The notes under the pieces are model-generated. The model was not told the origin of the DNA. It saw nothing but the letters and a program-made list of their open reading frames with translations, and searched no databases. Positions 1-64,000 of a DNA stretch of 64,000 bases are shown in pieces. The stretch is from Macrostomum hystrix. Its lineage: Eukaryota; Animalia; Platyhelminthes. A program made the translations under genes and the position numbers. Location: NCBI GenBank assembly GCA_950097015.1, contig CATNEN010000038.1, forward strand, positions 22,320,001 to 22,384,000, given 5' to 3'. Every line of letters begins with the position of its first letter. The stretch's first letter is position 1.

Positions 1-204
1 AGAGTTGGTGGCGGCGGCTGCGGCGGCGGCGGCTGTTGACACCGAGATCACCGATTCATCATCTCTCAATGAGCCGAATGAGATCTCAGTGTCGCCGGCA
101 ATACTGCCCCTACCGCCGCCAGGTGTTGTTCGCTGACGTCCGGCGCGTTTTGTTCCACCGTTGATGTTGAACCGCTGGGCGTCCGTGTACACAGCTGTAG
201 TCAT
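1..204 (-). CDS. 5' end of an unidentified gene running off the window start
   Basis: ATG at 204-202 opens a stop-free GC-rich frame MTTAVYTDAQRFNINGG...STAAAAAAAATNS to position 1; composition like other exons here. Confidence 0.5.
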   Translation of the reverse strand, partial: MTTAVYTDAQRFNINGGTKRAGRQRTTPGGGRGSIAGDTEISFGSLRDDESVISVSTAAAAAAAATNS

Positions 205-824
205 CTTTATTATAATAGAAGTGTTTATAATATTACTGATGCCAGATATACAAACTGTGGATTGTCTGGGCGGTAGGGTCGGATAGTGACACGTGAATTA
301 GAGTTTGAAGCTCGCACAGATGGTTTATTATATAAGGCAAAGATAAGAGAGACAAGAATTGTAGGGGGTTAGAGAGATGAGATGAGTGTATGCAGTACTC
401 CTATACAATGAAGTTTCTCTTTATTATTATTTTTAGACATTCTATCCATAAACGTCTATAGCAAAGAGAAAATTATTGAAACTATGAGAGACTGTCACAC
501 AGATAGACGAGGGTGAAGGAGAGGGGGGAGGGTACAATGGTATGGGTGTACACCGTCAAACGACCATTTTTTTGACCATAGTGTATAGTCTTGAGCAGTT
601 AGTAAAATTCTGATGCAATTGACGTGAAAATAACACAGAGGACTTCTATTTTGTTTAGTGGTTTTTTCGATAGATTATTGATGTTTTCTACAAGCTTGGC
701 CACACCATAGCAACGTTAAAATTTGACAAATATTTAATCTATGTGATTGCTAATTATTTTTTCTCATTTTTAAGATTCCATTTAAAATACCCTTTCATTT
801 TTATTTTTCTTTCTGTATCTCCCA

Positions 825-1380
825 AAATATTCAACGATTCCACGGCATCGTCGAAGATATTCAACGATTCCACGGCATCGTCGAAGATATTCAACGATTC
901 CACGGCATCGTCGAAGATATTCAACGATTCCACGGCATCGTCGAAGATATTCAACGATTCAACGGCATCGTCGAAGATATTCAACGATTCCACGGCATCG
1001 TCGAAGATATTCAATGATTCGACGGCATCGTCGAAGATATTCAACGATTCAACGGCATCGTCGAAGATATTCAACGATTCAACGGCATCGTCGAAGATAT
1101 TCAACGATTCAACGGCATCGTCGAAGATATTCAACGATTCCACGGCATCGTCGAAGATATTCAATGATTCAACGACATCGTCGAAGATATTCAATGATTC
1201 GACGGCATCGTCGAAGATATTCAACGATTCAATGGGATCGTCGAAGATATTCAACGATTCAACGGCATCGTCGAAGATATTCAACGATTCAACGGCATCG
1301 TCGAAGATATTCAACGATTCAATGGGATCGTCGAAGATATTTAACGATTCAACGGCATCGTCGAAGATATTCAATGATTC
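825..1380. repeat. 30-bp minisatellite, about 18 copies
   Basis: unit TCGAAGATATTCAACGATTCCACGGCATCG; explains the periodic ORFs at 743-1430. Confidence 0.95.
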
Positions 1381-1424
1381 TCGTCGGGGTGTCTGGTGGC
1401 AAAATCAATAACAATTTAAATAAT

Positions 1425-1679
1425 AATTGATTACACCTGACCCAATGGGGCCAGATGTGCAGCCGACAGCCCAGCCGCAGCTATTGCGCGGCGCAACTGA
1501 AGACTGCGTACAGCTGTTCAGTCCATGGACTGGGGGACGCCACACCCACCTTCAATTATCCCAGCTGATGCTGGTACCCATTTAACAGCTGGGTGAACTG
1601 AAGCAATGCAGAGTTAAGTGTCTTGCTAAAGGACACAAATTGTACAAGTGGAGTCGGGAATCGAACCCCCGAACTTCAA
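1425..1679 (-). mobile_element. tRNA-derived CORE-like SINE, family A (5'-truncated)
   Basis: reverse-complement match to the copy at 54009-54304. Confidence 0.85.
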
Positions 1680-3227
1680 CGTGGGTCTGAAAATTTGTTT
1701 ATCTACCCAGTATAAATGTAGCACAGCCAGTCTGGTCAGAAAAATGTGGTTTCGTCGATGACCTGTCTGTCCAGTTTCTTTATGTAGAGCTATAATGGCT
1801 GTTCTTTCAAACTATGTTGTATTAAGAGCTTATACAACCTAGAGTGCCTTGCCAGTGTTTAACAGTAGACTCATGCTGAGGCATGGTTTGAATGAAATAA
1901 CTTTGCAGCTCTTGTTTCTTTTCTGTCAGTGTTCCAAAAGCTTGTTGACAAAACCTTTCCTCGAAATAGTTGAATTCGGGTAAAAAATAACGAACCATTG
2001 TTTCATAATTTTGTTTTCAGCAAAATTCAAAATAACATAAATAGAAAATTATAATTCTGTATATCATAAACACGGGCATATTATAAACAATTTATATAAA
2101 AAATTCTTTCTTCACTACTGGCTAAGTATATAATGATTTAAGTATAAGTAGTCTGAGGAGTTTTATGCAATCCGAAAAATAAAAAACCAAAGTCCTAAAC
2201 GATAAAAACTTTTCTTCATAGCTTTTTTGGCTCAAAACATGAATTGTATTGAAAGTACAATGTGTGTATGCGAATCAGCCACGCTGAATGTGTGCTTTGT
2301 ATATTTTTGCCTTGCTACTTTATTATTCGTGATTCTGTGCCTATTTAAACATACAAATATTGTACATATTTTTCAATAGCTTCTAAACGACAATCGCGAC
2401 ACATACTACTAATACAAGCTACTTATCGCGTAGAAAAAAAGAATACTTTGTACGTAGATTATTATTTTTGTAAAACAGATGTTAGTTGGGAAGTGGCATG
2501 ACTATTGCTAGCAGGCATGTTATTCTCAAAACTTTCTTTTTTAAGTGTTGTGTAACAAAATACAAAACTAAAATCTAATTAATCGCTTTCGTATTGCAAA
2601 TATGTTTTTATTGGACATAAATACATATTACAAAAGAAAGAGAATATTATCTGACCACGGAATATACTAACACAAACAGTTAGAATAAAAATAGGCTTAC
2701 AATAATAAAGTACTTGTTTCACTGTTGTAGAGAAGCAACAGGAGGGATGTTTTTACAATTAATAACATTATTATTATCTAATAAATATAAACAGCAGCAC
2801 TCGTACAGCAGATTTTTTATCGTAAATTACTGACCAACCTTCTGTTATTTAAGTACATACTAAAATACATATATTCTTAGTTCAATGCTTATAATTAGTA
2901 TTTATTACCAAGCTACTGTCACTTTTTCACACAATTCTACTAGCAAGTAATATGAAGCGAAAGTAAGAATAAAATATACATATACATCTTTCACAAAAAG
3001 ATACTAATATTAATTTGTTAATTAGTAATTTATAAAGTTGTTTGGGGCACATTATTTGACTATTTTGCTAAGAAATCAAGATTTGCCGATCAATGCAAAT
3101 GTGCAATCAACGATTTGGGACATTTACTGACATTTTAAAGTGAACACGAAACGATGAAATTCTGCGACAGAATACAAAAACTAGCTTGCAAAACATTGAG
3201 ATTAGAGAAGAAGGGGAGACACAAAAT

Positions 3228-3418
3228 ATAGAGATTAGACACAAGAGATAGAGATTAGACACTGGAGATAGAGATTAGACACGGGCCATGGAGATTAGAC
3301 ACTAGAGATAGAGATTAGACACTGGAGATAGAGATTAGACACGGGAGATAGAGATTAGACACTAGATATAGAGATTAGACACTGGAGATAGAGATTAGAC
3401 ACGGGAGATAGAGATTAG
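3228..3418. repeat. 20-bp minisatellite
   Basis: unit GAGATTAGACACTGGAGATA, about 9 copies. Confidence 0.9.
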
Positions 3419-4179
3419 GTCAACGGGAGTTGCGCTGAAGACCGATATTAGAGATGGATATAGCAATACGATGAGCATAGAATCAACAAGAACAATAGCA
3501 TAGGCAGTGAAGCGGGTGAGGCTCCAGTTACAAAAAGCAAGTTACTTAAGTATCAGGTCAGTTAAGCTTTGTAAACAGACCGAGCAACCTTATGTGATAT
3601 AAGTTGCACACAGAATCTAAAATTAAACAACACTTGATAAATGAGAACTGATCCCGGCCTGCCGAATTGAATTCAACAGGCAGGTTTTAGGCAGTAAAAG
3701 TAATTTTACGGCTAAAAGAAACACAGGGAGACTCGATGGTTGAGGAAAAAGTTTTGGGAATTAAGCAGTAGCTAGTGAAAGTTTGGGATAAGTAAAACAG
3801 CACAGGCGGTGGACACAAAGAGAAAAAATATGAATATTACACATAAAAAACGGAAGCAATCTAAAGTTTGTTGTCTTTTTTTGCTTAAACAATGAGACTT
3901 AGTTTCGTACTGTTATCAGGTAACGAGAATTTTCATTTTATAAAATCCATCGGGTTAAAAATCACACGCAGATAGATTAAAAGGTATAATTGACTGTCTA
4001 GAACATCACGATACATTAATTCTAGTAATAACAATAGGCAAATAACATCAATCTTATCTGCAGTTCAGCCCATCAATCATTATTTCTCTTGAGATCAAGG
4101 AACGGCTAACTTACATACTACACAGGCCAGGTTAAGGGACGACAGTTAGGGATAGGATGACAGGGGAGGTGAGAAAGGG

Positions 4180-4325
4180 GGAGATGAGACATGGGAGAGA
4201 TGAGACATGGGAGAGATGAGACAGGGGAGAGATGAGACATGGGAGAGATGAGACATGGGAGAGATGAGACATGGGAGAGATGAGACATGGGAGAGATGAG
4301 ACATGGGAGAGATGAGACAGGGTAG
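4180..4325. repeat. 16-bp minisatellite
   Basis: unit GAGATGAGACATGGGA. Confidence 0.9.
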
Positions 4326-5090
4326 ATTAGTCAGGAGAGAGATCAGAAGAAAAAGTACATAAAGTATACAAAACAAGAAACAATCCAAACTGGTAGAAAG
4401 AAAAGATATGAGAGGCAAAGACAGTGAAAATGCAGAGACTGAACAAGGGCTAGCAATGAGAGTAAATTGAGGGGACTTTCATTTTTCACTAACAAGTTCG
4501 TTGCTTTGAAAAGAGTCCATAATATAGTAGTGCGTTAATTGTACAGTAAAAAAAGTTAACAGACCAGCAAAAAGATAACTATATATAATGATTAATCTTT
4601 CTTTTAAATAGAGGGATACATTGATAATAGGAATATGCCTTCAGTGATGAAAAAATACTCAAACTGTTTTGCTTCGGTAGTTACTACTGCCAAAATACTA
4701 AGTAGTAAAACACCAACTTGGAATCCTATCTAACTAAAGAGCAAACTTTTGTTCATAAATTTTGTCACGTTTTACTTTTATCAGTTGAAAATTACCCCCC
4801 TCAATCAGAACACTTTTCCTGATTCAGTTAGCAAATTATCCATAAAGTTGCAATAAATTTAACAGAGTAATATAAGGCTTCACAAAAACAACTTTAAACT
4901 TAAAAAGGCTGGCAATCAAAAGTTGCGCTTTGATTTCGCCGATGGGATAACAAAAGAAGAAGATATCCGACTATCAAAATACTCGTATGAAACAAGAATT
5001 TTTTTTTGTTTGTAGGTAAACAGAAATTAAAAAACATCAGGAAGTAGCCAGTCTAACAGTCCGATCATTCTAATCACATCTAGCAGAAAT

Positions 5091-5258
5091 TTAAGATGTC
5101 GATCTATGCTGTTCATTGTTCGACCCAGTGCCCTGCTGATGCGGCATCTGTCTAATCTGAGCAGCAACGGCGGCTGTTGGCTGCTGCTGCTGCTGCTGCG
5201 GTATGAACTGAAAGGCTTGGCCTTGAGCGAATCTAGCAGCGGCTGCCATATGCTGGTA

Positions 5259-5291
<33 letters not shown>

Positions 5292-6343
5292 GTAGGCCAC
5301 AGCGTACAGGGCCGCAGCCTGCTGCTGTTGAAATGCTGCGGCTGCAGCTGCAACATGCTGCTGCTGATGCTGAACTTGCTGTTGAAGCTGATGAGCAGTT
5401 GGATGCTGCTGCTGCTGCTGTTGTTGCTGCGGTTGAGGCGGCGGAGAAGCAACGTGCTGCTGCTGCTGTTGCTGTTGGGCGGCAACGGCGGCGGCAGCGA
5501 CGGCAGCGCTAGTCGCGTGTGGATGATGAAAGTAGAATGGAGCTTGGACACCACCGCCCGCCACGCTAACGGCAGGGTAAGCGGCTAGAATTGAAGCCTG
5601 AGAATAGTGCTGCTGCTGCTGATGCTGCGACTGCTGCTGCTGCTGATAAGCCAGCATTTGGGCAGGGGTTAGTTGATAGTAATACTGTTGCGGCAGTTGC
5701 TGCTGCTGCTGCTGCATAGTAGCGGCAACATACTGCTCCGCAGTTAGCTGTTGCTGCTGCTGAGGCAAACGTTGACCCTGCTGCACCTGCTGGTGCTGCT
5801 GCAGATGAATCTGATGCTGTGGCTGAATAGAAGCTAACTGTTGCTGCTGCTGCTGCATCTGTGCCGTTATTGTTTGCTGCACAGGCAGCGGCGCCAGGGC
5901 CAATGCGTTGCGCTGATCCGGATCAAACCTGTACACACCGTAGCCGTCAGCGCTAATAAGCGGACCGCGCGAGTCAAAATAGACTGGCTCGCCGCGGTTG
6001 AGTTCGCCAACACGGCAGGGGACTAAGCGCAGTACCTGGGTCTCGTCGCGCAGATAAACAGGCGCATAATAGGTCGGCTGCGGACTGGCAGAGCCTGAAC
6101 AGGTCCGTCCCACTCCTGTCGCCGCCGTTGCTGATGCCACCGTTGACGAAGCGCCTTCGTCAGTTGGCATCGACTGTTGATGATGATGCTGATGCTGCTG
6201 CTGCTGCTGGTGGTTGTGAGGATGGCTTCGATTGCTGGCAGCTGCCGCAGCGGACGGCGAGCCGACGCCAGAAATAATCGGATCTTTCCGCTGCCTACGG
6301 TTGTAATCTTCGTAGGAGCCAGCCCGATGCGCGCCAGGGCCAG

Positions 6344-6374
<31 letters not shown>

Positions 6375-7976
6375 AAATGCTGGCTGATGATGCGGCTTTG
6401 AAGAGGCCGACTGCGACTGGTGAGGCCTGGAGCCTCCGCTGCCAGTCTTTTTATTCATCGAGGTTGAGGCTCTATCTTCAGCAGAAGCAGCAGCAGCAGC
6501 AGCAGCAGTAGCCGAAGCAGTCGAAGTTGTAGAAGACAACGAAGGCGGCTGCTGGCCGTTAAGCAACACGGCCGGGCTGGCCTCCCTGCCATTGTTTTGT
6601 GCCCCGGCGCCAGGCTGAAGTAGGTCGCGCAGCTCATAGTATCTAGCCAGATCGCTAACTGAAAAATTCCAATTGCGAAATCGATCCTTCTGTCTCTCAA
6701 TGCGTATCGTATTGTTCTGATAGGGGCCCATAATGTTGTGATCTAGGCCGTAGAAGGCGCACAGTTTGTGCATCAGCATGCGAACGCGCGGATCCTGATT
6801 GGTCCACAGAGTCTCATCGCCATCCTGCGGTGCGTGAAGAAATAATTATTATTGCACAGATATTTAATAACGCTGACTAATGTTCAACACTAAGAGGTCA
6901 GTGGCAGAGCGGTCTAACGTGTTTGCCTCTCCCACCATGGTACCTGAGCTCGATTCCACGGCGAGGCCACGTTTATTTGGGGCGCAGCCGCTGAGAGAAG
7001 GCTTGGGGGCTTGTCGTGCAATTTACGCCCCTGAGGACCAACCTCAAAGGCACAGTGAGAGTGTACACTGCCTGACGATGACGGAGTCAGGCCAGATATA
7101 CTCACCTGTGTGAGTGTGTGCCTGTGTACAGTGTGTTTGTGTGCGCTCAGGAGTCAGCGAAATGGGCAGAATTGCCTCCTCGCTGGCTGTGGGTCTAGTG
7201 TCTCTGAATACTAAACACTTTATAGCATAAGATTGATCCCAGTTGCAAAAATGTGAAAATTTTGATTCCATGGCCTAAAAATGTAGTATCGATCGAACGT
7301 AGTTTCAATAATATCAAGCCGCTGATCAAGAGTGCATGCCATAGCCCAACTAGCAAGACACACACACCTGAGATCCTTGATCCAATATCTTAGCCTTATG
7401 CTTCAGCCAATCGTCAAGTTCCAGCAGGTTAGTCTTATCCTTGCGCAGGCCGTCATTAGATAGCGTCTTCTCTAAGAAGCTGCCGATATCATCGTTAAGA
7501 GTGTCACGCACACCCAATCCAGTCTCCATAACGTTGAGATAGTCGGCGAGGCGTTTGGTAAGATCTGCTAGCTCATCTCGCTGCTGCCTATTGGTTAATG
7601 ATGAGCCTTCAGATGCAGCTGCGGCACTGGCGGCATGCCTAGCTGGGGAGGCGGATGCTGAAGCTTTCTTGCTGCTAGCTCGACTATTGCTGCGACTGTT
7701 GCTACCCACGAGTGGGGCCGCCTGTCCGGCAGACGATCCCAAGCCGTCATTATCATCAGCCGGTGGGCCGTCGCCACTTGGCAGAGGCATCACAGCCGTG
7801 GCGGCGGCCTCCTTAGAGCCGACATCAGCAGTTTCCGGCGCAGGCGAATCAGTCTGCTGCTGGCTGCGCTTTTTGGCACTATTGTTGCTGCCGCTGCCAC
7901 TGCTGCTGCTGCTGCTACTACCAGTGTCTGAGGCAGTGGAAGACTGGGGCACAACAACTGCTGCCGAAGATGACAT
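5091..7976 (-). CDS. R3H-domain RNA-binding protein (R3HDM/ARPP21/encore-like), 2 exons: 7976-7368 and 6824-5091, about 780 aa
   Basis: phase-0 GT-AG intron joins FLEKTL..KDKTNLLELD to RVRMLMHKLCAFYGLDHN (R-x3-H motif); long polyQ C-terminus. Confidence 0.8.
6895..7205 (+). mobile_element. tRNA-derived SINE, family B (intronic)
   Basis: A-box-like TGGCAGAGCGG, B-box-like GCTCGATTCC; body shared with six other copies in the window. Confidence 0.8.
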
Positions 7977-9110
7977 GATTATTCTACTGCTGATAGTTTT
8001 AATAAAAATGAAAACAACCAGTTGGCTAATGTTTTAAACGGATAGGTGCTCTCCAAGCAGTTCTAGAAACACTGCCTTCTGTACACGAAAAACTTTCTTT
8101 AGGCACGCGCACACTGCAGCTCTGCTAGCCTCAGGGCAAGTGTGGCTGAAAATTATTATATGTTACAATTTGCATTGCATTGCATTGAGTTGTGTAGTTC
8201 ATTAAGTTTTTTCTTTGTCAAATTCTTGGGGTCTAACTAGAAAAGGTTCATAGGTTGCATTGTAAAATGTTATTTAATTAGCAAAATCCTGGAACTTAAT
8301 AAATCCATTCCTACATTTTCATTTTTGAGGGTCTTTATCTGTTTCTTAATCAACACTTCTGATTAACATAATGTTATTATATATAATAGGTATGGTTACT
8401 AAAATGTTATATAGCAAGCATTATAAATTATCATTTAAAAAGAGCATTACAATATGTAAGAACATCTTTAATTTTTTTGTCAGCTACATAAGAATGAGAA
8501 AATGAATAATGTTTAAAAGCTAGCTAATTAAATAGTTAATTTAAAGTTTGTCTGATGCTTAATCTTAAGTTCTGTACTATTGTACTATACTCAAACTTAT
8601 GTTTGTTTAAACAACTGGTGTGTTGTTTACTTGCCATGCTACAATTACCCTATGTATATTACTATGTTATATATCACATCTATGTATATATGTACACCCC
8701 CAATAATGGCCAATCACCAAAAGAATTGCTACCTGTTGTACATTTACAAGTACAGTACGAGTTTATTTACAAGTATATCTAAAACATGCTTGGTCATCAA
8801 AACTGGCAGCAGCTAGGCAATTGTCTAGTCCCAAGCCCAGAATGAGTAACAATGAAGGCTTTAGTACAATAGATGATTTAGCATAGAGTTGAGTAGGCCT
8901 ATATTATAATCTATCTTGGCATATTTTATGGGTAATAGAAGGCTTTCTGCACTGCTGGCTGCAATGCTAACAATCTGCCCCTGGACTTGCCTCTTGACTT
9001 ACAGAGTGTCAAATATGTACTCGAGAAATATTTAAATTTTGATTAAAAAATATTGATTAATGATACACCTAAAGAATCAAATATTTATTCGCTTTTCTAC
9101 TTGCTATGTT

Positions 9111-9163
9111 CATTTTAATAAACCTGAAGATGCACGATTCTGTGCGAAACGTGTTGTTAAATG
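9111..9163 (+). ncRNA. minimal type I hammerhead ribozyme
   Basis: CUGAAGA-U-stem II (GCACG/UGUGC)-GAAA-minimal stem III-GUU, stem I AAC/GUU plus CAUUU/AAAUG. Confidence 0.7.
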
Positions 9164-9353
9164 TTAAATGTTGAGTCTTGCCTTTTTATTCATCTTATTT
9201 GCCAAGCAAGCAACTTTACCTGAATAAATGTGCTTACTTTCATCTTAGAAATGCAATTAAACCAATGCAAATATATAACAAACTCTTTTATACCTACACC
9301 CTTAGATTCTCAACTACAAACCACCATTGTTGTTGACTTTGTACCTTGTGCTC

Positions 9354-9603
9354 CATACATGTGCAACCTTCCAAATCTTAGCCAGCTGTGTGACTTAGTT
9401 TTTGCTCTATTTACGACTTGGTTTGCTCTCATTTGCTCTATTTTTCTCTCCCCCTTTTCCTCTTCTTCACGCCTTCCTTTTTTGTCCCTTGGTCCCCCTT
9501 TTGATTTTTTGCACTTGGTTGATTGGTTTTTGCGATTTACCTTGCTTGGCCCTCATTTCAACTAGCCAGTTTGGCCGGGTTGGCCGGGTGTTGCGCATGT
9601 ATG
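9354..9603. mobile_element. 250-bp MITE with 14-bp TIRs and 8-bp TSD
   Basis: TIR CATACATG(T/C)GCAAC...GTTGCGCATGTATG; TSD TTGTGCTC on both sides; second copy at 62150-62399. Confidence 0.9.
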
Positions 9604-11592
9604 TTGTGCTCAGACTAACTATACAGTATAGGCCTAGTGTGCAAAGCAGTAGACTATGGATACAGTTATTGCATAATTGGCTAGTTGATGAGGTGACTAA
9701 AGTTTGAGATGGCCCAACCCAACTAGCTAGTTGATGAAGTAACTAGCACCCAAAATTGAAGCTGAAAAACATGACACAACACAGAATATGTAAACCTTGG
9801 TGTCAACCCCAAAAGGTCATTCAGTGCCATGGTCATTCTGCAGTGTCTGCACCACTGTGACACTGCCTTCCACGATGCTGCAACATCAGAAAGTTCATAA
9901 AATGTGATAGGCAGTTCGACACCATTTGAAAACTTCTATTGTTCCAATAGGGGGCCTAGCTAGCAAGCCTGGCTAAATTAACTAGATTAGGCTAGATATT
10001 TAGACACAAACAGTTCTCAACTAAAGTAGCACGACTGCAAGGAAAAAATACCAAAATGCATAAACATTTCACTTTTTGCTAGTCGTAGTAGTAGGCTAGT
10101 AGCTTAGTAGGCCAGGTTACAAAGTAGGCTTACTGAGTCCAGGTAAAGTGTGAATGTGAGAACATAATTAATTACAATCGGAGGGAAGGCTAGGCTAGTC
10201 GTTTTGTATTTATTAACAAAAATAGACGTAGGCCCTAACTCTTTGGTTGAAAAAAACAAGTCCTTGATGAAGCATAGAGCATTTATACCTATTAACCTTT
10301 TACGATTTGTGTTTTAAGTCAAGATTTTCTCAATAGTTATAAACCTTTTCAAAGAAATACGTTCTCTTTCCAAAAAGGAACGGTCGCAGTTTGCTTTTGC
10401 TTGACCAATAATAAAGAATTAAATAGGTCAAACTGTTTCGATTTTACTTAGATATCAGCCACTTACGTGATTAATAACTTATCTTTTACTTGTCATTTCA
10501 AAACTTTCACATCTAGAAAAGCTTTATAAAGGACAAACAATGCTTAATAATTGTTTAATTAAGAAAAAGAAAAAAATTAAACTTTCTATTTCTAAGGAGC
10601 CTCAGCCCTCCTTGGGACCCTTGGGAGACTCTTAGGAGACAAGGTGACTAGCTCGTACAGCTCGTCAAAGTCAAAACAATTCAAACAACCAAACTTACAG
10701 ACCTAGCGCAACTGTGATAACAAATATCTCTGCCAAATATTTTTTCAATAAATATTCTGTATTTGCATTTTAAGGTTCAGAGTGAGAGTTGTCAAGCATT
10801 TTCTTTTCAATCCAAGACTAGCAAGGGCCTGTGCCAATTACCAACTGATCTAGACGACTCAGAGTTTTTACCTCAGGCTTTTCGTTTGCCTAACTGAAGA
10901 AGCAATACCATTATCAATATCGTCTCATTGATTAGGCTACATACTGACTAACTCAATGTTTAGCATAGCAAGCTACATTTAAAGTAAAGCAAAGAGAAAT
11001 TAGTAATTCGATGCATCATCAGGATTGCAGGCTGGCTAGCTAGCTTTAGTTTTTTCGTTAGTATTTAGACTTAAATTAAAATGAACAAAATTTACTACAG
11101 ATTTGCAGCTGATATTATATTCAAAGAATGGCAAATTGTAAAATGTTTTTTAACTAGGCCTAATGATTATATTTAATGAAGCAATTAAAGTTAATTAATG
11201 TAATGTAAGTAATGTAAGCAATGTAAGTTAATTACTATTTACAATTTTGAATTAGCTAGCCATTGTTTTTTCTGTTGTTATTCAATAGGTTAGACTTGGT
11301 ATGTGTCTATCTAGCTATAACCTGCAAGCTATACTATTAAGTATTTGTATGGTAGAAAACTTGAAGTTGAGGTACCTAGTATTGTCTAAATGCCATGTTA
11401 AAGATTTGATATAATGATTAATTGGAATATATCACAACATTGTTTATTTAATCATAATATAAAATTTTTCAGATGTTTCAACTGAATGTTGTATTGGTTT
11501 AAGCAAACTGGAATCTGATAGATTAAAGTAATTCAAGTAATTAAAGAAACAATAGAAATCATTGATGCGCATTGTTCAAGTTAAACCCGTGT

Positions 11593-14500
11593 ATGATGCT
11601 GTGCATTAGTTGTAGTCAGTTCAGTATCATTCATTGTTCTAGCCAAGATGTTGGTCATACTGCCACTTCACTGCAGTCTATATCGCCTTGGTGCACAGGA
11701 TGGGTTAGTGCCAAGTTTTGCCTATATCCACAAGATTTGATTCTTGGCCTAGATGAGCCAGTCAAGGTGCAAAAGATTCAAATAGTTTCACATCCACTCT
11801 GCATTGCCTCAAAGGTAGGTTTTTTAGTTGTTTGAAAATTTTTATTTTAAACCATCTTAATGTCTTTCTATCGAGCTACCAAGCCAGTGGTTTTAGCTTT
11901 GGAATTCACACTGAAAGGTCATGAGCTCGAATCTCTGCAAAATGGGAACAAATTGTGCCCTCAAGCAATCAATACCCTAGTGCTTTGCTTCAGTTCAGCC
12001 ATGCTGCTAAATGGGTAGCAGAATTAATTGGTTTAAAAACTGTTAGTTAGTTTGTAGGCCTCCCTTGTCCATGGACTGAACATCTAGTACAGTCTTTAGA
12101 AGTGCCAAGCTATGGATGTGCCCCTGCCCACTGGCAAGTTCTCATTAGAAATCCTAATTTATATTCAATTCATATTTTGTTACATTCTTTATGCATAAAG
12201 TTATGCATATAAAGTTAACTAAAGTTAAAGTTACAATCAGCTATTGCTCAAAAACCACTCAACAGATTGAGTTCTACATAGGCGACTGTCCACCAGAGGA
12301 ACCTCGTCACATAAACAATGTCCGCTGGAGTCGACTCGGTCACGTGACATTGCTTAGCAACCAGAAACCCGGCGATGAAAAGCGTCGCGAATTGAAATCC
12401 ATTCACTTAGAGGCTAATGGAAGCTTTGTGAAGCTTTGTTTCCATAGCAACCATAGCGATCCGGTTAGAAATCCATACAATCAGGTGGGCATTGTGGCTC
12501 TAGCTGTTCAATCTCAGCCATTGGAAGATGCTGAAGTCTCAACAGGCAATGCAGCTGCCGCCTATCAGTCGCCCTACACCGATCTGGGCTTCGATTTAAC
12601 CTGCCATCCTCGCCTAGCTGACCTTGTGCGCCAGCTTGACTGGCAGAAGCAACAGTTGGTTGCTAAGGAGCTACTAGGCGCAGCTGAAGGCGTGCAGGTA
12701 AATTTATAATTAATTAATCACAAGTTACTGAAAATCAATGACTAACTATTAGTTGAATGACATTGCACTTCTTATCTGTGTGTTATGGGAGGTTGTTTTT
12801 ATCGATTTTATCGAAATATAGCGCTATAACTAGCTAAGTTCTTAGGCCTTTTCTAAATACACTATAAAGTACAGTGCTTTAGAATCTTGTGAATTGAGAA
12901 TCGAGATTTGGGACATGTTAACCAATGGTTAGGGAGTGTGAATTATAATTGGGCCATAGACGAAATTTGAAAGGCAAAGAAACAGATTGAAAATGTAGAA
13001 ACATTTTTCCTCGCACAGGCCCGCATAGCTGCCGCGGTGACCAATGGCCAAGAGCTGGCCCAGCTAGAGCTGGCCAAAGCTGCCGCTATCGCCGCAGAAG
13101 ACTACGGACTAGCTGAGGAATGCCGACTGGCCATTCAGACTAAATTGGAGGCCGCTATTTTGGCTGCATCAGTTTCTGCTGGCACTGTTGGTGACCAAAA
13201 TGAAGCTATGGAGGTTAGCAACGCCATGGAAACAGACAGAGATACATTGCGACGCTCGGGAGAACACGACACTGATAATCAGTTAGAGAGTACGGCTGTG
13301 TCCACGCCGAGGACAAAGGTTGCACCGAATAGAGATCGTCGGTTAATTCAGAGTTATGATGAGACCACTCCCAGCACTACAGGTTAGTCAGCACATTGAT
13401 TTGCTGTCTGCCTTGCTTGTTGCTTTTAGATTGGCCTATTAGACTTATTTAGGGGATGGTAGCATTGGTGGCTGAAGATTAGGGGATGGTAGCATTGGTG
13501 GCTGAAGATTAGGGGATGGTAGCATTGGTGGCTGAAGATTAGGGGATGGTAGCATTGGTGGCTGAAGATTAGGCGATGGTAGCATTGGTGGCTGAAGATT
13601 AGGGGATGGTAGCATTGGTGGCTGAAGATTAGGGGATGGTAGCATTGGTGGCTGAAGATTAGGGGATGGTAGCATTGGTGGCTGAAGATTAGGGGATGGT
13701 AGCATTGGTGGCTAAAGATTAGGGGATGGTAGCATTGTGGGAGTGTACACTGCCTGACGATAAGAAAGTCAGGGCAGATGTGCACACCTGGGTGAGTGTG
13801 TGCCTGCGTACGTTATCTGTGTGCGTGTGTGCTCAGGAGTTAGCGAAATGGGCAGAATTGCCTCCTCTGCTGACTCATGGCTGGTGTCACCAATTGATGT
13901 GCCATTTTCCGCAGCCCTCCTGAAAACTATTAATTATTATTATTAAAGCTAAGCCTCATAAGATATACTAAAGTCCTGTCTGAAATCGCCGTTGTCAGAA
14001 CCAGTCCATCGATGACCAGCCTGTTCTTGCAACTGGTCGAAAATCCGACATTGCCAACGATCTTGACGCGGATGCCGAAGCTCCGGCTGATTCAGATCCT
14101 GCTAATTCCGCAGCGGCTGTCGCTGACTCTGGCGTCCTTCCGTCCGACCTGGTTGCCAAGGCCGGCTCAACTTCGCGTTCTGTTCGAGCTGAAGCTCTTG
14201 TTGAACTGACCAGCCTTGTATCTAGCGGCTCTATCACTGCAGCTTCAACATCAACAGACTCTGCGCCGACCACGCCTGCCGCATTTTATCAGGCTGCTCT
14301 GGCCCTCTGTCAGCGTGGCTTCGAAGACGCCGCTGTGACAGTTCACGAGGCCGCTCTGCCACTCGGCCGGGCCCTTTTGGTTGGCTTCGTTGACAAACAC
14401 GGCCTGCCGGGATCAGATCTGCACTACGGCTGCTGCAGGCTCACACCTCCCCTGCTCGTTAAGCTGGGCGACACGGCGGCTAGAATTCGAGATTCGGCTA

Positions 14501-15476
14501 GGGATTTTCTGCTGGAAATGGCCGGCTGGCCTAAGGTGAGCCCTGACCCAGCATTCTAAATCCTGACCCAGCATTCTAAATCCTGACCCAGCATTCTAAA
14601 TCCTGACCCAGCATTCTAAATACTGACCCAGCATTCTAAATACTGACCCAGCATTCTAAATACTGACCCAGCATTCTAAATGCTAATCCAGCATTCTTAA
14701 TCCTAACCCAGCATTCTAAATACTGACCCAGCATTCTAAATACTGACCCAGCATTCTAAATCCTGACCCAGCATTCTAAATCCTGACCCAGCATTCTAAA
14801 TACTGACCCAGCATTCTAAATACTGACCCAGCATTCTAAATACTGACCCAGCATTCTAAATACTGACCCAGCATTCTAAATCCTAACCCAGCATTCTAAA
14901 ATCCTGACCCAGCATTCTAAAATCTTGACCCAGCATTCTAAATCCTGACCCAGCATTCTAAAATCCTGACCCAGCATTCTAAAATCCTGACCCAGCATTC
15001 TAAATCCTGACCCAGCATTCTAAATCCTGACCCAGCATTCTAAATCGTGACCTAAAGTGTGTTGCCAACGCTCTTCCGTTGCGCAGGTCCGCCAGATGCC
15101 GGACGCCCCAGTAGTTCATCTCTGCCTTCGTCCATTGCGTCGCGGCGCGGCCACACTCGAGCGCCTGGCTGTGGCCCGGGTTCAACTGGCCGGCGCTCTG
15201 TACAAACAGCTGGGCCTGACCACCAGTAAGGCTGCAAAATCTAGTGGCGGTGGCGGCGTTAGTCTGGGTCCTCTCCTGACATTTGCATTCAGCGCACTGA
15301 GTCAGCCCCAGATTGAGACCCGTCGAGCCGCCGAATCTCTGCTGCTGGAGCTTGCCAACAGGCCGGATTGTCGCGATCGAGTTAAGCGTCGACTAGCGAA
15401 GGCGACAGCAGAAGCTTCGGACTCTGGCAATGGCGATCTGCCGGCCTTTAAATCGTTGGCCGCTAAATTGAAATAA
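11593..15476 (+). CDS. CEP104: CEP104-like protein; exons about 11593-11814, 12266-12697, 13019-~13318/13382, 13999-14535, 15087-15476
   Basis: N-terminal jelly-roll motifs GW.S.KFC.YPQ, SK|IEFYIG, RLGHV.L..N, RELKS, NPYNQV; HEAT/TOG-like KLGDTAARIRD; start and exon 3/4 junction uncertain. Confidence 0.8.
11875..12125 (+). mobile_element. degenerate SINE family A copy (intronic)
   Basis: retains CTTCAGTTCA..CTAAATGGGTA and GTCCATGGACTGAACA. Confidence 0.6.
13447..13737. repeat. 30-bp intronic minisatellite
   Basis: unit ATTAGGGGATGGTAGCATTGGTGGCTGAAG, about 10 copies. Confidence 0.95.
13739..13925 (+). mobile_element. SINE family B, 3' half
   Basis: GAGTGTACACTGCCTGACGA...GCAGCCCTCCTG followed by AT tail. 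Confidence 0.75.
14540..15050. repeat. 20/21-bp intronic minisatellite
   Basis: unit CCTGACCCAGCATTCTAAAT, about 25 copies, fills the intron. Confidence 0.95.
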
Positions 15477-16004
15477 TTTAATCAAAAGTTAATGTGTTTG
15501 AGAGAAAGCAAGGATTTCCTTCCATGAGTTTTATCCATGGACTGAGCAGCTGTACTCAAACTTTGGATTTGCTGGGTAATAGGTGCGGCTGTGCCTTCGT
15601 TTTGTTTTATCTGTCCCGGTTTTAGTTAAACTGTGCGAAGTATTTTTTGCGCTGCTCAATTCTATTCTTCGTTTTGTAGTACTATCTATCTACTAATAGT
15701 AGAATGTTAAGTTAGCGATATGATAGAAACTGGGTGGGATTTTCTGAGGCAGCAAGAAGTTGACATTAATCAATTAATCAACACATTAATCAATGTCTTT
15801 GATTAATTATTATGGAAATTTAAATGTCCTTTACCATGTTGTACGAATCGCTTTGCACAATTGTATTGCTATTTCTGGCTTCTCTACAACTGTCTAGTTA
15901 ACTTATTCACATTTTCGAGACTTTGAATGGTAGATTTTTCAGCTACGTAATTTTTCTAAACAAAACGCAACGTAAATTTTTCGAATTTCGGGGATTTTCC
16001 GACG

Positions 16005-16200
16005 GATTTCCCGACAGGAATTTCCGACATGGATTTCCCGACAGGGATTTCCCGACAGGGATTTCCCGACAGGGATTTCCCGACAGGGATTTCCCGACAG
16101 GGATTTCCCGACAGGGATTTCCCGACAGGGATTTCCCGACAGGGATTTCCCGACAGGGATTTCATGACAGGAATTTCCCCCCGACATGAATTTCCCGACT
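16005..16200. repeat. 14-bp minisatellite
   Basis: unit GGGATTTCCCGACA. Confidence 0.9.
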
Positions 16201-16819
16201 CCTAAATTATTAGAATTTCAAAGAAGTTATATCCGAAAAGTTAAATAAAATAATGATAAACTAAACTATGCGACAAGGTGTCCAATATTCACGTACACTA
16301 TTATCTTTAACGTGTATAGAGTCAACGTCTTACTTTTTCTCGGCCTTTATTGCTATTTCTTTACAATATATCTGTGATAAACTTTTTTCCAATATCTTGC
16401 TGTCGTGGTAACTGGAACACAATCTGTTACTTTTTGTGTTACTCGTAGTTTTTTATTTGCAGTAGAAATCGAAATGTTTACTCACCTTAAAATGCCTTCC
16501 TTCGCGATTAGTACAAACTAAACATTTTTTACAAGCTTCAATGAAATCGTTGCATATTTTAATAACTAGGATATAATGCACGATGTCACTGTTTTCTTTC
16601 GTGCCTTTTTATTTATTTTCCAAAAATATACCGTCCTACTATTCTCACTTTTTTCTTTAAAACTAAAATATTTTATTCATGTTGACGCTTGAAAAAATCA
16701 CTTGTGTTTGAGTTACTTGTATTGACGAGAGTCTAGGTCATTGTAGATATCTTTTGTTAATTACTCGTAATTATAGTTACTAGTTTTTAGACTATTTTGA
16801 CTACTTGTGTGTGCGAGTT

Positions 16820-17345
16820 ATTGTCCAGATAGTTTCTAGGTCATTGTCCAGATAGTGTCTAGGTCATTGTCCAGATAGTGTCTAGGTCATTGTCCAGATA
16901 GTTTCTAGGTCATTGTCCAGATAGTTTCTAGGTCATTGTCCAGATAGTGTCTAGGTCATTGTCCAGATAGTGTCTAGGTCATTTTCCAATAATAATAATG
17001 ATAATTGATTGCACCCGTCCGATTGGGCCAGATGTGCAGCCGACAGCACAGCCGCAGCTATTGCGCGGCGCATCTGAAGGCTGCGTACGGCTGATCAGTC
17101 CATGGACTGAGGCAACGCCACACCCACCTTCAATTATCCCAGCTAATGCTCGTACCCATTTAACAGCTGGGTGAACTGAAGCAATGCAGAGTTAAGTATC
17201 TTGCTGAAAGACACAAATTGTTCCATTTGAGTCAGGAATCGAACCACCGAACTTCAAGTCGTGAGTCCGACGCTCTAACCACAAGGCTACAACCTCTTGT
17301 CCAGATAGTGTCTAGGTCATTGTCTAGCTAGTGTCTAGGTTATTG
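16820..17345. repeat. 23-bp minisatellite interrupted by a SINE
   Basis: unit TCATTGTCCAGATAGTGTCTAGG at 16820-16985, resuming at 17297-17345. Confidence 0.85.
17003..17296 (-). mobile_element. SINE family A, full length
   Basis: tRNA-like head at 17296 end, (ATT)n tail near 16990. Confidence 0.85.
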
Positions 17346-17511
17346 TAGTGAATCTTCTGAACGCCATTGTTTTGACCTGTGTCTGAATCGTATCTGTGTT
17401 GGTGTCTGTGTCTGAGTTATTTCTAACAGTCGTGAAATCCCATTGTGATAATATACAACTGATTCACCGCGTCAACCAATCAGATGTCGAATCGATTATG
17501 TCTGCCCGCAG

Positions 17512-19420
17512 CTTCAGCCAATCAGATTGCTCGCATCCAGGCGGCTGGCACTAGCCATCGCTCCTCGTTGGAGGCGCTTTAAAACTACCGTCAACGGTGG
17601 CGACAGTGCCTCCTCGTCGACAGACGCGCCAACGGACGAAGCAGCCGTCGACATCGACGATGACTTCGATCCGAGCCTGCTGCCACTTGGCGACGATCTT
17701 CGCCGCTATCCGTCCCACCGACCTTTAGACTGGCTTCAACGATCTGTCATCGCCGCCGGCTCCGGGATTGCCTGCCTGGCCGCGCCGTGGCGCGATGACA
17801 TGATCGCCGCGTTCGGCGAAACCACAGGCGAGTCGGCGCTGAGGAGAATGCGCGACGCGATGCTAGCAGACGAGGACGGGCGTAGAATACTGGCCGAGCG
17901 GCCTAGGATACGCACCATAGATGGTAGGATTCACCTGCAGTCTTGATCCCTGCTGTCTTGATCCCTGCAGTCTTGATCCCTGCTGTCTTGATCCCTGCAG
18001 TCTTGATCCATGCATTCCACACTGCCTGCATTCCACACTTCACATTTATCAGTCGGGGGTGAGTTGCAAAGTGGTCTAACGCGTTTGCCTCTCGCAAAGA
18101 GGTCCCTGAGCTCGATTCCGCGGCGAGGCCACATTCATTTTGTGGCGCAGCCGCGATGAGAAGGCTAGGGGGCTTGTCGTGCAATTTACGCCAGTGAGAT
18201 TGTACACTGCCTGACTATGAGAAAGTCAGGGCAGATGTACACAAGTGAGTGTGCCTGCGTACGGAATATGTGCGCGTGTGCTCAGGAGTCAGCGAAACGG
18301 GCAGAACTGCCTCCTCGATGGCTGCTGTTCTGTTGTCATCAAATGATGTGTCATTGCTTGCAGCCCTCCTGAAATTATATAATTATTATTACATTTATCA
18401 CTCCCTACATTCCACACTGCCTACATTAGGAAATCCCTGCATTCTATTCTTGCCGCATTCCCTCACCCATACAGGCGGCGGCAGTCTGAGCCTCGATTCC
18501 CTGCGCCAGCTGCCCGAAGGCAGCCTCGGTCGTGCCTACGCCGTGTTTCTCGACCGCTACGGCTACAGCCCAAACGATAGGCGAACTGTGTGCTTCGTTG
18601 ACGACCCCGAGCTGGCCTACGTTATGCAACGCTACAGGGAGACTCACGATCTCAATCACGTGCTGCTAGGACAGGTGAGTTCAAATGTATAGAATCTGAC
18701 GAATTTTATGGAATCTGATGTAGTTTATGGAATCTGACGAATTATATGGAATCTGACGAATTCTATGGAATCTGATGTAGTTTATGGAATCTGACGAATT
18801 CTATGCAATCTGACGAATTCTATGGAATCTGACGAATTCTATGGAATCTGACGAATTCTATGCAATCTGACGAATTCTATGGAATCTGACGAATTCTATG
18901 GAATCTGACGAATTCTATGGAATCTGACAAATTCTATGGAATCTGATGTAGTTTGTGGAATCTGACGAATTATATGGAATCTGACGAATTCTATGGAATC
19001 TGACGAATTATATGGAATCTGACGAATTATATGGAATCTGACTAATTAAACGGAATCTGACGAATTATATGGAATCTGACGTAGATAATGGAATCTGACG
19101 CATCTTTTTCGTGATATTTAAACAAACCGCCTGCCTCCCGTGAGCAGGGCACTGACTTCCTCGGCGAGGTTGTTGTCAAATGGTTCGAAGCCTTTCAAAC
19201 CGGCCTGCCGTTGTGCGTCACCGGCGCCCTGCTGGGCAGCCTTCGACTCCGGCCAAAGCAGACCAAGCGTTACCTGGATGGCGGCTACCTGGCATTTGCG
19301 TTGCGCGCCGGCTCTGAGGCTAAGCTGACCTTTAATTATTATTTTGAGCGCAACTGGCGGCTACCCTTGGCGGAGGTGCGGGACCAGCTGAGAATTCCGG
19401 AACCGCCGGCTTTGAAGTAG
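17512..19420 (+). CDS. COQ4: ubiquinone biosynthesis protein COQ4; exons ~17512-17923, 18475-18674, 19148-19420
   Basis: [36 protein letters not shown] (HDxxH), [16 protein letters not shown]; phases compatible; in-frame ATG not located. Confidence 0.92.
17935..18010. repeat. 15-bp intronic minisatellite
   Basis: unit CCTGCAGTCTTGATC. Confidence 0.85.
18052..18390 (+). mobile_element. SINE family B with 10-bp TSD
   Basis: TSD ACATTTATCA at 18042-18051 and 18391-18400; (ATT)n tail. Confidence 0.85.
18690..19100. repeat. 19-bp intronic minisatellite
   Basis: unit GGAATCTGACGAATTCTAT, about 21 copies. Confidence 0.95.
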
Positions 19421-19859
19421 ATTTTCGTCTTATTCACAATGCTCAGTATAAAAGCACACTATTGTTTCATTGCCGCATTACACATTTAGAATATACTTTT
19501 TTCACACTTTTTTTATCAACGTCTGCATAAAACTTGTGCTTTAAATAGTTGTCTGCCTATTGGCTTGTTTTTTTTTCGACCGATTCGAACGATTATAAAA
19601 ACGATCTGTGCAACTGAATCTCAACTGTTTGACTCGCTTTTTCATGCACCAATTAAGAAGTTTAAACAAGTATAGAGTAGTTTAATTTTAGAGTGCATTT
19701 TTGCATCAGTGCTATGAATAGATTTTAGTACCTTTATAAAGTGACAACTAAACTATTTTGTTATAAAGGCTCAGAATATATGTACAGCAATATCTTGGCG
19801 CAATTTTGCAAGCTCGGAATTCTTCAACATGCAAAGGCTGGCTATAAGCTTAGTCTAGT

Positions 19860-22800
19860 ATGACGTCAAATACGATCAACCAGGTAAATATGATTGGAAA
19901 ATTGTATTATGCAAATCTTATTTAGAATTGTAAATCAAATAAATAAGGTTGAAATTGTTCGCAGGCAATTATCCATGCACTCACAATTTAGATCATAAAG
20001 TACGTTCACTCCGGCAAGTGTGAGGAATTAAAAGCAGCAGCAAATCTCAAAGCCATGCTGCAAGAGAGGGACAGTAATAACCGCACAGTGCTGATCAATG
20101 CCGCTAACGTGAAATGCCCTCACAAGAGATTTACCGAGTGCATCGAGCTTATGCTAAGACTGGGCGCCGATCCGGCTGCCGCCGACAGTGACGGCGACAC
20201 CGCGGCTCACGTAGCAGCCCGATCCGGCAACCTGAAGATGCTCGCCATCTTGCCATTCAATTCCAAGTTCCTTCTCAACAGGGAAGGCTGCACACCCCTG
20301 ATGGAGGCTGTGAGGAAAGGCCGCTTCCGTTGTGTCAAGCACCTGCTGCACCTATTCAGACAGCAGCATTATTACCCGGAAAAGATTTCTCTGCTGAATT
20401 TGAAGAACAAGCTGGGACTATCGGCTATGGACATGGCGAAACGCAGCGAAAGAGGACGCGATATTAAGCAGGATATAATCGACATATTAGAAAAGTAAGT
20501 GTATAAAAACAAATTTTAATAATACAAAATATTTTTATTACTTTCGCACTCAATAAAGGTGCTGATTTTTATAATATATAAATGTTATACAAACATGTAG
20601 TATTATAGTATAGGTGGCGGAGTGGCGAAGCGGTTAACGTTTCTACTTACTGCACCCATATCACGCAAGCGAGGCCACATTAATTTAGGGCGCAGTCGCG
20701 AATAGAAAGCATGGGGGTCTTTTTTGTAACAAACGCCCTTGCCATTGTACCCTTGCTAACCCCCGGAGCACAATATGAGACAGTACACTGCCTGACGATG
20801 AGAAATTCAAGTGCAGATGCACGTTTGTATGTGTGCTGGGTACGGGTATCTGAGCGTGTGTGTATCTGGCTTAAGGCGTCGGTGGAAACTGCAGAATTAC
20901 CCTTTCGATGGCTGCAGTTACTGAAAAATTTCAATCTTTCATATTGGTTACATAAAAAACCGCATTTGGTTCATTTTTTCCAAAAACTACTTACACTACT
21001 TGATACTGTGCGAAGTGTATTATGTTATTTCAGCGAAATTGCATTGTTCCTCTGCGATGGCAAGCTCAGCGGACTCTCGAGTAAGGTGAGCTCAAAAAGC
21101 AATAAATCATGCACAGTTCAACCAAGACAATCGTTCCCACCTATTTGCAAAAACAAAATTACACAACATTTTCAGCAGCTGGAGATTTACAAGCAGATGA
21201 AACAACTCGCACTGAGCGGTAATTACACGGAGCTGCAACAGGTGGCCACACGAGTCCACTGCGACCTACCTGACGAGACAGGTCGGACGGTGCTGTCCTG
21301 GGCTGCTGCGGCTAACATCAGCTCATCGCACAGTATGCAGCTAACAATGCACGCGCTAATTGAAATCGGCGATCCAACAGCGGCGGATGTTAATGGCGCA
21401 ACCAGCCTGCATTATGCAGCGCTCTATCAGAAGGTGCACGCAGTTGGACTTCTTCTTGACCAGGGCGTACCGGCCAATATTCGCGACATGCAAGAACAAA
21501 CGCCCGTTATGTGGGCGGCGACTGTTCCAAGCAAAGCCAGTGGTACTCTACTCACACTATTAAGTTCAGGGGCAGACCATGAGCTTGAAGACAGCGAGGG
21601 TAGAACAGCACTATGGCTGTCCAAGAGTAACACTTCCAACCTTGCACTGACAACTCTGATTCAAGGGTGAGCTGACTGCTCAAAACTAAAATTATTTTGA
21701 TATTGGTTGCTTAGCAGATTACCGATAATAAATTATACAGAGCGAATGCATCATTAAATTGCCTAATTCAGAGGAGCAACTACAAGCGATGAGAACACCT
21801 CCCAAAGTAGAGCATTCAGAGGCGCTGAGGCACATCACCTGGCTTCTAATGCTTATCCGTCGAAGACGACGACGCCTTTGGACTTCATAGAGTCGAAAAT
21901 CAGACGACTGTTTAAAATGTGAATCACAATTCGCTAATTTATAATTTAGAGGCTACAACATTGTTTGTCTGCTTATGCGTCCTGAAATGTTTATCCAGTG
22001 CAAATTTACACACCACTTTCCATCCACAGGTCATCGCGAAAAGGAAGTTTAAATAATCCGCCCGAAATCGCGAATTTTAGGTATTGTAGCAAATTACGAG
22101 CATATTACAATAATGTAGCAATTGACAAGGATTATTATAACGAATTTACTTCGCAATTTTAGGCCAGAAAGGCACATTGATGAGGCAGCCATTTATCCGA
22201 TGACTTCACCAGGTCTACTTGTAATGTTTAACGTCAAGAATTACGACTCCGGGCGATACGGACAACGGACTGGATCCGGCAAGGATGTTGAACGATTGAA
22301 GGAGATCGCAGCGGAACTTAAATTTAACGTCGTACTTTATGAAGATAGAACAGCAGAAGAGTTGAAGGTCTGCCTGAAGAAACTGGCCAATGACACTGAG
22401 ACGCTGGAGAAAGCGGGATGCTTAATTTGCGTCTTGATGTCCCATGGAGAAAATGGGGCCATAGTCATGAAAGATGGCAAAAAGCGGCAGATCAATAAAA
22501 TCATTCAAGAGTTCAACTCCAGCTGGTGTCCCTCTCTTAAGAACAAGCCGAAGCTGTTCATTGTTCAAGCATGTCGCGGTGAAGGCATGGACATTCATAG
22601 ATCAGCTTCAGCTTCCACAGACGCGGGCCTGACTGGAGATTCTACTCCGTATTGTCGAGTCGAGAGTGACATTGCCATTTGTTACGCAACCACTGAAGGA
22701 CGCGCAGCGTATCGAAGCGAAACCGAGGAAGAGGGCTCGCCCTTCATCCAGACACTGTGCGAAGTGCTGCATGAGTTCCATGCCACCGAGCACATGCTGG

Positions 22801-22925
22801 ACATGCTGACCATTGTGAACCAACGACTTGGCCAGCGGCCCATCAAGTGTCCTCATGGTGACTGGTATATGGTGTCGCAGACTGTCACTCAGTTGTCAAG
22901 GAAGTTTTACTTGAGAAAATCGTAG
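19860..22925 (+). CDS. ankyrin-repeat caspase; predicted exons 19860-19883, 19992-20494, 21034-21085, 21176-21666, 21772-21918, 22030-22080, 22163-22925 (676 aa)
   Basis: ankyrin motifs DGDTAAHVAA, GCTPLMEA, NGATSLHYAA, QTPVMWAA, GRTAL; peptidase C14 motifs RTGS..D, MSHG, KPKLFIVQACRG, AYR, GSPFIQ; six GT-AG introns with compatible phases give one stop-free frame. Confidence 0.8.
20611..20925 (+). mobile_element. degenerate SINE family B (intronic)
   Basis: GCGAGGCCACATT, GTACACTGCCTGACGATGAGAAA, GCAGAATT shared with family. Confidence 0.65.
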
Positions 22926-24224
22926 GCACATCAGCCTAGTCGAAAAGTCATTCACGCTGATTGAATCAGAAAAAAAACTGATTGATCGATCGAATTACTT
23001 TTTAGTAAAAGGTTCCGATCAACCTCATGAATTGATCATGCTGAAATGTAGCTGTGCTTTACCTCCGACCGTAATTGAGATAAACGGAATGTCTCTGTTC
23101 GTAAGAGGTTTTGAGGCCAAGTTTTCAAGCTTTTGGAATAAATGTTAGCAAATTACGATTATCTTTATAACAACCTCTGTCAGAAGTTTACGCCAGGGAA
23201 TGATAAGGTTAAATTGAGTAAAAAAGAGATTATAACATGCTTGACATTTGCAAAGACAGCACAAACAACTATCTATATTGCGTCATTTAAAGCGTCAGTT
23301 TATTACGAAGGTGACATATATTATTATAAAAATAGAAGGACGTGAAATTAGTCAAATGGTAATTTTTGGCATAGTTTGTCTTTGGTTGCATTAGAGATAT
23401 TATAGCTAAAGTATTGTTAGCATGCAAAGTATGATGGCAGTGCTTAATCGAGCTCTACAAAGGAAATTTTTTTAGTTAGCTTCAATAACGATTATTTAAA
23501 GGACCAACGTTTAAATTATTTTTGGTGACACTTCGTAGAATAAATTTACTATAATGTATACACTTGACTAAGCTCCGAATGAGCACCACCAAGACAGAAT
23601 ATTTGAGTACTATACTACTACAACGGATTTGGCACAAGTAGTTCTCCAAAACACTATGGATTTATTTAAAAAGAACATTGAAAATAGGCTATGTTTAGTA
23701 TACAAAGGCTCACACTAGTATTAGTGACCAGCCAGACACAAAGAGACACAACGGGACAATTGGCGAGCAAGGCGAGCAACGCGCGGGAGGCGCACAGCGA
23801 AAAAGCGACCTCCAAGCTTTGTATTTTTTTTTAACGGGTTACAAAGAATTGAAAAAGGTAATATTTGTATTCGAGTAAAAAGCAGAAATTGAATTAAAAA
23901 AAAACTCAAGCGGAGAGCTGCGCGCAAATTGAATCCGAAAACGTGGTGAGAGGCTCACCTAAAAAGGCTAGCAGGCGGCGGGGGTGGGGGACGGCCCCAC
24001 CCCACACAGATGCACAGAGACAGCAAGGGGGCGGGCTGATCACTAAAGCCGGTTTGCACAGGCGCAAGCACCCATGCAAACCAAAGCATTAGTGACCAGC
24101 CAGACACAAAGAGACACAACGGGACAATTGGCGAGCAAGGCGAGCAACGCGCGGGAGGCGCACAGCGAAAAAGCGACCTCCAAACCCCAAAGCGAGCAAG
24201 CGAACAAAAGCAGAAGGCTGGGAG

Positions 24225-25283
24225 CTAAAACAAAGCAGAGACACCGCGGGCAAAAGTCACAGCAGCCTCCGCTGTCTGGTGAAACCGGGGGAGATAACGC
24301 TGCACAGCTTCACTTCTCCAGTCACCAATGCGCATGATATCAGCCACTGGGAGGCCCAGCACAGACGCCCAGGTAGCTCCTCCTCGTCGCAGGCTGTGCG
24401 CGGAGTAAGATTCTGGTCGAACGCCGACTGCGGCAAACTTGTCACGGAGGAAGCAGTCCAGGTGCCTCCCAGTCAGCAGGCGCAAGCCGCCACTTCCGTC
24501 GGCGTAGGACCAGAGTGGTGACTCTGCTGACTTCAATTCGTTGGCGCGGATGTGTCGCTCGACTGCGCTAACCGGGCACAGCGCACGCTGCCGCGCCAAT
24601 CTCGGCAGCAGTACCAGGTGGCTGCGCTCCTTGAACTGGATGGTCTTGCCGAACTCGCAGCGCAACACCAGACCCTTCGGATGCTGAAGCAGGTCGGCGC
24701 GCCGGGAAAGGGCCGGGCCCTTGCCAGTTCGTGGCAGAAAGCTGGACTTTCGCAGCATTCCCCACCAGCAGCAGATGGTCACAGCCCAGCAGGCCAGCTG
24801 CAGCCTGTCGGTCTCGTCAACTAGTCGTCGCATCTCCGTCAGCATTGTAGGCGACACAGGCCGCTTTCGGTTCACGCGCAGTCCGAGGACTCGTTTAGCG
24901 CCGCGAAGGAGAAGAACCGCGGAAGCGTGCTTAGTTAGGTCCGGCGACGAGTTAATTCGGAACCAGAGCGACAGAGAGCTGTAGACTGCCGAGATGCTGC
25001 TGTAGGCATGTAGCCGTGTGCCGATCAGACTGGCCAAATAGTTCAACAGGCTCGTGACGTTGCCGGACACTGGATCGCAGCCGGTATGGCGGCAGAACTC
25101 CCGCCACTCACGGACGTGTCTGTTGACTGCCTGCGCCGACCTCGGTGCGTACGCAGCGCTCAGCAGCGATGTGGCGCGGCTGCTAAGAGAGTCTGACGCA
25201 GCTGGGCGGCCTGAAAATGAAGAAAGGAGGCGGTCGCCAAGCCAAAAGCATGCTGATACAGTGATTGTAGAATGCTTGGGCAT
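24225..25283 (-). CDS. tyrosine recombinase of the Ngaro element
   Basis: LRKSS (R), GKT (K), HSLRRGGAT (HxxR), GDW, RYL (Y); LCPV motif. Confidence 0.92.
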   Translation of the reverse strand: MPKHSTITVSACFWLGDRLLSSFSGRPAASDSLSSRATSLLSAAYAPRSAQAVNRHVREWREFCRHTGCDPVSGNVTSLLNYLASLIGTRLHAYSSISAVYSSLSLWFRINSSPDLTKHASAVLLLRGAKRVLGLRVNRKRPVSPTMLTEMRRLVDETDRLQLACWAVTICCWWGMLRKSSFLPRTGKGPALSRRADLLQHPKGLVLRCEFGKTIQFKERSHLVLLPRLARQRALCPVSAVERHIRANELKSAESPLWSYADGSGGLRLLTGRHLDCFLRDKFAAVGVRPESYSAHSLRRGGATWASVLGLPVADIMRIGDWRSEAVQRYLPRFHQTAEAAVTFARGVSALF

Positions 25284-26869
25284 ATAAAACCATACAAGCG
25301 GAGTAAAAAGTTTAAAAGCTGGCCTCGCTCATGCAACCGCGAGGCAGCGTCCGCAAAAATTTGAAAATCACCAGGCACATGAAACGCGCGAATGCTCATT
25401 CCAAAGCGCAAACACATCAGGGCCACCGTCTGCAGCAGCCGCTGCAACGCAGGACACTTTGAAACGCCTTTGTTGATGATGTGACAGGCCGTCTGGTTGT
25501 CGCAGTAGATGCTCACCTTGCAACCTTTGAGCACATCCCTCCACCTCATCACTGCCAGCAGAGGGACCAACGCTTCCTTGTAGTTGATCGGCAGGTTCGC
25601 GAAGGCTGATCCTGCATCCTTCTCCCAGTCCAGGTAGCACCAGTCAAACAGACCATCCTGGTCACGCAGCAGCGCCGCACCACCTCTGCCGCACGCATCG
25701 GATTCCATCGCCACAACTCGATTGTAGCTCGGCCACAGCTGCACCCATCGGCACGCCTGCAACGCCACCTTCCACCAGTTCAGCTGACTGCGTAACCCGG
25801 AGTCGACCAGCGTTCGCTGTCCACGCCGTAAGGTGTTGCACCGCTCAATCAGCTCACGCAAGAAGGTCCTTCCGCAACTGATGACCTGCGCTGCCCACCC
25901 CAACTTGCCAATGACCTGTTGGAGGGCTCGCTGACTAATCCTCACCTTGGCTGACTCGGCACCAACCAGGTTGATCAACTTCCTCGCCTTCTCATCCGGC
26001 AGCTTCTTGATTCCTTCCACAGTGTCGAACTCAATTCCAAGGAATGACATCCGCTGCGCCGGCGGCTGACACTTGGCCGGGTTGACGGTGAATCCCAGCC
26101 GAGTCAGCAAGTAAATCAGATCGACGTAGAAGCGCTGGCAGTTCTCCTGCGTCCCGCAGTAGGCAAAGTCGTCCAGGTAAGACTCGGTGTTGATGAAGCC
26201 TCTGCGCACCATCATCAGATGAATCGCATTGCTCAGGCGTTGAAAGCACGTGACCGAGGCTGCCGCCCCGAACGGCAGGCGTGTATCGAACATGTAGGTG
26301 GGAGTGGCGCAGCCAGGAAACTTGAACTTGAGACCGGTGTTGACGAAGTCTTCTGGGTGCACTCCACATGCGCGGTATGCTTCACTCAGGTCAACTTTAG
26401 TCATACGAGTATAGCAGCCTCTCGTTAACTTACTTGCGAAGTTTTCAGCGCTTGAAAACCGCAACTTCTCATTGCTCTCCCAGTGCGCGTTCACCGACAG
26501 ATTGTCCGGCCGACTGCAATCGTGAATTAGACGTACCCGGCCGTCATCCTTCGGCAAGGCTCCCAGCGCACTCACAATCCGAGGCCGCCACCCATCCGAG
26601 CACCGACGGTAGCGGTCAAGGCGAATTTCCCTCAGAATTTGCGTTTGAACAGCTTCAGCGTAAACATTCACAGATTCATAGTTGCTGACCTCGACAGACT
26701 TCAGGTTGTCTCGCTGCACATTCGTAATCCGAAATCCTTCCGACACACCATTCAGGATAAATTGCTTTCTGTCCAGCGGCAGATCGATCGACTCCAACTC
26801 TTCCGTCCATGCCTCCAGCTTCAGGTCAGTTGATAAAACAGAGGAAGTTAAAACCGGATCGACGCGCAG
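25160..26869 (-). CDS. reverse transcriptase / RNase H of the Ngaro element
   Basis: KVDLSEAYR, LPFG, YLDD, FLG; RNaseH SDAC, NYKE, YCDN, ADAASR; frame is open back to the gag stop at 26870-26872. Confidence 0.92.
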   Translation of the reverse strand: MRVDPVLTSSVLSTDLKLEAWTEELESIDLPLDRKQFILNGVSEGFRITNVQRDNLKSVEVSNYESVNVYAEAVQTQILREIRLDRYRRCSDGWRPRIVSALGALPKDDGRVRLIHDCSRPDNLSVNAHWESNEKLRFSSAENFASKLTRGCYTRMTKVDLSEAYRACGVHPEDFVNTGLKFKFPGCATPTYMFDTRLPFGAAASVTCFQRLSNAIHLMMVRRGFINTESYLDDFAYCGTQENCQRFYVDLIYLLTRLGFTVNPAKCQPPAQRMSFLGIEFDTVEGIKKLPDEKARKLINLVGAESAKVRISQRALQQVIGKLGWAAQVISCGRTFLRELIERCNTLRRGQRTLVDSGLRSQLNWWKVALQACRWVQLWPSYNRVVAMESDACGRGGAALLRDQDGLFDWCYLDWEKDAGSAFANLPINYKEALVPLLAVMRWRDVLKGCKVSIYCDNQTACHIINKGVSKCPALQRLLQTVALMCLRFGMSIRAFHVPGDFQIFADAASRLHERGQLLNFLLRLYGFICPSILQSLYQHAFGLATASFLHFQAAQLRQTLLAAAPHRC

Positions 26870-27970
26870 TCAGTGCAGAGGCCTGCTCACCTCAGCACCG
26901 TCATCCCTGTGCGCCATCGCCGCTGAGTGGCCAAGTCCACAACGCCGGCACCGATGAGCGAAACGGCAGTTCCGCCTTGAACATCCAGTTTCCTTATTGA
27001 AATCAAAGCAGGGTGGCTGCAGGCTTTGTTTTGGCACCCGGTCAACTCTGGCAGTCGGTGCACTCTGTGGGGCCATCAGGTAGGTGGCAACTCGACCAAG
27101 GTCGGATCCACGCAACTCCCATGACGTCTCGCCATCTTCACTCAGTCTGCACTCGTCATCAAACCTCATAACTCGAGCCTTGTCGAACCCGAGGTCAAAT
27201 AGCTCGCCAATGCGCGCAGTGTAGCGCAGGTAGTCTCGCAACTCTGACACATCAGGCTGGCCGCCCAGCCCGCTCTTCACCAACCTGCCATCATCCAGCA
27301 GCTTTAGCATGATTCGAGCATTCGCCGAGATCCAGTCTCCAAACGTCAGCGAGTCAACAACAGCTTCCCTCACTCTGAAGGTGACTCTTCCGGATTTGTC
27401 AATGGACTGAGTAACTCCTGCTTCCTGCTGCTTCCGCTTGTTAATAAACTCAGGGATTCGGTACACCTTGCCTACAAACCGACTGGGCTCTTGCTGGGCA
27501 GCATCTTCATCGTCAGACCACAGGTTAATGAGCAACTCACCGGGGTTCTTTGACGTCGCAGGCCTTCGCTGAAGTTGGCTGACTTCTGCCTGAAGCAGAG
27601 CGGCCTCCTTGCGTAGCTTTAGCAGTCGGAGCTGCTTCTCAGCCTCCACCAGCTCGTCGTCCAGGCCGCCAGCCGCGTCAGACTCTTGACCATGTTGTAC
27701 CGACTCGTTCGCGATAGAAGGCAGTTGCCTCTCCGCCATAGCGCCGTCTCTTCTCATACGCGTCGTCACTGCGGCAGCTTCATCTTGCTCCTCGTCCTCG
27801 TCGTCCGCATTCTCAAAGTCGGAGGCGATACCCTCGAGGTGCGCCCTCAGCCGCAGTAAAAGTTCACATTTTTTGCCTTGTGTTGAAAGCCCTAGGCTCT
27901 GAAGCTTCTGACGTAGCGCCCTTACAGTGCTAGGCGCTTCGGATGCAAGTGGCTCGTTAGAGTTTGGCAT
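26870..27970 (-). CDS. gag-like ORF1 with N-terminal SAP motif and C-terminal Cys/His finger
   Basis: TVRALRQKLQSLGLSTQGKKCELLLRL; CFDFNKETGCSRRNCRFAHRCRRCGLGH. Confidence 0.85.
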   Translation of the reverse strand: MPNSNEPLASEAPSTVRALRQKLQSLGLSTQGKKCELLLRLRAHLEGIASDFENADDEDEEQDEAAAVTTRMRRDGAMAERQLPSIANESVQHGQESDAAGGLDDELVEAEKQLRLLKLRKEAALLQAEVSQLQRRPATSKNPGELLINLWSDDEDAAQQEPSRFVGKVYRIPEFINKRKQQEAGVTQSIDKSGRVTFRVREAVVDSLTFGDWISANARIMLKLLDDGRLVKSGLGGQPDVSELRDYLRYTARIGELFDLGFDKARVMRFDDECRLSEDGETSWELRGSDLGRVATYLMAPQSAPTARVDRVPKQSLQPPCFDFNKETGCSRRNCRFAHRCRRCGLGHSAAMAHRDDGAEVSRPLH

Positions 27971-28399
27971 GATTGTGCAAAAAAATCAAAACTCAAGCGG
28001 AGAGCTGCGCGCAAATTGAATCCGAAAACGTGGTGAGAGGCTCACCTAAAAAGGCTAGCAGGCGGCGGGGGTGGGGGACGGCCCCACCCCACACAGATGC
28101 ACAGAGACAGCAAGGGGGCGGGCTGATCACTAAAGCCGGTTTGCACAGGCGCAAGCACCCATGCAAACCAAAGCACTTGCAATGAAACACAAATGCTATT
28201 TGAATTGAGGCAGTGTATAAATTAGGATTTTATCATTTTAAATTCCCGCCACTTTTCCTCACGCGCTAGCCAAATGTTATTTCACGCAGTGCTCTTTGTT
28301 CGTAATATTGCTCTCAAGTGGAAACATGCACCCACCCCAATTTCTTTGTATATATATAGAGAAATATATAAATGCGATCTTTACCTTGCTGACCTTGCT

Positions 28400-29150
28400 C
28401 AACCGTGCTCTACCTGTTCAACCTGCTCCCTCGCTCCCCAGTCATACCAATAACATTAGTTTTCGACGAAATATAAGCGAGTAAAACTTCCTAACTCTTT
28501 TCCTGTTTCGCTATTAAATAGACCGACTTCCTTAGTTATTTTCCTAATAAAAGGAAAACAGTTAAAGATACCTTTGCCTTCCCGATCCTCTCCTAAAGAT
28601 CTCTCGTCGGCCTTCTTTACCAAAACCCACCCTATTATATGATCCCTTTGAAATCCCAATATACCGTCCTAAAATCCCGTCCAAAAGTCCACCTGAAGTC
28701 TATCTTAAGTCAACCTAAAAGTTCCCTAAATACCCCCTGAAGTCCCTAAAACTCCGCCTTTATCCCTCATGAGACTGTACTAATCCCGGACCCCATAGAG
28801 GAAAGTAAGTGAAATCGCGAAGGTCGTTCACCAGGCAACTTTAATCCATCCTGATACGCCCCACGGACTGTGTGCCCCAGATCAGTGACCTTAGCCCTCG
28901 TGCCAGCAGTAAATTCCGCTCCCAGTGTTAGTAGCTAGTGTCTTGCCGCTCGGGCATTAGCGCTACCTTAGGTATAACCCGAACAGCGTGGAAAATACCT
29001 ATTCTCACCCTCATAACTTACGCTACCATCCCCCCCAAATACTCAGCTCACCAATCCCAAATCCAACAAATAGAGAGAGAGCTGAGAGGTCTGCTACAGA
29101 ATCAATACACTACAAAATGGTTGACTGCATGATCTATGATAATAATAAGA
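28400..29150 (+). pseudogene. degenerate Penelope-like linker / GIY-YIG endonuclease relic
   Basis: frameshifted pieces YFPNKRKTVKDTF, KVVHQATL, YL-GITRTAWK in the expected order. Confidence 0.4.
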
Positions 29151-29305
29151 AGAAAACACCGAGTGGCGACGGAGCAAGGCGAGTTTATAAGGACTAAATC
29201 AACCAGGCCCAATTGAAATCAAAGAAGGCCACTACTCGAAATTTTTTTATTATTAACGATTAGCCTATAGACAAGTCGACAATAGCAGCTAGGAAATCAC
29301 GCTCA

Positions 29306-30850
29306 TTAGAAGGACGAAGAAAAATTAGGAACGCGAAAGAAGTTAATCGATTTTGAGCCATACTGGCACACTGCAGGCAGATCCGAATCTTCTTCATTCA
29401 CGATGGTCAAGCCAAAGGGGCTACTCATTCGGCCACCACCGCTGCCAGCACTATTCTCCACTCCGAGCGTCTGCAGCAATGTGCCGTCACTTCTCAGTAC
29501 TCGAACAACATGCCTCGAAGACTCACTGACAAACACAAGTCCGGAGGGATGAACCAAAACACCTGAAGCGTTTTTAAGCTTATCGAAACCACTTTGCTTT
29601 ATTGGATAGGTAGTGATCAGCTGACCGCTGGCGGTGCATATTTTGTACAGCTTACCAGCCTCCCAGTGGGAAACAAAAATTAAGTTGCCTATCATTGAAA
29701 TAAATTCAACAAATTTTCCAATCGAAAGGCAATCAAGCGATATGGTGCTTTGAAGCTGTCCGCAGTCTTTGTCGAGGCAGAGCAGTCGTTTGGTCTCTGT
29801 CTGTTTATCCAAAGCAAATATCTTGTCTGAGTTGCACGTCATTCCGAGCAATGAATATATAGTTTGGCCTAAACTACTGGAGTTAATTTCTCTGCTCACC
29901 TGGCCGCTCAGATCCGCAATCTTCACTGCGTTAAGTTGTGCAATGTACAAGGCTTGGCGTTGGCTGTCGCAACAGAGACCAACAATAGTACTGGACCAGT
30001 CGAGGTCGCAGTGAACCTTATATCTCTGAGAGCCATCAATCGAACTGATGAGAAGGTGTTCGATCTTGGAATTCGTGTGAAACCCAATAATCACGCAGGG
30101 CTCTAGAAGCTGCTCGAGTCCATCAGTTGCGTGGTCTGACTTCACCACCTGATCAGCAGCATTACCAAAGAAGCCCTTAGTGTTGCTGCACGATGTTATC
30201 ATGTAGGGGGAACCTTCAAGACCCTGAATCTCAACCCCAAATTCGCATATTTCCTTTTCAGCATCAAGTTTAGTGTCAGACTCGCACAACAGCAAAGCAT
30301 AACTCAGGTGCCTGTCAACGATCAGCTGCAAATCTCTCAAAGCTCCACTGACGTCGCCAACTGCTCTACAGTCAAGCTTCACGCCTTCATTGGCATCCAG
30401 AACGGCAGTAAGATCTGCGCATTCCACATCAAGCGCTGCCGACAGTGAAAAAACATTCTTGAAGTCACTGCCAGCCTCAGCTTGAGTAAATGCATTCTCG
30501 TATTCTTGCAGCACTGAAAGAGCTTGCAGCTTTTGCAGAGTGTGATCATGCCGTACAGTCAGTCGGCTCGTCAAAGCTGCCTTCCACTTTGTCAGCGAGT
30601 CAATAACCGACTCAATAAGCTCCGCAGAGTCCTGCAGTTCTGAGGCTAGAGCTTGCTGCTGATTTCGAAGATTTTTTTGAATTTTTTTTAACGGCTCTAG
30701 TTTCTGCATAACCTTATTTCGCAATCTTTGCACTTTTTCCCTATCCAGGGCCATATGTCTCTCGCACAATGGCTCTGGTACGCGAGCACCTTGACCAGCT
30801 GCGTTAGCGCCGCAGCCTCTGATAAAGCACTTGTCGCTTGAGTCGGACAT
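29306..30850 (-). CDS. intronless Zn-site / coiled-coil / NHL-type beta-propeller protein (TRIM-NHL-like, no RING)
   Basis: C-x4-C-x15-C-x2-H, heptad-rich helix, then ASGVLVHPSGLVFVSESSRHVVRV and MSSPFGLTI repeats. Confidence 0.7.
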   Translation of the reverse strand: MSDSSDKCFIRGCGANAAGQGARVPEPLCERHMALDREKVQRLRNKVMQKLEPLKKIQKNLRNQQQALASELQDSAELIESVIDSLTKWKAALTSRLTVRHDHTLQKLQALSVLQEYENAFTQAEAGSDFKNVFSLSAALDVECADLTAVLDANEGVKLDCRAVGDVSGALRDLQLIVDRHLSYALLLCESDTKLDAEKEICEFGVEIQGLEGSPYMITSCSNTKGFFGNAADQVVKSDHATDGLEQLLEPCVIIGFHTNSKIEHLLISSIDGSQRYKVHCDLDWSSTIVGLCCDSQRQALYIAQLNAVKIADLSGQVSREINSSSLGQTIYSLLGMTCNSDKIFALDKQTETKRLLCLDKDCGQLQSTISLDCLSIGKFVEFISMIGNLIFVSHWEAGKLYKICTASGQLITTYPIKQSGFDKLKNASGVLVHPSGLVFVSESSRHVVRVLRSDGTLLQTLGVENSAGSGGGRMSSPFGLTIVNEEDSDLPAVCQYGSKSINFFRVPNFSSSF

Positions 30851-31074
30851 TGAACCCGATTTTAGATTATCTAAAATTATAAATAGAAAATATTCTTATA
30901 GTGTCTCATGAAGGTTATTTAAAACAGAACTGTAAACAGAAAGTCGTGAGACACTACTTGTAATGACTTTTTATTGAAAAGTCTGGAGTAAAATCCGACG
31001 AAAGCAATTGAATTGGTTGTGCGAGACAGTAGTAATGTTCCATTGCTGTTCCAAAAATATTCCAACAGACAACA

Positions 31075-31742
31075 GAGGGTGTATGTCCAACTGAAGGATC
31101 TGAGAGGGTGTCTGACCAACTGAAGGATCTGAGAGGGTGTCTGACCAACTGAAGAATCTGAGAGGGTGTCTGACCAACTGAAGAATCTGAGAGGGTGTCT
31201 GACCAACTGAAGAATCTGAGAGGGTGTCTGACGAACTGAAGAATCTGAGAGGGTGTCTGACCAACTGAAGGATATGAGAGGGTGTCTGACCAGCTGAAGG
31301 ATCTGAGAGGGTGTCTGTTGGACCGAAGGACCTGAGAGGGTGTCTGACCAACTGAAGAATCTGAGAGGGTGTCTGACCAACTGAAGGATCTGAGAGGGTG
31401 TCTGACCAACTGAAGAATCTGAGAGGGTGTCTGTTGGACCGAAGGACCTGAGAGGGTGTCTGACCAACTGAAGAATCTGAGAGGGTGTCTGACCAACTGA
31501 AGGATCTGAGAGGGTGTCTGACCAGCTGAAGGATCTGAGAGGGTGTCTGTTGGACCGAAGGACCTGAGAGGGTGTCTGACCAACTGAAGAATCTGAGAGG
31601 GTGTCTGACCAACTGAAGGATCTGAGAGGGTGTCTGACCAACTGAAGGATCTGAGAGAGTGTCTGACCAACTGAAGGATCTGAGAGGGTGTCTGACCAAC
31701 TGAAGGATCTGAGAGGGTGTCTGTTGGACCGAAGGACCTGAG
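31075..31742. repeat. 29-bp minisatellite with higher-order variant pattern
   Basis: unit GAGGGTGTCTGACCAACTGAAGGATCTGA, about 23 copies. Confidence 0.95.
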
Positions 31743-32280
31743 TGTGTTACTATTTGTAATTATCTTTTTTCTTGTCTTATCAAAATTCTACGCTCGTAAG
31801 CTAAAAAACATTGCGTCTGATTAACGTAAACAACTAATCATCTTAACGTTCTTTTTTTTAACTTAAACCGCGACAGTAAATAAGAGAAAGGGACATTATA
31901 AGCAGCAGTGGAACCAGCACGGAATATATAATAAGCAATATTTACCGCACAGTTTCTGACAGATTTTTGTGCACAAAATAAATTCTATTTTCGTAGTGTA
32001 TTTCTCTGTTGCTTCTCGAAACTTATTAATAAACAAAAGCATTCATAGTACAAGATACTAATATAAACATACTCAGCACTGTTTATGTGCATATTTTTCA
32101 GTTTCCGACAAGATAAAGCCAAGTTTACAGACAAAAAAACCATTTCGCAGATAATAAAACTAGACAAATTATAGTTTAATAAGCGTCACACAACACAAAA
32201 ACTGTGTCGTTTGAATTTAAACACTTTCACTGCATTCGGACAGACAGAATCAACAAAGACTGCGGAAAGCAGATTACAGT

Positions 32281-32465
32281 AGCTGGGCAGATTCTCTCTG
32301 ATTTCTAAGAATAGGAAACTGCTCTGCAGCTAGGGCAGATTCTCTGCGATTTCTCAGAATAGGAAACTGCTCAGCAGCTAGGGCAGATTCTCTCTGATTT
32401 CTAAGAATAGGAAACTGCTCTGCAGCTAGGGCAGATTCTCTCTGATTTCTCAGAATAGGAAACTA
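32281..32465. repeat. 48-bp tandem repeat, about 4 copies
   Basis: unit AGCTAGGGCAGATTCTCTCTGATTTCTAAGAATAGGAAACTGCTCTGC. Confidence 0.9.
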
Positions 32466-32894
32466 CAGAACTTTTTAATTGTTTTGAGTTGCATGAGCAG
32501 CAACGCACTAAATTGATCCGCTTTTTAAGTCTTGTCGATTTAAAAAGAAAATAACGAAAAAAATAATGAAAATAACACAGCTAATCTTCTAATGTACAAG
32601 TCTGTTATCGCTACGTTATTCAAGGGTATTATCTACATGATAAATTTAAACAGACTTTTTGTTTGAGCATAAGTTTTCCTATCTAACAAAATATAACTGC
32701 TGCTAATTAAATCTTTAATTCGTCCGCAGACGAATGGTAAAAGCGGGTTAGAAGTGAAACTTATGGAAAGAAACAAACCACATTCACAATTCCCATCAGT
32801 CAGCGAGGATAATTACATATTCTATGGCATCAAGCAAAACGGATACAGAACTCACTTACAGGTAAGGGTTTTACACAGCGAATATACTGCTGCT

Positions 32895-33665
32895 CGGGAT
32901 TAACAGACCCGGTTCACCAACAAATGATCTGGTGCGATAATCCATTTATTAACAGACCAGGTCTATAAATGAATGATCTGTTGTGATAATCCGCGGATTA
33001 ACAGGCCAGGTCTATAAATAAATGATCTCTTGTGATAATCCGCGGATTAACAGGCAAGGTCAATAACTGAATGATCTGTTGTGATAATCCGCGGATTAAC
33101 AGGCCAGGTCAATAACTGAATGATCTGTTGTGGTAATCCGCGGATTAACAGGCCAGGTCTATAAATAAATGATCTGTTGTGATAATCCACGTATTAACAG
33201 GCCAGGTCTATAAATGAATGATCTGTTGTGATAATCCGCGGATTAACAGGCCAGGTCTATAACTGAATGATCTGTTGTGATAATCCGCGGATTAACAGGC
33301 CAGGTCTATAACTGAATGATCTAATGCGATAATCCACGCATTAACAGACCAGGTCTATAAATGAATGATCTAATGCGATAATCCACGCATTAACAGACCA
33401 GGTCTATAAATGAATGATCTGTTGTGATAATCCGCGGATTAACAGGCCAGGTCTATAACTGAATGATCTGTTGTGATAATCCGCGGATTAACAGGCCAGG
33501 TCTATAACTGAATGATCTAATGCGATAATCCACGCATTAACAGACCAGGTCTATAAATGAATGATCTGTTGTGATAATCCGCGGATTAACAGGCCAGGTC
33601 TATTCATAAATTATCTAATGCGATAATCGTCGGATTAGAAGGAACAGGTCTAATAAGAAATGATC
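32895..33665. repeat. 49-bp minisatellite, about 15 copies
   Basis: unit GGATTAACAGGCCAGGTCTATAACTGAATGATCTGTTGTGATAATCCGC. Confidence 0.95.
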
Positions 33666-34566
33666 ATATTTTCACTTTTCGCTGAGGTTAAATTTTTCGT
33701 TTCTTGCCATAGCATTAAAACTAAACAGATTAGAAAAGGGCCAAATAAGTATAACTTTGTACAGAAAAAAAATTATTTTTTAAGCACGGAAAATAAATGA
33801 CGTTTTAAATTGTAATTGCGTAAACCTTTATTGATACGAAATATGTTATCTATTACTCATAGTACGGTAACTGTATCATTTTTAATGAATCTAAACCTGG
33901 CTTTTGTGTGCGACAGGTCATGGAGCTTTGACTTTTTTATCTACAAACAATAAGACCAAGTGGCAGACTACAATGTTAACAGAAAGTTATCAATAATCAA
34001 TTAGACAGGAAAGCATAGAGCTTTAAAAAATGATGACAAAAATACTAACGCGGTGTGGCTGGCAAAGATTTACAAGAAAATTACTAAAAAACATAAATAT
34101 AGTTGAATTCTATCTTCACTACTCTACTAGTTAGTCTGTAAGTAGTGCAGTTAGGCTCGACTATCCGAATATATCTGAGTAAGGGCACATGCGTTCACAT
34201 GTTTAACACAGTCTAGTTGAAATTGATAAAGCAATAAGGAGATTAACAAAGCTTACAAGTTTAAATAGCTGGAATAATTTGCTGAAAAGTATGCACAAGA
34301 AATAAAGCAACTGGCGGCAGATTTCCCGAGATACAGATATGGATGACGATCAAATAATTTAGATTAAGCAACACTACTCACATGTCGCTACTACACTACT
34401 AATAGTACTAAGTAGTGCAATAGGACAAGTTCGAAAATTGTAGCATGAAAAAATTGTTGTGTAGTGTTGTCTTTTATAAGTAAATTAAAAGTGAAAAAAA
34501 ATCATTTTGCTCACAAAGCCCACGGAAGACTTAGTCAAGTTATCCCAACCAGTCAAGTTATGGTGG

Positions 34567-35012
34567 TATGTTTAGAACTCCATGGAGGCACACTAGATGC
34601 TATGTTTAGAAATCCATGAAGACACACTAGATGCTATGTTTAGAACTCTATGAAGACACACTAGATGCTATGTTTATAATTCCATGGAGACACACTAGAT
34701 GCTATGTTTATAATTCCATGGAGACACACTAGATGCTATGTTTATAATTCCATGGAGACACACTAGATGCTATGTTTAGAACTCCATGAAGACACACTAG
34801 ATGCTATGTTTATAATTCCATGGAGACACACTAGATGCTATGTTTATAATTCCATGGAGACACACTAGATGCTATGTTTATAATTCCATGGAGACACACT
34901 AGATGCTATGTTTATAATTCCATGGAGGCACACTAGATGCTATGTTTAGAACTCCATGAAGACACACTAGATGCTATGTTTATAATTCCATGGAGACACT
35001 AGATGCTATGTT
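34567..35012. repeat. 34-bp minisatellite, about 13 copies
   Basis: unit GACACACTAGATGCTATGTTTATAATTCCATGGA. Confidence 0.95.
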
Positions 35013-35212
35013 ACAATTTAATAAAAAGTCTTCACAAAGCCGGACTGTAGACCCCCACAAGGCTTGATTCCGTTTGATCTTAAATTCCAGATGATCAAGC
35101 AATCAAATCTTAATTACAATTACTACAAAAAATGCTTTGCCTTTTCATCAATTAATCAAGCAATCAACAATGTCCGATATTGTGCACACAGAGGCGAAGC
35201 CTATCAATTATA

Positions 35213-38200
35213 TCAGGGACTCTCAGACTCTAGTCGGCCGGCATCAGACTTCAAAATCGGCAGCAGCTGCTGCTGCTGCTGGTGCTGCTGCTGCTGCTGT
35301 ACAGGCTGATCAAAACTGTCAACTATTGAAATACAATTGTCAACAGCATCCAACGAAGGACCATCGGGCTGGTAGATCAACGAATTCAACGAAGAATTCC
35401 TAGTTGAATTAGTCGACGAAGACGAAGTTGAAACCGATTGCGAACGTTCAGCGTCGCCGTCGTCCAGTTCGGGCGAGTTGCACGGCACCCGCTCGTCGCC
35501 CTCGTTGTCGCTGTCGCTGTCGCTAGCCGCAGCTGATGGCAGGCTATCAGCTGACAGTCGATAATGATCAAGCCATTGCACGAGCAGCTGATGAACTAGC
35601 GGATGCGGCCTGCCATTGCCAAGGCGGACCCGACACATCAGCTGCTGGCCGCCGCCGCCGACGCCGCCGCAGCGGACGCAATCCAGCCAGTCGGTTAGAA
35701 GTGCATCGCGTCTATTAGTTTCTTCGGCGTTTAAAAAGTGAACAGGCAGACGGACACCGTAGCGATCGCACAGAGGCAACAGGCCGCAGCCGTTAGCAAA
35801 CAGATCCGGCCGTCTAGGGGGAGGCTGCAGCGGCATCAGGGCCGAGAAATGATTCTTTGTGTAGGCCAGGCATAGGGGATTTCTAGAGCAGAATGCGCGC
35901 TCCCACAGCAGCGGCAGGTAGACTCCCTGCACAGGTGATTTATATTAAAAGTGTATCATTTCTAATTAACCGTGTTTGGAACAGTAATAGCTTACTACGA
36001 GCAGTAGACAGAAAGGAAAAAAGTACACACTAGACGTTTTGCATTTTCTTGAAATCTTGGCACAACACAGCTAAACCTTTTGTAACAAAATAAAATTAAG
36101 GAAGCGATATGCATCTAAAACTATATTCAGAACACAACATTCTTGGGCACTTTTCAGACAGTTCCGTACATATTTAAATCCGATATGTATCGAAAAGCAA
36201 TTAAAAAAGGACAGTTTCTAAACTTTTAGAATAAAATTTATTTATTTAAATAATAAAAGTTTGCCTTAACTTAATTCATTTTCTAATTGGAATTGCATAT
36301 AAAATGGATTTTTAAATATATTTTACACTGCTTCAATGCTCAAACCAACACGATATGTATCGAAAAACGCAAAAGCTCACCTGAAAGTTAGAATAGGCAA
36401 TAGGCTCATCGCGATAGTTGCATATAATCCGCACGCCCAATATGATGATCGGCCGGCGGAGTACGTGGCAGAGCGCAAACACGTGCACCTGTTCAAGCGA
36501 CTCGCCAGGCATTCTGGCCCGACGGAGCAGAGCTTCCCAATCGCGCCGCCATTGAGCTTCGCTAAGCGAATAGCAAAGCAGCGAGGCGGCCAACTGTTGC
36601 TCTTCGTAGTCTCGCCAGCGACTATAAAATGCGTCCTCGCAGTCGTGCATGGACTCAGACAGAGCGCGTCGCAGGCTGTTATCTTCGTCTAGGATGCCCC
36701 AGCTGGCCTGCAGGACGCTGTCTAGCAGGCAGTCGCCAGCTGTGCGGTTCCACAGGGCCCACATGCGGAATACGCCGCTGTCGGCTGGCCACCAGTTGAC
36801 TGCGCCGACGGATTCGAGCTCTGTGTGCGTTAAATTACCGAAGCTTTAGTTTAGGCCGATATGTATCGAAAAACGAAAAAAATATGCAAAGTTAAATATT
36901 TTACCAATTCTAAAATATCAGACTAAAATATCAAAAGCATTGTATTTAATCCGACATGTATCGAAAAAAGAAATAATTCACTGATTGCACATGGCTACAG
37001 AATTCCTAAAATCCGATATGTACAGAAAAAACTCTGTACTAGTGATTCGATAATATTATAAATGAGATATATATCTAAGAAAGAATAAAATCGTACGTAT
37101 CTAAAAAACTCTATCAACTGATACCTAATTGAAAAAAACGGCGTACAGGGATTTGAGCTCTATGTAGCAGTTATAAGTTAAGGCGATATGTTTCGAATAC
37201 AAAATATAAACATACAATTCAATTAAAAAAATATGACAAACGAAGTTTTTAATCCGATATGTATCGAAAAAAGATTTTTTCGATTTTCCTTATAAAAAAA
37301 ACTGACCTTTCTGAACAGCGGAGTCGACAACGTCGCTCATTAGCTGATCCTGCACATGCTGCGGCAATTCGTGATAGCCTAAGCCAGCCGGCAAGTAGAA
37401 CAGGCTGTGTTCGTTAACATAGAAGCATGGCAGGTTGCCTTTTCGTTGGCGCAAATTGCAAACAACTTGACGACGAATATCAAGGGCAGTGTCTGGCGAG
37501 ACCTGGCATGGTAGGCGCTTAGTGTTCGACCTGGAAAAGTTGATTGTTTTTCGATTCAATAGGAAGGCGACTCAGGAATTTGAATAAAAACCTGATATTA
37601 GTATGTGGATTAGCAATGGGGATTAGGGATGGACTCTGACAATTGGGATAAGGGATGCAGTCAGGGATTAACCATAGATATCAGGGATGAGAATAAAAAA
37701 ACTGGGATCTTAGTTAATTAATATCCTAATTAATGTCAGGATTAACAAAATGGGATATTAGGGATCAGTATTGACTGACAGTAAATGAGGCATCAAACCT
37801 GAGGTGCACGGCCTGCACCAGCAGTGACATGAGTTGCTCCTGAGAAGCGCTGTACCTCACTAGCAGCGAGGATAGACTCATGCCAGGCGCAAATAACGAG
37901 CAGCCGCCCCTGTAGCGATTCAGCTGAGCTGCCTCAGGCTTAGTCAGCCGTCTGGCAATGGAGGCGCCAGGCGCATTGATGTAGGCTTCAACAGGTCCGG
38001 AATCGCCATCGACAGCGGCTAGGCAGGCGCAGAGCCACAGGAAGTCCGGGTCACGCATTGGCGACTGCCTGCCGCCGCAGCCGATGACATTCGGATTAGC
38101 GATGCCGCCGCCGCCGATGGCGCCTTCAGCTGGCGGACTCTCCGAGCGCCTTTTCTCGCACATTGCGCACTTCAATGTGTTTGGCCAATTCTCGTAGGTG

Positions 38201-38931
38201 CAAATTTTGCATGCCCATTTGCCTAGAGGATTCTTGCTTGAAGTACTACTTGAATTAGTAGTAGTGTTAGCAGATAAGGCAGATTCAATCGGCACAGCCT
38301 GCTGATTCGGGTCGGCTGTAAGAGCGGACGCCGCCGAGCCTGTCGGGCTAGACGGCGGAGGCGGTGGCGACGATGGCGGAGGCGGGTTGGTGTTCTCAGT
38401 GTAGCACTGAACGCAACGATGCGAGCGGGGCCAATTTAGAAAGGTGCAAGTCGGACAGGACCATTTCAGTTCGGACGGCGAACCGGGCGGCCGCTGCGAC
38501 AATGTTGTCGCTGACGACGCCGACGATCTTGGCGATGGTGCCGACTGCGAAGAAGAATCTACTCGGTGTTGCTGACGACGACTGCGGCGTACTTGACGCT
38601 GCTTGGCAACGGCGTTGCCACCAACTCCGGCTAGCTTGTAGATGTCGGCCTCTTCTTCGTCATCGTCGGTCTGGTTGCCATAGCAACCATTGTCATTTTC
38701 ATCGTCGTCATCGTCTTGTTCGGCTTCTCCTTCACCGGCGTCCTCTTGAAGACCGGACGCGGCTCTGGGCGCCCGATCCACTGCTGGCGGCTTGTCAGAG
38801 ACAACGATAATGCCAGAAGAAACGCCTGACAATGCTGAAGACTTTTTAGTCCGGCAGCAGACGCAATGGCGCGAGGCTGGCCAGTTGGCGTAGGTGCACG
38901 CTGGGCAGGACCATTTTTCGCTCTCTGTCAT
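35213..38931 (-). CDS. ZRANB1: TRABID OTU deubiquitinase; exons 38931-37799, 37530-37307, 36820-36381, 35926-35213
   Basis: three NZF fingers (KW.C..CT..NW.....C..C), ALWNRTAGDCLLDS, LEQVHVFALCHVLRRPII, GVYLPLLWE, YTKNHFSAL. Confidence 0.93.
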
Positions 38932-39004
38932 GTCTGCAAAGGTTTAGAACATTGTGAACGTTGCTGCGTAGTAGTTCTAATAGTTGCCGTCATGACGTTC
39001 TGCC

Positions 39005-39870
39005 ATCCTTAAAATACTCTTCCCCATTCTTAAAAGCTCTCCCATTCTAGGTATAATCTTCCCAGTTCTCCCATTCTTAGTATCCTCTTTCCAGTTCTCC
39101 TATTCTAAGTATCCTCTGCCCAGTTCTCCCATTCTTAGTATCCTCTGCCCAGTTCTCCCATTCTTAGTATCCTCTTCCCAGTTCTCCCATTCTTAGTATC
39201 CTCTTTCCAGTTCTCCCATTCTTAGTATCCTATTCCCAGTTCTCCCATTCTAAGTATCCTCTTTCCAGTTCTCCTATTCTAAGTATACTCTGCCCAGTTC
39301 TCCCATTCTAAGTATCCTCTTCCCAGTTCTCCCATTCTAAGTATCCTCTGCCCAGTTCTCCCATTCTTAGTATCCTATTCCCAGTTCTCCCATTCTAAGT
39401 ATCCTCTGCCCAGTTCTCCCATTCTAAGTATCCTCTTCCCAGTTCTCCCATTCTAAGTATCCTCTGCCCAGTTCTCCCATTCTTAGTATCCTATTCCCAG
39501 TTCTCCCATTCTAAGTATCCTCTTCCCAGTTCTCCCATTCTTAGTATCCTATTCCCAGTTCTCCCATTCTAAGTATCCTCTGCCCAGTTCTCCCATTCTA
39601 AGTATCCTCTTCCCAGTTCTCCTATTCTAGGCATCCTCTGCCCAGTTCTCCCATTCTCAGTATCCTCTTCCCAGTTCTCCCATTCTTAGTATCCTATTCC
39701 CAGTTCTCCCATTCTAAGTATCCTCTGCCCAGTTCTCCCATTCTAAGTATCCTCTTCCCAGTTCTCCCATTCTTAGTATCCTCTTTCCAGTTCTCCCATT
39801 CTTAGTATCCTCTTCCCAGTTCTCCCATTCTCAGTATCCTATTCCCAGTTCTCCCATTCTTAGTATCCTC
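39005..39870. repeat. 29-bp pyrimidine-rich minisatellite just upstream of the TRABID start
   Basis: unit CCCAGTTCTCCCATTCTTAGTATCCTCTT, about 29 copies. Confidence 0.95.
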
Positions 39871-41366
39871 TATTCCTGGTTCATTATAAATAAACTATTT
39901 TGCATAGCAACAGAAGTTAACCAGACCCAAAAGTGGCCGAATTAGATGAAGCGCACTACACAATATGCTTTGTCTGTTGCTTCAGGAAAGATTTTATTCG
40001 TTTAAATAAGCAGTTGCTGTTTTCTTAAATATGGGGGCTAGTTATTTGTTTGACCGTACGGGAATAGCTGACAAACACGCAGATAAAGCGAAAGTAGGAT
40101 CCCACAATGCACTTATTTGACTGGACGAAAACAAAAAGAAACAACGACTTAAACACACCTTAAAAGATACTCGAGGCTGAGAACTGTAGGATAAATAAAG
40201 TGGATAATTGTAGGTGGGATTACCAGGACTGCCGCAAACAATGGGAAGGAAGAGGGGAACTTTCCGTTTGTGACGAGGCGAAAAAAGAGCACGATAAATA
40301 AATACATATAACGGCATATAGGTGTAGCTAATGGGGATTAGAATAAGTAGTGATTTAGAAAGTGCAAAATATAATTTTAAGGGAGTGGGGCAGATTTTAG
40401 GTTACAAGAGAAAATAGCAACACAGTGAGCGGCTTAGGGAGGCAGGTGAGAACAGATAAACAAAGAAACAAACAAACAAAATAAACAATGCAACGTTGCA
40501 GCACGATAAAATGGGAATCGAAGAATTGCATTTGCGTTAGAATTTTAAATAAACTGCCGATAAGATTCTCTTATAGAAATTATTTTATCGCGGGAAATAT
40601 TTTTTCCACAAGTGTCCTGGAAAACTACTTGTCAGTAGTTAAAAAGTAAATCTTCGTATATCTACTCAAGCTTTTATGAGTTTGCCCGCGTTATTTTACA
40701 GTCTTGCCCATTTAAATTTTCCATTTAAACTGTTTATTAGTTTATTTAGTTTTTCAAACCTAAAGTCAATCGCATCAGCAGAAGAAAAATGATTATAACA
40801 AATAGGAATGAGGCGAGCGCTATTTGCTGGACTAATTTTTGAGGGGAAAAGACAAAAAAGCAAGTTTTTTCAAGAGATTTTTATCAAACAATCCCTTAGT
40901 CACCAGTTAAAAAGGTCGCATACTCAGTCTAACCATAGAAGTGTACGACAGAATGGCTAGACTAAAACAATGGACAAAAAAGTTAATTTTGATCCCCAAC
41001 TAATGAACGGGCCGAAATCCAAATAAGCGCTTAACGAGTGCATTTTATTTACTTTTTAAAAGGATTCAGGGAGGCGATACAAGGGGATCAGAAGCACTTT
41101 AAGAAAGTTAATTTGTGGATAATTGTTAAGAATTGTGGGGTTCATATTATGGGAATGGTAGGCAACAAAGGAGGACATTTTTTTCATTTTTTAGTTTTTT
41201 GTAATCGGCTAGCGAGCTAAGAGAGGGAGAACACAAGTGCACATTTGTTTAGGAAATCGATGAAATCGGATTTCGATAAAAATCCAGAATCTTTTTGTTG
41301 CAGTACCAAATTTTAGGCGTCGCCACAAAAACACATTTCGGGGGCGCTAGTCGATTAGAGCGCGTC

Positions 41367-42473
41367 TCACATGAAATCTAGTAGACTTGGCGGGCCCGTT
41401 GGCATCAACGAGGGCACCTTGGAAGTGTCGGCGCTGTTTGAGGCGCCGGTGCCACCGCCAGCGTTCTTGCCGCGCTGCTGCTGATAATTGGTCCGGCCAT
41501 CTTGCTGGCTATAGTTTAGCAATCCGCTGACATAGGTGAAGCCGCCGCTGCCCCATAGCAACGGAGTGGGCTGTTGCTGGGCGCCATAATGCTGCTGCTG
41601 ATACTGGCCATAGCCGCCATAATAATCATAATCGTAGTAGTCGCACTCTCCGCCGTATCCTTCCTGATCGTATTGTTCAACTGGCCAGCTGTGATACTGG
41701 CTGTCATCCTCAGCCACATTCAGAAAGTCCAACAGCGACGGAATGCCGGACTGGCCCGTGGCGCGACCGGCGCCAACGCCGCCTCCGCAGTCCAACTCCA
41801 ATAGAGACGGAATTTCCGCAGTCGACTTGGCCTCAGCAGCTTGATGAGGCTCGGAGTCGGCTGTGCTGCGAGTGAGTCCTGCAGCTCCGCACTGTTTCTT
41901 AGCCACCGGCCTGTAAGCTGACGCTGCGTCTCCAGTCTCGCCTAGCAATGGCCGAATTCCGCCCGGGTGATGATGCATTCGCGGCATGCCCATACCCATT
42001 GTCATGGCAACCGGTGGACGCTTTCGAGCTCCGCTAGGCGTCACAATTAGATCCATCAGAGATGGTACAGCCCGCTGGTTAACCGGGCGCTTACGCTTTG
42101 TAGACTGCCCGGCCTGATCAGCATTGGCCGCATCAACATCGTCGGCCTCCTCAATCAGGTCTTCGTCGTTATCCAACGTCAGCACCTGACTAGAGTCGGT
42201 GTTCATCTCTAGAAGACTCTGGACGCCAGCAGTCTGGCCATTGTTGCGCAGTCTGGGCGGCTGCATCAGCGGCATCGGCCTTGGCATCGGCGGCTCCTCC
42301 TCGTCTAGAGCGTGCAGGGCGGCGGCTGTGGCAGCGGCGGCGGCGGCAGCGTCGTCGGCTGCGTCAGCGTCAGCTAGGGCGGCGGCGGCTGCTGCGGCGG
42401 CCACCACAGCGGATGTGTCCATGGGAGAGATAGACAGAGATAGGGAAGAGTCGCTACCGGCTTCGTCACTCAT
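41367..42473 (-). CDS. intronless low-complexity protein with repeated PSL[LM][DE]-hydrophobic motifs
   Basis: about 368-aa GC-rich ORF from ATG 42473 in AT-rich flanks; basic KRKRP/RKRPP clusters; no folded domain recognised. Confidence 0.7.
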   Translation of the reverse strand: MSDEAGSDSSLSLSISPMDTSAVVAAAAAAAALADADAADDAAAAAAATAAALHALDEEEPPMPRPMPLMQPPRLRNNGQTAGVQSLLEMNTDSSQVLTLDNDEDLIEEADDVDAANADQAGQSTKRKRPVNQRAVPSLMDLIVTPSGARKRPPVAMTMGMGMPRMHHHPGGIRPLLGETGDAASAYRPVAKKQCGAAGLTRSTADSEPHQAAEAKSTAEIPSLLELDCGGGVGAGRATGQSGIPSLLDFLNVAEDDSQYHSWPVEQYDQEGYGGECDYYDYDYYGGYGQYQQQHYGAQQQPTPLLWGSGGFTYVSGLLNYSQQDGRTNYQQQRGKNAGGGTGASNSADTSKVPSLMPTGPPSLLDFM

Positions 42474-45400
42474 TTTCAATATTGATTGCTGAAATTGACT
42501 AGTTTATATTCGTAATTGATATTTTTGTACAGATTTACATAACTATCTAGAGTATTAGTAGATCTTTATGAGGCCAAGCAATTTCTATATGAAGGAAAGG
42601 CAAAGTAAATTTTGTGATATATCTATTTTATGATTGGTTTACACCAAGGTTATAAAAACTTATACTATATGGCCTACTTCCATATACATACATGAGCTTA
42701 CATGTACTTTATTAAATGTCAAATGGGAGTTAAGATGTTTGGACTAATGATGTGAAGCCCAATTTAAACAAAATAATCTAACACTGACTTGCAAAACATT
42801 TTCATATAAAAAGACAGGAAAACAGACAATAAAGGTTTTAAATTTGAAATTGCTTTTTGCTAGAATATTAAATTGCAACTGCCCCAGACATAAATTTCAC
42901 ACTGAAAAAAATGCATTTTCCCTTCCTTGTGGTTGCTATAGCAAAGAAAGATTCTATACTCGCCTATGGGATTGGGTTTAATATGTCAAATATTAAACAT
43001 CTAATGTGTTTAATATGTCTAATACCTGTTTGGTTAAAGAAATAGTGGTGGCAAATTTGATGTTTGAATTTGGTATTTAGAAATTTTCCAATTTTCATGG
43101 TATTTATATTGTTTACAGATACGTTTTTGTGCCTTTCCAAATGCCAAAAATGGTAAAAACTTCAAATATTCAATTATTATGTTACCAAATTGTAATTTAT
43201 ATTAAATAATTTTGGAATATTAAGTCCTGAATTGTAAATGGAAGTCCTGCTAAAATTAATATAGACATAGTCTTTAAGGTATGTTTTTATCAATGTGCTG
43301 ATACAATGTGGCAATGTGCCAATGTAGACTACAATGTGCAAATAAGCAAAGCATGACAGCTACTAATACCAGAGCAATGTGCAATTGTCAAGTGTGTTTT
43401 TATAGCAGTAATTTTGTGCTTAGCAGTTCATGCAAACAACATGCTAGCTGTGTCTATCTAAGCCTCTATATATTTGCTAGTCTAGTCTAGATTCTAAATT
43501 TTCAACTTTAAAAAGGTAAGGTTGGCTCATTTTTTGAAATTCATATTCAGTATTCAGAAAAAATGTTAGTCCAAATATTTTTAGGCCTATTTAGATTCAG
43601 AAAAATCTTTGATTCATTCAATTTCTATTAAAAAATATAATGTCAATAAGCTCAATTTTAAAACTGTCAAAAAGCTTAATAAGTTCAAATAAAAAAGTTA
43701 TTGAAATCTTTGCTCAAACAGTGGGCATTTGCAAACTCATCTGTAAGGCACAATGAAGTTCCAATGAAGTCACAATGAATTGCCTATTCCAGCAATCTAC
43801 CATGTGGGCACTATTGAAATTTATGACAAGATAGTTAATAAAAATATAATAATTGATGCAATATTTAAAACCATTATTTAAAATGAGCACAGCAACATTG
43901 CCTTAATAGAACTCCTGGGCCCTCCATACATAGGGACTCTAGTGAGTGAAAAAAATGGGAAGAATGAAAAAATATAAAAAATGCTATGTTCTAATAAAAA
44001 AAGAACATACATTTTGTTTTTAGAAAATAAAGCCTACTTATTTTGCAGTTTTTGGTTGAAATTTTCTTTGTCTTTTTTTAATCATTGTTTATAGTGTTTT
44101 CCAAGTGTAGGCCTATCCTAATAAAATTTTACATAGAATTTTAAGTAGAATATTATATACTCAAACCATATATTTTCCTTTAGTGGAATCTCCCGGAAAC
44201 ATGTTTCTCTAATGTCAATTAGAGAATGGCTTTTGCAATTGACTGCAAATAGTAAATTGATGTCTATGCGAATGCGACATCTATTTGTTAAGCTATGGAA
44301 TAGGTATGGCTTTGCCACTTCTTTAAAGCAAAAAGTTTTATATTGTTAACAAATTAACACTCTTGTCAACATAGTAATCCTATTCAATGTAAAATCAAAA
44401 TTTAATACTATATTATACAAAGTGTTATTAGAATATATATATATTCCATAGTGTAGATAACAAAATTATACTATATGCCTTTGGAATTTTTTTAATTCAT
44501 TCAAAAATAAAAATGTTTTTGCAATTTTTTGTTTTCCAAGTCAAATCTATCCAGTCATCTGGATCACAGCCCCTTATGGGAAAAATACATTACAAAAGCA
44601 ACTAAAATGTTGATCAAAAAATTGTTATAACTTTTTTATTACTTGACCAATTTCGATGAGTGAGGTGTCTTTTAACTCAGACAAACAAGATCTGTAACAT
44701 AAGACAACCAAAAATATGGAATTTTTTATTTTTTATTTCCTACTGGAGCCCCTACTATATAGTTTGCTGCCTTTTAAGATTCATTTCCATTTTCCAAAAG
44801 CAATAACAGCACAAATAAATATAAAGGCCTAGGCCTATAAAAAGCCATTTGAGTTCCTAAATCATTTCATGGGAATCGTGGCTTGCTTTAAGATACAGCT
44901 ACAATGCATTTACGTTCCTGAGTTATAGACACAGCAATACACGAATCATGGCAAACATGTCTATATACATAATGTTGTAGCTGATGGACACGGCAGCCAT
45001 GCGCTTAAGTGAAGTGGAAAGTTTAAAAAAATTGATAATATATTGATTTCTACTTTTAATTTGCTTCTATTACTTTTAACACGCACAAATAAGATTGAAA
45101 TGAAAAAATGGGATAGATTTCAGAGAAAAATATACGGCGATTGCTCGAAAATACCGAAAAAAATAATTTTAAAATTAACGCATTCATTAAAACAAAGAGG
45201 TGATTCCCCTTCTAAAGTTTTACTTTTCCTAACCAGTTTTTGTATTTAATATATAAAAATTTGAATAAAAAATAATCATTTAATTTTAAGAGATCAAGAA
45301 AAATTCTTGACTTTTTATCGAAACGCTACTGAGTATAGTGTTTATTCTAATTGGCATGACGAAACACTAAAATGAGAGCAGAAAATTAACATAGATTACA

Positions 45401-45574
45401 GAATTGTTTTGCCACCAAAATGTATAATCACGTCCATATTTCAACAAATCAGGAAATGCATTTTTGCGCAATCCTTGTACACGGGCAGGTTTAGATTTTC
45501 TAGAAAATTTTTATTTATGTGCGCTGTAACTCTGTAAAGATAAAAAGTCAGCGTCACAGAGCTCGCATTGAGCC

Positions 45575-46178
45575 AGACCACCAAGTTCTGAACACGCGGG
45601 AGTTCCGTTGCCTGCCCATTTGCACCTCGGAAGACAATTGCCGCCCCGGTGTCGCCCGGTACGCAGAGTAAGGACCACAATTGGATTAGACTGCATGGTC
45701 CTAGTGGTCCTAGTGGTCCTTTTTAAGTGGTCCATGGCGGAGAGCACTGCGTTGTGACCACCATGCCGACGCTCTGATTGAAGCAGCGCCAATCAGCTTG
45801 TCCAGCTGGCGTTGGGCCCCCTCGACAGTCGTGGACTGTAGGGCGAGATCGTCGGCGTAACCAGCACGCTTTGCCACCTCTCCGGTTGGCGTCAGCCCAT
45901 GCGTCGCCGCAGCAGGAATCCGTGGTAAGTAGGGCAGTGCGGCGCCAGCGCGTGTCCCATTGAAGCACTCCGGCGGAGCCCTAGACCCAGATCATGGACA
46001 GATTATCTATGGAGCCTAGCATTGTCCCATGCAACGTAGCACCTTGGGTTGAGAAAAATGTGTCAAAGGGATACGATAGGCAATCCGGTGTACTCACAGC
46101 AGCTTTTGTCTCGTGGTACATCGCCATCACGACGGAAACCAGCTGCTCGATCAGGCCAGCTTTGCCTCTCGCACTGCA
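45575..46178 (-). mobile_element. degenerate non-LTR retrotransposon RT fragment (RTE-like)
   Basis: frameshifted YHETKAAVSTPD..QGATL and GYADDLALQSTTVEGAQRQLDKL (YADD). Confidence 0.75.
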
Positions 46179-46430
46179 AGGTCCCTAAGTTAGATTCCGC
46201 GGCGAAGCCACATTCATTTGGGGCGCAGCCGTGAAGAGAAGGCTTGTGGGATTACCGTGCAATTCAATTTACTCCCAAAATGAGCTTTTGCCTGTGTACA
46301 GTATCTGTGTGCGTGTGTGCTCAGGAGTCAGCGAAATTAGCAGAATTGCCTCCTCGCTGGCTGCGGGTCTAATGTCACCAAATGATGTGCCATTGCGCGC
46401 ATCCCTCCTGCAAATAATATTAATAATAAT
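46179..46430 (+). mobile_element. SINE family B, internally deleted
   Basis: GATTCCGCGGCGAAGCCAC...GCCTCCTCGCTGGCTGCG...CCTCCTGC plus (AAT)n tail. Confidence 0.75.
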
Positions 46431-47044
46431 AAGGAAGGATAAAACTGCAGTAATTCTGGCAAATATTTCCAAACACAGACCAAATATCAATAAAATTAAA
46501 GCTGGTTTCCAGTTAAGTTTAGTCGACAGTCAATGGCATCAATGGGGGTCCAATTTGTTCCGTGATGCTTTGAATTTATGAATTTATGCAGCTATATTTT
46601 GATTAATAATTATAAAGAATATAATTTTGAATTGTGAAAACAAAACTCCAAATGCAAACGAGCTGCTGGCAATCATTTTTTCGGGCAATTGCTCAAAAAA
46701 TATAGCGTCTGCAGAAGCAGAGCCAATGATAAAATAGATTCGCCGAATATTGTACAGGTACATTGTACAGGTACAGGCACGTAATTATGTTTGGGCTGCT
46801 TCGGGTAAGAAAAACGAATTAAATATTGATTGGCGTAGACTTGTACTGTGCAGCGGTGGGCATGTAAATGACTTAAGTAAAGGAAAAGACGAAAAAAAGG
46901 TAAACGAATTTAAGAAATACCTAACAAACATGAACTGTGATTGCCCACACATGGCACAATGTAATAAAAATAAAGATGATTATAAAATTAAGAGGTAACT
47001 CGTAGTGCTATTATATTTGTAGTTCGGAGTAGTTCGAAGCGTAT

Positions 47045-47268
47045 ATGACGTGAAGGTCGGGGGTTCGATTCCTGACTCCACTGGATCAATGTGTGTCCTT
47101 TAGCAAGACATTTAACTCTGCATTGCTTTGGTTCGCACAGCTGTTAAATGGGTACCAGCATTAGCTTAGAAATTGAGGGCGGGTGTGGTGTCCCCCAGTC
47201 CATGGACTGAACAGCTCTACGCTGCCTTCAGATGCATCGCGCAATAGCTGCGGCTGTGCTGTCTGCCT
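47045..47268 (+). mobile_element. SINE family A, partial
   Basis: B-box GGTTCGATTCC, CORE-like segment, GTCCATGGAC. Confidence 0.8.
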
Positions 47269-48327
47269 TAATGAGTTCATGTGTAATGAATTTAAAAGGT
47301 TGCATACTCTTAGCAGGGACTAAAAAATAAACAAAATAAATGTATTGCACTTTCTTATTAACTTGCACACATGTTTACAAAACAACAAGCTAGGAAAATG
47401 AAGTTTTCAATGATTTTTCGAAATTTGGAATCGTAATTTTAAGGAATATAGTTTCTTTGATTTCATATTTGTTAATTTATAAACAATTTAAAGGATGACA
47501 TTATCACATTGGAAATTAAATTTAAGTATAATACAGTCATCAAGATTACCAGTACGGTACACAATATCAGTATTTTACCGCATTTTTTAAGTAAAGTATG
47601 TACATGCGATTGTTCTGCATCGTACGAGTGTAGGTTGAGTTCGCTCTAGTACAAGTGTACTTTAGGCAAAATTAACAGTAGCAAGACCACGCCTTTCCTC
47701 AGGGGAAACGGGGTATAACGGGGTATTCTAAATACAATCCGCCTACTTCCCGATAGCTCACCAAACCGAATGACCGATTCTCGTGAAAGTACACCATCTG
47801 GAACAGCATTACCGCCCTTTACGATGAACCAACTTTCAAAGCCATATGAGCCAGCATCGTCGAGATATTCAGCGAATCTTGTCAAAGACTCTAACGGACA
47901 TCTAACATTGCTTGGTATAAACCTCTATGGCAAATCCAGATAGCTTAATAAATAAATATTATAAATAAACAATAACAGCCGACATGGTCCCGGAAGGAAA
48001 TTTTGTGAGCAGAAAAATGCTTAGATTGGTGCTTTTTTGGCAACAGACACTTCGACAAGAGTCGTTGAATATCTCGGCGATGCCGATATTTTGTGATTCT
48101 GGAAGTTGTTTTATCGGATAGAGGCGGAACAATTGTGTTGTAGATTTTCATGGCGATTGGTTGAATATTTTTGGAAGATACAGATAAATGAAAGTTGTCT
48201 GTATTTGAAATACCAACCCTGTGGTCTTTCACCTTTAACAATTAGCTTCTTCAGCCTTCTATGGGTATTCTGAGTCGAATCAAATGTTCTGCTGTTCAAG
48301 ATAGCAAATTATATTTTTTACAAGAAA

Positions 48328-51300
48328 TCATGCCACACTGTCGTCAGTAGGTGGCGATGTAATTCTCGTTCTGCGTCTCGCTTGAAACAAGTTTCCAGAC
48401 TGAAGCGCGCTTATTAAATCGTCCATCTCGCATTCAGGTTGCTGACGATTGAGCTGTTGCTGTTGCTGCTGCTGCTGCTGCCGCTGCTGTAGAGACTGCT
48501 TATTTTGCTGCTCCAGCGAAGGCATTTGCTTTTTCTGCTGACGACTCGGAACTAATTGCTGCTGCCGCTGCTGCTGCTGCTGCTGCGACATCTGACGTCG
48601 ACGTTGCTGCTCTTCGTTCTTCATCTGGTGACTGGCTTTGGCCACCTCTTTGGCGAATCGGGCCAACTCTTGCAGCAACGCGGGGTCGTCCTGCGGCTCT
48701 GCCAGGTATCTAAGAATTGCAGAAAAGATTTGGTAAACCCTGTGATTTGGTCTTCGGTCTACTGACTGAGAAGTCGGGAGTTCGAATCCAAAGTGACACA
48801 GTTCATGCCACATTAACTTTAACTTTTTTAGTTCCGCCAGCTGTAAAATTATTACCAGCATCAGTTACGGGCTGCTCAGTTGTACACAGCATTTGGAAGC
48901 GCCACTCAATGGCTGCTGCTGTAGTAACCGCTGTAGACCCAACCTTAATAACAATAAAAATTGCAGCAGGGCTGCGTGCAATGGCACATCATTCGGTGAC
49001 ACTAGACCCGCAGCCAGTGAGGAGGCAATTCTGCTCATTTCGCTGACTCCTGAGCACACACGCACACAGATACTGTACGCAGGCACACACTCACACAGGT
49101 GTGTACATCTGCCCTGACTTTCTCATCGTCAGGCAGTGTACACTCTCACTGTGCCCTGGAGGTTGGCCCTCAAGGGCGTCAATTGCAGGGCAGATTGCCC
49201 TCACAAACGTCAATTGCCCCCAAAGCCTTCTCTCAGCGGCTGCGCCCCAAATAAATGTGGCCTCACCATGGAATCGAGCTCAGGGACCTTGGTGCGAGAG
49301 GCAAACGCGTTAGACCACTCAAACCTTACAAACCTATTAAAACGCCGGTAATCTTACAATCGCAATCTTAAAATCATTAGTTCCTCTCACCTGTGCAGCT
49401 GATCCCACAGCGCCTGACATTCGGCCAGTGCTGTCTGCAAGCTGCGCAGATCGCTAGAAATTTGACGTGCTGTCTCCGGAGCCAATTGTTGACGGACAGT
49501 GTCTGTGAAGGCGGCGCTGAGAGCAGCTATTTCTTCAGCTAGCTCGCGTGGCGTCGGCGACCTTGCGGCCTGAGAGGATAAGAGGATAATTAGGGAAACT
49601 TAGTGTTGTCAGATCGTGGCGAAGTTTAGCGCAGTTGTGGATTTCGGTCCTCTTAAAAAAACATTCACACAAGTGCTCAAGGACGACACTGTGAGGGCGA
49701 GTGCAGGGCGATCTATGCGAAATGATTGATGAGAAATCCCCCTCGGATTTTTTGGCAGTGCCTGAATGCTAACGGCATTGGGTGCTGACTGATTGGTTAA
49801 AACACTAGGCGAGGGTGTGCTGCTCCTAATATAAGCATTTTGCGCCTGAAACGGGAGAAATTCGCGTCAGGGTGTCCATAGTGGCCTAATTCCACCTGTT
49901 GTAGCCCTTGAAGGTCCAGTAGTCCGTCTAGATAAAGGTAGGTGACCACCGAAGACGGAGATGATGCAGGTACATTAGGATGACATGCTGATAAATTTTG
50001 AAGTCCTGGTATGGCCGCACTGAGGCGCAGTGCTAATTCGTGTATCGTGGTGTATGAAGTACACTAGCGCTTATAGGAGAAATCAGATCTTCTGCAGCTG
50101 CCTTCGAGATTGAATATCTCGATTGCCTGAAGAGCTGACGACTTGATTATTGTTTCAGAAGACGCGCAACAAAAATTGGCCCGTGTTCTTCACATTCGTG
50201 TGTTTGCGTTGCTCCGCTTTAAGCAAAAAATGTCAGGAGGGCCCTTAGTAGTTCTACTGCTAAAGAGTTGGATGGAGTCAGGTCAGGATTTTTGGCCAGC
50301 TAGCAAACGGGGTTCTCACCGGCGCCAGCTGCTGCAGCTCAGACGGCAGCGCCATCAGGCTGGAGTCAAACTGAAGCAGGAAGTGCAGCGCAGTGGTAAT
50401 TGTCGTCGTCTTCGCAGTCGCCGCCCCCACCGACGCCGAGGATGATCGTGTAGCCGACGCCGCGGTGGTCTTGGCATCCGATAGGCGGCTCAGGCCCGAG
50501 GCGCGGACGCCTCTCAGAGCCTGGTTCGGGCTCGGACCCAGAAGAGCAGCCAGCGCCGCTGTCAGCGTTAGAAAGCGTCGTAGAGCTCGACTCTCCAGCG
50601 CCTGACGACAGGCCGCTGACAGCAGTGCTAGGTGCTCGCGGCAGTCATTGGCCTTCTCATTGAAGCCGTGACGGAAGGCCAGAGCTCGCAGCTTTTCAGC
50701 GCACTGTGGCGTGGAACTCAGACGGTGCATGAAGGCGGCCGCCTGTCCCTTGAATTAACAGACACAAGAGTCAAAGGTTCCTATCGTGAACCAGCTACTC
50801 GAGCCGCGGCTATAGGTCACATTAAGATCGTAGAATTTACGCCCCTAAGAGAGTGTGGTTTTTAGAGAGGTCTAAAAATCAGTGGGCTTATGTGCTACTA
50901 AGTGTCAGTGGAACATCTGAAATTGCCTCCTCGTTGGTCTTGTGCCAACTGACGCTAAAGGATGCACCAGATTAGCTACTTGGGCAGCGAGGATTTTTTC
51001 TAGCGTGGGAGGCCGCGCCTATGCCCCCACTACATGGGGGCGCCACTACCACTACATGGGGGCGCCGCTACCACTACATGGGGGCGCCGCTACCACTACA
51101 TGGGGGCGCCGCTACTACTACATGAGGGCGCCGCTACCACTAAATGGGGGCGCCGCTACCACTACATGGGGGCGCCACTACCACTACATGGGGGCGCCAC
51201 TACCACTACATGGGGGCGCCACTACCACTACATGGGGGCGCCACTACCACTACATGGGGGCGCCGCTACCACGACTAAGAAGCGCCACTACCACGACTAG

Positions 51301-54300
51301 GGCGAAGCTACTACCACGCAGCATCACTTATTAACCCACCACATTTGAAGTATAGTATTAGCAAATACCAGTGGTAGTTTTCCGACTGAGGCCCGCTTGA
51401 GTTCAGCGGCCTCCTCAGTGGTTGGCATAGCAACAGCGAGCAGCTGCTGGCACAGGTGCCCGGAGAGACAGTTGCCGGAGTCCATGCTGGCCACAGCTGA
51501 GACTAGTTTGTCCTCATCGATTTGCGACATTCGCAGACTCTGCAGCAGAATTTCTAGAGCCTTCCGTCGCTCCTGGCTGAGAATTTTAACATAGGAGGCG
51601 GAGAGACGAGCGCTCAAATGCTGACTGGCCGAGTACTGCTGCGGTTGCGTCTGCAACTGGAGCTCTGACTTATGCTCCCGCTGCTGCTGTTGCTGCTTCT
51701 CTTCAGCCCATGGGTCGTCACCGTCGGCCGAGTCGTCTATCACTGGACGATCGCCAAAAGTGCGTTCAATGTCTCGTAGGTTGAATTCGGCAATGGCCTG
51801 AAAAAGCCAGATAAGGTAATATTTTAGTGATTGTATTGGTTGCATTTAGCGGAGAGAAATAATTTACCTTCTCAACGCTGACCCGCGACCACACGCTATC
51901 GCGTCCCGGCTCTGTCGCCAGAAGCGGTGCGTGAAATCGACGAACCCGAATGCGAGGCCTAGCAAATTTCAACGGCGTTGAGCTGCCCGACGCTGTTAGA
52001 AGGCCGTTTGGCTGACCTCCGTGCGGAGGCGGCGGCGGTGGTGGAGGAGGTGGCGGTGGCGGTGGCGGTGGCGGCGGCGGAGGCGGTGGTGGAGCTGCCT
52101 GTGACAATCGCGCAGTTGAGTCCAGCTTGTCTGAAAAAATAGATGAGCACAGATTAAATACCTAGCTAGAGTTTTACTCTCTGGAGATTTACTTCAAGAT
52201 CAATGGAAAAGGCAGAATTGCCTCCTCGTTGACGATATGATGTTGATACACTGAGAGAAAACTTAAAAGGATTAAATGTCCATGACGGTTTAGGGGAACA
52301 CATTCTCTGGCCAGGCCGGGCCAGCGTAAGGGCACCATCACTGAACGGCTTGAGTGTTACATCTCCGGTCATTTTACGAGGCCGACTTCCTTACCCATCC
52401 AGCTTTTATCTTCTCCCGGACACTTACCCCCATTTTTGGCTTCGTTGGCCAGCCGTGTCTCAAGAATCGTCACCGCGCCTCGCAGCCGGCTTATCTCGGC
52501 AGCCTGCGCTTCCAGCAGCTGATCCTTGCCTGCCAGAGAGCGCCTCCCGGCCTCCAATTCGTCCTGCATCAGCCGGCCGCGGTGGCGCAAATCGTCAGCC
52601 TGCGCAGCCAGACTGCGGCACCCGGCCTCCAGCTCTTCCAGCCGGTGCTCCACCCTAGCGACGCACAGTCCGGGCAGCAGCCGCATCGCATCCTCGTCGT
52701 TGTTGACATCATCAACTTCACTCGCGTCGCACAGCTGCTCCATCATAAGAGCGCCAAGTCTAAGCCGAGCATGTCGACCCTCAGCTAGCATCAGGCCGCA
52801 CGTCTCCAGCATGGCGCGTCCGTGACAACCGTCGTCAAGTAGCGTCAGAGTGGCACCCAGATCCTCGTCGGGCGCCGATGCGTACAGCCAGGATGCCATC
52901 TCGGTGGCGTCATCAGCGGCCAGGCTGCGGAAGGCCTCGCACTGGCTGTAAAAGTTCGGCGCCAAACGGTGAGGCGACTCAGCCAGGAGCTGATCAATTC
53001 CCCACCTGCGCAGGTCGGCTCGAAGCAGAGCCCGACGTCGCAGTTGACTCCGGCGCAACTGATCGCTTGACGCCTTCGAGTTCACTGGCTGCGCCGGTGG
53101 AACGCAATGAAGCAGCGAGTTGATGAGCGCCAGCAGGGACACGGCGAGGTCAACGCTGCCCGCCCAGGCCAGCTCGCGAACCAGAAGGTGAAAACGTCGA
53201 CCACCGGCGATGGCTTGGCGATCGATCGCTTTCATCACCCGACGCCAGCCCGCGCCCAGGGCCAGCACCGCCAGTATGTTGCTGGCGTACAGCTTGGCGT
53301 GACTATTCACCTTGGTCACCAGGGCGCCTAGCAACGCATCAGTCAGGCTTGGGTGCTCGGCGACAGCGTCGCGGCCAAGCTGGATGTTCATGGCGCAGTA
53401 CAGGCAGCGCAAAAGACTGACGGCGATGGCATCGTCATAGCTGTCGATGGACAGAACTTCGGACAATGCGTCCAGACCGCCGCCGTCAAGAAAAGCGCGA
53501 ACGAAGCTGATTGGCTGTGAGCGCAGTGAGGCTGACAAGCCGTCCAATAGGCGTGCTGGTGAGTCATCGACAACCATGCGCTTTGGGTTGGAGAAATAGG
53601 AGTTTCATTTTCATTTACGATACGCAGCCTAAAAAACAAAAGGCCTAGTAAACTAAAAAAAGAAATAAAAATATGTCGTCTCGTTGTCATTTAAGCTATC
53701 GCGTAAACCGATTTTCGTTGCTAAGAACAAACATAATTCTATATCTTTTCCTCAAAATGTTTATTATACGAGGTACCTTAATATGCTTTACAAGCTACCT
53801 GAACGGTTTGACTTAAGTTTTTAAAACCCTTAGCTTTAAAAAATCCGGCTTTAAAAAATGCCTCTTTGAAAACTGCAATATTAAAAACTTTCCGGCTTTG
53901 GAAACTTCCGCGTTGGAAACTTCTGCCCCAAAATGGAAAATAATGAAACCTTCTACTTTATACCACCCCTGGAGCGAATAAGTAAAGTAAATAAGTAAAT
54001 AAGTAAATGAGGTTGTAGCCTAGTGGTTAAGGTGTCGGACTCACGACTTGAAGGTCGGGTGTTCGATTCCCGACTCCACTGGAACAATTTGCGTCCTTTA
54101 GCAAGACACTTAACTCTACATTGCTTCAGTTCACCCAGCTGTTAAATGGGTACCAGCATCAGCTGGGATAATTAAAGGTGGGTGTGGCGTCCCCCCAGTC
54201 CGTGGACTGAACAGCTGTACGCAGCCTTCAGATGCGCCGCGCATTAGCTGCGGCTGTGCTGTCGGCTGCACATCTGACCCAATTGGGGCAGGTGTAATCA

Positions 54301-57300
54301 ATTAAAAAAAAATAAGTAAACAGAAACTATAAATATATTACCTGCGACATGAGCTTCAGATAGTAGAGGTAAACAGAGAGCTGGTTTTTGTCATCGCTGT
54401 TCGGGTTATCCTGAAATATGAAAAATTATGTGTCTTTTAAATGAGTTATTATCGGACTTTTGACCCAAACGGCTATAGTTTGAAACTTTGCCCTGGGGAG
54501 AAAACTTTTATTCTTAAACCTGTAGACACTGGCTGCGTACAACTGGTCAGTCTATGGACTAAGGGGGCCACACCCACTCTCAACTTAACCAGCTAATGCT
54601 GGTACCAATTGAAGCTATATGCTCACAGAGTCATTTTTCTTGCTAAAGGACACAAATTGCTACTGTGGAGTCGAAAATCGAACTCTCGACCTTCCAGTCG
54701 TTCTAACCAACAGTCTACAAACCCCTATGCGTCAATGGACTGAATGACTGTACAAAACAACCAATAGCTGCGGCTTCTGGTACTAGCTGTACATCTGGCC
54801 AAAATACGATTTAAGCAAGGCCTGGTGCAATAATTCTGGTACAAACTGTACTGTGATTTGTTGCGACACTCGTTAAAATGAACATCATAAACTTGTGAGG
54901 GAAATGTTTTCAAGATGAACAAATAATCAGAGACTCTAACTAGTATATTGTGAGCAGTTATTAAAGGGCTTACGGTTCCAGTGCTATTTACTTAGCTTCA
55001 AATGCTTGCGTAAGATAAACTTGATTTCTCATTGTCTTAAAAATCTACGGTCAAGTTGCCACGACTGGTGAACGTACTCATTTTTGCTTATTTTTTTACT
55101 TACTTACCTTGAATTAGAGACAGAAAATTCCAAAATTACCACTGGTAGTAATGCTTTTAGTTTAGGAAATGGACAATTATTATCGTTTTCAATATTACGC
55201 TCGTAGCTTCGACAACATTGTGAGGTAGGGAATAGCAGACAAAGTTTTCATAAAGAAAATTATTTTTTTATCAGCAATTGGTAAATAATGGCAAAGGCAT
55301 TGCACTAAATACTTATCATGGCAGCATGATAGCATGGCTCTCAAGCGTGTCTGATAACAATAGCACAAATGTTAGTACTTTTACTACAGTCAATGAGATA
55401 CGAGACTTAGCTTTTTTAAGCGCTGTGATTTTGTATTTTACACGATCTTGTACAGGCCCTTCTAATAACCATTTTAGCGGGATGAGTAGCAGAGTGGTAA
55501 ATGCGCGCCAAGGTCCCTGTGCTCGACTTTGCGGCGAGGCCGCATTCATTTGGGGCGCAGCCACGGAGAGAAGGCTTGGTGGCTTGTCGTGCAATTTACG
55601 CCCTTGAGGGCCAACCTCAAAGGCACAGCGAAAGTGTACACTGCCTGACGATGAGAAAGTCTGGGCAGATGTACACGCCTGAGTAAGTGTGTGCTCAGGA
55701 GTCAGCGGAATGGACGGCATGGCCTCCTCGCTGGCTGCGGGTTTAGTGTCACTAAATGATGTGCCGTTTCCTGCAGCCCCCCTGCAAGTTATTGTTGTTA
55801 TTATTATTATTATTATTCTTATAATTAAGGGCCATTAGATATAGTATTTAATGGAACAATGTGGACATATAAAATCTACAAAATTAGTAAGTATAAAATA
55901 AATACTAAGATTGCAACGTCATTGCAAAAACTGACTAATGTACTTTGACGATAGTTTTTGGCACTGTATAGCGATTATCTGAGCTGGCTTAACGGATGAG
56001 CTGTTCAAGCGCTATGCTTCGCGTATCTCAGATGTTAAAAATAAACTAATTTGATAAGAACACACACGTGCGTGAAACGCATATCTTTTCAAGTGATTTT
56101 ATCTAATGTCGTAGAGTTGTTATTTTTAATTTGTTTGTCTGCATCCTATTTTAGACAACGCGTTATGCTTCAGAAGCTTAATAAGCTTGATATGGAAACA
56201 TCAATTAATTAATTATTTGATTGATTACACCTGTCCCAATCGGGCCAGATGTGCAGCCGACAGCACAGCCGCAGCTATTGCGCGGCGCATCTGAAGACTG
56301 CGTACAGCTGTTCAGTCCATGGACTGGGGGGGACGCCACACCCACCTTCAATTATCCCAGCTAATGCTCGTACCCATTTAACAGCTGGGTGAACTGAAGC
56401 AATGTAGTGTTAAGTATCTTGCTAAAGGACACAAATTTTTCCAGTTGAGACGGGACTCGAACCCCCGACCTTCAAGTCGTGAGTCCGACGCTCTAACCAC
56501 AAGGCTACAACCTATTTCTAACATAATGTAACATGATAGAAACATGATTGATACAAAGATGACTAGCTTGTATTTTTTCATTTCTGAGCTTGCAACCCAA
56601 AGTAGGCCTATGCATAGCCTGAGTACCAGCATCAGCTGGGGGAATTGAGGGCGGGTGTGGCGTCCCCCCAGTCCATGGACAATTCAGTCCATGGTACGCA
56701 GCATTCAGATGCGCTGCGCAATAGCTGTGCTGTCGGTGTGAAGTTTATGACTTAAGAAAAATTATGCGTGTCTTAATTGAACTATACAGGCAATCCAGGG
56801 TTTCCCATTAACGTTTGTACTGCGAACTGTGCATAATAACAAATTCTCTCTTTGTCAGGTTGGTTAGGCTAATAGGCAGTTAGTTTAGAAGGTGCACAAG
56901 TTTATTCCTGCAAGAGCTAACTAAATATTGCTTTAGTTAAACTGGTCTATTGGCCGTACTCCATAAATGATCGAAATTCTGCTGGCTAACTTTCCACCAA
57001 TCCTTTACTCGCGTTGAGAATTGCAACCTCATTAACCAAGCCACTTGCTTTACATATATTTGTTTCCATAAGAAGCCTCCATGTAGTAACTAAACTAGAA
57101 ATTAGGGAGAGAACTAATCGTATTAAGTCACCCGCTCACTGACAGCAACATTGGGGTTAAAAATCGGTCCTTCTCATTTCAACATTCTAAGGTAGTAGGT
57201 AATATAAGTATTCTATATAGTGTGTTTCTTTTTCTCAAGTATTCATACCAGAACTTGTAAAACTTGTTACACAGCAACTTGTTGATGTTACCAAAAGCTA

Positions 57301-60300
57301 TATTAAAAATGTTGATATTCAAAATATTTTTTCATAGTATTTATGAAGCACACATATTAAAAAAAAATAAATTTTCACATGCATACATCTCTCTTCAAAA
57401 AATGTGGCTCGCGTGTTTTCTAGATCACCTGTTCCTCATGAGTCATATTTCAGAGGATCACCTGTTCCTCATGAGTCAGATTTCAGTGGATCACCTGGTC
57501 CTCATGAGTCATATTTCAGAGGATCACCTGTTCCTCATGAGTCAGATTTCAGTGGATCACCTGGTCCTCATGAGTCATATTTTAGAGGATCACCTGTTCC
57601 TCATGAGTTAGATTTCAGAGGATCACCTTCACCTGTTCCTGATGAGTCATATTTCAGAGGATCACCTGTTCCTCATGAGTCAGATTTCAGTGGATCACCT
57701 GGTCCTCATGAGTCATATTTTAGAGGATCACCTGTTCCTCATGAGTTAGATTTCAGAGGATCACCTTCACCTGTTCCTGATGAGTCAGATTTCAGAGGAT
57801 CACCTGTTCCTCATGAGTCATATTTCAGAGGATCACCTGTTCCTCATGAGTCAGATTTCAGTGGATCACCTGGTCCTCATGAGTCATATTTTAGAGGATC
57901 ACCTGTTCCTCATGAGTTAGATTTCAGAGGATCACCTTCACCTGTTCCTGATGAGTCAGATTTCAGAGGATCACCTGTTCCTCATGAGTCATATTTCAGA
58001 GGATCACCTGTTCCTCATGAGTCAGATTTCAGTGGATCCCCTGTTCCTGATGAGTCATATTTCAGAGGATCACCTGTTCCTCATGAGTCAGATTTCAGAG
58101 GATCACCTGTTCCTCATTAGTCAGATATCAGAGGATCACCTGTTCCTCATTAGTGGGATTTCTGAGGATCACCCGTTTTCCGATAAATGGGATTTCAAGA
58201 ATCATCTTGTTCTTGTTCTCCAAAGATGGCATTGCGGATCACCTGTTATTTAAGTGATAGGTGGGAATAACATATTTCAAGAAGTATTTTTTACTGCCTG
58301 TTACTAAGTTTCTAATAGTTCCAGCTAGATCATTTTTATATCTCCGTTTCGAATTCAATCGTGGGAATCGAGCTTGATTGTGTTTACATTTCAGGCGCAA
58401 TCATATGGAAATGTTTAGTTTTGCGTAATAAATTCTAGCATTATTTAGGAGCTCTAGCCACAAGTATTATAAATAGAATATTATAAAAAACAAATAAACT
58501 GAAGAGGCCAAAGTGTGTTCTGTTGCTAGAGGTTCCTCTCAAACCTTCCCAGGGACTCCACCCAGTAGCGATATCGAAATCTGCATAAATGCAAAAATAC
58601 CGGATCTTAGGGTCAGTTGGCAAGGCTGCTTTAAGGAACTTTCATTTAACACTATTTTCATTCAAGCTGAATACACGTCTTTGAATAATAGATCACATGA
58701 TTTTGGAGGTCGAGAGCTCGAATATCAGCCCCATTGGAAGTCATAATATTTTCCTATCTCTTATCCTATCTACTAAAATCACACTAAAAACAAAGACGAA
58801 TTTGATGTCTGCGGTCATCGTGTTGTCTATGGCCTATGTGCCTCATGTTTAGCCTACATCTTAGATTATGTCTATGGTCCAAGCAAGCCTTTAAGTAGTT
58901 TAAAAATAACATGGTTTAGCCAATTTAAGCAAAAAGACCACTTTACTATCGTGCAACAAAGTTTAAGGTCCAACACTGGTTCGACAAATCGATTTTGCCA
59001 TAGACTAAGCAGAAAATACTCATTCTATTGTTCGGCATTGGATCGCTAATTTTAATTCAAAGCAACAGATGGAAACTTCGAAGCAAGAATATTTAAATAA
59101 TTTTCCGCATATCGCGAGTGCAACTTCCTTCCACTACAAGTAGCGGCTTTGGTATAGTGCTTAAACAAATGAAAATTGTACTTTTAACTTTCCTAAGGCT
59201 TGGCATGCTTTGTGGGCACCTGACTCATTCGCCTATAGATCTCAATCTGCGGTTTTTAACGTGCAGCGTGAGTCATAGTTATTTTTGTTAGGAGAAAGCT
59301 TTACATCACTCAGCAACAATCAGAAGAAAAGTGAGAAAGGGAATTTAGAGATTTATTGACTGTTCTATACGACCCAAGAAACACATTTACCGTTAGCAAT
59401 TGGGGTTACTGTGTACAGTTCGCGACCTATTCCCTAATCTCTTATTACTTTCTTTGCTCTCAAATTCTTTTGTACAAGCTCATCGATATAAAATTCTCCC
59501 CATAGTGTGCAATGCGGAACAATAGTACCATAGCAAAAATGGTGAGCTTTACAATTGTTTAAACTTGGCTTAATATTTTCTGCTTAACACTACATTTTTA
59601 GCTGCAGACTTTGAGTAAAGGACGGGTATTGAGTTGGCGAGAGAGAAATGAAGTGGAAAATGGAAGTGGTGAAGTACACTCATACTATAGCATGCAATGT
59701 ACGCAAGATAGGATTGCTGTATAGACCGTGGAACTGAAGCAGGGCTTGGGAAGGACAACGCCCTTCGGGTTGCGCATTGAAAGAATCCCAAGGAAATTTC
59801 TCCCACCCACCTCGTCAAATTGCAGCTAAATAAAATGCATGCCAATGCCTCATATGCACAATATGCACAGCTGTTGCACAAAATGCGTGAAGCTTTGTAT
59901 TCTCTTTAGTTGACTGACAAAAATTACTTAAAGATTAGCTGTAGGTCTCTAACATTCAGAAAGTAAAGGGTCAACAAGGATAGACTTATATGTTTCATAA
60001 ATACACCTGGGGAGGATTAGTAGGTAGAATCGAAGGGCTTTGGTTACTCAGGCTCTCTGCTGCATGCTCGTGTTGCTAAAAATAGCAAGTTGCTCCTAGA
60101 GGGGATGAAATAGTCCCATTCTTCCCAGCGCTATTCCACCCATCGGCCATCAGACAAATGCAAATTAAGGCAGCTTACTTTGGCCAGGTAGACAGAATAG
60201 AGCTGCCACTTTTTCTCCGGCGGTAGAGATGCGGCCTTCTCTTTTGCGTCGCTGTTTTCGAATAGGTCGTCCTGTCATCGAATATAATGGTGTAAGATGC

Positions 60301-60616
60301 AAACTCGCTACACATAAAACTCGTACAGGACTTAATACTTCAGTACAAATCCGGGGTTAATCCGGGGGGTAAAGAGACTCACAATAATGTTATTAAAACA
60401 CCGATCGACCTCTTCGTCCGTTTCCGGCCGCACCAATTCGTCTGGGTTGGCTAGCGACAAGCCACCCTGCGAGACCGCCTTGGTCTGCTTGTTCAGTTGC
60501 TGTCTGGAGTTGCCGAATTCGTCCTGCTCGCCGACAGTCTGCTGAGCAGACGACTGCGGCTTCTGCGCCAAGCCGCCTCCCATCCCGCGAGGGAGGCAGC
60601 AGCGCAATTTCGACAA
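48328..60616 (-). CDS. DAAM: DAAM-type formin; exons about 60616-60383, 60271-60179, 54410-54342, 53580-52428, 52130-51868, 51797-51369, ~50748-50320, 49569-49391, 48840-48328
   Basis: N-terminal CC, LPPEKKWQLY (GBD), LRSQPISFVRAFL (FH3), poly-Pro FH1, FH2 remnants (SVW, LSRLSDAKT, TALHFL), DAD MDDLISALQSGNLF-RRR; first exon not found. Confidence 0.82.
48958..49320 (-). mobile_element. SINE family B, near full length (intronic)
   Basis: reverse-complement match to 6895 and 55478 copies. Confidence 0.85.
51025..51320. repeat. 22-bp intronic minisatellite
   Basis: unit CTACCACTACATGGGGGCGCCG. Confidence 0.9.
54009..54304 (+). mobile_element. SINE family A, full-length reference copy
   Basis: A-box TAGCCTAGTGG, B-box GTTCGATTCC, then GTCCTTTAGCAAGACACTTAAC..CTTCAGTTCACCCAGCTGTTAAATGGG resembling the CORE domain. 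Confidence 0.88.
54530..54724 (-). mobile_element. degenerate SINE family A
   Basis: CAGCTAATGCTGGTACC, CTTGCTAAAGGACACAAATTG, AATCGAAC retained. Confidence 0.7.
55478..55820 (+). mobile_element. SINE family B, full length
   Basis: head GAGTAGCAGAGTGGTAAATGCG, family body, (TTA)n tail. Confidence 0.85.
56216..56513 (-). mobile_element. SINE family A, full length
   Basis: near-identical reverse complement of 54009-54304. Confidence 0.88.
56623..56737 (+). mobile_element. SINE family A, 3' fragment
   Basis: GTACCAGCATCAGCTGGG...GCTGTGCTGTCGG. Confidence 0.7.
57420..58175. repeat. 33-bp intronic minisatellite, about 22 copies
   Basis: unit GAGGATCACCTGTTCCTCATGAGTCATATTTCA with periodic 6-bp insertion. 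Confidence 0.95.
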
Positions 60617-61835
60617 CTGGAATCGATATTAGCAGGCCGTAAAAATTAGTATAAGATTTGAGAAAATTCTGCCATCACTTCACGCAAGCTTTTGATTAGT
60701 AATTAAGTATATGAAAATAAAATAGCTAAATAGCATTAGATAGCACTGATAGCTTTAATTTGCACATCAGGTGTGACGCTGTTATTAAAAATTATCGGAC
60801 TAAAAGGACCGTAATCTAATAGAAAATTCCTTTATAACGTTTTGTAAAAATTGGCGCTTCTTATCCAACTTCAATATAAATATTCAAAGCAGAGTCCTAG
60901 ATTTTCGATTTCATTATTTTTAAGCTAAAATCAGTAGCAGTTTTCGACATAAAAAAGGGGCTGTAAACAAATATACACACTTCCAAAAACTATAGGATTC
61001 TATATATAAACAAAAACGAATCACTATTATCGCGTGCCGCTTTGTTTTGGTTGTCGATCTTAGACTTCATGTTTCTGCAGAATGTGGGTTGCGAAAATAT
61101 TTCATTTTTAATTAATGATCTAACGAAAGAATCTAATTTATGATCTAACGAAAGAATTCTGTCGTGTCGCTTTCCAAGCTTGAAGAAAGGTATTAATAAA
61201 AGAAATGAATATATTCCAATTCGAAATATGGGCTTTGCAAAAGTATACTGGTGCTCACACTAAGTCCAGGAGTTCAAAATGCTTTCTTTGAAATCGAATG
61301 TTTTAAATTGATTCATCGTTTTTTGTTTTTGCTGTCATCGCGCGTTTGTTGTGCAACGATTGACTTAATTTATTGCATAGTTTTGATATTTACTTCGCTA
61401 AATGATAAATGTATTTTATACGTAGATTGCAAGGCTAATTAAATAAGATTGATTTGTTAATTATAGCGGTTGTAGCAATGCCGTTTTAAATGAGCAGACT
61501 TTATTAAGTTTTTATATAGTCGACCTTGGTGATTGATAACATATTATAATAATTTTAACCTTAGACTCGTAACAATTGAATCTTTATTATTTTATGTTAA
61601 GTTGCAGTTTTTTCTGCGTATTGGTTTTTGCAGAAGCTTTTATTCGTAGTTTTTTACATTTTTTAACCACTATTTTTATTTAGATTTGTTTCTAATTATC
61701 AAAACATATTTAGGCCTAGTTTAAGACACTGCTCCCACTGACACTGGCAATTAGCATTGATGTGCATAAAATAAACTTCAGCCTGCCAAGGGTATATATG
61801 ATAGGCGAGGATTTTTAGGCTAATAATTATAATAA

Positions 61836-61925
61836 TAATTGATTACATCTGCCCAAATTGGGCCAGATATGCAGCAAACAGCACTACCGCAGCTATTGCT
61901 TAGTGCATCTGAAGACTGCGTATGA
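61836..61925 (-). mobile_element. SINE family A, 3' fragment
   Basis: AATTGATTACA..GGCCAGAT..CCGCAGCTATTGC..CATCTGAAGACTGCGTA. Confidence 0.7.
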
Positions 61926-62149
61926 CTCTTCACTGTATGGCTTTGTATGGCTGTACTGTAAAGCAAGCCTTTACTATTAGGCTAAATGCCTAACTGTCGC
62001 TTGCACACTATGAGTACCAAAAATACAGAACAAGAACTGAAATCTTGATCTAGTTGTTGCTAGCTAGCCACTCCCAAACCAGTTTACTAGGCCTAGCCTC
62101 CCAACTATATTGTCTTAACCAATGTGTACACAACTAGGTATTGTAGAAT

Positions 62150-62399
62150 CATACATGCGCAACCTCCTAAATCTTAGCTGGCCGTGCGACTTAGTTTTTG
62201 CTCTATTTACGACTTAGTTTGCTCTCATTTGCTCTCTTTTTCTCTCCCCTTTTTCCTTTTCTTCATGCCTTCTTTTTTTGTCCCTTGGTCCCCCTTTGAT
62301 TTTTTTGCACTTGGTCAATTGGTTTTTGGGACTTACCTTGCTTGGCCCTCGTTTCACCCGGCCAGTTCGGCCGGGTTGGCCGGGTGTTGCGCATGTATG
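62150..62399. mobile_element. 250-bp MITE, second copy
   Basis: TIR CATACATGCGCAAC / GTTGCGCATGTATG; TSD TGTAGAAT on both sides. Confidence 0.9.
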
Positions 62400-63261
62400 T
62401 GTAGAATACTAGCTAGATAGAATACTAGTAGAATTATAATAGGCCTACCTGAAGAACATTCATGTTTGCTTATGTGATTGTAAACAAGAATTAACATTGT
62501 ATAACTACTATACATTATATATTAACCATTTATAGAAAATATAATGGAATGTGCATGGAAATTATTGATTACAGAAGGACAATGCTATAATATAATGTCT
62601 ACTTATTAAAATTTGTTAAGATAACAGACAAAGTCATGGAAAAAGATATCAATTGATGTTTTTAAGGCTTAGCTAATTTTGCTACTATATTATAATATGC
62701 GATTGTTGATAAAATATCACTATTTGGTAGATATAACAATTTTTAGGATGCACAGAGTCAATTTTTTAAGATATAATTTTTAGAAGTATCAGAAGTTTAA
62801 CTACATTTTTACCCCTGAATAGGTTTATATCTGTGATAGTAACAGTTTTTCTTTGTGTTTCTTCTAAAAGTTTAAAAGAATGTTCTTGTCAATCATGGTA
62901 CTACCATTTCTAATTGTTTTACCCACTGTACTTAATTGCATATTTTTCATCAAATTACAGAATAGGGCAGTTAGACCATACATAGAAGAACAAGGAAAAA
63001 TTTGCTTCAACAAATATTTTGCAGTTATAATAGAAAAGGGAAGTTTAATGACAATGAATTTATAAACAAAGCAGATGAATAGGTAAATGGTATTGTTAGT
63101 GTTTTTAATTGAACCTAAAAAGCAATGTACTTGTTTTATAAAAATTTACATATTTCCACTAAGCTTAAGTAGTGAATTTTAAAGAGTTCTGCATAGGACA
63201 ATGTCTAGCTACAAAATATATTTCTATTAACAATAAATTCTCGTGGTTTCCAGTCCAGCAA

Positions 63262-63992
63262 ATGCACATGGCATCACAAGGTGGCTCAGGTCTGACTAGC
63301 ATGGTAAATGGCAAATCTGCGCACAAGCAGTTTATGATTCGTCAATCAAAGAGCGACTATGTCAAACGAGTCTGCTCAGCCAAGTCTACCATAGACAATG
63401 GCCTGCCAAAGACCTTTCGTCATCGGCTTCAGAGAGATGGCCGGCTCCCTAAAACTGACCCGATGCCGTCCAGACCATTGTCTTCATCTTCTAGGCCAAC
63501 AAATCATCAGCAGCAGCATCTGACCAATGCTCAGCTACTGTCGACATCTACAGCATTCAATGCGTTAGACACTGATCAGATGGATTCTGGCGGCGGAGAT
63601 CTGTTAGAAACGCACCGGGATCGTTTCACGAATCCTAAGCAGCCATTTACACCGCGAATTAACAATTCGAAATCTCGCGGTGTAGTAGCTCAGAGTCGGC
63701 TATTGGCTAGCGGAATCTATGTTAAACCGCCGCCTAAACAGAAGCGAGCTAATTCGGCTAATGATGCCAATGGGACACAGCAACAGCGCAGGCGATTCGA
63801 TGGCACCTACGATGTTTTTGATGGCGGACTGGCTGAACGAGATCAGCCGATTTCGGCGCATAGGCAGCAGCAGCAGCAGCAGATTCCATTGCCGCATAGT
63901 CAGAGGCGAACAGCTGATTGGGTGCTGGATGGTCACGGGCTTGACGGCGGGGACGATCGTGGGAGCTCTAATGCTTATAACACCCTATTCAG
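63262..63992 (+). CDS. SPATA7: first coding exon of a SPATA7-like ciliary protein (continues past window)
   Basis: QFMIR..SAKSTIDN and GDLLETHRDRFTNPKQPFTPR resemble SPATA7 conserved blocks; donor CAG|GTGAGA at 63992. Confidence 0.65.
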
Positions 63993-64000
63993 GTGAGAGA

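Follow-up and report, generated by a model that had tools for sequence, protein, structure and literature searches.

The data point to one expressed gene of Macrostomum hystrix encoding a 676-residue ankyrin-repeat (ANK) caspase of a Macrostomum-wide family, in which recognition by the ankyrin module would cluster the caspase domains and thereby drive their dimerisation. Taken jointly, these elements make up a reading that we consider likely.

Gene structure and transcripts

The gene occupies positions 19860-22925 (+) of the window, the whole 64,000-nucleotide stretch of M. hystrix DNA that was analysed. It has seven exons, each bounded by AG acceptor and GT donor sites (Table 1), with a GC content of 41-53% as compared to 27-39% for the introns. 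The coding sum is 2031 nt, corresponding to 676 codons and a single terminal stop, with intron phases 0,2,0,2,2,2. The original prediction had proposed this stop-free seven-exon frame across a track of three separate open reading frames, and both were recovered, the ORFs being listed at 20055-20498, 20711-21670 and 22122-22925. A uORF of nine codons was read from the sequence inside the 5′UTR (ATG at 19829, TAG at 19856-19858). The short first exon has a counterpart in the M. lignano predicted protein P0001, which likewise carries eight residues ahead of its match to exon 2.

Table 1. Features of the ANK caspase gene, in window coordinates
Feature	Positions	Strand	Evidence
5′UTR, minimum extent	19821..19859	+	X4 contig extends 61 nt upstream of exon 1 donor
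Exon 1: start codon + 7 codons, phase 0 donor	19860..19883	+	splice joint in X4, X5
Exon 2: ANK block 1, N-cap + ~4 ankyrin repeats	19992..20494	+	Pfam Ank_2 1.6e-13
Dispersed repeat, ~250 bp, in intron 2, outside the mRNA	20669..20915	.	genome matches
Exon 3: 17-aa connector joining the ANK blocks	21034..21085	+	joints in X3, X4, X5
Exon 4: ANK block 2, N-cap + ~4 ankyrin repeats	21176..21666	+	Pfam Ank_2 2.1e-17
Exon 5, part of the 66-aa linker	21772..21918	+	flanking joints in three runs
Exon 6, part of the 66-aa linker	22030..22080	+	flanking joints in three runs
Exon 7: complete caspase (p20, inter-subunit linker, p10) + stop	22163..22925	+	Peptidase_C14 1.9e-40, 22218-22832
First S1-pocket Arg codon (RTGS)	22266..22268	+	caspase-7 alignment, paralogs
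Catalytic His codon (SHG)	22443..22445	+	caspase-7 alignment; kept in all ANK-caspase paralogs
Catalytic Cys codon (QACRG)	22572..22574	+	caspase-7 alignment, paralogs
S-T-D, candidate inter-subunit processing site, cut after 22622	22614..22622	+	Asp-site comparison
Second S1-pocket Arg codon (AYRS)	22713-22715	+	caspase-7 alignment, paralogs
3′UTR, extent in contigs	22926..23284	+	ends 23208 (X5), 23260 (X4), 23284 (X3)

All six introns were absent, at the predicted GT..AG sites, from assembled contigs of the public runs X3, X4 and X5. The first splice joint (19881/19883->19990/19992) was present in X4 and X5, while the joints 20494->21034 and 21085->21176 were present in X3, X4 and X5. In contigs of the three runs, exon 4, which encodes ankyrin repeats, was spliced through to the caspase exon 7, so that the junctions 21666-21772-22030-22163 singled out for checking by the original prediction are bridged. 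Since all six junctions were found independently in contigs of three runs, they are beyond chance. Moreover, record 19 of X5 (2,327 nt) runs continuously from exon 1 to exon 7 and into the 3′UTR, contrary to what would be expected if ankyrin and caspase exons belonged to separate mRNAs. A genome-wide similarity search detected no second or intron-less copy of the exons, so that the spliced contigs cannot stem from a retrocopy. From the splicing and the lack of a retrocopy we infer that X3, X4 and X5 are RNA, though their records bear no RNA label. The spliced contigs, together with a genome devoid of an intron-less copy, thus place ankyrin repeats and caspase on one mRNA.

Within the gene, matches elsewhere in the genome were confined to a stretch of intron 2, with 652 first-look candidates and 68-75% identity among the 39 matches listed. 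Unrelated contigs with loose ends stack at 20776-20809. ARAGORN found no tRNA in the intron, and a tRNA or tRNA-derived element was rejected. The stretch is a dispersed repeat.

Caspase domain

Exon 7 matched Peptidase_C14 (PF00656) with 139 bits, for a cut-off of 21.4. The best solved relatives were human caspase-7 and caspase-3 (108 bits, ~1e-30 to 1e-27). In a HMMER alignment to human caspase-7, SHG and QACRG fell on the catalytic His-Cys dyad. The S1 pocket was complete, the expected columns being occupied by the two arginines (of RTGS and AYRS) and the Gln of QACRG. The motifs and the two specificity arginines named at the outset do therefore coincide with the catalytic dyad and S1 arginines of caspase-7. 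Judged from this alignment, the catalytic machinery is intact and predicted to be Asp-specific. The residue at the position of caspase-3 Trp206 is a Tyr. Caspase-8 likewise has a Tyr at this position.

The candidate processing site STD/A lies, as had been proposed, within the inter-subunit linker, with further Asp sites, GMD/I and TGD/S, nearby. The M. lignano orthologue carries counterparts of all three sites (RMD/V, PTD/F(S) and SGD/S), PTD/F(S) being the match of STD/A, and an S/A-T-D/S motif recurs in paralogs. The inter-subunit stretch is likely flexible, as indicated by a pLDDT below 50 in the orthologue model.

Ankyrin module and linker

Domain and homology searches were run exon by exon, and the M. 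lignano orthologue P0001 was used as a proxy for the fold. The two ankyrin blocks originally noticed correspond to Ank_2 matches in exon 2 (1.6e-13) and exon 4 (2.1e-17). The exon-4 peptide also matches, weakly, the block-1 region of P0001 and of paralogous loci, and block 2 is an internal duplicate of block 1. As compared to P0001, block 2 is the best-conserved part of the protein. The AlphaFold model of P0001 (pLDDT 79.7) displays ~10 ANK-type repeats with flexible linkers. Overall, the protein is predicted to consist of two ankyrin blocks in tandem, each with about five helix-pair repeats, an unstructured 66-aa linker and a complete caspase domain.

No CARD or DED was matched by Pfam (E<0.01) in exons 2, 4 and 5; exons 1, 3 and 6 together encode only ~42 residues. 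This agrees with the proposal of an ankyrin prodomain in place of a death-fold one. Exon 5 matched no Pfam domain. The linker comprises 66 residues from exons 5-6, to which ~12-18 residues of exon 7 ahead of the Pfam domain can be added, making the earlier estimate of roughly 70 residues a fair one. Neither the paralogous loci nor the model of the M. lignano orthologue showed a match to the exon 5-6 linker. The architecture of the orthologue rests on automatic predictions for M. lignano, which are truncated and devoid of this linker. A kinase remnant was searched for by tblastn with the kinase of the M. lignano protein P0041; there was no match in 19000-24000.

The canonical ANK binding positions are about twice as variable among paralogs as the other positions (2.04 versus 1.06 bits, p=2e-10) and less conserved between orthologues (48% versus 68%, p=0.012). 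Such variability is compatible with a recognition surface of diverging specificity. Because exposed positions change faster in any ANK family, it lends weak support to a recognition role.

Orthologue and gene family

The closest named relatives of all three parts of the protein are predicted proteins of M. lignano, a free-living species. An insect origin of the DNA, to which the short introns had pointed, was rejected on these grounds. P0001 shares the order ANK1-ANK2-caspase, with 55%, 65% and 53% identity, respectively; its residues 9-174 match ANK block 1 and residues 197-355 match block 2. In the caspase tree, the M. hystrix gene forms a clade with M. lignano P0001 and P0002 (SH-aLRT 99). 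P0001 is a 1:1 orthologue with the same architecture; the accessions of the M. lignano orthologue are A0A1I8GQ20 / A0A1I8HKM7. For one M. hystrix/M. lignano orthologue pair, identity of the caspase domain reaches 80%. The phylogeny that had been called for bears out a clade of ANK caspases shared with M. lignano but not a deep placement: the gene lies within a flatworm assemblage that includes the ANK-kinase-caspase, the deep nodes are without resolution and a link to DED caspases is not placed either.

About 57 caspase loci were found in the genome. The paralog count suggested initially gave at least seven ANK caspases among them, this gene included, with the ANK module 0.7-3.5 kb upstream of the caspase on the same strand. 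The locus L021 (C38:9.30 Mb) was discarded, as its caspase groups in another clade and is separated from the ANK block by 5 kb; it probably represents two genes. ANK block 1 (exon 2) has ~35 paralogous copies in the genome. The two-block module also occurs on STE-like kinases, both ANK-kinase and ANK-kinase-caspase paralogs being present, one of the latter at C1:23.93 Mb. These comparisons describe a Macrostomum-wide family, in which one two-block ANK module precedes a caspase, an STE-like kinase or both. The sharing of this module by kinases and caspases suggests shuffling of a recognition domain. The genome contains one CARD caspase and no detectable DED domain.

Proposed activation and alternative explanations

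The ANK module may serve as a recognition or recruitment domain, in the role held by the CARD or DED of classical apical caspases. It would bind a specific protein partner, and clustering on this partner would bring caspase domains together and favour their dimerisation. Once dimerised, the caspases would cleave the conserved xTD site of the flexible inter-subunit linker, and the active protease would start a cell-death or immune-type response. Dimerisation driven by an ANK ligand is plausible, although ankyrin domains are not known to act as platforms for oligomerisation. The searchable literature yielded no experiments on any ANK caspase. An apical (initiator) function is suggested mainly by the long prodomain: in raw similarity, the nearest caspases to the catalytic domain are the executioners caspase-7 and caspase-3, and the tree lacks resolution at its deep nodes.

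Two alternatives concern the gene itself. An ankyrin gene adjoining a short-prodomain caspase gene could have been merged by the exon model or by chimeric assembly, as the separate entries of the ORF list might suggest; contigs of low depth also cover intron 2 in unspliced form. However, splicing at GT-AG sites links exon 4 with exons 5, 6 and 7 in contigs from three samples, one contig covers exons 1-7 and the frame stays open through every junction. An equivalent fusion is, in addition, predicted independently in M. lignano and at six or more further loci of the genome, which makes the merging of two genes scarcely credible. That the gene might instead be a silent decoy or a decaying duplicate within a large family deserves consideration because dead copies do exist, 7 of the 48 well-covered caspase domains of the genome being without the His or the Cys. 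This is very improbable here, as the M. hystrix copy retains the set R-H-G-Q-C-R-R, has an open frame, yields correctly spliced transcripts and is matched by a conserved orthologue in M. lignano.

The role of the ANK module leaves more room for alternatives. It could act as an exosite that selects substrates or as an anchor that sets localisation, the caspase being activated otherwise, for instance through cleavage by an upstream caspase. The high scores against executioner caspases-7/-3 point in this direction, as does the presence of the module on kinases, which fits a general targeting of different enzymes to the same class of partner; the conserved Asp sites of the linker could be cut in trans. 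Yet executioner-type caspases normally have short prodomains, and the Tyr at the Trp206 position recalls that of caspase-8. In the published phylogeny, ANK caspases are placed sister to DED initiators, with low support (PP 0.61; PMC11463336). We regard an exosite or anchor as unlikely, with a real chance nonetheless of being correct. Alternatively, the module might be an intramolecular inhibitor that silences the zymogen, with release upon cleavage of the linker or displacement of the repeats by a ligand. Designed ankyrin repeat proteins can inhibit caspases, according to work cited in PMC11463336, and the Foldseek matches 5y4f and 5y4d are ankyrin-B repeats complexed with autoinhibitory segments of the same protein. 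A long flexible linker between the ANK and caspase parts would suit such an arrangement, but this linker lacks conservation even when compared with the orthologue model, and autoinhibition seems distinctly improbable. Recruitment by the ANK module followed by dimerisation of the caspase is the reading that we retain.

Significance

What the gene adds is an ANK caspase from a free-living flatworm that is verified by transcripts, is catalytically intact by its predicted active site and has an M. lignano orthologue. M. lignano serves as a laboratory model in which RNAi and transgenesis can be applied. The orthologue pair would permit a first direct test of caspase activation without a death-fold prodomain. 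The suggested shuffling of the module bears on how cell-death or immune pathways are rebuilt where DED is undetectable, as here, and FADD has been lost, as reported for these lineages by Horkan et al. (PMC11463336). On a broader and speculative view, the ANK module would be a diversifying recognition domain of ~35 genes, forming a modular receptor-effector family in which a self or microbial ligand leads to kinase signalling or to caspase-dependent death, and ANK caspases would be ancestral to rhabditophorans rather than an adaptation to parasitism. We hold this whole proposal to be rather unlikely; within it, the M. hystrix gene would be one conserved member.

Comparison with known systems

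An ankyrin prodomain ahead of a caspase is not in itself a novelty. "ANK caspases" were named as a platyhelminth-specific class by Horkan et al. (2024, Genome Biol Evol 16:evae204, PMC11463336), where the first sighting, in Schistosoma, is credited to Lee et al. (2014, Trends Parasitol). Horkan et al. also proposed an initiator role for them, and described them as restricted to parasitic flatworms and linked to parasitism. The M. hystrix gene shares with this class the flatworm host and the ankyrin prodomain, instead of CARD or DED, ahead of a p20/p10 caspase. With no detectable DED, its genome also agrees with the reported pattern of "ANK or DED, not both" (PMC11463336). In contrast to the published parasite-only range, the gene and its relatives in M. 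lignano belong to free-living macrostomids, and at least seven copies are found here versus about one per species. The gene has the structure that defines the class and may share its descent with the parasite clade; it contradicts the published view that ANK caspases are limited to parasites and originated with parasitism. The data fit an earlier emergence of the class, possibly close to the base of Rhabditophora, with a subsequent loss in planarians. No parasitic-flatworm ANK caspase was among the best 150 matches of an exhaustive protein search, and word-indexed searches queried with the P0016 and P0041 caspase regions of M. lignano yielded, apart from a single tick protein, Macrostomum proteins alone.

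P0041 (PAA47029.1; ANK+Pkinase+caspase) shares the two-block ANK module with the present gene (91 bits for exon 2, 71 bits for exon 4) and has a related caspase domain (33% identity). Unlike P0041, the M. hystrix gene has no kinase, and the 66-aa domain-free linker stands in that place. By description, P0041 matches the kinase pro-domain caspase that Horkan et al. place as sister to ANK caspases (PMC11463336).

Outside flatworms, the search for Ank+Peptidase_C14 architectures envisaged at the start retrieved proteins with the same order of domains from the tick Haemaphysalis longicornis (P0165) and the jellyfish Sanderia malayensis (P0077), an arthropod cluster of 55 members and bacterial clusters. 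Their caspase domains lie elsewhere in the tree and their ANK parts match the M. hystrix exons weakly; most likely, they are independent fusions.

Death-fold initiators (caspase-8/-10 with DED; caspase-2/-9, Dronc and CED-3 with CARD) also combine a long interaction prodomain at the N-terminus with an inter-subunit linker that is flexible and contains Asp, and their Asp-specific active site is intact; the M. hystrix protein is predicted to share these features. In contrast to them, its exons 1-6 are devoid of a death-fold domain. Finally, the zebrafish inflammasome adaptor Caiap, made of a CARD and ankyrin repeats, binds caspase-1 as outlined in PMC5662874, and offers a likeness in that an ankyrin domain is coupled to caspase activation in innate immunity. 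From the same description, Caiap is a separate adaptor without a protease domain, whereas the M. hystrix gene carries ankyrin repeats and caspase in one protein.

A single spliced transcript encodes an ankyrin-repeat caspase

In a bacterial-style ORF list, the region 19860-22925 appears as three separate ORFs. Joining seven exons at GT-AG sites (phases 0,2,0,2,2,2) gave one stop-free frame of 2031 nt, in which 676 codons are followed by one stop at the end. The exons have a GC content of 41-53% versus 27-39% for the six introns, which are 82-539 nt long. An exon-wise domain search found two ankyrin blocks and a caspase domain, with no domain match in exon 5. The original prediction, made from the DNA alone, was confirmed in every detail of this observation.

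Features of the window gene, of its surroundings and of related loci
Feature	Position	Strand	Remarks
5′UTR uORF	19829-19858		9 codons; stops 1 nt before main ATG; frame differs from main ORF
Exon 1	19860-19883	+	GT donor
Exon 2	19992-20494	+	AG acceptor, GT donor; Ank_2 1.6e-13
Intron-2 repeat	20669-20915		dispersed, ~250 bp
Exon 3	21034-21085	+	AG acceptor, GT donor
Exon 4	21176-21666	+	AG acceptor, GT donor; Ank_2 2.1e-17
Exon 5	21772-21918	+	AG acceptor, GT donor
Exon 6	22030-22080	+	AG acceptor, GT donor
Exon 7	22163-22925	+	AG acceptor; Peptidase_C14 1.9e-40
Retroelement-like ORFs	24228-27970	-	reverse-transcriptase domain in 25163-26797 (RVT_1 1.4e-9)
SAP-domain ORF	26873-27970	-	next upstream of RVT_1 ORF
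RanBP2-type zinc finger ORF	37768-38931	-	1.8e-10; weak AnkUBD match; resembles N-terminal part of TRABID-like deubiquitinase
Exon with Diaphanous GBD and FH3 domains	52372-53577	-	therefore formin gene
ANK-caspase locus	C38:15.43 Mb		module upstream of caspase domain
ANK-caspase locus	C1:23.97 Mb		module upstream of caspase domain
ANK-caspase locus	C7:0.165 Mb (C7:163251-169200)		twin on C8
ANK-caspase locus	C8:4633454-4639013		caspase domain 98% identical to C7 locus
ANK-caspase loci, two in tandem	C5:4.19 Mb		module upstream of caspase domain

Four small public sequencing runs contain 70-78% of the window's sampled words. Contigs assembled from X3, X4 and X5, three samples of one study whose run records carry no 'RNA' label, were compared with 19000-23900. 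They skip 19884-19991, 20495-21033, 21086-21175, 21667-21771, 21919-22029 and 22081-22162; all six skips have GT..AG ends and coincide exactly with the predicted introns. Five of the six exon joints are present in all three runs, and the first-intron joint in X4 and X5. X3 and X4 each have one contig in which exon 4 (ankyrin) is spliced to exons 5, 6 and 7 (caspase), and record 19 of X5 (2,327 nt) covers exons 1 to 7 and ends in the 3′UTR at 23208. Unspliced contigs of intron 2 occur at low depth (5-12 vs 35-70). An intron-less retrocopy cannot account for the spliced form, because a genome-wide DNA search found no second copy of the exons. The possibility that ankyrin and caspase exons lie in separate mRNAs therefore fails, which settles the question in favour of a single transcript.

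The 5′UTR extends to at least 19821 and the 3′UTR to about 23284; an adjacent transcript ends near 19526. The intron-2 repeat had 652 first-look candidates genome-wide, with 68-75% identity among the 39 copies listed. Loose-ended contigs of unrelated transcripts accumulate within it at 20776-20809, and ARAGORN found no tRNA in it. X1, a run from another study with a differently coded organism and guessed to be RNA, yielded a 369-nt contig identical to 22179-22547 of the caspase exon, showing that this species, or one very near to it, was sequenced twice.

The protease and its orthologue in Macrostomum lignano

HMMER alignment of exon 7 with human caspase-7 (108 bits) matched SHG and QACRG with the catalytic His and Cys, and the arginines of RTGS and AYRS with the two P1 Asp-binding arginines. 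Profile alignment confirmed the series R-H-G-Q-C-R-R, so the catalytic and specificity residues first noted from the sequence alone hold, and the protease is predicted to be catalytically intact. Three Asp sites lie in the inter-subunit linker (GMD/I, STD/A, TGD/S); all have counterparts in the M. lignano orthologue (RMD/V, PTD/F(S), SGD/S), and paralogs share an S/A-T-D/S motif. This makes STD/A, already proposed as the inter-subunit site, a reasonable candidate for processing.

Exon 7 was searched exhaustively with HMMER against 1.84 billion representatives. The top matches were P0001, the one-to-one orthologue (55% identity in this search), and P0002 (59%), with P0004 and P0016 a few ranks lower; all four are proteins predicted from the free-living flatworm Macrostomum lignano, and P0001, P0002 and P0016 have the Ank+Peptidase_C14 architecture. 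Exon 2 matches residues 9-174 of P0001 (55% identity), exon 4 residues 197-355 (65%) and exon 7 residues 369-569 (53%). On these identities, conservation of the ankyrin part equals or exceeds that of the protease. An IQ-TREE tree built from 78 caspase domains placed the window gene in a clade with P0001 and P0002 (SH-aLRT 99); several further one-to-one pairs between the two species were found, one with caspase domains 80% identical. These relationships identify the genome as that of a Macrostomum-type flatworm and reject an insect origin.

As a proxy for the window protein, P0001 was folded with a 14-row family alignment. The AlphaFold model (mean pLDDT 79.7) shows two ankyrin-type blocks of ~5 helix pairs each in residues 1-355 and otherwise a caspase alpha/beta fold; pLDDT falls below 50 at the ANK-caspase junction (356-371) and in the inter-subunit linker (496-520). 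In Foldseek, caspases ranked below two-domain ankyrin proteins, which headed the list: DARPin-DARPin fusions, tankyrase ARC pairs, and ankyrin-B repeats with autoinhibitory segments. With a hand-assigned canonical register, the six classical target-binding positions per repeat were compared with the remaining positions. Their entropy among 14-16 paralogs was 2.04 versus 1.06 bits (p=2e-10, Mann-Whitney), and identity between the window gene and P0001 was 48% versus 68% (p=0.012, Fisher). The fastest change in the module thus falls on its presumed recognition face. This may hint at diverging specificity, though its weight is low because framework constraint should give the same trend in any ankyrin family.

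By analogy with CARD/DED caspases, activation would most likely proceed by ligand-induced proximity, in line with the ligand-driven dimerisation originally suggested. Alternatively, the ANK module could serve substrate targeting or autoinhibition of the protease.

A large family sharing its ANK module with kinases

The genome searched (220 Mb, 42 contigs) contains ~57 caspase loci. Of the caspase domains, 48 span 190 or more of the 250 profile positions, and both His and Cys are retained in 41 of the 48. The ~35 paralogs of the exon-2 block are 41-49% identical to it, and many lie between 22 and 27 Mb on contig C1. In each of 15 paralogous loci examined, one or both ANK exon peptides find a match, and most have an exon-2-like block followed by an exon-4-like block. 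Besides the window gene, six loci carry the module 0.7-3.5 kb upstream of a same-clade caspase domain. The C7/C8 twins are recent duplicates or uncollapsed haplotypes.

An ANK-kinase-caspase locus lies at C1:23.93 Mb; in five other loci examined, ANK is joined to a kinase and the surrounding 10-15 kb contain no caspase. The kinase is nearest to STE-group kinases (ASK1, TNIK; 74 bits). The window gene is one of a large family that shares its ANK module with kinases. At C1:22-27 Mb (e.g. L013, L014, L016, L018, L020), a big cluster shows the two-block module followed by an STE-like kinase with the catalytic loop HRD-I/V-N-C-S/T-N, the usual Lys being absent. About ten cluster copies share a single in-frame TGA at the same place of the block-1 match; an intron or a common defect could explain it.

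Related M. lignano caspases have ANK, ANK+kinase, Ras/Roc or LRAT prodomains. Three caspase genes at C29:4.81-4.83 Mb (L055, L057, L058) are orthologues or near relatives of P0004, the Ras/Roc-prodomain caspase; in L057 the catalytic Cys is lost. One CARD lies directly upstream of a caspase, on C30, and a six-frame search run with no positive control detected no DED domain.

Comparison with published ANK caspases

The ankyrin-prodomain architecture was confirmed but is not new. In a survey of 60 lophotrochozoan genomes, 'ANK caspases' formed a monophyletic, platyhelminth-specific group, sister to DED caspases (PP 0.61), for which an initiator role was proposed (Horkan et al. 2024, PMC11463336). 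These authors credit the first sighting in Schistosoma to Lee et al. 2014. Beyond Horkan et al., neither the term nor a study of such a protein was found in the literature searched. Ank+C14 proteins outside flatworms come from bacteria, an arthropod cluster, a tick and a jellyfish; the IQ-TREE tree places the caspase domains of the last two apart from the flatworm group, and these proteins therefore look like independent fusions.

The M. lignano protein P0041 (PAA47029.1) fits, by description, the kinase pro-domain caspase of Horkan et al. and has the ANK module as well. The window gene differs from their ANK caspases, with the parasite proteins compared by description, in belonging to a free-living lineage. 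What is new, and of modest novelty, is a spliced, expressed and apparently catalytically intact ANK caspase with an orthologue conserved in free-living flatworms, which contradicts the published restriction to parasites.
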